Assembly: GCF_988243305.1 (NCBI RefSeq)
Contig: NZ_OZ547136.1
DNA length: 64,000 nucleotides
Strand: one strand, 5' to 3'
Shown here: positions 1 to 64,000 of the stretch, one piece after another
How the letters are laid out: each line of letters begins with the position of its first letter
How positions within the stretch are numbered: position 1 is the stretch's first letter
Program-made: the position numbers and the translations under genes
The notes under the pieces: generated by a model
Told to the model about the DNA's origin: nothing
Database searches by the model: none
What the model saw: only the letters and a program-made list of their open reading frames with translations

Positions 1-9083: not shown

Positions 9084-9434
9084 ATGACTCAAAACTATGA
9101 ACTGATTGTGAAAGGGATCCGCAATTTTGAGAATAAAGTTACGGTAACTTTAGCGTTACGGGACAAAAAACGCTTTGACGGTGAAATTTTTGACCTGGAC
9201 ATCTCGCTGGACCGTGTTGAAGGTGCCACGCTGGAGTTTTATGAGGCAGCAGCCAGAAGGAGCATCAGACAGGTCTTCCTGGATGTTGCTGCCGGGTTAT
9301 GTGAAGGGGATGAGCAGTCGCCGGAAAAGCGCCCCGTAATTTTAGAGGCGCAGAATGTATGGATAACCTACAAAGGAAAGCTACCGGGAATAATTACTGG
9401 TTCTCTGAAGACTCCTCCGGAATCACAACCTTAA
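9084..9434 (+). CDS. Hypothetical protein between holin and endolysin
   Basis: 116-aa ORF, hydrophilic, no recognised domain. Confidence 0.45.
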   Translation: MTQNYELIVKGIRNFENKVTVTLALRDKKRFDGEIFDLDISLDRVEGATLEFYEAAARRSIRQVFLDVAAGLCEGDEQSPEKRPVILEAQNVWITYKGKLPGIITGSLKTPPESQP

Positions 9435-9497
9435 GTCACTGACCGGAACAGATAAACCTGTCCGTGGGCAGAAACCGATAAATCCTGATAAATATCC

Positions 9498-10031
9498 ATG
9501 AACACCAAAATCAAATACGGCCTGTCGGCTGCCGTTCTGGCGCTGATTGCCGCTGGTGCGCCTGCGCCTGACATTCTCGACCAGTTTCTGGATGAAAAGG
9601 AAGGTAACCACACCACGGCATACCGTGATGGCGCGGGTATCTGGACCATCTGCCGCGGTGCCATCCTGGTGGATGGCAAACCTGTCGTTCCGGGCATGAA
9701 GTTGTCGAAGGAAAAATGCGACCGGGTTAACGCCATTGAGCGTGATAAGGCGCTGGCATGGGTGGAGAAAAACATCAGAGTGCCATTGAGTGAACCCCAG
9801 AAAGCGGGGATCGCGTCATTCTGTCCGTACAACATTGGCCCCGGTAAGTGTTTTCCGTCGACGTTTTATAAACGAATTAATGCAGGTGATCGCAGGGGAG
9901 CGTGTGAGGCGATTCGCTGGTGGATTAAGGACGGTGGCAGAGACTGCCGTATTCGCTCAAATAACTGTTACGGTCAGGTATCCCGTCGTGACCAGGAGAG
10001 CGCGCTGGCGTGCTGGGGAATCGACAGATAA
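9498..10031 (+). CDS. SAR endolysin (lysozyme, glycoside hydrolase family 24 type)
   Basis: N-terminal signal-anchor-release segment (GLSAAVLALIAAGA) followed by a T4-lysozyme-like core (EGNHTTAYRDGAGIWTICRG). Confidence 0.85.
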   Translation: MNTKIKYGLSAAVLALIAAGAPAPDILDQFLDEKEGNHTTAYRDGAGIWTICRGAILVDGKPVVPGMKLSKEKCDRVNAIERDKALAWVEKNIRVPLSEPQKAGIASFCPYNIGPGKCFPSTFYKRINAGDRRGACEAIRWWIKDGGRDCRIRSNNCYGQVSRRDQESALACWGIDR

Positions 10032-10124
10032 GCAGAATATTTTGCTAATAAATGACGTTGGCCAAGGCGGACGGGTAACACGAAATCCTGCGAACTGGCA
10101 AAATGTAAGTGAATAAAAGTAAAA

Positions 10125-10160
10125 ACCCCGTTTGTTGGCAGCAAGCGGGGTTTTGTTTTT
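10125..10160 (+). terminator. Rho-independent terminator downstream of the endolysin
   Basis: CCCCG...CGGGG stem followed by TTTTGTTTTT. Confidence 0.55.
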
Positions 10161-10225
10161 ATGGCAGTAAGCTATGGGAGGCTGCCTTGATTGATTTTAG
10201 CAAACTGATTAGGGAGTTGCGACTC

Positions 10226-10321
10226 ATGATTAGTCAATTACCAAACTGGAAATTTTTGCTGGTCTGGAGCATCCCTTTTTTATGGGTAGTATCCCAGTTA
10301 ATTGTGGCAATTAAGGGGTAG
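10226..10321 (+). CDS. Small hydrophobic peptide 1 (31 aa)
   Basis: MISQLPNWKFLLVWSIPFLWVVSQLIVAIKG, one predicted TM helix. Confidence 0.35.
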   Translation: MISQLPNWKFLLVWSIPFLWVVSQLIVAIKG

Positions 10322-10323
10322 CT

Positions 10324-10455
10324 ATGTCAGACAAACTCATAACGCCGGCAAAGGTCCTGTGTGTGATTGTCGGTATTTCATTTTCACTAATGCTGGTTGC
10401 TCTTTTTCTGTCCCTCGCCTGGGTGATGTTGTCTTCGTCGGGGCTGCTGGGGTGA
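10324..10455 (+). CDS. Small hydrophobic peptide 2 (43 aa)
   Basis: MSDKLITPAKVLCVIVGISFSLMLVALFLSLAWVMLSSSGLLG; starts 2 nt after the peptide 1 stop. Confidence 0.4.
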   Translation: MSDKLITPAKVLCVIVGISFSLMLVALFLSLAWVMLSSSGLLG

Positions 10456-10574
10456 CAGTGACTGATGACATCAGCAGAGCGCTGGCTTTTGCTATTAAGT
10501 GGGTGGCTGTTGGTATTGCTGTGTCTCCGATGCTGTATGGGCTGGCAAAACTGGTCATTGCGCTGAAATCGTGA
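10452..10574 (+). CDS. Small hydrophobic peptide 3 (about 40 aa, putative GTG start)
   Basis: GTGA overlap with the peptide 2 stop; ...AFAIKWVAVGIAVSPMLYGLAKLVIALKS. Confidence 0.3.
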   Translation: MTVTDDISRALAFAIKWVAVGIAVSPMLYGLAKLVIALKS

Positions 10575-10585
10575 ACTTTAAAAAG

Positions 10586-10672
10586 ATGAGTGCTGAACTT
10601 ATTCGGGCAATGGCATTTGCCATTCGTATTGTGGCCATTGCTGTTCTGGTCTGGGCAATCCGTTGGTGGTGA
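10586..10672 (+). CDS. Small hydrophobic peptide 4 (28 aa)
   Basis: [28 protein letters not shown]; shares the AFAI(K/R)xVA motif with peptide 3; stops 1 nt before the Rz start. Confidence 0.35.
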
Positions 10673-10673
10673 T

Positions 10674-11141
10674 ATGAACCGTGTTCTGTGTGTGGTGATT
10701 ATTGTCCTGCTGGTAGCCTGTGGTGTGCTTAGTCTGGGGCTGAATCATTACCGCGATAACGCCATCACCTACAAAGCGCAGCGCGATAAAAAAGTCAGTG
10801 AGCTGAAACTGGCGAACGCGACAATTACTGATATGCAGATACGCCAGCGTGATGTCGCTGAACTTGATGCCAGATACTCGAGGGAATTAGCCGATGCGAG
10901 AGCTGAAAATGAAACTCTGCGTGCTGATGTTGCCGCTGGTCGTAAGCGCCTGCGGATCAACGCCACCTGCTCCGGTACAGTGCGTGAAGCCACCGGCACC
11001 TCCGGCGTGGATAATGCAACCGGCCCCCGACTGGCAGACACCGCTGAACGGGATTATTTCATCCTCAGAGAACGGTTGATGACAATGCAGAAGCAGCTGG
11101 AAGGGGCACAGGACTATATCCGCACTCAGTGCCTGAACTAA
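10674..11141 (+). CDS. Rz i-spanin
   Basis: N-terminal TM anchor followed by a coiled-coil periplasmic domain; directly follows the lysis genes. Confidence 0.8.
10894..11079 (+). CDS. Rz1 o-spanin lipoprotein, embedded in the +1 frame of Rz
   Basis: [20 protein letters not shown] lipobox followed by a proline-rich mature region; wholly inside Rz. Confidence 0.8.
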
Positions 11142-11464
11142 GTTTTGCTGATGCGCCGTATCGTCGCTGTATTCCCTCATTAACAGAGACCGCAGCCCGA
11201 CAGGGAGACTCCTCTGCGCGAGTGTGCGGGGATAATCAAAAACGATACACACCGGGGTTTACCGCGTTAACGGAGCGCGGCGTTGTCCCCTCATAGTCGC
11301 CAGTCCGGTGCGATGGTGGAAGAAACAGGACGATGTGTTACCTCGCAAGCCCTGTTATGTCATGTGTCTGATTTGTGATTTAAGTCGGATAATTGTCGTT
11401 GCCATTAAGCAGAGGATTGATGACCGACAGGGCGGCATTGTTAGAATAAGACTTATTCTTATCT

Positions 11465-11806
11465 GTGCGGGGAATGAAAATGAAAAGAAATCTTCCGTTA
11501 ATTATTTTGTTGTCTTCTCTGGTTATGGGCTGTACGCAACATAAAACAGATATGCCCCGACAGTTGGTTAAGGCATTACCACAATATCCGGCCTATGCAG
11601 CGGCAAATTATATAAAGGGACGGGTTGATGTGAGGTTTGATATTGGTGCTGATGGTACTGTCACCCGAATTGAGTTTATTCGTTCAGAGCCGCACCATCT
11701 GTTTGATGAGCAGGTTGTAAAGGCGATGGCAAAATGGCGATTTGAGAAGGACAGGCCGTGTAAAGGCGTGAAGAAAACGTTTATCTTTAGTCCTTCTGCA
11801 CCCTGA
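11465..11806 (+). CDS. Lipoprotein with TonB C-terminal-like domain (start among ATGs at 11465, 11474 or 11480)
   Basis: Signal peptide with lipobox LVMGC; C-terminal region resembles the TonB_C fold; the domain assignment is by eye only. Confidence 0.45.
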   Translation: MRGMKMKRNLPLIILLSSLVMGCTQHKTDMPRQLVKALPQYPAYAAANYIKGRVDVRFDIGADGTVTRIEFIRSEPHHLFDEQVVKAMAKWRFEKDRPCKGVKKTFIFSPSAP

Positions 11807-11937
11807 TTATTTCATCAGAAATTAATTATCACTCTGTTGTTATTCTGTACATCCCGGCAGGGTAAGTCTTGTTCTGTCGGATATGAAGATGAAATATTGT
11901 TGGAGGACAGTGGGTACCTGCTCCTGTAACCGAACGT

Positions 11938-12138
11938 TCATTTCTCGTTATTTGTCATGCTGGCCGGGCGCAGATGCGTTGCATCTGTTGCCAGCCTTCT
12001 CCTGCAGGCTTCAATAACCCACGCTGAAAAGTTACCGGACCCTTTATGCTCAAGGGCGATGTTGATCTGTTCAATCATGTGATTGGGGAAACGGATATTG
12101 CGGGTTGTGGTTCTGCGGGTACGGTTTTTCGATGACAT
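11938..12138 (-). CDS. Small ribbon-helix-helix (Arc/MetJ-like) protein
   Basis: 66 aa, basic N-terminus then NIRFPNHMIEQINIAL...NFSAWVIEACRRRL; divergent from the HNH gene. Confidence 0.5.
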   Translation of the reverse strand: MSSKNRTRRTTTRNIRFPNHMIEQINIALEHKGSGNFSAWVIEACRRRLATDATHLRPASMTNNEK

Positions 12139-12179
12139 ATTTATTTCCTTTACTGATTGCCATATGACGGGGATTTTAC

Positions 12180-12545
12180 ATGGCTGAGCTTCGTACACTC
12201 CAGAGCAGAATCAAAACACTGAATACCCGACGGGTGAATATTCTGAAGGGTGAACAGCGTCGTGTCAGTGGCAGTGCACGTGTTTCCCTCAAGCGTCATA
12301 TCTGGCTCAGGGACGCCGGGCAGTGCCGTCTCTGTGGTCGTGTGGTTGACCTCTGTGACAGTGAACTCGATCACCGAATTGCACTTCAGTTCGGTGGTGG
12401 TAATGAGGAGACGAATCTCTGGACGCTCTGTACCGAATGCCATCGACAAAAGTCTGCTCGTGAAGCGGCGAGTGATATGCCGGACCCGACGCTGCCGGAG
12501 GTGTCCGGAGGTAGTGGCAGAGAGGACGACATCATCGGACTGTAA
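12180..12545 (+). CDS. HNH endonuclease (terminase-associated)
   Basis: CxxC...DHRIALQFGG...N...CxxCH motif; immediately upstream of the terminase small subunit. Confidence 0.8.
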   Translation: MAELRTLQSRIKTLNTRRVNILKGEQRRVSGSARVSLKRHIWLRDAGQCRLCGRVVDLCDSELDHRIALQFGGGNEETNLWTLCTECHRQKSAREAASDMPDPTLPEVSGGSGREDDIIGL

Positions 12546-12639
12546 CCCGACCCCGGGGGGGTATCATCCGGCGTAAAAAACGATCGCTTTGGACACCGCG
12601 CCCCCTCTCACGCAGAGAAAAAATTCCCGTTTCAGGGCA

Positions 12640-12765
12640 GTTAACATGTTAACTGGCTGCCCGGGCATTTTTGCGGTTTTTATCTTTATTATTCAGTTTG
12701 TTGTGCGGAAAAAATGTTAACAGGCTTTTTCAGCAAATGTTAACCAGGCAGCAGTTAACATTTGC
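12640..12765 (+). repeat. Cluster of five GTTAAC-containing motifs upstream of terS (candidate cos/terminase recognition region)
   Basis: GTTAACATGTTAAC at 12640-12653, ATGTTAAC at 12714-12721 and 12737-12744, GTTAACAT at 12754-12761. Confidence 0.4.
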
Positions 12766-12835
12766 GGCATGAGACGCCGGGAAAAATGGGCTGAACCATA
12801 CCCGGCTGAGTGCGTTCTGGACCCGGGAGGAGGCT

Positions 12836-13399
12836 GTGCTGACAACGCAAAAACGAAAATTTGCGCTGGCGCTCATGTCCGGGAAAAACAAAACAGCGTC
12901 AGCCATTGCCGCCGGTTATTCGGCGAAGACCGCCAGGGTTAAAGGCTCGCAGCTGGCAAAAGATCCTGAGGTGCTTGCGTTTATAGCCCGTAAACAATGC
13001 GAGACGGTGGAGGTGGATGAGGTTCCTGTTTACCGGCAGAAAAAATCAGAGCAGGAGGATAAACCCCGTCGCCGTGAGGCGGCTGCAATACCACAGCCGG
13101 ACGAAAACAATCTGGAGATGCCACCGTCCGCGGTGATGTCTCCTGGTATTGAATATATGGAGGATGGTCTTCCCGATCCGGTGAAAGCCATGGGGCGGAT
13201 CCTGGTGGAAAACCTCTGCATTGATCCGAAACTGGCACTGGATGCGGCCTGGCGTCTGGCGCAGTTCACGCACCATAAAAAAGGGGATACCGGGAAAAAA
13301 TCGGCAAAAGGTGATGCCGCGAAAAAAGCGGCTAACCGTTTTGCGGTGCCACCGCCCCCCCGACTGGTGGTGAATAACGATAATGAGGGCAACGGATGA
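12836..13399 (+). CDS. Terminase small subunit (P27-family-like)
   Basis: N-terminal helix-turn-helix-like region (KRKFALALMSGKNKTASAIAAGYS); sits directly before the large terminase subunit with a 4-nt overlap. Confidence 0.7.
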   Translation: MLTTQKRKFALALMSGKNKTASAIAAGYSAKTARVKGSQLAKDPEVLAFIARKQCETVEVDEVPVYRQKKSEQEDKPRRREAAAIPQPDENNLEMPPSAVMSPGIEYMEDGLPDPVKAMGRILVENLCIDPKLALDAAWRLAQFTHHKKGDTGKKSAKGDAAKKAANRFAVPPPPRLVVNNDNEGNG

Positions 13400-15057
13400 T
13401 ACCTGTATGGAGCACAGCCTGCCCGGACTGGGCAGAGCGCCTGAAAAAGGGGCTGTCGATTATTCCGGATCCGATTTATCCGGACGAGGCCGCACATGCC
13501 CTGGCGATTTTTAAACAACTGCGGATTGTGGATGCACCTGGTAGCCCTACGTTCGGGGAGTCCTGTGCACCGTGGGTGTTTGACCTGGTGGCGGCCCTGT
13601 TTGGCTCCTACGATGCGCAGACCGGTGTACGCCATATCAAGGAAGTTTTTATCCTTATCCCCAAGAAAAACTCGAAGTCCACGCTGGCCGCGGGGATCAT
13701 GATGACTGCACTGTTACTGAACTGGCGGCAGGCGGCGGGTTACACGATTCTGGCCCCGACTGTGGAGGTGGCGGCCAACGCCTTCAACCCTGCCCGGGAT
13801 ATGGTACGACGTGACGATGATCTGGATGACCTCTGCCAGGTACAGACCCATATCCGGACCATCACCCACCGAGTGACGGACACCACCCTGAAGGTGGTGG
13901 CAGCCGATCCGAATACGGTGTCCGGTATCAAGTCCGTGGGTACGCTGATTGATGAGTTGTGGCTGTTTGGCAAGCAGTGCAAGGCGGAGGACATGTTACG
14001 TGAAGCCATAGGCGGCCTTGCCTCCCGCCCGGAAGGGTTTGTGGTGTATACGACCACCCAGTCGAATGAACCGCCCGCCGGGGTGTTCAGACAGAAACTG
14101 CAGTACGCCCGGGATGTGCGCGACGGCAAAATTCATGATCCGCACTTTCTGCCGGTGATATTTGAACACCCTCCTGAAATGGTGGAAAGCGGGGCTAACC
14201 TGCTGATGGAAAACCTCGCCATGGTCAATCCGAATCTCGGCTATTCAGTGGATGAGGCCTTTCTGTACCGGGAGTACCGTAAAGCCCGGGAAGCCGGTGA
14301 AGAGACATTCCGGGGGTTCATGTCAAAACACGCCAATGTGGAAATTGGTCTTGCCCTGCGCTCTGACCGCTGGGCGGGGGCTGATTTCTGGGAAGAGCAG
14401 GGCCGTTGTATCAGCCTGGACGATATCCTGCGTCGTGCTGATGTGGTGACGGTGGGGATTGACGGCGGAGGGCTGGATGATCTGCTGGGGATGTATGTGA
14501 TTGGGCGTGACCGGGAGACCCGCGAATGGCTGGGCTGGGGCCATGCCTGGGCGCATGAAACCGCGGTGGTCCGACGGAAGAGCGAGGCGTCCCGGTTTCA
14601 GGATCTTGTTGCCTGTGGAGATATGACCATTGTCCGGCGTGTCGGGGATGACACGGCGGAAGTGGCGGAATATGTGCGTCGCATTCATGAGGCTGAGTTA
14701 CTGGACCATATCGGTATTGACCCGTCAGGGGTGGGGCAGATTCTGGATTCACTGGCGGAAGCCGGGATCCCCGACGGAATTGTGGTGGGGATAAGCCAGG
14801 GCTGGAAACTGGGCGGGGCCATTAAAACCACCGAGCGCAAACTGGCTGAAGGGGTGCTGGTGCATGGTGACCAGCCCCTGATGGCCTGGTGTGTCGGCAA
14901 TGCCCGGGTGGAGCCTAAAGGTAACGCCATTCTTATCACCAAACAGGCCAGTGGACGGGGAAAAATTGACCCGCTGATGGCGCTGTTCAATGCGGTCTCC
15001 CTGATGTCCCTTAACCCGGAACCGAAAAAGAAAGAATATGCGGTTTTTTTCATATAA
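13396..15057 (+). CDS. Terminase large subunit
   Basis: 553 aa; Walker A-like ILIPKKNSKST; acidic C-terminal nuclease-like half; size and position. Confidence 0.85.
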   Translation: MIPVWSTACPDWAERLKKGLSIIPDPIYPDEAAHALAIFKQLRIVDAPGSPTFGESCAPWVFDLVAALFGSYDAQTGVRHIKEVFILIPKKNSKSTLAAGIMMTALLLNWRQAAGYTILAPTVEVAANAFNPARDMVRRDDDLDDLCQVQTHIRTITHRVTDTTLKVVAADPNTVSGIKSVGTLIDELWLFGKQCKAEDMLREAIGGLASRPEGFVVYTTTQSNEPPAGVFRQKLQYARDVRDGKIHDPHFLPVIFEHPPEMVESGANLLMENLAMVNPNLGYSVDEAFLYREYRKAREAGEETFRGFMSKHANVEIGLALRSDRWAGADFWEEQGRCISLDDILRRADVVTVGIDGGGLDDLLGMYVIGRDRETREWLGWGHAWAHETAVVRRKSEASRFQDLVACGDMTIVRRVGDDTAEVAEYVRRIHEAELLDHIGIDPSGVGQILDSLAEAGIPDGIVVGISQGWKLGGAIKTTERKLAEGVLVHGDQPLMAWCVGNARVEPKGNAILITKQASGRGKIDPLMALFNAVSLMSLNPEPKKKEYAVFFI

Positions 15058-15083
15058 CCCTGTTCACACTGTAACCATCACGA

Positions 15084-15103
15084 ACCGCTCCGGCGGTTTT
15101 TTT
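15084..15103 (+). terminator. Terminator-like hairpin with T-run between terL and the capsid gene
   Basis: ACCGC-TCCG-GCGGT followed by TTTTTTT, then RBS GGAGG. Confidence 0.45.
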
Positions 15104-15120
15104 ATTTTCAGGAGGCTGAT

Positions 15121-17058
15121 GTGACTCTTAAACGGGCCTGTTCCCTGCTGACGGTGAAATCCTTCAGTGAGGATGAACGGGTGATCACCGGGATTGCGTC
15201 AACGCCTTCTCCGGATCGGGATGGTGACATCCTGGAGCCGGAGGGCGCGGAGTTTGGCAGTGCGATCCCGTTTCTCTGGCAGCATGACCATTCCCGCCCG
15301 GTGGGGCAGTGTACGGTGCGCCGGGTCAGCGAAGGGCTGGAAATCACGGCAACACTGGTGAAGCCCGTACCGGATATGCCGTCGCAACTGGCTGCCCGGC
15401 TGGATGAGGTCTGGGCGGCCATTAAGACCGGGCTGGTCAGGGGGCTGTCCGTGGGCTTCCGTCCCCATGAATACACCTTTCTGGACGGAGGCGGACTGCA
15501 TTTTCTGCGCTGGGAACTGATGGAGGTGTCTGCCGTCACCGTGCCCGCGAATGCGGAATGCACCATCCGGACCATTAAATCTTACGACCGCCCGTTTTCT
15601 GCCGCGTCCGGCAACCGGAAACCGGTGGTGAAAATCGCATCTTCTGCCGGCGCTGCGGCACAGTCAACAACCGTTTTTCATAAGGAAAAGACCATAATGA
15701 ATATTGGCGAACAGATTAAAAGTTTTGAAAACAAGCGTGCAGCGCTGGCAGCCTCCCTTGAGGAGGTCATGACCAAAGCCGCAGAGGAAGGGCGCACGCT
15801 GGATGTGGAGGAGGAAGAGCATTACGACAACACCGCAGCGGAAATCCGTCAGGTGGATGCGCACCTGAAGCGCCTGCGTGAACTGGAAGCCGGTAAGGCC
15901 GCCACGGCGCAGCCGGTGAAACAGGCCGGTAACGGGAATGTGGCCGCGGTGGCTTCTGCGCCGGTGATCCGTGTGGAGCAGAAACTGGATAAGGGGATTG
16001 GCTTCGCCCGCTTTGCCAAATCGCTGGCTGCGGCTAAAGGCGTCCGATCTGAAGCCCTGGAAGTGGCCCGTCGTCAGTATCCGGATGACAGTCGTCTGCA
16101 TCATGTCCTGAAATCGGCAGTGGGCGCGGGGACCACCACGGATCCGCAGTGGGCAGGCAGCCTGTCTGAATATCAGGAATACGCACAGGACTTTATTGAT
16201 TACCTGCGTCCGCAGACCATTATCGGGCGATTTGGTCAGGGCGGGATCCCTGCACTTCGTCAGGTGCCATTCAATATCCGTGTGCACGCCCAGGTGTCCG
16301 GCGGTGCTGCCGGCTGGGTGGGTGAGGGTAAGGCAAAACCCCTGACGAAGTTTGATTTTGAATCCATCACCTTCAGTCATGCGAAGGTGTCGGCCATTGC
16401 GGTACTGACGGAAGAATTGATCCGTTTTTCCAGTCCGGCTGCTGATGCACTGGTCCGTAATGCGCTGGCGGAAGCGGTGGTGGCGCGTCTGGATACAGAC
16501 TTTGTGGACCCGAAAAAAGCCGCAGTGGCAGATGTCTCCCCGGCGTCCATCACCCATGATGTGAAGGGCACGGCATCAACCGGTAACCCGGATGCGGATG
16601 CAGAGGCTGCGTTTGGACAGTTTGTGGCAGCAAACCTGCAGCCCACCGGTGCGGTCTGGCTGATGTCCAGCACCAATGCCCTGGCACTGTCCATGCGTAA
16701 AAATGCGCTGGGTCAGAAGGAATACCCGGACATGACCCTGCTGGGTGGCTCCTTCCAGGGGCTGCCGGTGATTGTCTCCCAGTACGTGGGTGACCAGCTG
16801 GTGCTGGTGAATGCCCCGGATATTTATCTGGCGGATGACGGCGGCGTGGCAGTGGATATGTCCCGCGAGGCATCACTGGAAATGCAGTCTGAGCCGACCG
16901 GCGACAGTACCACGCCGTCCCCGGTGGAGCTGGTTTCCATGTTCCAGACAGGCAGCGTGGCCATCCGTGCGGAGCGCTGGATCAACTGGCGTCGTCGCCG
17001 TACTGCGGCGGTGGCGGTGATCACCGGAGTGAACTACGGCAGTGCGTCCGGCGGCTGA
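15121..17058 (+). CDS. Prohead protease (HK97/S78 family) fused to scaffold-like region and major capsid protein
   Basis: N-terminus ITGIASTPSPDRDGDILEPEGAEF...PFLWQHD protease signature, central coiled-coil acidic segment, C-terminal HK97-fold capsid-like region. Confidence 0.75.
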   Translation: MTLKRACSLLTVKSFSEDERVITGIASTPSPDRDGDILEPEGAEFGSAIPFLWQHDHSRPVGQCTVRRVSEGLEITATLVKPVPDMPSQLAARLDEVWAAIKTGLVRGLSVGFRPHEYTFLDGGGLHFLRWELMEVSAVTVPANAECTIRTIKSYDRPFSAASGNRKPVVKIASSAGAAAQSTTVFHKEKTIMNIGEQIKSFENKRAALAASLEEVMTKAAEEGRTLDVEEEEHYDNTAAEIRQVDAHLKRLRELEAGKAATAQPVKQAGNGNVAAVASAPVIRVEQKLDKGIGFARFAKSLAAAKGVRSEALEVARRQYPDDSRLHHVLKSAVGAGTTTDPQWAGSLSEYQEYAQDFIDYLRPQTIIGRFGQGGIPALRQVPFNIRVHAQVSGGAAGWVGEGKAKPLTKFDFESITFSHAKVSAIAVLTEELIRFSSPAADALVRNALAEAVVARLDTDFVDPKKAAVADVSPASITHDVKGTASTGNPDADAEAAFGQFVAANLQPTGAVWLMSSTNALALSMRKNALGQKEYPDMTLLGGSFQGLPVIVSQYVGDQLVLVNAPDIYLADDGGVAVDMSREASLEMQSEPTGDSTTPSPVELVSMFQTGSVAIRAERWINWRRRRTAAVAVITGVNYGSASGG

Positions 17059-17102
17059 GTCTGATAAGGAGGACGGGAGGCGTGCGCCTCCCGTAACAGG
17101 TT

Positions 17103-17324
17103 ATGGCAAAGATCCGATATCTGCAGGGCACGCATGATGCCCGGGCCGGGGATATCCGTGATGTGGCACAGCCGTGTGCGGAGGTGCTGGTTCGCCTGGG
17201 AAAGGCGGAGTACATCACGGTGCGACGTCCGGCAGGTCAGAAAAAGAAACGTGATGCGGAGCATGGCGAATGTGGAACCTTTTACGGCGAACCCGAAAAA
17301 ACCAGAAATCAGGACGTGACGTAA
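17103..17324 (+). CDS. Small hypothetical protein between the capsid and portal genes
   Basis: 73-aa ORF; overlaps the portal start by 55 nt; uncertain. Confidence 0.3.
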   Translation: MAKIRYLQGTHDARAGDIRDVAQPCAEVLVRLGKAEYITVRRPAGQKKKRDAEHGECGTFYGEPEKTRNQDVT

Positions 17325-27129: not shown

Positions 27130-27873
27130 ATGACACAGACTGAATCAGCGATTCTGGCGCATGCCCGGCGGTGTGCGCCTGCGGAGTCGTGCGGCTTCGT
27201 GATAAGCACGCCGGAGGGGGAGTGGTATATCCCTTGTGTGAATATTTCTGCAGAGCCGGAGGCGTATTTTCGTATCGCACCGGAAGACTGGCTGCGGGCA
27301 GAGATGCAGGGGGAGATTGTGGCACTGGTCCACAGTCATCCCGGTGGGCTGCCCTGGCTGAGCGAGGCTGACCGGCGGCTGCAGATAAAAAGCGCACTGC
27401 CCTGGTGGCTGGTCTGCCGGGGTGACATTCACAAATTCCGCTGTGTGCCACATCTGACAGGACGGCGCTTTGAGCACGGGGTGACGGACTGTTACACGCT
27501 GTTCCGGGATGCTTATCATCTGGCGGGGACTGAAATGCCGGATTTTCATCGCGAGGATGACTGGTGGCGCAACGGTCAGAACCTTTACCTGGACAATATG
27601 GCGGTCACCGGCTTTTACCGGGTGCCCCTGTCCTCTGCACAGGCGGGCGATATTCTGCTGTGCTGCTTTGGTGCTTCGGTACCGAACCATGCCGCCATTT
27701 ACTGCGGCAACGGTGAGCTGCTTCACCATCTGCCTGAACAACTGAGTAAACGGGAGAGGTATTCCGAAAAATGGCAACGACGAACGCATTCTGTCTGGCG
27801 TCACCGCCACTGGCACGCATCTGCCTTCACGGGGATTTACAACGATTTGGCCGCCGCCTCAGCCTGTATGTGA
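27130..27873 (+). CDS. Tail assembly protein K (JAB/MPN plus NlpC/P60-like domains)
   Basis: HSHPGG JAMM-like motif and Cys/His peptidase-like C-terminus; start chosen at the ATG with the best context. Confidence 0.75.
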   Translation: MTQTESAILAHARRCAPAESCGFVISTPEGEWYIPCVNISAEPEAYFRIAPEDWLRAEMQGEIVALVHSHPGGLPWLSEADRRLQIKSALPWWLVCRGDIHKFRCVPHLTGRRFEHGVTDCYTLFRDAYHLAGTEMPDFHREDDWWRNGQNLYLDNMAVTGFYRVPLSSAQAGDILLCCFGASVPNHAAIYCGNGELLHHLPEQLSKRERYSEKWQRRTHSVWRHRHWHASAFTGIYNDLAAASACM

Positions 27874-28451
27874 ACACGGCAGCGGAAGCCATCCGGGCGC
27901 TGTCGTTACAGGTGCCGGGCTTTCGCCGTCAGATGAACGAAGGCTGGTACCAGATACGTATTGCCGGTTATGACACGGCACCGGAGGCGGTGTACGCCCG
28001 TCTTCACGAACAGCTGGGTGAGGGAACGGTCATCCATATTGTGCCGCGACTGGCCGGGGCCGGAAAGGGTGGACTGCAGATTGTGCTGGGGGCGGCAGCC
28101 ATCGTGGGCTCTTTCTTCACTGCCGGGGCATCAATGGCGTTATGGGGTTCAGCCCTGGCAGCCGGTGGTTTTTCTGCCACCACGATGCTGTTTTCACTTG
28201 GAGCCAGCATGATTCTGGGCGGTGTGGCCCAGATGCTGGCCCCGAAGGCAAAAACACCGGATTACCGCGCAACGGATAACGGCAGACAGAACACGTACTT
28301 TTCCTCGCTGGATAACATGATTGCCCAGGGGAACCCGATGCCGGTGCCTTACGGGGAAATGCTGGTTGGCTCCCGCCGTATATCCCAGGACATCAGCACC
28401 CGTGATGAAGGCGGGGGCGGAACGGTCGTGGTTATCGGGCGACAGGGATAA
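27771..28451 (+). CDS. Tail assembly protein I
   Basis: 226 aa; glycine/alanine-rich hydrophobic C-terminal half; overlaps the K 3' end as in lambda. Confidence 0.7.
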   Translation: MATTNAFCLASPPLARICLHGDLQRFGRRLSLYVNTAAEAIRALSLQVPGFRRQMNEGWYQIRIAGYDTAPEAVYARLHEQLGEGTVIHIVPRLAGAGKGGLQIVLGAAAIVGSFFTAGASMALWGSALAAGGFSATTMLFSLGASMILGGVAQMLAPKAKTPDYRATDNGRQNTYFSSLDNMIAQGNPMPVPYGEMLVGSRRISQDISTRDEGGGGTVVVIGRQG

Positions 28452-28793
28452 AACATAAAAAAATCCCGCAGTGATCGCGGAGCTGCGGGGACAGACAAAT
28501 GAAGATCAATGTTAAGGAGTTGTTTTTGTTACTCGGGCAAAAAAACACTAACGCAGCGAAATTATAAGCGCCACAGTCAGTGTGTGAAAATGTGAAGATA
28601 TTCAGAATTTTTATGCCATTACCGGTTTTAACCAACAGGATTATCGGTGGGCATGAAAGAAAACCCCGGTATCTGCTGATACCGGGGTTTCTCTTTAGCA
28701 TGGCAGAAATGTGTTTCATGCTTTTCGGACGAAGGATATCCGACTTCTGTACGGAATGGCAAGTGGCGGTTAATTTATTCAGGGGAAGGCTGT

Positions 28794-31700
28794 ATGGGAA
28801 AAGGTGGCGGTAAGGCACACACGCCTCGTGAGGCGAAGGATAATCTCAAATCCACGCAGATGATGAGCGTGATTGATGCGATTGGTGAGGGACCGATAGA
28901 TGGCCCGGTGAAAGGCCTGCAGAGTATTCTGGTGAACAAAACCCCGCTGACGGACACGGACGGTAATCCCGTGATACACGGTGTGACCGCGGTCTGGCGT
29001 GCCGGGGAGCAGGAGCAGACACCACCGGAAGGCTTTGAGTCCTCCGGCTCTGAAACTGTACTGGGTGTCGAAGTGACCAGGGCAAAACCGGTAACACGCA
29101 CCATTACGTCAGCGAACATTGACCGCCTGCGGGTGACCTTCGGGGTGCAGTCACTGGTGGAGACCACGTCAAAGGGTGACCGTAATCCGTCCTCTGTCCG
29201 TCTGCTGATTCAGTTACAGCGTAACGGTAACTGGGTGACAGAAAAGGATGTCACCATTAACGGCAAGACCACCTCACAGTTCCTGGCCTCGGTGATTCTG
29301 GATAATCTGCCTCCCCGCCCCTTTAACATCCGGATGGTCAGGGAGACGGCGGACAGCACCACGGACCAGCTGCAGAACAGAACGCTGTGGTCGTCATACA
29401 CCGAAATCATCGATGTGAAACAGTGCTACCCGAACACGGCCATTGTGGGGATGCAGGTGGATGCGGAGCAGTTTGGTGGTCAGCAGATGACGGTGAACTA
29501 CCATATCCGCGGTCGCATCATCCAGGTGCCGTCAAACTATGACCCGGAAAAACGCACGTACAGTGGTATCTGGGACGGCAGTCTGAAACCGGCATACAGC
29601 AACAATCCGGCCTGGTGTCTGTGGGACATGCTGACTCACCCGCGCTACGGCATGGGAAAACGTCTGGGGGCGGCGGATGTGGACAAGTGGGCGCTGTATG
29701 CCATCGGGCAGTACTGCGACCAGATGGTGCCGGATGGCTTCGGGGGCACCGAGCCGCGGATGACCTTCAATGCGTACCTGGCACAACAGCGTAAGGCGTG
29801 GGATGTTCTCAGTGATTTCTGCTCGGCGATGCGCTGTATGCCGGTATGGAACGGCCAGATGCTGACGTTTGTTCAGGACCGCCTGTCGGATGTGGTGTGG
29901 CCGTACACCAACAGCGATGTGGTGGTGGATGATAACGGCGTGGGGTTCCGCTACAGCTTCAGTGCCCTGAAGGACCGGCACGCGGCGGTGGAGGTGAATT
30001 ACACCGACCCGCAGAACGGCTGGCAGACCTCCACGGAACTGGTGGAAGACCCGGAAGCCATACTGCGCTACGGACGCAACCTGCTGAAGATGGACGCGTT
30101 CGGCTGTACCAGCCGCGGTCAGGCCCACCGTGCCGGACTGTGGGTGATAAAGACCGAACTGCTGGAAACGCAGACGGTGGATTTCACGCTCGGGTCTCAG
30201 GGGCTGCGGCACACACCCGGTGACATTATTGAAATCTGTGATAATGACTATGCCGGGACCCTGACCGGCGGACGTGTCCTGTCCATTGATGCTGCCACCC
30301 GCACCCTGACGCTGGACCGTGAGGTTACCCTGCCGGAGACAGGTACATCGGCGGTGAACCTGATTAACGGCAGCGGTAAGCCGGTGAGTGTGGACATCAC
30401 CGCACACCCCGCGCCGGACCGGATACAGGTCAGTACCCTGCCTGATGGTGTGGAGACATACGGGGTGTGGGGACTCTCCCTGCCGTCACTGCGCCGTCGC
30501 CTGTTCCGCTGTGTCTCCATCCGGGAAAACACGGACGGCACCTTTGCCATCACGGCGGTGCAGCACGTACCGGAAAAAGAAGCCATCGTGGATAACGGTG
30601 CCCGCTTTGAGCCGCAGTCAGGTTCCCTGAACAGCGTCATCCCACCGGCAGTGCAGCACCTGACGGTGGAGGTGAGCGCAGCTGACGGCCGGTATCTGGC
30701 GCAGGCGAAATGGGACACGCCGCGGGTGGTGAAGGGTGTGCGCTTCAGTCTGCGCCTGACCAGTGGTAAGGGAACGGATGCCAGACTGGTGACCACCGCC
30801 ATCACCGCAGACACGGAGCACCGTTTCAGCGGCCTGCCGCTCGGGGAATACACCCTGACGGTGCGGGCGATAAACAGCTATGGCCAGCAGGGTGAACCTG
30901 CCACCACCACCTTCCGGATTGCCGCACCGGCAGCACCGTCGCGGATTGAGCTGACGCCGGGCTATTTTCAGATAACCGCAACGCCACATCTTGCCGTTTA
31001 TGACCCGACGGTACAGTTTGAGTTCTGGTTCTCGGAAAAGCGGATTGCGGATATCAGGCAGGTTGAAACCGCAGCCCGCTATCTTGGCTCGGCGCTGTAC
31101 TGGATAGCTGCCAGTATCAATATCAAACCGGGCCATGATTATTATTTTTATATCCGCAGTGTGAATACTGTTGGCAAATCGGCATTCGTGGAGGCTGTCG
31201 GTCGGGCGAGCGATGATGCGGAAGGTTACCTGGATTTTTTCAAAGGAGAAATCGGGAAAACACATCTGGCCCAGGAGCTGTGGACGCAGATTGATAACGG
31301 TCAGCTTGCGCCGGACCTGGCTGAAATCAGGACGTCCATTACGAATGTCAGCAATGAAATCACGCAGACCGTCAATAAAAAACTGGAAAATCAGAGTGCG
31401 GCAATCCAGCAGATACAGAAAGTTCAGGTTGATACAAATAATAACCTGAACAGCATGTGGGCCGTGAAACTGCAGCAGATGCAGGACGGACGCCTTTATA
31501 TTGCGGGTATCGGTGCCGGTATTGAGAATACGCCAGCAGGAATGCAGAGTCAGGTGCTGCTGGCGGCAGACAGGATTGCGATGATTAATCCTGCGAATGG
31601 CAACACAAAGCCGATGTTTGTTGGTCAGGGCGATCAGATATTTATGAATGAAGTGTTCCTGAAATATCTGACGGCTCCCACCATTACCAGCGGCGGTAAT

Positions 31701-32267
31701 CCTCCGGCATTTTCCCTGACACCGGACGGGCGGCTGACGGCGAAAAATGCCGATATCAGCGGTAACGTGAATGCGAACTCCGGGACGCTCAACAACGTCA
31801 CGATTAACGAGAACTGTCGGGTTCTGGGAAAATTGTCCGCGAACCAGATTGAAGGCGATCTCGTTAAAACAGTGGGCAAAGCTTTCCCCCGGGACTCCCG
31901 TGCACCGGAGCGGTGGCCATCAGGGACCATTACCGTCAGGGTTTATGACGATCAGCCGTTTGACCGGCAGATTGTTATTCCGGCGGTGGCATTCAGCGGC
32001 GCTAAACATGAGAAAGAGCATACTGATATTTACTCCTCATGCCGTCTGATAGTGCGGAAAAACGGTGCTGAAATTTATAACCGTACCGCGCTGGATAATA
32101 CGCTGATTTACAGTGGTGTTATTGATATGCCTGCCGGTCACGGTCACATGACACTGGAGTTTTCGGTGTCAGCATGGCTGGTGAATAACTGGTATCCCAC
32201 AGCAAGTATCAGCGATTTGCTGGTTGTGGTGATGAAGAAAGCCACCGCAGGCATCAGTATCAGCTGA
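28794..32267 (+). CDS. Host specificity / central tail fibre protein J
   Basis: 1157 aa; lambda J-like N-terminal and central regions; divergent C-terminus. Confidence 0.9.
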
Positions 32268-32286
32268 ATTTTATAACCCATATACG

Positions 32287-32311
32287 GGCGCCAGAAATGG
32301 CGCCTTTTTTA
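32287..32311 (+). terminator. Rho-independent terminator after J
   Basis: GGCGCCA-GAAA-TGGCGCC followed by TTTTTT. Confidence 0.65.
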
Positions 32312-32334
32312 TTGCAGAAAAGCGAGAGGTAATT

Positions 32335-32934
32335 ATGCGTAAAGTTTGTGCAGCCATTTTGTCCGCAGCCATCTGTCTGTCCGTATCCGGTGCGCCTGCA
32401 TGGGCGTCTGAACATCAGTCCACACTGAGCGCGGGGTATCTTCATGCCCGTACGAACGCTCCCGGCAGCGATAATCTGAACGGGATTAACGTGAAATACC
32501 GTTATGAGTTTACGGACGCGCTGGGGCTGATTACGTCCTTCAGTTATGCCAATGCTGAGGATGAGCAAAAAACGCACTACAGCGATACCCGCTGGCATGA
32601 AGATTCCGTGCGTAACCGCTGGTTCAGCGTGATGGCGGGGCCGTCTGTACGCGTGAATGAATGGTTCAGCGCGTATGCGATGGTGGGTGTGGCTTACAGC
32701 CGTGTGTCGACTTTCTCCGGGGATTATCTCCGCGTAACTGACAACAAGGGGAAAACGCACGACGTGCTGACCGGAAGTGATGACGGTCGCCACAGCAACA
32801 CGTCTCTGGCGTGGGGGGCTGGCGTGCAGTTTAACCCGACCGAATACGTGACCATTGACCTTGCTTATGAAGGTTCCGGTAGTGGCGACTGGCGAACGGA
32901 TGCATTTATTGTTGGTATCGGATACCGTTTCTGA
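32335..32934 (+). CDS. lom: Lom/Ail-family outer membrane beta-barrel protein
   Basis: Signal peptide, alternating beta-strand pattern, C-terminal AFIVGIGYRF; canonical lambda moron position after J. Confidence 0.85.
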   Translation: MRKVCAAILSAAICLSVSGAPAWASEHQSTLSAGYLHARTNAPGSDNLNGINVKYRYEFTDALGLITSFSYANAEDEQKTHYSDTRWHEDSVRNRWFSVMAGPSVRVNEWFSAYAMVGVAYSRVSTFSGDYLRVTDNKGKTHDVLTGSDDGRHSNTSLAWGAGVQFNPTEYVTIDLAYEGSGSGDWRTDAFIVGIGYRF

Positions 32935-33038
32935 CAACAGACGCCGATTTATCTTCTGTAAATATTGTTATGATACGCAGGTTCATCCACCTTATGGGGT
33001 GAACTGCGTTTGAGGAAACGTAAAGTTACACTGTCCTG

Positions 33039-33071
33039 AAGCCCGTGGCGTCACTGCTGCGGGCTTTTTTT
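33039..33071 (+). terminator. Rho-independent terminator after lom
   Basis: AAGCCCG...CGGGCTT stem followed by TTTTTTT. Confidence 0.6.
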
Positions 33072-33085
33072 ATTGGTGGAAAAGT

Positions 33086-36000
33086 ATGACAGTAAAAATT
33101 TCTGGCGTGCTTAAAGATGGCACAGGAAAACCAGTACAGAACTGCACCATTGTGCTGAAGGCCAGACGAACCAGCAGCACGGTGGTGGTGAACACAGTTG
33201 CCTCAGAAAACCCGGATGAAGCCGGGCGTTATACAATGGACGTCGAGTATGGTCAGTACAGCGTCAGTCTGTTGGTGGAGGGATTCCCGCCGTCACACGC
33301 CGGGACCATCACCGTGTATGAAGACTCACAACCGGGTACGCTGAATGATTTTCTCGGTGCCATGACGGAGGATGATGCCCGTCCGGAGGCACTGCGCCGT
33401 TTTGAAGTGATGGTGGAAGAGGTGGCGCGTAACGCGTCCGCAGTGGCACAGAACACGGCAGCCGCGAAGAAGTCAGCCGGCGATGCCAGCACATCAGCCC
33501 GTGAGGCGGCAACCCATGCGACTGATGCTGCAGGCTCAGCACGTGCAGCCAGCACGTCAGCCGGACAGGCCGCGTCGTCGGCTCAGTCAGCGTCTTCCAG
33601 CGCAGGAACGGCATCAATAAAGGCCACTGAAGCCTCAAAAAGTGCTGCTGCTGCAGAGTCATCAAAAAGCGCGGCAGCTACCAGCGCCAGTGCCGCGAAA
33701 ACGTCAGAAACGAATGCCGCAGCATCACAAAAATCGGCAGCCACTTCTGCATCCACAGCGACCACGAAGGCGTCAGAAGCTGCCACCTCGGCACGGGGTG
33801 CGGCGGCCTCAAAAGAGGCAGCGAAATCTTCAGAAACGAATGCATCCTCGAGCGCCAGCAGCGCAGCTTCCTCGGCAACGGCGACAGCAAATTCTGCGAA
33901 GGCGGCAAAAACGTCCGAGACGAACGCTAAGTCTTCTGAGACGGCAGCGGAACAGAGCGCCTCAGCTGCGGCAGGTTCAAAAACAGCGGCTGCATTATCT
34001 GCCAGTGCCGCGTCAACAAGTGCCGGGCAGGCCTCAGCCAGTGCCACCGCTGCCGGAAAGTCGGCAGAAAGTGCCGCCTCGTCTGCTTCAACAGCCACAA
34101 CGAAGGCTGGCGAAGCCACTGAACAGGCCAGTGCAGCAGCGAGGTCTGCTTCCGCAGCGAAGACATCCGAGACGAACGCGAAAGCGTCGGAAACCAGCGC
34201 AGAATCCTCAAAAACGGCTGCCGCATCGTCCGCTAGTTCGGCGGCGTCATCGGCATCATCGGCGTCAGCTTCAAAAGATGAGGCGACCAGACAGGCGTCA
34301 GCAGCGAAGGGCAGCGCCACGACAGCATCCACGAAGGCGACAGAGGCAACTGGCAGTGCGACGGCGGCAGCACAGAGCAAAAGTACGGCGGAATCCGCGG
34401 CAACGCGCGCCGAGACAGCGGCAAAACGGGCAGAGGATATTGCATCCGCCGTGGCGCTTGAGGATGCAAGTACGACGAAAAAGGGGATAGTACAGCTCAG
34501 CAGTGCAACCAACAGCACATCTGAAACGCTTGCCGCGACACCGAAGGCAGTTAAAGCAGCGAATGACAATGCGAATGGCAGGGTACCATCTAACCGAAAA
34601 GTTAACGGGAAAGCACTGACTGCGGATATAACATTAACACCGAAAGATATTGGCACTTTAAATTCAGTAACGATCTCTTTCTCTGGCGGGGCAGGGTGGT
34701 TCAAACTGGCAACGGTTACCATGCCACAAGCGAGTTCCATCGTTTACATCGCATTGATTGGTGGCGCTGGTTACAACGTCGGCTCCCCACAGCAGGCAGG
34801 CATTTCAGAACTGGTTCTACGAGCAGGCAATGGAAAGCCCAAAGGGATTACCGGAGCTTTGTGGAAGCGTACAGCCGTCGGATTAACGAATTTCGCCTGG
34901 ATCAACACATCCGGCGATACATATGATATTTACGTTGAGATTGGCAATTATGCGACGAGTGTAAATATCCATTGGGATTGTACTACAAATGCGTCAGTTT
35001 CTATTTATACCTCGCCAACATATTCAGCGAGTAAGCCTTCCAGCGTTACCGGTGGTGTTGTTTATACGATGTATAGCTCACATCAGAAACCTACACCATC
35101 AGATATTGGAGCGCTGCCAACGACTGGAGGGACTATTTCAGGTCCGTTGTCTGTTACTGATGGGATCACCGGGGCACTGAAGGGGAACGCCGATACCGCG
35201 ACGAAACTTGCGGCAGTCCCAAAAATTAACGGTGTTAAGTTTGATGGCTCGGCGGATATTAACCTCACGCCGGAAAATATTGGTGCATTTGCCCGACGTT
35301 CGACGGGGGCTTATGCGGATTCGGATGGAGCCGTTCCCTGGAATGCCGAATCAGGCGCTTACAATGTCACCCGCTCTGGCGACAGCTATATTCTGGTTAA
35401 CTTCTATACCGGAGTCGGAAGTTGCCGGACCCTGCAGATGAAGGCGCATTACAGAAATCGTGGTCTGTTCTACCGTTCTTCAAGAGACGGTTATGGTTTT
35501 GAGGAAGACTGGGCAGAAGTTTATACCTCGAAAAATCTTCCACCAGAAAGCTACCCAGTCGGCGCACCAATCCCGTGGCCATCAGATACCGTTCCGTCTG
35601 GTTATGCCCTGATGCAGGGGCAGACTTTTGACAAATCTGCTTACCCGAAACTTGCAGCTGCTTATCCGTCAGGCGTGATCCCTGATATGCGTGGCTGGAC
35701 GATTAAGGGCAAACCTGCCAGTGGTCGAGCCGTATTATCTCAGGAACAGGACGGCATTAAATCGCACACCCACAGCGCCAGTGCATCCAGTACGGATTTG
35801 GGGACGAAAACCACGTCGTCGTTTGATTATGGTACTAAGTCTTCAAATGCCACTGGTGACCATAACCACAGCCGAGGCACTATGGAAATTACCGGTACTC
35901 TCGGTTACTTCAGAAGTGATAGCGGTAATTTCTATACAGCAAGTGGAGCATTTACACTGGGTGGCTCTGCGCCAGCCCATGGATTTACGGGCTCTCAATT

Positions 36001-36214
36001 TACTTATGGTGTTCCTGTAAACTTTAACGCTTCCAGAACCTGGTCTGGTGCCACAAGCACTACAGGTAACCATGCGCACTCTGTTCCAATTGGTGCTCAT
36101 GCGCACTCCGTTGCGATTGGTTCACATGGACACACCATCACCGTTAACGCTGCTGGTAACGCGGAAAACACCGTCAAAAACATCGCATTTAACTATATTG
36201 TGAGGCTTGCATAA
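33086..36214 (+). CDS. stf: Side tail fibre protein (Stf-like)
   Basis: 1042 aa; Ala/Ser-rich repeat region with repeated (K)T/SSETNA motif; C-terminal HxH repeats ([23 protein letters not shown]). Confidence 0.85.
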
Positions 36215-36798
36215 TGGCATTCAGAATGAGTGAACAAGCACGGACCATAAAAATTTATAATCTGCTGGCCGGAACTAATGAATTTATTGGTGAAGGTGAC
36301 GCATATATTCCGCCTCATACAGGTCTGCCAGCAAACAGTACCGATATTGCACCACCAGATATTCCTGCTGGCTTTGTGGCTGTTTTCAACAGTGATGAGT
36401 CATCGTGGCATCTCTTTGAAGACCATCGGGGTAAAACGGTTTATGACGTAGCGTCAGGGGACGAGTTATTTATTTCTGAACTCGGTCCGTTACCGGAAAA
36501 TGTTACCTGGTTATCGCCGGAAGGGGAGTTTCAGAAGTGGAACGGCACAGCCTGGGTGAAGGATACGGAAGCAGAAAAACTGTTCCGGATCCGGGAGGCG
36601 GAAGAAACAAAAAACAACCTGATGCAGGTAGCCAGTGAGCATATTGCGCCGCTTCAGGATGCTGCAGATCTGGAAATTGCAACGGAGGAAGAAACCTCAT
36701 TGCTGGAAGCCTGGAAAAAGTATCGGGTATTGCTGAACCGTGTTGATACATCAACAGCACCTGATATTGAGTGGCCTGCAAATCCTGTCAGGGAGTAA
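36214..36798 (+). CDS. tfa: Tail fibre assembly protein (Tfa)
   Basis: 194 aa; TAATG overlap with stf; Tfa-like sequence. Confidence 0.8.
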
Positions 36799-36852
36799 TC
36801 ATTGGTATTATGCCGCAGCACGTCTTAAGCAAGAACGTGCTGCGGTTGGATG

Positions 36853-37521
36853 CTATTTTTTCCCTGAAGCGGAAAACATTACTACAGTACCTTGAACCTT
36901 GGTTTTAACATTCTCGAAATGCTCTGAGAGTATATGTGTTAAGCCTTCTTCGGAATCTTTTGTGTTTGAAAAGATGCCTTTCTGATTGTAAATGCGCATC
37001 AGTTTTTGACCGAAGCTATTGTGCACAACTCCATCGCCAAGAATTGTGGCTCCGTATAGAGTTCCATCGTCAGTTAAGGCCTGCGCCGCATTGCGTATTA
37101 CACAGCTTTTTGTAGATATATTTCCAGGCAGGCAGTGAAGAAGGTAAAACATGGAAATGGAATCAAATTGACCATGTAACGCCGCGGGATAAGGTTCAAA
37201 AACATCATGGCTAATTTTATGTTTAATTTTTGATTCCCCAGCCCTTGTAGATGCCGCGTTCAGGCTAGCTTCGTTCAAATCCATTAAAGATATCAGACTA
37301 CTCTCAGGTACGTGAGTAAGGTAAAACCCAGTTCCAACACCAATATCCAGATGGTTGTTACCTACATGTTCCAGAAAGTGTGGAAGAAGGTGTTCCTTTG
37401 TAGGACATCCCCATGCAAGCCGATTTGATACTCCCAAAACCCACCAGTCATAAAGCTTTAGGGTAAGTGGTGTGTAAATTTTAGCCCCATCATCTGTGTT
37501 TTTTTTCATTGATTTCACCAT
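36853..37521 (-). CDS. Class I SAM-dependent methyltransferase (moron)
   Basis: Motif I LDIGVGTGFY, acidic post-I residue, motif FDSISMFYLLHCLP; AT-rich, opposite strand to the tail genes. Confidence 0.7.
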   Translation of the reverse strand: MVKSMKKNTDDGAKIYTPLTLKLYDWWVLGVSNRLAWGCPTKEHLLPHFLEHVGNNHLDIGVGTGFYLTHVPESSLISLMDLNEASLNAASTRAGESKIKHKISHDVFEPYPAALHGQFDSISMFYLLHCLPGNISTKSCVIRNAAQALTDDGTLYGATILGDGVVHNSFGQKLMRIYNQKGIFSNTKDSEEGLTHILSEHFENVKTKVQGTVVMFSASGKK

Positions 37522-37577
37522 GTTATAGTTTTATTTGTGAATTAAATCAATTATGGCGATGAATTACAAGGGGTTAA

Positions 37578-37847
37578 ATGCTGCCGCAGCATAGCGATAT
37601 TGAAATAGCCTGGTATGCTTCGATACAGCAGGAGCCGAATGGCTGGAAGACCGTCACCACACAGTTCTACATCCAGGAATTCAGTGAGTATATTGCGCCA
37701 CTGCAGGATGCTGTAGATCTGGAAATCGCAACGGAGGAAGAAAGATCGTTGCTGGAGGCATGGAATAAATATCGGGTATTGTTGAATCGTGTTGATACAT
37801 CAACTGCACCTGATATTGAGTGGCCTGCAAATCCTGTCAGGGAGTAA
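37578..37847 (+). pseudogene. Tfa C-terminal fragment (duplicated 3' end of tfa)
   Basis: Last about 50 codons and 3' UTR (37692-37896) are about 90% identical to tfa 36643-36847; N-terminus unrelated. Confidence 0.6.
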
Positions 37848-38443
37848 TCATTGGGATTATGCCGCAGACACGTCGTATGCAGGAACGTGCTGCGGTTAGT
37901 TTGTGAGCTTTCGATAGTGGTTGTTATTTTTGCCCTTATTTGTTCCGGAGGCCATGGTTCAATGGTCCGTCTGCCCCCTGTGGTGATGTCAGCAAAATCA
38001 GCCACTGCGCGAACCACAATAGCCCGGGAAGATGCTGAAGATCACCAGGTAAAGCTGTCAGCGCAGAAACTGGAAGAACTGCTCGCATCAATGGTTAAGG
38101 ATGAGGTTGATCGCAATGATGGGATTTATTGACGTCAGCGAGAGCAGAAGGAAGAACTGAATAACCTGAATGATTTACGCTCAATCAGAGCGATGATGAT
38201 TGGCAGTAATTAGCGGTCAATTTCGGTTTTTTTGGCTGTGCGCTCCCCGCCCAGCATTGCGCGTCAATTAGCCCCAAAAAAACGAAAAAGTTACAATCAA
38301 GTAAAAAATTCCTTCTGCAAAACTAAAAAAGATTTCAATAAAATCAGACAGTTAAAAACATAAAAAAAAGTACAAAAAAACATCTCAAAGTCTTGTTTTT
38401 TGCTTCAAATACAATTGGTTATTGTGTTTTTTGAAACCTACCA

Positions 38444-38560
38444 GTGTGGTACATGGATATCGATACCACCGCCAATTATAAGCTGGGCGGTGCACAGCAA
38501 CACGATAGCGTACGCCTCGATCCGTGGGTGTTTATGTTCTCAGCAGGATATCGTTTTTAA
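38444..38560 (+). other. ompW: 3'-terminal fragment of ompW at the prophage right junction (attR region)
   Basis: In-frame translation VWYMDIDTTANYKLGGAQQHDSVRLDPWVFMFSAGYRF* matches the OmpW C-terminus as I recall it; an in-frame stop lies at 38432, so the upstream part of the gene is absent here. Confidence 0.7.
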
Positions 38561-38574
38561 TTCCGCACAAAAAC

Positions 38575-38595
38575 GACCCCGTAATATACGGGGTC
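38575..38595. terminator. Bidirectional terminator hairpin between ompW and yciE
   Basis: GACCCCG-TAATATA-CGGGGTC between convergent genes. Confidence 0.6.
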
Positions 38596-38619
38596 AATAA
38601 GGACATGGTATAAAGGGTA

Positions 38620-39126
38620 TTATTTCTTCGCTTCTACGCCATCAGTTTCAGAGCGAATTAAAAATTTCTCAGTTGTTTGCGGAATATGCTGAATCAGCCA
38701 GTCGGCCATTTCTTTTTCCTCATTTAAAATCGCTTCGATGGTTGGAATTGAAGCTGTATCACCGGCATTTTTTGCTGCTGCTAATAGTGAGGTGTAACAG
38801 GCGATTTCAAATTGCTCGAAGACATATCCGCTAATAGAGCCTTTGACTATTTCATCAGAAGGGAATATACCACCGATTGACTGCCCAAGCGCAGCCATTT
38901 TACTCATGGAATCTTTAATGACTGAACGTGAAATGTCATTACGATCAAGAATAGTTTCCAGTTGAACAATCTGGTTTTTGGTTTCACTAAGATGTTGTTC
39001 AATACGAGCGCGTAGTTCAGGATAATTATCTATACGACTAGCCATGGATTCAAGCATAGATTCGGCTTGCTTTTCCATTGCGTGGGCGTCACGTAACCAG
39101 TCATGATAATGTTCAATACGATTCAT
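38620..39126 (-). CDS. yciE: DUF892 ferritin-like stress protein YciE
   Basis: 168 aa; conserved position in the yciE-yciF-yciG-trpA order; which paralogue is which is inferred from length and order. Confidence 0.8.
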   Translation of the reverse strand: MNRIEHYHDWLRDAHAMEKQAESMLESMASRIDNYPELRARIEQHLSETKNQIVQLETILDRNDISRSVIKDSMSKMAALGQSIGGIFPSDEIVKGSISGYVFEQFEIACYTSLLAAAKNAGDTASIPTIEAILNEEKEMADWLIQHIPQTTEKFLIRSETDGVEAKK

Positions 39127-39171
39127 GAAAATGTCCTCTTTATAAAATGACTAAAAGTTAAAGTTCATATT

Positions 39172-39672
39172 TCAGGCTTTATTTTCGGCTTTCTTATTTA
39201 CGTTATTAAGTGCCAGATCAGTCAGTTTGATGTCGGTGGCCTTTTCTTCTTCAAGAGTTTCTTTCAGAAGTTTCGCTGCTTTACGGTAACCTAATTGTTC
39301 AGCCAGCGTCGCTAAGATCCCGTAACTGGCGATCTCATAGTGCTCGACTTTCTGTGCAGCGGCAATCAGTGCGGCATCACGTACTTCGTTTTTCTCGGTA
39401 CTTTCGATGACCTCATTAGCTTCTTCAATGAGACCTTCCATTGCCACACATTTCATGCGCTTAATTTTCAGATTCGATTCAGATTCCACAACTTGATCAA
39501 TACGTTCAATCTGTCCATGTGTTTCCTCGAGGTGCGCATGAAAAGCCTGACTTAATTTTTCGTTTGATGTTGCTCTTGCGAGTTTTGCCAGTGCCCGGGT
39601 TAATTGTTTTTCTGCGCTGTAGGTATCAGAAAGCAGGTGAATAAAGACATCTTCAATGGTCTTCATATTCAT
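39172..39672 (-). CDS. yciF: DUF892 ferritin-like stress protein YciF
   Basis: 166 aa from MNMKTIED; paralogue of the neighbouring gene. Confidence 0.8.
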   Translation of the reverse strand: MNMKTIEDVFIHLLSDTYSAEKQLTRALAKLARATSNEKLSQAFHAHLEETHGQIERIDQVVESESNLKIKRMKCVAMEGLIEEANEVIESTEKNEVRDAALIAAAQKVEHYEIASYGILATLAEQLGYRKAAKLLKETLEEEKATDIKLTDLALNNVNKKAENKA

Positions 39673-39757
39673 ATTTTTCTCCAGTGGAATCACTGCGAGC
39701 CATACGGCCCGCAGATGAAATTATCTTTATCAGCTGATATTAATAATTAACGGTGAA

Positions 39758-39937
39758 TCAGGATTTGCCTGATTTATTACCACCGCTTTGTTGACCGCCT
39801 TTTTTACCCGCTTCAGATGCGCGTTGCGGATCATTTTTAAAATTACCGCCGCTATGCTGACCGCCTTTACGGCCTGCGTCGGATGCCTTCTCACGGTCTT
39901 CGGCGAAATTTCCTGAACCACCACGATGTTCGGCCAT
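39758..39937 (-). CDS. yciG: KGG-repeat stress protein YciG
   Basis: 59 aa with repeated GGxSGG/KGG motifs. Confidence 0.85.
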   Translation of the reverse strand: MAEHRGGSGNFAEDREKASDAGRKGGQHSGGNFKNDPQRASEAGKKGGQQSGGNKSGKS

Positions 39938-40317
39938 GTTATTTCTCCCGTTGCGTTGCATTGTTTGATTAATATGAGTGTTGTGTGTCGACACTCATTA
40001 AAATTAGTCGCTAATGAGAATTAGTCAAATTAAGCGTAACGAGAAGAAAGTGGGAAAATATATTATGAGGAACGTTCTGGATATATTAACAATTGCCTGA
40101 GGAATAAGTGACTTAGAGAAAATTATTTATTTTACTGGTGTTATGTTGCGGGATTAATTTGTTTGATTATATTACTGTTGGGCGGAAAAATAACGTAAGT
40201 TGACGTTCGACAGGGGTAAGCGAAACGGTAAAAAGATAAATATAAAATGAATTTAGGATTTTTCCGGCTTCGTTAAAGAAAGTTAAAATGCCGCCAGCGG
40301 AACTGGCGGCTGTGGGA

Positions 40318-41124
40318 TTAACTGCGCGTCGCCGCTTTCATCGGTTGTACAAAAGCTTTCAGTGCCGCCAGCATTTTCTCTGGCTCATTAATATGTTGCT
40401 CGATGATTTTAACAATGGCCGAACCAGAAATCGCGCCCGCAGCTCCTGCATCAATCGCTGCTTTTACCTGATCCGGGGCGGAAATACCAAAGCCCTGCAA
40501 TGGAGGCGCAGCATTGTACTCTTTCAGCTTCGTGACCAGATGATTGAGGGGTAACGCGGCGCGGTTTTCTGCGCCGGTCACGCCCGCACGTGACAATAAA
40601 TAGGTGTATCCACGACCGTAGGAGGCTATCTGGCGCAGCAAATCATCGTCGGCATTCGGCGGGCAAATAAAGATAGGTGCGACATTATGACGCAACGCGG
40701 CCTGGCGGAAGGGAGCGGACTCTTCCACTGGCACATCGGCAACCAGCACCGAATCGACGCCGACTTTCTCGCACTGGGCATAAAACTCATCAATGCCTTT
40801 GTTAAACACCAGGTTGGCATACATCAAAAGGCCGATGGGAATGGTCGGGTGCTTCTGGCGAATCAGTGCCAGCATCTCAAAGCACTGTGCCGGGGTCACA
40901 CCTGCCGCAAAGGCACGCAGTGTGGCGTTTTGAATCGTCGGGCCATCCGCCAGTGGGTCGGAGAAGGGGATACCTAACTCCAGCGCGTTAGCACCGGCTT
41001 CAATTAGCGTGTCGATAATTTTCAGCGACTGCTCAATGCCCGGATCACCGAGGGTGACGAAAGGAACGAATGCGCCTTCTTTGCGCTCCTTCAACTGGGC
41101 AAACAGAGATTCGTAGCGTTCCAT
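40318..41124 (-). CDS. trpA: Tryptophan synthase alpha subunit
   Basis: 268-aa translation recognised as TrpA ([28 protein letters not shown]...). Confidence 0.98.
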
Positions 41125-42317
41125 CAGATTTCCCCTCGTGCTTTCAAAATATCGTGAACGGTGAAGATGTCTTTATCGCCGCGACCGGAAAGGTTAACCA
41201 CCAGTAGCTGCTCTTTTTCCGGGTTTTCGCGCATCATTTTCAGCGCATGGGCCAGGGCGTGGGAGGATTCCAGCGCCGGGATGATCCCTTCGTGCAGGCA
41301 CAGCGTTTTGAAGGCTTCCAGTGCTTCATCATCGGTAATTGACACGTAATCAGCGCGTCCAGTGCTGTTAAGATACGCGTGTTGTGGGCCGACAGACGGG
41401 AAATCCAGTCCGGCGGAGATGGAGTAAGATTCTTCAATCTGCCCGTCTTCGGTTTGCATCATCGGCGCTTTCATACCGAAATAGATGCCCACGCGACCAT
41501 GTTTTAACGGTGCGCCGTGCTCGCCGGTTTCGATACCGTGACCGCCAGGCTCCACACCAATCAGGCCGACGTTGGTTTCGTTGATGAAATCTGCAAACAT
41601 GCCGATGGCATTCGAACCGCCGCCAACACAGGCGATAACGGCATCCGGCAGGCGACCTTCTCTTTCCAGAATCTGTGCTTTGGTTTCTTCGCCAATCATC
41701 CGCTGAAACTCACGGACAATGGTCGGATAAGGATGTGGGCCAGCTGCGGTGCCCAGCATATAGTGCGCGGTTTCATAACTGCCGGACCAGTCGCGCAGCG
41801 CCTCGTTACAGGCATCTTTCAGCGTCGCGGAACCGCTATGTACCGGGATCACTTCCGCACCCATTAAGCGCATACGAAAAACGTTTGGCGACTGGCGTTC
41901 AACGTCTTTGGCACCCATATAAATACGGCATTTCAGGCCGAGCAGGGCACTGGCAAGGGCCGACGCCACGCCATGCTGACCGGCACCGGTTTCGGCGATG
42001 ATTTCGGTTTTACCCATCCGCTTCGCCAGCAAAGCCTGGCCGAGCACCTGGTTAGTTTTATGCGCGCCGCCGTGCAGCAAATCTTCGCGCTTGAGATACA
42101 GCGTGGTGTTAGTGCCAGCCGTAATGTTCTGGCATTTGGTGAGTGCGGTTGGACGCCCGGCATAGTTTTTCAGCAGGTCGTTGAACTGAGCCTGAAATTC
42201 AGGATCTTTTTGCGCGCTGACAAAAGCTTCTTCCAGCTGGCGCAGAGCAGGCATCAGGATTTGTGGCACGTACATGCCGCCAAACTCACCAAAATACGGG
42301 TTAAGTAATGTTGTCAT
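41124..42317 (-). CDS. trpB: Tryptophan synthase beta subunit
   Basis: 397-aa translation recognised as TrpB ([21 protein letters not shown]..., PLP-binding lysine region). Confidence 0.98.
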
Positions 42318-42328
42318 TGTTCCTTTCC

Positions 42329-43690
42329 TTAATATGCGCGCAGCGTCTGGAAAACCGAGGCCAAAAGACGTGCGTCTTTGATGCCCGGTTGCGACTCTAC
42401 AGCAGAATTAAAATCAAGTCCGGCGCAGCCGGTTTGTGCCGCTTCCACGCAGTTATCTGCGCCTAAGCCCCCCGCCAGCAGAACGTTGCCAAGCGATTGA
42501 CCGTTTAACAGTGACCAGTCGAAACGTTGCCCGCTTCCACCCTGGCCGTTGTCGAAAACATATTTATCAATGTGCTGAAGCTCGCGGGCGGGCAGGGTTT
42601 CACCGACGCTTAATGCTTTCCAGATGGCAACGTTTTCAGGCAGCGCACCACGCAGCGTATCGATATACAGCTGATCTTCATTACCATGCAGTTGCACTGC
42701 TGCCAGCGATAACACCTTAGCTTTGTCCACCACATCGGCAATATCGTGATTGCGGAACACGCCAACATACTGCAACGGTGCCGCAGCCATCACTTCCTGC
42801 GCCTGTTCAACGTTGACGCAACGCGGTGATGTCGCAACAAAAATCAACCCACCGTAAATCGCGCCCGCGTCATAAGCTGCTTTAGCATCTTGCCCACGCG
42901 TCAGGCCACATACTTTATTCTCACCCAGCAACACCCGGCGCACGGCGGCGTTCAAATCGTCATGGGCCATCAACGCCGAACCAATCAGAAAACCGTTAGC
43001 GAAGTGGCTTAACTCGCGCACCTGAGCGTAAGTATTGATGCCGGATTCGCTGATTACCGTCACGTTGTGCCCCAGTTTCGGCGCAAGCTCGCGGGTACGG
43101 TTGAGATCAATCGACAAATCGCGCAGGTCGCGGTTGTTAATGCCAACGACCTTTGCCCCCAATGCAATGGCGCGCTCCAGTTCCTCTTCATTACTGACTT
43201 CGGTCAGCACACCCATCTCCAGACTGTGGGCGACGGCGGCAAGCTGGCGATATTGTTCATCGTCCAGCACCGACAGCATTAATAAGCAGGCATCGGCCTG
43301 GTAATAGCGCGCCAGATAGATCTGGTAAGGGTCGATAATAAAGTCTTTACATAAAATCGGCTGGGGGGCGATTTGGCTGACGATGGGGAGGAAATCAAAG
43401 CTCCCCTGGAAATATTTCTCATCGGTCAGCACCGAAATTGCCGAAGCATAATTTCTGTAAACGGTTGCAATGCGTGCCGGATCAAAATCATCGCGGATCA
43501 CGCCTTTTGACGGTGATGCTTTTTTACACTCCAGAATAAACGCCGTGCGTGCACCCTGTAGCGCATCATAAAAATGTCGCGTGCTCGGCTGAACCTCATT
43601 CTGAAAACTGGCCAGCGGTTGCTGCTGTTTGCGGGCTTCTACCCAAATCGCCTTGTCTGCGACGATTTTCGCTAAAACGGTTTGCATCAT
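42329..43690 (-). CDS. trpC: Bifunctional indole-3-glycerol-phosphate synthase / phosphoribosylanthranilate isomerase
   Basis: 453 aa; operon position and sequence. Confidence 0.97.
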
Positions 43691-45286
43691 TTACCCTCGT
43701 GCCGCCAGTGCGGTGACTCTGTCGTAAGCAGAACCACTGCGCAGTACCTCAAGAACGGTTTGCGCATTGGCTTGCAGATCTTCATGGCCATGCAGGCGCA
43801 TTAACATGGCGACGTTCGCCGCGACGGCTGCTTCATGGGCGGCGTCGCCTTTACCTTGTAACAAGCGTGTTAAAATGTCACGGTTTTCTTCCGGTGTTCC
43901 GCCTGCCAGTTGCTCCTGGTGGTAGGGTGTCAGGCCAAAATCTTCAGCGGTCAATTGATAGCTCTTAATTTCGCCGTCATGCAGTTCGGCAACGATTGTC
44001 GGCGCGTGTAATGAAACTTCATCCATCCCGCCGCTGTGCACCACTGCCGCGCGTTGATACCCCAGCACGCGCAAGGTTTCGGCAATCGGTAGCACCAGTT
44101 CCGGACTATAAACACCAATTAACGCCAGCGGAGGATGCGCCGGGTTAATCAGTGGCCCCAGCACGTTGAACAGGGTGCGGGTTTTCAGTTGCTGGCGAAC
44201 CGGCATCGCGTGGCGAAATCCGGTGTGATATTTCGGCGCAAAGAGGAAACAGACGCCTAACTCATCCAGCGCCTGGCGCGATTTATCGGCGTTCATATCA
44301 AGATTAATACCGAATGCCGCCAGCAGATCCGACGAACCGGATTTACTGGAGACACTACGGTTGCCGTGTTTCGCCACTTTCAGCCCACAGGCCGCGGCGA
44401 CAAACGCACTGGCGGTAGAAATATTGATGCTGTTACTGCCGTCACCGCCAGTACCGACGATATCAGCAAACAGATAATCCGGGCGCGGGAACGGCGCGGC
44501 GTTTTCCAGTAGCGCGGTTGCTGCTCCGGCGATCTCGTTCGGGTGCTCGCCGCGAATTTTCATGCTCACCAGCGCCGCCGCCAGTTGTTCCGGTTTCAGT
44601 TCGCCACGTACCACCGCTGAAAACAGCTGGTGGCTTTCTTGTTGGCTAAGCGTCTGCGCCTGATACAGTTTTTCCAGAATCGGTTGCAGCGTGTTAGTCG
44701 GTTCCAGTTTCTGCTGCGCCCAGGCCAATGTTTGTTCCAGCAGGCGAGCGCCCTGGGTAGTAAGAATGGATTCCGGATGGAACTGGAATCCACAAACGCG
44801 ATCTGCATCGTGACGCACCGCCATCACCATGCCATTAAAATGGGCGTTGATGGTTAAACCGGCCGGAATGTTACTGCCAACCAGCGAGTGATAACGCGCC
44901 ACTGGCAGCGGGTTTGTTAATCCGGCAAACATCGCCTGACCGTCATGTTCAATACTCGACGCTTTACCGTGAAGAATTTCGCCCGCCTGACCGACATACC
45001 CCCCATAAGCTTCGACAATCGCCTGATGACCGAGGCAAATGCCAATAATTGGCAGCTTGCCGCGCAGGCGGGTGAGGAGTTCTGGCATACAACCGGCTTC
45101 GCTTGGCACACCGGGGCCAGGAGAAAGCATCAGCACCGGATTGCTCATTGTCGCCAGGCGTTCAATTAAGGTCTGCGCCGGAATATGGTTGCGGTAAATC
45201 ACCACGTTATGACCATTGCTGCGCAACTGATCTGCCAGGTTGTAAGTAAAAGAGTCGATATTATCGAGCAGCAGAATGTCAGCCAT
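43691..45286 (-). CDS. trpD: Bifunctional anthranilate synthase component II / anthranilate phosphoribosyltransferase
   Basis: 531 aa; glutamine amidotransferase domain followed by phosphoribosyltransferase domain. Confidence 0.97.
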
Positions 45287-46848
45287 CAGAACGTCTCCTG
45301 TGCATGATGCGCGGTGGCAATAGCGCGCAGTACAGCGCGGGCTTTATTACGGGTTTCGTCGGCTTCCGACTGCGGAACAGAATCAAGTACCACGCCAGCA
45401 CCGGCTTGCACGGTGGCGATACCGTTTTCCACCAGCGCCGAGCGGATCACAATGCAGGTGTCGAGATCGCCATGCGCGGTGAAATAACCTACCGCGCCGC
45501 CGTAGCTGCCGCGGCGACGACCTTCCGCCCCGGCAATTAACTGCATGGCGCGCACTTTCGGCGCGCCGCTTAACGTGCCCATATTCATACAGGCGCGGTA
45601 AGCGTGCAGGGCGTCGAGATCGTGGCGCAGCTCACCGACCACGCGGGAGACGAGGTGCATCACATAAGAATAACGGTCAACTTTGGTGAGATCGGCGACA
45701 TAGCGACTGCCGGGGGTGCAAATACGCGCCAGGTCATTACGGGCGAGATCCACCAGCATCAGATGTTCAGAAAGCTCTTTATGATCGGTACGCATTTCCA
45801 GTTCGATGCGGCTGTCGAGGTCTCTGTCCAGTGAACCATCGGCACGACGACCGCGTGGACGTGTTCCGGCAATGGGGTAGATCTCAATCTGGCGGCTGGT
45901 GGCGTCATACTTGAGCGAACTTTCCGGCGACGCGCCAAACAGGGTGAAATCATCATCCTGCATAAAAAACATGTACGGGCTGGGATTACTCTTTTTCAGC
46001 ACGTAATAGGCCGCCAGCGGTGACGGGCAGGGTAGTGAGAAACGGCGAGATGGCACCACCTGGAAAATCTCTCCGGCGCGAATCGCTTTTTGCAACAAAC
46101 GCACTACGCCACCGAACTCTTCATCGCTCTGGTTACATTCACAATGCATATGCGGCACGGAAACCACCGGCAGCGGTGGCGCGGTTTCGGTCAGCTGCTG
46201 GCGAAGATCGTTCAGGCGAGCAGTGAGACGTTGTTTTTCTTCTTCATTCGGAGCAAAAAGACTGGCCTGAATGCGGGTGCTTTTTTTCTGATGGTCAATC
46301 ACCATCAGCGTTTCAGCGAGATAAAAACAGAAATCAGGACAGTTATTTTCCGCTGCCAGTTGTGGTAAATCTTCAAATCCCGCCACAAGGTCATAAGAGA
46401 ACAGGCCGCCGAAGAACATTGCTTCTCGTTCTTCCTTTGGTACATGCAACAGATTCTGTAATAAGCGGAAAGCGTCAAAAACCGAAAGGGAGCATAAGCG
46501 GGCGTCTTCATCCAGCAGTGGACTGACAGGGGGGAAGCGCAGCACACGGCAGTTTGGTGATTGTTCATTTTCCACACCCGCAGGCAGGGCGTTATCCAGT
46601 AGTGCCAGCAGGGCTTCGCCATTGCCGGAAAGTGCCTGAATTGTGACAGTGTCACCTAATGCTGTAATGCGCAGCGCACTGTCTACCAGCAGCAGGCTTT
46701 TTAAATCATCTTTGCTGTCGATATCTGCGGATTCCAGCAGCAGCGTTGCTGGACGATTCCCACACAACTGGTGAAAAAGCGCAGTCGGGTTGTCGCGATA
46801 AGCGCCTTCGCAGGTTAGCAGTTCAAGAGTCGGTTTTTGTGTTTGCAT
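45286..46848 (-). CDS. trpE: Anthranilate synthase component I
   Basis: 520 aa; operon position and sequence. Confidence 0.97.
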
Positions 46849-46869
46849 TGTTATTCTCTAATTTTGTTC

Positions 46870-46896
46870 AAAAAAAAGCCCGCTCATCAGGCGGGC
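46870..46896 (-). terminator. trp attenuator (3:4 terminator hairpin plus U-run)
   Basis: On the minus strand: AGCCCGCCTGATGAGCGGGCTTTTTTTT between trpL and trpE. Confidence 0.95.
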
Positions 46897-46939
46897 TGGG
46901 TATCTGATTGCTTTACGCATGGTGAATACACTGCCCGTT

Positions 46940-46984
46940 TCAGGAAGTGCGCCACCAACCTTTCAGTACGAAAATTGCTTTCAT
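46940..46984 (-). CDS. trpL: trp operon leader peptide
   Basis: Minus-strand ORF encodes [14 protein letters not shown] with tandem Trp codons. Confidence 0.97.
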
Positions 46985-47007
46985 TGTCGATACCCTTTTT
47001 ACGTGAA

Positions 47008-47046
47008 CTTGCGTACTAGTTAACTAGTTCAGTGATTAATTGTCAA
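47008..47046 (-). promoter_or_regulatory. trp promoter with TrpR operator
   Basis: Reverse complement reads TTGACAATTAATCACTGAACTAGTTAACTAGTACGCAAG (-35 TTGACA, operator palindrome ACTAGTTAACTAGT). Confidence 0.9.
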
Positions 47047-47121
47047 CAGCTCATTTCAGAATATTTGCCAGAACCGTTATGATGTCGGCGCAAAAAACAT
47101 TATCCAGAACGGGAGTGCGCC

Positions 47122-48003
47122 TTGAGCGACACGAATTACGCAGTGATTTACGACCTGCACAGCCATACCACAGCTTCCGATGGCTGCCTGACGCCAGAAG
47201 CATTGGTGCACCGTGCAGTCGAGATGCGCGTTGGCACCCTGGCGATCACCGACCATGACACCACAGCTGCAATCTCACCAGCAAGAGAGGAAATTTCACG
47301 TTCGGGACTGGCGCTGAATCTTATTCCCGGCGTGGAAATCTCCACGGTCTGGGAAAATCATGAAATTCATATTGTCGGGCTGAATATTGATATTACTCAT
47401 CCGCTAATGTGTGAGTTCCTCGCGCAGCAGACAGAACGGCGCAATCAGCGGGCGCAGCTGATTGCCGAAAGACTTGAAAAAGCGCAAATACCTGGGGCAC
47501 TGGAAGGCGCGCAACGACTGGCGCAGGGCGGTGCGGTGACGCGCGGTCATTTTGCGCGTTTCCTTGTGGAGTGCGGCAAAGCCAGTTCAATGGCGGATGT
47601 CTTTAAAAAATATCTGGCGCGCGGGAAAACCGGATACGTTCCGCCACAGTGGTGTACAATAGAACAAGCTATTGATGTCATTCATCATTCTGGCGGTAAG
47701 GCGGTGCTAGCTCATCCTGGGCGGTACAATCTTAGTGCTAAATGGCTGAAAAGATTGGTTGCGCATTTTGCCGAACACCACGGCGACGCGATGGAAGTCG
47801 CGCAGTGCCAGCAATCGCCCAATGAACGCACCCAGCTGGCGACACTTGCGCGTCAGCATCATTTATGGGCATCACAAGGATCTGATTTTCATCAGCCATG
47901 CCCGTGGATCGAACTGGGTCGTAAACTCTGGCTGCCTGCAGGCGTTGAAGGCGTCTGGCAGCTATGGGAACAGCCGCAGAACACCACAGAGAGGGAATTA
48001 TGA
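47122..48003 (+). CDS. yciV: PHP-domain 5'-3' exoribonuclease (RNase AM, YciV/TrpH)
   Basis: 293 aa; PHP motif DLHSHTTASDG; conserved position divergent from the trp operon. Confidence 0.9.
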   Translation: MSDTNYAVIYDLHSHTTASDGCLTPEALVHRAVEMRVGTLAITDHDTTAAISPAREEISRSGLALNLIPGVEISTVWENHEIHIVGLNIDITHPLMCEFLAQQTERRNQRAQLIAERLEKAQIPGALEGAQRLAQGGAVTRGHFARFLVECGKASSMADVFKKYLARGKTGYVPPQWCTIEQAIDVIHHSGGKAVLAHPGRYNLSAKWLKRLVAHFAEHHGDAMEVAQCQQSPNERTQLATLARQHHLWASQGSDFHQPCPWIELGRKLWLPAGVEGVWQLWEQPQNTTEREL

Positions 48004-48620
48004 GCCAGTTTTTTTATATTCATCCTGATAACCCGCAGCAACGTCTGATCAACCAGGCGGTGGAGATCGTGCGTAAAGGCGGGGTGATTGTTTATCCAAC
48101 CGATTCCGGCTATGCGCTCGGCTGTAAAATTGAAGATAAAAACGCCATGGAGCGTATTTGTCGTATTCGCCAGCTGCCGGACGGTCACAACTTTACCCTG
48201 ATGTGTCGCGATCTTTCTGAACTCTCGACCTATTCATTTGTCGATAACGTTGCGTTTCGTTTAATGAAAAACAACACGCCGGGCAACTATACCTTCATCC
48301 TGAAGGGGACGAAGGAAGTGCCACGCCGTCTGTTGCAGGAAAAACGCAAAACAATCGGTATGCGTGTGCCTTCTAACCCGATTGCGCAGGCGTTGCTTGA
48401 AGCACTTGGCGAACCGATGCTTTCCACTTCGCTAATGCTGCCAGGCAGCGAATTTACCGAATCCGATCCGGAAGAAATTAAAGACCGTCTGGAAAAACAG
48501 GTAGATCTGATTATTCACGGCGGCTATCTCGGGCAGAAACCAACAACAGTTATTGATCTTACCGATGATACGCCGGTCGTGGTGCGTGAAGGCGTAGGTG
48601 ATGTGAAGCCTTTCTTATAA
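48000..48620 (+). CDS. yciO: YrdC/Sua5-family protein YciO
   Basis: 206 aa from MSQFFYIHPDNPQQ; ATGA overlap with the yciV stop. Confidence 0.9.
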   Translation: MSQFFYIHPDNPQQRLINQAVEIVRKGGVIVYPTDSGYALGCKIEDKNAMERICRIRQLPDGHNFTLMCRDLSELSTYSFVDNVAFRLMKNNTPGNYTFILKGTKEVPRRLLQEKRKTIGMRVPSNPIAQALLEALGEPMLSTSLMLPGSEFTESDPEEIKDRLEKQVDLIIHGGYLGQKPTTVIDLTDDTPVVVREGVGDVKPFL

Positions 48621-48647
48621 CAAATTGCGTTCCACGGATGGAAGACT

Positions 48648-50543
48648 ATGGCAGGGAAGTTTCGCTGCATTTTGCTGTTGATAGCAGGGCTGTTTGTAGC
48701 ATCTCTAAGTTATGCAGAAAACAAGGAGATCCCTTCTTATGAAGAAGGGATCTCGCTCTTTGATGTTGAAGCCACTCTGCAACCGGATGGGGTGCTCGAC
48801 ATCAAAGAAAATATTCATTTTCAGGCGCGAAATCAGCAGATTAAGCACGGATTTTATCGTGATTTACCACGACTCTGGATGCAGCCTGATGGGGACGCTG
48901 CACTGCTGAACTATCATATTGTTGGCGTCACCCGTGATGGTATTCCTGAACCCTGGCATCTTGACTGGCATATCGGGTTAATGAGTATTGTCGTGGGCGA
49001 TAAACAACGTTTCTTGCCTCAAGGCGACTATCATTATCAAATTCATTATCAGGTTAAAAATGCTTTCCTGCGTGAGGGAGATTCAGATCTGTTAATCTGG
49101 AACGTGACTGGTAACCACTGGCCGTTTGAAATCTATAAGACCCGATTTTCACTCAAGTTCCCTGATATCGCGGGTAATCCATTTAGCGAAATCGATCTCT
49201 TTACTGGAGAAGAGGGCGACACATATCGAAATGGCCGCATCCTTGAGGACGGAAGAATTGAATCCCGCGATCCGTTTTATCGTGAAGACTTCACGGTCCT
49301 CTACCGCTGGCCTCACGCTTTACTTGGTAATGACCCGGCACCACAAACGACGAATATTTTCAGCCATCTTCTTTTACCCTCCACGTCATCGTTGTTAATT
49401 TGGTTTCCGTGTCTATTCCTGGTTTGTGGATGGTTATATCTCTGGAAGCGCAGGCCGCAATTTACGCCAGTAGATGTGATTGAAACCGATGTCATTCCGC
49501 CAGATTACACGCCCGGCATGTTACGTCTCGATGCGAAGCTGGTTTACGACGATAAAGGTTTTTGTGCCGATATTGTAAATCTGATTGTGAAAGGCAAAAT
49601 TCATATGGAAGATCAGTATGACAAGAACCAGCAAATCCTGATTCGTGTTAATGAAGGCGCGACCAGAAATAATGCGGTATTACTGCCCGCAGAGAAGTTA
49701 TTACTGGAAGCGTTATTTCGTAAAGGCGATAAGGTCGTTCTTACGGGGAGACGCAACAGAGTCTTACGCAGTGCATTTTTACGGATGCAGAAATTTTATC
49801 TGCCGCGTAAAAAGTCTTCGTTTTACCGACCTGATGCGTTTTTGCAATGGGGGGGAATGGCGATATTAGCGGTCATTCTCTACGGTAACCTGAGTCCCGT
49901 AGGCTGGGCAGGAATGAGTCTGGTGGGCGATATGTTTATTATGATCTGCTGGTTTCTTCCTTTTTTATTTTGTTCCCTTGAGCTTTTGTTTGCCCGCGAT
50001 GATGACAAGCCTTGCGTTAATCGTGTAATCATCACTTTGTTTTTACCGCTGATTTGTTCAGGCGTGGCCTTTTACTCTCTCTATATCAATGTCGGAGATG
50101 TATTCTTTTACTGGTATATGCCAGCGGGTTATTTTAGCGCTGTTTTCCTGACCGGTTATCTCACTGGCATAGGGTATATTTTTCTGCCAAAGTTTACCCA
50201 AATTGGGCAGCAACGTTATGCCCACGGTGAAGCTATCGTTAACTATCTTGCGCGTAAAGAGGCGGCAACACACAGTGGGCGGCGGCGGAAAGGGGAAACA
50301 CGGAAACTGGATTACGCATTGTTAGGTTGGGCGGTCTCGGCAAACCTTGGAAAAGAATGGGCAGCACGTATCACGCCGTCACTCACAGCGGCTGTTCACG
50401 CCCCGGAAATTGCCCGTAGTGGCGTTTTGTTTTCATTACAGATGCACCTGAGCCTGGGGGCCAATACCAGTTTGTTGGGGCGAAGTTATTCCGGTGGTGG
50501 TGCTGGCGGCGGGGCGGGTGGCGGAGGCGGTGGTGGCTGGTAA
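48648..50543 (+). CDS. yciQ: DUF2207 inner membrane protein YciQ
   Basis: 631 aa; signal sequence, multiple TM segments, glycine-rich C-terminus. Confidence 0.85.
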   Translation: MAGKFRCILLLIAGLFVASLSYAENKEIPSYEEGISLFDVEATLQPDGVLDIKENIHFQARNQQIKHGFYRDLPRLWMQPDGDAALLNYHIVGVTRDGIPEPWHLDWHIGLMSIVVGDKQRFLPQGDYHYQIHYQVKNAFLREGDSDLLIWNVTGNHWPFEIYKTRFSLKFPDIAGNPFSEIDLFTGEEGDTYRNGRILEDGRIESRDPFYREDFTVLYRWPHALLGNDPAPQTTNIFSHLLLPSTSSLLIWFPCLFLVCGWLYLWKRRPQFTPVDVIETDVIPPDYTPGMLRLDAKLVYDDKGFCADIVNLIVKGKIHMEDQYDKNQQILIRVNEGATRNNAVLLPAEKLLLEALFRKGDKVVLTGRRNRVLRSAFLRMQKFYLPRKKSSFYRPDAFLQWGGMAILAVILYGNLSPVGWAGMSLVGDMFIMICWFLPFLFCSLELLFARDDDKPCVNRVIITLFLPLICSGVAFYSLYINVGDVFFYWYMPAGYFSAVFLTGYLTGIGYIFLPKFTQIGQQRYAHGEAIVNYLARKEAATHSGRRRKGETRKLDYALLGWAVSANLGKEWAARITPSLTAAVHAPEIARSGVLFSLQMHLSLGANTSLLGRSYSGGGAGGGAGGGGGGGW

Positions 50544-50753
50544 TTAAGCTGATGTTAATCGAAACAAGCTTTAACCATAAAGATAGTGTAGTATGTTGCG
50601 CCTCAAAGCCAGGCCGATAAACGTCGAGTCGTTTACTTAAGGCCTGAAGAGTTCAAACAGACTTTACTATCAGTGAGTCAGATGTAAGTTCTGACTCATT
50701 GTTGCACAAAAGCATATCAGACGCCTGGGAAGGCGACACCAAAAGGAAGCTCT

Positions 50754-51629
50754 ATGAGCGAAAAGCTACAGAAAGTGCTGGCGCGTGCCGGCCACGGTTC
50801 TCGCCGTGAAATCGAATCTATTATTGAAGCCGGTCGTGTGAGTGTTGATGGCAAAATTGCTAAACTCGGCGATCGTGTTGAAATTACCCCTGGATTGAAA
50901 ATCCGTATCGATGGTCACCTGATTTCGATACGTGAGTCCGCTGAACAAATTTGTCGCGTTCTGGCCTATTACAAACCGGAAGGTGAGTTGTGTACCCGTA
51001 ACGATCCGGAAGGACGGCCAACGGTATTTGACCGTCTGCCAAAACTGCGTGGCGCACGCTGGATTGCCGTGGGTCGCCTGGACGTTAATACCTGTGGTCT
51101 GCTGCTGTTCACCACCGATGGTGAACTGGCAAACCGTTTAATGCACCCAAGCCGTGAAGTTGAACGTGAATATGCCGTGCGTGTATTTGGTCAGGTTGAC
51201 GACGCGAAACTGCGTGATTTGAGTCGTGGCGTGCAGTTGGAAGATGGTCCGGCAGCCTTTAAAACCATCAAGTTCAGCGGCGGCGAAGGGATCAACCAGT
51301 GGTACAACGTAACTCTGACCGAAGGCCGTAACCGTGAAGTTCGTCGTCTTTGGGAAGCGGTTGGTGTGCAGGTAAGCCGCCTGATCCGTGTTCGTTACGG
51401 TGATATCCCACTGCCAAAAGGTCTGCCACGCGGTGGCTGGACGGAGCTGGACCTCGCTCAGACTAACTATCTGCGTGAACTGGTGGAACTGCCACCAGAA
51501 ACCAGCTCTAAAGTCGCTGTAGAAAAAGACCGTCGTCGCATGAAGGCGAATCAGATTCGTCGAGCGGTGAAACGTCATAGCCAGGTGAGCGGTGGTCGCC
51601 GTTCTGGCGGACGTAATAATAACGGTTAA
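50754..51629 (+). CDS. rluB: 23S rRNA pseudouridine synthase B
   Basis: 291 aa; S4 domain then RsuA-type pseudouridine synthase core; Arg/Gly-rich C-terminus. Confidence 0.92.
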
Positions 51630-51649
51630 TTTAAGTTAAGTATAAAATA

Positions 51650-51672
51650 AAGGCCCTGCGGGGCCTTTTCTT
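51650..51672 (+). terminator. Rho-independent terminator after rluB
   Basis: AAAGGCCC-TGCG-GGGCCTTTT followed by T-rich tract. Confidence 0.7.
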
Positions 51673-51798
51673 CATTTGAAGTATGATAAATAGTCGCAGT
51701 ATTTTAATTTAATTTCATACTTGCTTATGAATATTACCAGGAAATAGCCACATTACTATTTAATTATCTGAGATAAACTCAACGTCAAGAGGTGGGTT

Positions 51799-52800
51799 AT
51801 GATTAGATATAGTGGAATATTTCTATCGCTGTTAATGCTTTCAGGTTGTGCAACTGAAGCATTGAAAAACGAACAAGCTGAAACTGTTATTACTGCGGGT
51901 AACAAAGCAGTAGCGGCGAATGCAAGTTTCTTTAAACAATACTATGCTTCTCGTGAAAACTTCCTTGTTAATTTTTATGCGACTAATCCGGATTGTGCAT
52001 TGCGACCTGATTATACCATTGATATAGGCGGTGATGGGAATGGCGGAAAATTATGCCAGCGTTCAGGGCCAAATACAAAACAAGTACAATTAGTCCCTTT
52101 CGAGAAAGAAAAATTACTGGCTTCAATGGAAGTCATTAATAGCATGAGCGCTTATGTGGAACTTCTGACAAAGGATATGGCAACTACGGAAAGTCAGCAA
52201 GTGGCATTACTTAAACAGGCTCTGGATCACGCAAACAACGCACAAACACTACTTGGTGTTTCACATAGCAAAGATTTAGCTCAATCTGCAGCAGCGGTTA
52301 AAGATTTGGTAAATTATTTCAATGAGTTATATATAATTAAAGTCAATTCTGGAAAAATAGGCAAAACGGCAGATGAAAACTGGGTAAGACTTATAAAGAA
52401 CATGGCGGTTTTGCGCAATGATATTTATACAAAAAGCAATAAGATTGAAAATTATACCTTTGCGAATGTGCATGATAATATGTTTTATTATAATACGGCA
52501 TCTAAAAACTCTAAGAATACAGAGTTTAACACTCTGAAAAACAGGAAGGAGTTTCTAAGTTCAGTAATCAATGTGAATGAAACCAGACTACAGGCATCGG
52601 CACCTGCCATGCCTGCGATTGAGGCTTTAAATGCCTTTATAGATAAGGGTGATTATCTAAAAAGCTTATACGTTAATAAAACACGCACGGCAGCTGAACA
52701 AAAAAGATTAAATGAAATATTACGCGCACAGGTCATTAGTGGGTTAAAGGCGTCTGAGGGGCTGGCAAAATTACTTATTGCCAGCGGAATAATGTTATAG
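51799..52800 (+). CDS. Hypothetical lipoprotein (333 aa), AT-rich accessory gene
   Basis: Signal peptide with lipobox LSGC; Asn/Lys-rich; about 35% GC by eye; no recognisable domain. Confidence 0.6.
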   Translation: MIRYSGIFLSLLMLSGCATEALKNEQAETVITAGNKAVAANASFFKQYYASRENFLVNFYATNPDCALRPDYTIDIGGDGNGGKLCQRSGPNTKQVQLVPFEKEKLLASMEVINSMSAYVELLTKDMATTESQQVALLKQALDHANNAQTLLGVSHSKDLAQSAAAVKDLVNYFNELYIIKVNSGKIGKTADENWVRLIKNMAVLRNDIYTKSNKIENYTFANVHDNMFYYNTASKNSKNTEFNTLKNRKEFLSSVINVNETRLQASAPAMPAIEALNAFIDKGDYLKSLYVNKTRTAAEQKRLNEILRAQVISGLKASEGLAKLLIASGIML

Positions 52801-52810
52801 GAGGCTTTTT

Positions 52811-53119
52811 ATGAACGATGTGCAAAACCGTAGAATACTGGCATTACTTGATATGCTGTATAATACTTTGGGTAATAAAACCACATGTAATGTTTGTCAT
52901 AAATATTTTATCCATATCCTCACAGTTATGAACAACCTGACGATTAACTATGGTACTGAAACTTCGCCAGAGTTAGCCGGGATAAATTATGACGATGCTA
53001 ATGCGTTAATTACTGAACTGATATTATTTATTGAAGATGTTGACGCTGAGAATCATGAAGCATATCCGGGACATTTGAATGAGATTACACGTATTCTGAA
53101 TTTCGCTATTGCCGCTTGA
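52811..53119 (+). CDS. Hypothetical small protein (102 aa), co-transcribed with the upstream lipoprotein gene
   Basis: Strong RBS AGGAGG 7 nt upstream; 10-nt spacing from the upstream stop; acidic C-terminal half. Confidence 0.55.
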   Translation: MNDVQNRRILALLDMLYNTLGNKTTCNVCHKYFIHILTVMNNLTINYGTETSPELAGINYDDANALITELILFIEDVDAENHEAYPGHLNEITRILNFAIAA

Positions 53120-53134
53120 ATATAATCATGATTA

Positions 53135-53168
53135 AAGCACCTCAAGAGGCTTCTTTTGAGGTGCTTTC
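53135..53168. terminator. Bidirectional terminator hairpin between the islet and btuR
   Basis: AGCACCTCAAGAGGCTTCTTTTGAGGTGCT inverted repeat. Confidence 0.65.
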
Positions 53169-53170
53169 AC

Positions 53171-53761
53171 TTAGTAGTCAATCCCTATCTGCGCTTTTAC
53201 ACCGGCATCAAACGCATGTTTCACGGGGCGTAATTCACTTACCGTATCCGCCAGTTCAAGTATATCCCGATGACAACCACGACCCGTAATAATGACGGTT
53301 TGCTGATGTGGACGTTCATTTAACGCCTTCACCACTTCTTCCAGTGGCAAATAATCATACGCCACCATATAAGTCAGCTCATCGAGCAAAACCATATCCA
53401 GTGAAGGATCGGCCAGCATTCGTTTGGCATGTTGCCAGACTTCACGGCAGGCCGCGGTATCAGATTCGCGATTTTGTGTATCCCAGGTAAAGCCCGTTGC
53501 CATCACCTGAAACTCAACGCCATGTGGCTCCAGTAGATTGCGCTCGCCATTAGGCCAGGTGCCTTTAATAAACTGCACGATACCCACTTTTTTGCCATGG
53601 CCTACTGCACGAGTTGCCGTACCAAATGCCGCGGTGGTTTTGCCTTTTCCATTGCCGGTAAAAACGATGATAATACCGCGTTCATCCTGGGCCTGGGCCA
53701 CACGAGCATCGACTTTTTCTTTCACTCGCTGCTGACGCTGTTGGTAGCGTTCATCACTCAT
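53171..53761 (-). CDS. btuR: Cob(I)alamin adenosyltransferase
   Basis: 196 aa; P-loop GNGKGKTT. Confidence 0.92.
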   Translation of the reverse strand: MSDERYQQRQQRVKEKVDARVAQAQDERGIIIVFTGNGKGKTTAAFGTATRAVGHGKKVGIVQFIKGTWPNGERNLLEPHGVEFQVMATGFTWDTQNRESDTAACREVWQHAKRMLADPSLDMVLLDELTYMVAYDYLPLEEVVKALNERPHQQTVIITGRGCHRDILELADTVSELRPVKHAFDAGVKAQIGIDY

Positions 53762-54516
53762 TGGGAAATTCCTGGTTTACGGCCCGGTTGGGCGTCAAAG
53801 GTCATGCCGGTTTTACGGCGGCTGTCATCGCCCATCAGCCAGAGGTAGAGCGGCATGATATCAGCGGGTGTTTTAAGTTTCTGTGGATCTTCGGTCGGGA
53901 ATGCACTGGCCCGCATTGCGGTGCGCGTACCGCCTGGGTTAATACAGTTGACGCGCAGACGCTGCTGATATTCATCAGCCAGTACCTGCATCATCCCTTC
54001 GGTGGCAAATTTCGACGCTGCATATGCGCCCCAGTTTGCACGCCCCTGACGTCCAACGCTTGATGAAGTAAAGACCAGAGAACCGGCGTCCGATTTGAGT
54101 AATAAAGGAAGCAGTGCCTGGGTGAGCATAAAGGTAGCATTAACGTTGACCTGCATGACGTCCTGCCAGACCTGCGGATTTTGTTCGCTCATTGGGCAAA
54201 CATCGCCGAGCAATCCGGCATTATGCAAAACACCATCCAGACGTGGATAATTAACGGCAATGCGCTGTGCCAGTTGTTGGCAATCTTCGGACGTGCAGGT
54301 CAGCAAATCGAGAATAAACCACTGTGGCTGACGTCCAGTTTCTTCGTTTATGTGGCTGGCTACCTGACGTAATTTTTCTTCATTACGGCCCAACAGAATC
54401 ACTGTCGCACCATAGCGTGCATACGTCATCGCGGCTTCACGGCCAATACCATCGCTGGCTCCCGTCACCAGGATAATGCGATCATTGAGTAAATCTTGTT
54501 TTGGCTGGTAATGCAT
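53758..54516 (-). CDS. yciK: SDR-family oxidoreductase YciK
   Basis: 252 aa; TGASDGIG Rossmann motif and YxxxK active site. Confidence 0.9.
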   Translation of the reverse strand: MHYQPKQDLLNDRIILVTGASDGIGREAAMTYARYGATVILLGRNEEKLRQVASHINEETGRQPQWFILDLLTCTSEDCQQLAQRIAVNYPRLDGVLHNAGLLGDVCPMSEQNPQVWQDVMQVNVNATFMLTQALLPLLLKSDAGSLVFTSSSVGRQGRANWGAYAASKFATEGMMQVLADEYQQRLRVNCINPGGTRTAMRASAFPTEDPQKLKTPADIMPLYLWLMGDDSRRKTGMTFDAQPGRKPGISQ

Positions 54517-54735
54517 GGCTACTCCTCAACGACGTTGTCTGTCGCGCTGCCAGTGTACTTTATGACTTTGGGGCTTTATGCCTGAAACAGAAGGGCATTT
54601 CAATCAGCCTGGGGCGATAACACCGCAAAATGGATACTTTGTCATACTTTCGCTGCAATAACATCTCTGCGAGACGGCTTAACATGCCTGTTGTAAACTG
54701 TGAGCCAAAGCGTTGTTTAACCAAGGTGGGGACTC

Positions 54736-55785
54736 GTGGAATTGTTGTCTGAATATGGTTTGTTTTTGGCGAAAATCGTTACCGTTGTGCTAGCGATTGC
54801 GGCGATTGCCGCCATTATTGTCAATGTTGCTCAACGTAATAAACGCCAGCGTGGCGAGTTACGGGTCAACAATATCAGCGAACAGTATAAGGAGATGAAA
54901 GAAGAACTGGCTGCGGCGCTGATGGACACTCATCAGCAAAAACAGTGGCACAAAACGCAGAAGAAAAAGCACAAACAAGAAGCGAAAGCAGCAAAAGCGA
55001 AAGCCAAACTGGGCGAGGTGGCAACTGACAGTAAACCTCGCGTCTGGGTGCTGGATTTTAAAGGCAGCATGGACGCCCATGAAGTGAACTCGCTACGTGA
55101 AGAGATAACGGCGGTACTCGCAGCATTTAAACCGCAGGATCAGGTTGTGCTACGTCTGGAAAGCCCAGGTGGCATGGTGCATGGTTACGGGCTGGCGGCT
55201 TCGCAGCTGCAGCGTCTGCGTGATAAAAACATTCCTTTAACTGTTACGGTAGACAAAGTTGCTGCCAGTGGCGGTTACATGATGGCCTGTGTGGCAGACA
55301 AAATTGTTTCCGCACCATTTGCTATTGTGGGTTCCATTGGGGTGGTGGCGCAAATGCCCAACTTTAACCGCTTCCTGAAAAGTAAAGATATTGATATCGA
55401 ACTGCACACCGCCGGGCAGTATAAGCGCACGCTGACGTTACTGGGGGAAAATACCGAAGAAGGGCGGGAGAAATTCCGCGAAGAGCTGAACGAAACGCAT
55501 CAGTTATTTAAAGATTTTGTGAAGCGTATGCGTCCGTCTCTGGATATTGATCAGGTGGCAACGGGTGAACACTGGTACGGACAACAGGCGGTAGAGAAAG
55601 GCCTGGTTGATGAAATCAACACCAGTGATGAAGTTATTCTTAGCCTGATGGAAGGCCGTGAAGTGGTCAGTGTACGCTATATGCAGCGTAAACGACTCAT
55701 TGACCGATTCACCGGCAGCGCGGCAGAGAGCGCCGATCGATTGTTGCTACGCTGGTGGCAGCGGGGTCAAAAGCCATTGATGTAA
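54736..55785 (+). CDS. sohB: Inner membrane S49-family peptidase SohB
   Basis: 349 aa; N-terminal TM segment and ClpP/SppA-like serine peptidase core. Confidence 0.9.
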   Translation: MELLSEYGLFLAKIVTVVLAIAAIAAIIVNVAQRNKRQRGELRVNNISEQYKEMKEELAAALMDTHQQKQWHKTQKKKHKQEAKAAKAKAKLGEVATDSKPRVWVLDFKGSMDAHEVNSLREEITAVLAAFKPQDQVVLRLESPGGMVHGYGLAASQLQRLRDKNIPLTVTVDKVAASGGYMMACVADKIVSAPFAIVGSIGVVAQMPNFNRFLKSKDIDIELHTAGQYKRTLTLLGENTEEGREKFREELNETHQLFKDFVKRMRPSLDIDQVATGEHWYGQQAVEKGLVDEINTSDEVILSLMEGREVVSVRYMQRKRLIDRFTGSAAESADRLLLRWWQRGQKPLM

Positions 55786-55820
55786 AAGACAAACGCGAGG
55801 GTAAGACCTCGCGTTTTGCT

Positions 55821-56072
55821 TTAATCAACCAGGTGATATTTTTCTGAAAGCACATGGGCCAGGTGTTTGAACATATTAAACACCGCGGTGCTTTTGGCTG
55901 TTGGCAATCCTTGTTCATCTAAAAAGTAGTCGCCGGTAAATACCAGCACGCCATTACGCTGCGTGACGCCGGTGGCTTCAATCCCTGCGAGCGTATCCTC
56001 ATGCTCACGAATGATTTTGTTGGCCTCTTTCAACAGCGTCTCGCGGTCGATGGGTTGTGTCTCTTTGTTCAT
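55821..56072 (-). CDS. yciN: Small protein YciN
   Basis: 83 aa; conserved position upstream of topA. Confidence 0.85.
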
Positions 56073-56451
56073 TATTTACTCCTTAAACAAGGACATTAGT
56101 CTACGCCAGGCATGGGTTGCAGACAAATATACCACGCTGGTGGCAAGAGCGCCTTACTGGCAACTTTGGATTTTGCATGCTAATAAAGTTGCGTATCGGA
56201 TTTTATCAGGTACAGTGTGACGCTTTCGTCAATCTGGCAATAGATTTGCTTGACATTCGACCAAAATTCCGTCGTGCTATAGCGCCTGTAGGCCAAGACC
56301 TGTTAACTCAGTCACCTGAATTTTCGTGAACAGAGTCACGACAAGGGGTTGATATCCGCAGAGAGCGAGTCCATATCGGTAACTCGTTGCCAGTGGAAGG
56401 TTTATCAACGTGCGACGCATTCCTGGAAGAATCAAATTAGGTAAGGTGAAT

Positions 56452-59049
56452 ATGGGTAAAGCTCTTGTCATCGTTGAGTCCCCGGCAAAAGCCAAAACGA
56501 TCAACAAGTATCTGGGTAGTGACTACGTGGTGAAATCCAGCGTCGGTCACATCCGCGATTTGCCGACCAGTGGCTCAGCTGCCAAAAAGAGTGCCGACTC
56601 TACCTCCACCAAGACGGCTAAAAAGCCTAAAAAGGATGAACGTGGCGCTCTCGTCAACCGTATGGGGGTTGACCCGTGGCACAATTGGGAGGCGCACTAT
56701 GAAGTGTTGCCTGGTAAAGAGAAGGTCGTCTCTGAACTGAAACAACTGGCTGAAAAAGCCGACCACATCTATCTCGCAACCGACCTTGACCGCGAAGGGG
56801 AAGCCATTGCATGGCACCTGCGGGAAGTGATTGGTGGTGATGATGCGCGCTATAGCCGAGTGGTGTTTAACGAAATTACTAAAAACGCGATCCGCCAGGC
56901 ATTTAACAAACCAGGTGAGCTGAATATTGATCGTGTTAATGCCCAGCAGGCGCGTCGCTTTATGGACCGCGTGGTGGGGTATATGGTTTCGCCGCTGCTG
57001 TGGAAAAAGATCGCTCGTGGTCTGTCTGCAGGTCGTGTTCAGTCGGTGGCGGTTCGACTGGTGGTCGAGCGTGAGCGTGAAATTAAAGCGTTCGTACCGG
57101 AAGAGTTCTGGGAAGTCGATGCCAGCACAACCACGCCATCTGGTGATGCGTTGGCGTTGCAGGTGACTCATCAGAACGACAAACCGTTCCGCCCGGTCAA
57201 CAAAGAACAAACTCAGGCTGCGGTAAGTCTGCTGGAAAAAGCGCGCTACAGCGTGCTGGAACGTGAAGACAAACCGACAACCAGTAAACCTGGCGCTCCT
57301 TTTATTACCTCTACGCTGCAACAAGCTGCCAGCACCCGTCTTGGATTTGGCGTGAAAAAAACCATGATGATGGCGCAGCGTTTGTATGAAGCAGGCTATA
57401 TCACTTACATGCGTACCGACTCCACTAACCTGAGTCAGGACGCGGTAAATATGGTTCGCGGTTATATCAGCGATAATTTTGGTAAGAAATATCTGCCGGA
57501 AAGTCCGAATCAGTACGCCAGCAAAGAAAACTCACAGGAAGCGCACGAAGCGATTCGTCCTTCTGACGTCAATGTGATGGCGGAATCGCTGAAGGATATG
57601 GAAGCAGATGCGCAGAAACTGTACCAGTTAATCTGGCGTCAGTTCGTTGCCTGCCAGATGACCCCAGCGAAATATGACTCCACGACGCTGACCGTTGGTG
57701 CGGGCGATTTCCGCCTGAAAGCACGCGGTCGTATTTTGCGCTTTGATGGCTGGACAAAAGTGATGCCTGCACTGCGTAAAGGCGATGAAGATCGTATCTT
57801 ACCGGCAGTCGATAAAGGCGATGCTCTGACGCTCGTTGAACTGACACCAGCCCAGCACTTTACTAAGCCGCCAGCCCGTTTCAGTGAAGCATCGCTGGTT
57901 AAAGAACTGGAAAAACGTGGTATCGGTCGTCCGTCGACCTATGCGTCGATCATTTCGACCATTCAGGATCGTGGCTATGTGCGAGTAGAAAATCGTCGTT
58001 TCTATGCGGAAAAAATGGGCGAAATCGTCACCGATCGCCTGGAAGAGAATTTCTGCGAGTTAATGAACTACGATTTCACCGCGCAGATGGAAAACAGCCT
58101 CGACCAGGTGGCAAATCACGAAGCAGAGTGGAAAGCTGTACTGGATCACTTCTTCTCGGATTTCACCCAGCAGTTAGATAAAGCTGAAAAAGATCCGGAA
58201 GAGGGTGGTATGCGCCCGAACCAGATGGTTCTGACCAGCATTGACTGCCCGACTTGTGGTCGCAAAATGGGGATTCGCACAGCGAGCACCGGGGTATTCC
58301 TTGGCTGTTCTGGTTATGCGCTGCCGCCAAAAGAGCGTTGCAAAACCACCATTAACCTGGTGCCGGAAAACGAAGTGCTGAACGTGCTGGAAGGCGAAGA
58401 TGCTGAAACCAACGCGCTGCGCGCAAAACGTCGTTGCCCGAAATGCGGCACGGCGATGGACAGCTATCTCATCGATCCGAAACGTAAGTTGCATGTCTGT
58501 GGTAATAACCCAACCTGCGACGGTTACGAGATCGAAGAGGGCGAATTCCGCATTAAAGGTTATGACGGCCCGATCGTTGAGTGTGAAAAATGTGGCTCTG
58601 AAATGCACCTGAAAATGGGGCGTTTCGGTAAATACATGGCCTGCACCAACGAAGAGTGTAAAAACACACGTAAGATTTTACGTAACGGCGAAGTGGCACC
58701 ACCGAAAGAAGATCCGGTGCCATTACCTGAGCTGCCGTGCGAAAAATCAGATGCTTATTTCGTGCTGCGTGACGGCGCTGCGGGTGTTTTCCTGGCTGCC
58801 AACACTTTCCCGAAATCGCGTGAAACGCGTGCGCCGCTGGTGGAAGAGCTGTATCGCTTCCGCGACCGTCTGCCGGAAAAACTGCGTTATCTGGCCGATG
58901 CGCCACAGCAGGATCCGGAAGGTAATAAGACCATGGTTCGCTTTAGCCGTAAAACCAAACAGCAATATGTCTCTTCGGAAAAAGACGGAAAGGCGACTGG
59001 CTGGTCAGCATTTTATGTTGATGGCAAATGGGTTGAAGGGAAAAAATAA
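56452..59049 (+). CDS. topA: DNA topoisomerase I
   Basis: 865 aa from [22 protein letters not shown]; Toprim domain and C-terminal zinc ribbons. Confidence 0.98.
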
Positions 59050-59234
59050 CCTTTAATTCTGTCAGGTTTTTATAAACAAAGGGTCGCGAAAGCGGCCCTT
59101 TTTTATTGCATATTATTTTTTCTTCACACCTATACACTAAGGCTATAAATGATATAGTGGTTATAGTTAGCACCTTTTTTATTATTAAATCGTATTAGTC
59201 ACCCGCCAGGTGTGACGAAAAAACGATGTTCTGA

Positions 59235-60233
<999 letters not shown>

Positions 60234-60551
60234 TTTCTTGCGTTATTTTCGGCACCTTTTATGTAGCGAAGGTGCCGGAATATATTCTCTTTTGTTGCTT
60301 ATTTGTATACCGTGCACAATATTTTTATCCCTCATATTTATAGGGTAAATTACCTGTAAAGTAGTGTCTAATTACCCGCCTCGCAAACTCGAGTTTTCAA
60401 ATATCTATTTCAGGTCAAAAGATTGAATTATTCACTGGAGACGATTCGTAAATTCGCTGGATTTTTGACTAAAGTTTCTTTAGGATTTGTCTCATCGTAT
60501 GATTAATTACACCAATCGTTCAACGTCTTGCTGATAAGTGATGGCGATTAT

Positions 60552-60692
60552 ATGAGGTTAGCAATGCCTTCTGGAAATCAGGAACCCCGCCGCGATCCTG
60601 AATTAAAACGTAAAGCCTGGCTGGCGGTTTTTCTTGGTTCTGCACTTTTCTGGGTGGTTGTCGCACTGCTGATTTGGAAAGTGTGGGGATAA
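60552..60692 (+). CDS. ymiA: Small membrane protein YmiA
   Basis: 46 aa, single TM segment; conserved position. Confidence 0.6.
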   Translation: MRLAMPSGNQEPRRDPELKRKAWLAVFLGSALFWVVVALLIWKVWG

Positions 60693-60694
60693 CT

Positions 60695-60862
60695 ATGGTC
60701 GGTCAGGAGCAACTGGAGTCGTCACCATTATGCCAGCATAGTGACAATGAAACAGAAACGAAACGGGAATGTTCCGTCGTTATTCCAGACGACTGGCAAC
60801 TAACATCGCAGCAGCAAGCCTTTATAGAACTGTTTGCTGAAGATGATCAGCCGAAACAATAA
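60695..60862 (+). CDS. yciX: Small protein YciX
   Basis: 55 aa, acidic; start 3 nt after the ymiA stop. Confidence 0.6.
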   Translation: MVGQEQLESSPLCQHSDNETETKRECSVVIPDDWQLTSQQQAFIELFAEDDQPKQ

Positions 60863-61234
60863 TTATCATCATTCTTATTACCCATTTTTAATGAATTACA
60901 GGGCTTTTAATACACCGCAGCAATAACAGGTTGAGTTATCTCAACACAAAGTAATAACCGTTAAAGGTGTAGCCTATGATCAACACAAATATGAAATATT
61001 GGTCCTGGATGGGTGCATTTTCTCTGTCGATGCTCTTCTGGGCCGAACTCCTCTGGATCATTACTCACTGATCCCTGACCCCGCTGCGGCGGGGTTTTCA
61101 TTTGCTTTGCCACAAGGTTTCTCCTCTTTTATCAATTTGGGTTGTTATCAAATCGTTACGCGATGTTTGTGTTATCTTTAATATTCACCCTGAAGAGAAT
61201 CAGGGCTTCGCAACCCTGTCATTAAGGAGGAGCT

Positions 61235-63910
61235 ATGTCGTCAACCCTACGAGAAGCCAGTAAGGACACGTTGCAGGCCAAAGATAAAACTTACCACTAC
61301 TACAGCCTGCCGCTTGCTGCCAAATCACTGGGCGATATCACCCGTTTGCCTAAGTCACTCAAAGTTTTGCTCGAAAACCTGCTGCGCTGGCAGGATGGTA
61401 ACTCGGTTACCGAAGAGGATATCTACGCGCTGGCGGGATGGCTGAAAAATGCCCATGCTGACCGTGAAATTGCCTACCGCCCGGCAAGGGTGCTGATGCA
61501 GGACTTTACCGGCGTACCTGCCGTTGTTGATCTGGCGGCAATGCGCGAAGCGGTTAAACGCCTCGGCGGCGATACTGCAAAGGTTAACCCGCTCTCACCG
61601 GTCGACCTGGTTATTGACCACTCGGTGACCGTCGATCGTTTTGGTGATGATGAGGCATTTGAAGAAAACGTGCGTCTGGAAATGGAGCGCAACCACGAAC
61701 GTTATGTGTTCCTGAAATGGGGAAAGCAGGCGTTCAGTCGTTTTAGCGTCGTGCCGCCAGGCACAGGCATTTGCCATCAGGTTAACCTCGAATATCTCGG
61801 CAAAGCAGTGTGGAGCGAATTGCAGGACGGTGAATGGATTGCTTATCCGGATACACTCGTTGGTACTGACTCGCACACCACCATGATCAACGGCCTTGGC
61901 GTGCTGGGGTGGGGCGTTGGTGGCATCGAAGCCGAAGCCGCAATGTTAGGCCAGCCGGTTTCCATGCTTATCCCGGACGTAGTAGGCTTTAAACTTACCG
62001 GAAAATTACGTGAAGGTATTACCGCCACAGACCTGGTTCTCACCGTTACCCAAATGCTGCGCAAACATGGCGTGGTGGGGAAATTCGTCGAATTTTATGG
62101 TGATGGGCTGGATTCACTACCGTTGGCGGATCGCGCCACCATTGCCAATATGTCGCCAGAATATGGTGCCACCTGTGGCTTCTTCCCAATCGATGCTGTC
62201 ACCCTCGATTACATGCGTTTAAGCGGGCGCAGTGAAGATCAGGTCGAGTTGGTCGAAAAATACGCCAAAGCGCAGGGCATGTGGCGTAACCCGGGCGATG
62301 AACCGATTTTTACCAGTACGTTAGAACTGGATATGAATGACGTTGAAGCGAGCCTGGCAGGGCCAAAACGCCCACAGGATCGCGTTGCACTGCCCGATGT
62401 ACCAAAAGCATTTGCCGCCAGTAACGAACTGGAAGTAAATGCCACGCATAAAGATCGCCAGCCGGTCGATTATGTTATGAACGGACATCAGTATCAGTTA
62501 CCTGATGGCGCTGTGGTCATTGCAGCGATAACGTCGTGCACCAATACCTCTAACCCAAGTGTGCTGATGGCCGCAGGCTTGCTGGCGAAAAAAGCCGTAA
62601 CTCTGGGCCTCAAGCGGCAACCGTGGGTCAAAGCGTCGCTGGCACCAGGCTCGAAAGTTGTTTCTGACTATCTGGCAAAAGCGAAATTGACACCGTATCT
62701 CGACGAACTGGGGTTTAACCTTGTGGGATATGGTTGTACCACCTGTATTGGTAACTCTGGGCCGCTGCCCGATCCTATCGAAACGGCAATCAAAAAAGGC
62801 GATTTAACCGTCGGTGCGGTGCTGTCCGGCAACCGTAACTTTGAAGGCCGTATCCATCCGCTGGTTAAAACTAACTGGCTGGCCTCGCCGCCGCTGGTGG
62901 TTGCCTATGCGCTGGCGGGAAATATGAATATTAACCTCGCTTCTGAGCCTATTGGTCACGATCGTAAAGGCGACCCGGTATATCTGAAAGATATCTGGCC
63001 CTCGGCACAAGAAATTGCCCGTGCGGTAGAACAAGTCTCCACAGAAATGTTCCGCAAAGAGTACGCAGAAGTTTTTGAAGGTACAGCAGAGTGGAAGGAA
63101 ATTAACGTCACACGATCCGATACCTACGGTTGGCAGGAGGATTCAACCTATATTCGCTTATCGCCTTTCTTTGATGAAATGCAGGCAACACCAGCACCTG
63201 TGGAAGATATTCACGGTGCGCGGATCCTCGCAATGCTGGGGGATTCAGTCACCACTGACCATATCTCTCCGGCGGGCAGTATTAAGCCTGACAGCCCAGC
63301 GGGTCGATATCTACAAGGCCGGGGTGTTGAGCGAAAAGACTTTAACTCCTACGGTTCGCGGCGTGGTAACCATGAAGTGATGATGCGCGGCACCTTCGCC
63401 AATATTCGCATCCGTAATGAAATGGTGCCTGGCGTTGAAGGGGGGATGACGCGGCATTTACCTGACAGCGACGTAGTCTCTATTTATGATGCTGCGATGC
63501 GCTATAAGCAGGAGCAAACGCCGCTGGCGGTGATTGCCGGGAAAGAGTATGGATCAGGCTCCAGCCGTGACTGGGCGGCAAAAGGTCCGCGTCTACTTGG
63601 CATTCGTGTGGTGATTGCCGAATCGTTTGAACGAATTCACCGCTCGAATTTAATTGGCATGGGCATCCTGCCGCTGGAATTTCCGCAAGGCGTAACGCGT
63701 AAAACGTTAGGGCTAACCGGGGAAGAGAAGATTGATATTGGCGATCTGCAAAACCTACAACCCGGCGCGACGGTTCCGGTGACGTTTACGTGCGCGGATG
63801 GTAGCCAGGAAGTCGTACCCTGCCGTTGTCGTATCGACACCGCGACGGAGTTGACCTACTACCAGAACGACGGCATTTTGCATTATGTCATTCGTAATAT
63901 GTTGAAGTAA
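61235..63910 (+). CDS. acnA: Aconitate hydratase A
   Basis: 891 aa; aconitase Fe-S cluster cysteines and C-terminal swivel domain. Confidence 0.98.

Positions 63911-64000: not shown

Follow-up and report, generated by a model that had tools for sequence, protein, structure and literature searches.

The gap between rluB and btuR, at positions 51,630–53,170 of the 64,000-nucleotide stretch of DNA that we analysed (the window), holds a two-gene operon with a GC content of 37% where E. coli K-12 has a 39-bp spacer. Sequence comparison places this operon in a rare, previously unannotated two-gene cassette family, made up of a lipoprotein gene (ORF-A) and a small partner gene (ORF-B). Within E. coli the rluB–btuR cassette looks like an old presence/absence, multi-allele polymorphism and not a recent insertion. 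It occurs in ~23% of complete E. coli genomes, including those of pandemic ST131, and both of its proteins are "hypothetical" in every database. Our best guess, made with low confidence, is that the cassette is an envelope exclusion or protection module with a dedicated partner. All features below are on the + strand, except for the right-hand hairpin, which is listed without a strand.

The most AT-rich kilobase of the whole 64-kb window is this islet. Its GC content is 0.34–0.40, against 0.50–0.55 for rluB and btuR, which bears out the low-GC segment reported in a preliminary description of this DNA, and GC3 is 0.31–0.32 in the islet genes versus 0.46–0.47 in the flanking genes. The islet is joined to rluB and to btuR at their stop codons (that of btuR at 53,171). 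Terminators had been described at both ends, and a hairpin is indeed found at each. On the left, the rluB-proximal terminator hairpin (51,649–51,668; terminator scan; RNA fold dG −16.4) consists of AAAGGCCC-tgcg-GGGCCTTT followed by a T-run; its stem is kept in the Citrobacter loci, but the empty site of K-12 lacks it and forms another hairpin. On the right, an inverted repeat between the stop codons of ORF-B and btuR (53,134–53,167) forms a hairpin with a 15-bp stem that folds on the + strand (dG −23.3, z = −4.9) and on the − strand (dG −19.3, z = −4.6), and is a bidirectional terminator. The stem, AGCACCTC...GAGGTGCT, is common to alleles 1 and 2 and to one Citrobacter locus (L008). Rfam returned no RNA family in the islet or adjoining it.

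Both genes lie exactly where the preliminary description had placed them. ORF-A (51,799–52,800 in the ORF list) encodes a 333-aa prolipoprotein whose N terminus reads MIRYSGIFLSLLMLSG-C17: a signal peptide (residues 1–16) that ends in the lipobox LSGC, of the form [LVI][ASTVI][GAS]-C, with Cys17 encoded at 51,847–51,849. The only hydrophobic peak of the protein spans residues 4–22, and the mature product has 316 aa and a pI of 8.9. The lipobox supports the cell-envelope targeting claimed earlier. Under the avoidance rule of the E. coli Lol system, a lipoprotein that has no Asp at +2 goes to the outer membrane. Positions +2 and +3 of ORF-A are Ala and Thr, and with Ala at +2 the protein is predicted to be anchored in the outer membrane by way of Lol.

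ORF-B (52,811–53,119 in the ORF list) encodes a 102-aa acidic protein with a pI of 4.6, and starts 10 nt after ORF-A. Its ribosome-binding site, AGGAGG at 52,799–52,804, overlaps the ORF-A stop codon and ends 6 nt before the ORF-B ATG, an arrangement that points to translational coupling of ORF-B and agrees with the tight coupling and strong site noted at the outset. Neither a signal peptide nor a transmembrane segment was predicted in ORF-B (maximum KD19 0.93), and we take the protein as a predicted cytoplasmic partner. In the alignment, C26-x2-C29-H30 (52,886–52,900) and H88 are invariant within Escherichia and Citrobacter. We rejected CxxCH as a haem-c or zinc motif: only the Escherichia and Citrobacter proteins keep it, and ORF-B lacks an export signal. 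Distant partners of the ORF-B type retain a single Cys, and their alignment shows a common N-terminal helix motif together with this one conserved Cys; the partners are mostly acidic.

The junction is empty, of the K-12 type, in 4,183 of 5,426 complete E. coli genomes (77%) and occupied in 1,237 (23%); over 1,000 genomes carry intact copies of both ORFs. This survey confirms that the pair is accessory, as had been proposed. It is outside K-12 and most E. coli, and our searches found no homology to a housekeeping family; rluB and btuR are adjacent in K-12 MG1655, 39 bp apart, and have the same spacing in CFT073. Occupancy of phylogroup B2 is patchy, with CFT073 empty and ST131 strains carrying allele 2. 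The pair is also present in UPEC 536 (UniRef A0A454A3M6_ECOL5) and Shigella sonnei (A0A7Z1IAW2_SHISO). Occasional pseudogenes and one IS1 disruption were seen among the occupied sites. In genome M114, ORF-A is a pseudogene and ORF-B is intact, a case that is uninformative either way on toxin/immunity. A plasmid match (H23, 33% identity) that might have been a very divergent allele proved to be the chromosomal locus in an assembly full of indels, with rluB and btuR frameshifted too.

The islet had been read as inserted and horizontally acquired. Its ultimately foreign origin is still what the low GC content points to, but a recent insertion is contradicted by synteny with Citrobacter and by the lack of mobility marks. 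E. albertii-type alleles and Citrobacter likewise have the pair at rluB|btuR(cobO), and the rluB terminator, the upstream blocks and the downstream hairpin are homologous between the E. coli and Citrobacter loci. We found no integrase, transposase or other mobility ORF in 51.6–53.2 kb and no tRNA in 44–60 kb of the window. A 16-nt flanking direct repeat was considered as a target-site duplication and discarded, since its second copy lies 115 bp inside btuR and the match is therefore one of chance. The islet thus has none of the marks of a classical genomic island or integrative element (integrase, tRNA/tmRNA target, flanking repeats). The same site in Citrobacter, the homologous junctions and the absence of an integrase, tRNA and duplication together argue for an old resident locus, and the comparison dates the arrival of the cassette at rluB|btuR to before the Escherichia–Citrobacter split.

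At least three allele classes, 57–61% identical, occupy the rluB–btuR site and are nearly as deep as the Citrobacter split; the classes of ORF-A and ORF-B co-vary. Between alleles, dS of ORF-A is saturated and dN/dS is ~0.25, whereas ORF-B has a pN of 0.14–0.20 against a pS of 0.68–0.92. Judged by their sequences, both ORFs are real genes under selection. A dN/dS below 1 overall does not show positive selection, and old neutral divergence with recombination could explain the diversity. One recombination event can be located. The 5' segment formed by the upstream region and ORF-A codons 1–72 (51,630–52,014) has 97–98% nucleotide identity between classes 1 and 2, residues 1–72 of ORF-A are identical in these two classes, and ~800 genomes match the islet of the window, used as query, at positions 1–385 only. 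The pS of ORF-A is 0.10–0.21 over codons 1–80 versus 0.5–0.9 further downstream. We place a recombination breakpoint inside ORF-A at about 52,014 from this alignment pattern, and the low synonymous divergence of the shared segment argues for recent recombination and not for a conserved delivery domain.

Downstream of this segment, variation peaks around two conserved cysteines. The lipobox Cys, Cys66 (51,994–51,996), Cys86 (52,054–52,056) and Tyr119 are invariant in 39 of 39 ORF-A family members. Residues 71–105 (52,009–52,113), which form a loop and beta-hairpin spanning the Cys66/Cys86 pair in the AF2 model, reach entropy peaks of 1.0–1.16 bits versus 0–0.16 in residues 1–65. They are also the main indel hotspot of the family, with insertions after residues 76 and 93 in the family alignment (A3). 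With an alignment of 13 sequences, the AF2 model of ORF-A was unusable (pLDDT 53); the 39-sequence alignment was needed for a usable one (pLDDT 75.1, pTM 0.70). In this model, strands at residues 73–77 and 93–97 make one beta-hairpin and the rest is helical. Mature ORF-A is thus predicted to be a stacked helical bundle with one hypervariable loop and hairpin clamped by a Cys66–Cys86 disulfide, in a model that is of moderate confidence only (pLDDT 75) and of a bundle type that matches folds non-specifically.

The 170 bp upstream of ORF-A are AT-rich, as the preliminary description had said; the promoter that it had placed there was not recovered, in that a consensus scan of the + strand upstream of ORF-A gave no sigma-70-like site. 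Several non-coding blocks in this region are nonetheless conserved between E. coli and Citrobacter. One of them, ATAAATAGTCGCAG (51,686–51,699), has 13 of 14 positions invariant in an alignment of the E. coli alleles with Citrobacter, although synonymous sites of the downstream genes are saturated. A perfect inverted repeat, TTCATA-N6-TATGAA (51,714–51,731), lies 68–85 bp upstream of the ORF-A ATG. It occurs once in the 64 kb of the window, where chance would give 0.10 copies with up to one mismatch allowed, and is found in every E. coli allele retrieved, with one to two bases differing in the two Citrobacter loci. We regard this repeat as a candidate operator for a dimeric regulator; its conservation suggests that a transcription factor controls the operon, and the AT-richness of the islet suggests H-NS silencing under laboratory conditions. 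A Shine-Dalgarno-like AAGAGG (51,787–51,792), read from the sequence, lies 6 nt before the ORF-A start, and a GGTGGG-YTATGA block at this start is also kept in Citrobacter.

These observations bear on the idea that the pair is a decaying or selfish remnant without a current cellular function. Its absence from 77% of E. coli at no evident cost, the occasional pseudogenes, the IS1 disruption and the lack of a detectable consensus promoter would all suit this idea. A remnant would hardly keep both ORFs intact in so many genomes, conserve its proteins across genera despite saturated synonymous divergence, or retain regulatory non-coding blocks and a family-wide Cys pair and lipobox, and we consider this explanation highly improbable.

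An exhaustive profile search returned ~35 distant relatives of the ORF-A lipoprotein, in a family whose range extends from Enterobacteriaceae as far as Methylomonas and soil bacteria of high GC content. In nearly all relatives inspected, a small partner gene follows directly downstream: the partner ORF has 96–107 aa, and starts after a gap of 1–25 nt, in E. coli, Citrobacter, Yokenella, Raoultella, Methylomonas and metagenomic loci. Pattern scanning was defeated by the diversity of the family-wide and six-member alignments; a three-member alignment, scanned against ~100,000 species genomes, returned Yokenella only.

Such a range has to be set against the possibility that ORF-A is a surface or periplasmic antigen acting in host interaction (in colonisation, in adhesion, or in resistance to serum or complement), with host immunity driving the alleles and ORF-B serving as its dedicated cytoplasmic chaperone. 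ORF-A would then be a helical lipoprotein that is exposed or shed, comparable to those of the Borrelia type, to TraT or to Bor/Iss. Small acidic proteins of ~100 aa are typical of secretion chaperones, the pair is found in the human-associated lineages ST131, UPEC 536 and Shigella sonnei, and deep allele classes with a hypervariable disulfide-clamped loop are what this explanation would lead one to expect. However, relatives occur in Methylomonas, in soil and environmental metagenomes and in GC-rich free-living bacteria, where selection by vertebrate immunity is implausible. Nor is occupancy uniform among CFT073 and most of the ExPEC-rich B2 genomes. Surface exposure of ORF-A is without support, and the matches of its model to Borrelia lipoproteins are generic four-helix-bundle matches at 8–9% identity. 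We therefore think a role in host interaction unlikely.

The relatives occupy several kinds of sites, namely a moron slot of a P2-like prophage, an integrative island in Raoultella and bare islets. The E. coli, Citrobacter and Yokenella copies are flanked by plain housekeeping genes, without mobility genes. In a P2/PSP3-like prophage (L009), the pair is located between gpS and gpV; S and V are adjacent in PSP3, 68 bp apart, and the L009 copy is non-structural cargo between the conserved S and V genes, as P2-like morons are. The S–V slot is one of three recognised moron regions in P2-like phages (PMC6823313), whereas the P2 hotspot validated as antiviral by Rousset et al. is a different slot (PMC9122126). 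The phage link of the cassette is this single prophage: no relatives were found in 50,697 INPHARED phage genomes (tblastn), in IMG/VR contigs or in BFVD structures. In Raoultella, the pair belongs to an island that also carries an integrase, AlpA and IS elements. A candidate defence gene, a homologue of PADLOC PDC-S15 (E = 2e-52), is encoded 3.7 kb from the Raoultella pair and a weak AbiC-like gene is there as well; the Raoultella homologues of the pair themselves had no PADLOC match.

VapBC, Fic and HicB genes lie near some relatives, a setting that would suit a toxin/immunity module, as proposed earlier, or an addiction module, in which one product is toxic, the other neutralises it, and the allele classes are pairs that do not cross-protect. 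The tightly coupled genes, the co-varying allele classes and an ORF-A with a conserved N-terminal segment and a divergent remainder are in keeping with such a module. Closer comparison nevertheless disfavours the proposal. First, neither protein has a toxin, immunity, Rhs, CDI, T6SS or type II toxin–antitoxin domain, and with rluB and btuR as sole neighbours there are no secretion-system genes, T6SS and CDI included, nearby. Second, ORF-A is predicted to be exported and ORF-B to be cytoplasmic, which makes it unlikely that a mature toxin would be neutralised directly. Third, the low synonymous divergence of the conserved 5' segment points to recombination. Fourth, 77% of genomes have lost the site cleanly and show nothing that suggests addiction. 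A toxin/immunity or addiction function is, in our judgement, very unlikely.

Neither protein had been found to contain a recognisable domain, and this was confirmed on a broader basis: Pfam, NCBIfam, PADLOC, PHROGs and PDB sequences gave no significant match to either protein or to the family profiles. For ORF-A there was no Pfam match at E ≤ 10, and PHROG matches were confined to the signal peptide region (E 0.05–0.13); for both ORF-A and ORF-B, PADLOC-DB 2.0 gave no family at E ≤ 1. In the literature, we found no mention of the RefSeq accessions, of the locus together with "lipoprotein" or of a comparable cassette, and a search on DUF3829 returned unrelated papers only. Structure prediction, which had been suggested for both proteins, yielded a model for ORF-A (pLDDT 75), a helical bundle with generic matches only.

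Foldseek against AFDB50 aligned this model over its full length, at TM 0.5–0.75, with models of the same length labelled DUF3829, imelysin-like or lipoprotein, under the caveat that helical bundles match non-specifically. The DUF3829 (YiiG) and imelysin-like lipoproteins resemble ORF-A in having ~330–350 aa, an N-terminal lipobox and an all-helical structure. ORF-A could accordingly be an ordinary periplasmic binding or stress lipoprotein of this class, with a small ligand, a metal or a component of the envelope as its target and no part in conflict. It would be dispensable, hence its loss from most E. coli, and its diversity would be old neutral divergence at an H-NS-silenced locus under weak constraint. 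Also compatible with this are the resemblance of the model to periplasmic four-helix-bundle ligand-binding domains, the housekeeping neighbours without mobility genes in E. coli, Citrobacter and Yokenella, and a dN/dS of 0.25, which indicates purifying selection overall. Yet none of the 39 ORF-A family members matched the Pfam DUF3829 (PF12889) or imelysin models at E = 0.1. K-12 YiiG reached an hhalign probability of 4.5% against the family, with only the lipobox aligned; unlike ORF-A, it lacks the Cys66/Cys86 pair, has a long Pro/Ala-rich linker and has no partner gene annotated alongside. The best-scoring DUF3829-labelled AFDB entry comes from Yokenella and is probably the family's own Yokenella lipoprotein, with its downstream partner, so the label may be circular. 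Imelysin-like proteins (Peptidase_M75) gave no profile match, and solved imelysin-like proteins gave no structural match. An ordinary binding lipoprotein would moreover leave the strict partner gene, the cargo contexts and three allele classes at the same site unexplained. On balance, we doubt this explanation.

Partial matches to periplasmic four-helix-bundle sensors (Tar/Tsr, PcaY, TorS and NarQ; 5–11% identity) were indistinguishable from the matches of ORF-A to de novo designed bundles. ORF-A is lipid-anchored and has no signalling output domain, whereas these sensors are transmembrane proteins.

We tentatively favour an envelope exclusion or protection module. The cargo contexts of the relatives and the extreme allelic diversity make exclusion or defence, which the preliminary description had also named, plausible, and the diversity appears to be of a conflict type, with three deep allele classes, a peak of variation in the Cys-clamped loop and patchy occupancy. 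In such a module, the lipoprotein, in the periplasm or outer membrane, would bind and block a fast-evolving external antagonist, perhaps a component of an infecting phage, a bacteriocin or an effector delivered by contact, and the variable Cys-clamped loop would be the recognition surface. ORF-B would most likely either regulate the operon or be a dedicated chaperone or holdase that binds the ORF-A precursor ahead of its export; its role is pure conjecture. Against exclusion stands that neither protein has homology to any exclusion or defence protein in PADLOC, PHROG, INPHARED, IMG/VR or BFVD. Genomic context is weak evidence for it, as the neighbours in E. coli, Citrobacter and Yokenella are plain housekeeping genes and the S–V slot is not the hotspot of Rousset et al.

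A bolder possibility, which we think improbable, is a two-compartment envelope conflict system. The clamped hypervariable loop of its outer-membrane lipoprotein would recognise a component of a phage, a bacteriocin or a neighbouring cell, its cytoplasmic partner would be needed for deployment or for a downstream response, and frequency-dependent selection would maintain it in Escherichia as a trans-species balanced polymorphism, with the empty site and at least three allele classes as alternative states of one fixed chromosomal site. If true, this would add a new locus of exclusion or self/non-self recognition, carried by ST131, S. sonnei and further major lineages. More generally, the locus bears hallmarks of conflict genes, in that it combines ancient recombining alleles at a fixed site, a hypervariable clamped loop and prophage- or island-borne relatives. 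If its function is exclusion or protection, the locus would represent a new protein architecture for envelope-level immunity and could influence the host range of therapeutic phages in clinically important clones. A plain periplasmic binding protein would be of modest interest, as an example of a long-lived polymorphism in a core-genome gap. The locus lends itself unusually well to experiment, as nature provides a clean empty site in K-12 and two or three alleles for swaps.

Among known systems, P2 Orf30 shares the position of the L009 cassette. This non-essential gene sits in the S–V slot, between the tail-completion gene S and the baseplate gene V. It differs in being a single 261-aa gene on the opposite strand, and its sequence is unrelated (hhalign probability 0.2%). 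The exclusion and conversion lipoproteins, which include Cor (phi80, N15 and HK022), Llp (T5), TraT (F-like plasmids) and Bor/Iss (lambda), are AT-rich accessory cargo, directed to the outer membrane and encoded as morons in or near tail-gene regions. ORF-A has no sequence, profile or PHROG similarity to exclusion lipoproteins (Cor, Llp and the PHROG families), and we know of no exclusion lipoprotein that would account for a cytoplasmic partner. Cor, Llp, TraT and Bor are single genes of about 60–240 aa without a partner, whereas ORF-A has 316 aa in its mature form and an obligatory partner. What the cassette has in common with them is that it is AT-rich accessory lipoprotein cargo with a relative, that of L009, in a prophage moron slot. 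We suggest that it may act in superinfection exclusion or envelope protection in the manner of the Cor/Llp/TraT-type lipoproteins, by means of a different and much larger fold.

Between rluB and btuR, two genes are tightly packed. ORF-A (51799..52800, + strand) encodes a 333-aa prolipoprotein whose N-terminus, MIRYSGIFLSLLMLSG-C, forms a canonical lipobox followed by Ala at +2, and ORF-B (52811..53119, + strand) starts 10 nt after it and encodes a 102-aa protein (pI 4.6) whose AGGAGG (52799-52804, + strand) overlaps the ORF-A stop codon. Strong hairpins lie 3' of rluB at the left boundary (51649-51668) and between ORF-B and the convergent btuR at the right boundary (53134-53167). GC content is 0.34-0.40 versus 0.50-0.55 in rluB and btuR, GC3 is 0.31 versus 0.46-0.47 in the flanking genes, and the islet is the lowest-GC kilobase of the whole 64-kb window. 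The preliminary description had both ORFs with their signals, the low-GC segment, and the bounding terminators right; its proposal of an own promoter was not upheld, as a consensus scan of the + strand found no sigma-70 site. Upstream of ORF-A lie a block, ATAAATAGTCGCAG (51686-51699), and a perfect inverted repeat, TTCATA-N6-TATGAA (51714-51731).

Elsewhere in the window, the late region of a lambdoid prophage (13396-36214; GC 0.55-0.62) encodes a large terminase, a capsid/protease fusion, portal, tape measure, a J-like central fibre, and a side tail fibre. About 15 kb of core genes (trp operon region, yciV/O/Q, and rluB) separate it from the islet, and the two are therefore unrelated. A Tryptophan operon leader at 46870-46963 on the minus strand (Rfam RF00513, 91.6 bits) confirms the core context trp-yciV-yciO-yciQ-rluB. 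Further blocks below the window average (GC 0.40-0.44) lie at 6001-7000, 37001-40000, and 60001-61000.

As had been supposed, rluB and btuR are normally adjacent: they are 39 bp apart, with no islet, in K-12 MG1655, and the spacing is the same in CFT073. The locus is accessory rather than core, since the junction is empty in 4,183 of 5,426 complete E. coli genomes and occupied in 1,237. The window's allele is present at full length in 424 genomes and a second allele in 815. The 39-bp spacer (2729-2767 of the K-12 locus, L004; 11328-11366 of the CFT073 locus, L023) has its own hairpin, GCCGGAcgtcatATCCGGC, which has the look of a REP-type palindrome and is not related to the terminator on either side of the islet; therefore, the empty state is not a simple precise excision. 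Locus decay is seen in strain M114 (L002 2670-3692), where a mosaic allele has an internal stop in ORF-A and an intact ORF-B, and in strain Ec-U3 (hit H20), where an IS1 transposase sits at the site. Many database copies of ORF-A end early at contig ends. An apparent 33% identical allele in CP054249.1 ("plasmid pBone4_2") was spurious: although deposited as a plasmid, the 33-kb record is a frameshift-ridden chromosomal fragment of the trp-rluB-btuR region.

Citrobacter carries an orthologous pair at the same rluB|cobO site (51-54% and 62-65% identity). Homology to E. coli extends to the rluB terminator, the ribosome-binding region, and, at one of the Citrobacter loci, the stem of the downstream hairpin. 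Two upstream blocks, ATAA[AT]TAGTCGCAG and TTCATA-N6-TATGAA, are conserved between the genera although synonymous sites of the genes are saturated, and the latter repeat is a candidate operator for a regulator. The islet has neither an integrase or transposase gene nor a tRNA, and its junctions show no duplication. A 16-nt direct repeat at 51612-51627 (end of rluB) and 53285-53300 (inside btuR), CGTAATAATAACGGTT / CGTAATAATGACGGTT, was considered as a target-site duplication and rejected as a chance similarity of core coding sequences. The simplest reading would be an old resident locus, repeatedly lost or replaced via flank recombination. GC content is also below that of the enterobacterial host in Citrobacter, Yokenella, and the host of a P2-like prophage that carries a relative, which points to an ultimately foreign origin. 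To that extent the earlier claim of horizontal acquisition has support; the locus does not look like a recent insertion, because Citrobacter shares the site and junction elements.

The second allele encodes 340- and 102-aa proteins, 64% and 73% identical to the window's pair, and a third class (P0014) at the same site is 66% identical to both. The upstream region and first 72 codons are 97-98% identical in nucleotides between the window's allele and the second, and the low pS of codons 1-80 is the mark of a recombined tract rather than of a conserved domain alone. Beyond this common 5' stretch, identity between the classes is 57-61% (48-55% to Citrobacter), so that divergence within E. coli is almost as deep as that from Citrobacter. 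Between alleles 1 and 2, pS is 0.5-0.9, near saturation, versus a dS of 0.15 in adjacent rluB; the alleles are far older than E. coli. ORF-A has a dN/dS of ~0.25 and ORF-B a pN well below pS; therefore, both genes are functional, under purifying, relatively relaxed selection. A functionless remnant, contradicted by this signal, is scarcely credible. Between genomes with alleles 1 and 2, dS is 0.44 in btuR (53171-53761) versus 0.15 in rluB (50754-51629), which suggests that allele-linked divergent DNA runs rightward into btuR, with the left breakpoint inside ORF-A. The locus is an ancient multi-allelic and presence/absence polymorphism at a single chromosomal site.

Neither protein has a recognisable domain, as first noted: Pfam, NCBIfam, PADLOC, PHROGs, and PDB sequences gave no match, the searchable literature does not mention them, and the names given to public copies are limited to "hypothetical protein," "lipoprotein," or "membrane protein." At the sequence level, both lie outside every described family. 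When 1.84 billion representative sequences were searched exhaustively with a profile, there were 56 matches, ~35 of them full-length distant relatives of ORF-A (324-357 aa). In all 15 relatives whose sequences were read, the N-terminus is a signal sequence with Cys as its last residue, and only four residues are invariant family-wide (the lipobox Cys, Cys66, Cys86, and Tyr119). An AlphaFold model from a deeper alignment was usable (pLDDT 75, pTM 0.70), with bundles of long helices, a hydrophobic, low-confidence C-terminal tail, and a single beta-hairpin (73-77, 93-97) that surrounds the Cys pair. Variation among Escherichia alleles is highest in residues 71-105, also the main indel hotspot across the family, with a second peak at 185-245. 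Alignment and model together show a predicted disulfide-type pair, Cys66/Cys86, clamping a hypervariable loop of an exported lipoprotein. Fold searches with the model told little: it had no match in BFVD, and in AFDB50 it retrieved family members and proteins auto-labelled DUF3829 or imelysin-like (TM 0.5-0.75). It is on balance unlikely that ORF-A is simply a periplasmic lipoprotein of this DUF3829-like structural class with an ordinary role in binding or stress, and such a mundane protein keeps a real chance. On sequence, this lead was rejected: none of 39 family members matched the DUF3829 or imelysin-like Pfam models, and hhalign to K-12 YiiG aligned the lipobox alone (probability 4.5%).

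A 96-107-aa ORF lies 1-25 nt 3' of nearly all distant lipoprotein relatives inspected (the P2-like prophage, Raoultella, Yokenella, Methylomonas, and several metagenomic contigs); hence, the unit of inheritance is a two-gene cassette. These partners, most of them acidic, have in common a helix motif at the N-terminus, M..xQK..L.D.L..L...C, that includes one conserved Cys, and have no annotation at all as a family; the C-x2-C-H of the E. coli protein is specific to its lineage, Escherichia and Citrobacter. In a GC-rich relative (L013 2171-2980), a 269-aa protein with ~4 C-terminal transmembrane helices replaces the ~100-aa partner and may be an inner-membrane-anchored version. ORF-B itself has no predicted signal peptide or transmembrane segment. 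The toxin/immunity pair initially proposed is disfavoured and highly improbable, since the two products are predicted to occupy different compartments and toxin or delivery hallmarks are absent.

Members of the cassette family are rare: none occurs in 50,697 phage genomes or in IMG/VR, and Yokenella was the sole match in a pattern scan of ~100,000 species-representative genomes. In the PSP3/P2-like prophage, the cassette has tail-completion gene S on one side and baseplate gene V on the other; S and V are adjacent in PSP3 and flank the non-essential, unrelated Orf30 in P2. This slot is listed among the three moron regions of P2-type phages (PMC6823313); it is the cos-proximal hotspot, not the S-V slot, that has been shown to hold antiviral systems (PMC9122126). 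In Raoultella, the cassette lies in an integrative island that has an integrase, AlpA, IS elements, HicB, an FRG-domain protein strongly matching the PADLOC candidate system PDC-S15 (L029 3398-4330, E = 2e-52), and a weak AbiC-like protein (12876-13544). Methylomonas neighbours are VapBC, Fic, and a Y1 transposase, and in Yokenella a bare, AT-rich islet separates the core genes dinB and nqrM. Taken together, these data show a functional, conserved, mobile-capable two-gene cassette.

Given the Cys-clamped hypervariable loop, coupled partner, ancient polymorphism, and cargo contexts, we infer that the best fit is an envelope protein engaging a rapidly evolving external antagonist. Tentatively, the lipoprotein would exclude, or protect against, phage, bacteriocins, or contact-delivered effectors at the envelope, and ORF-B would act as a pre-export chaperone or regulator. 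That the lipoprotein is instead a host-interaction antigen is rather improbable. The case for a conflict role is circumstantial; what we establish here concerns the family together with its population genetics and does not extend to mechanism. The cassette is a well-defined, easily testable candidate in clinically important lineages. As accessory cargo acting at the envelope, its lipoprotein would work like Cor, Llp, or TraT, to which it is structurally unrelated.
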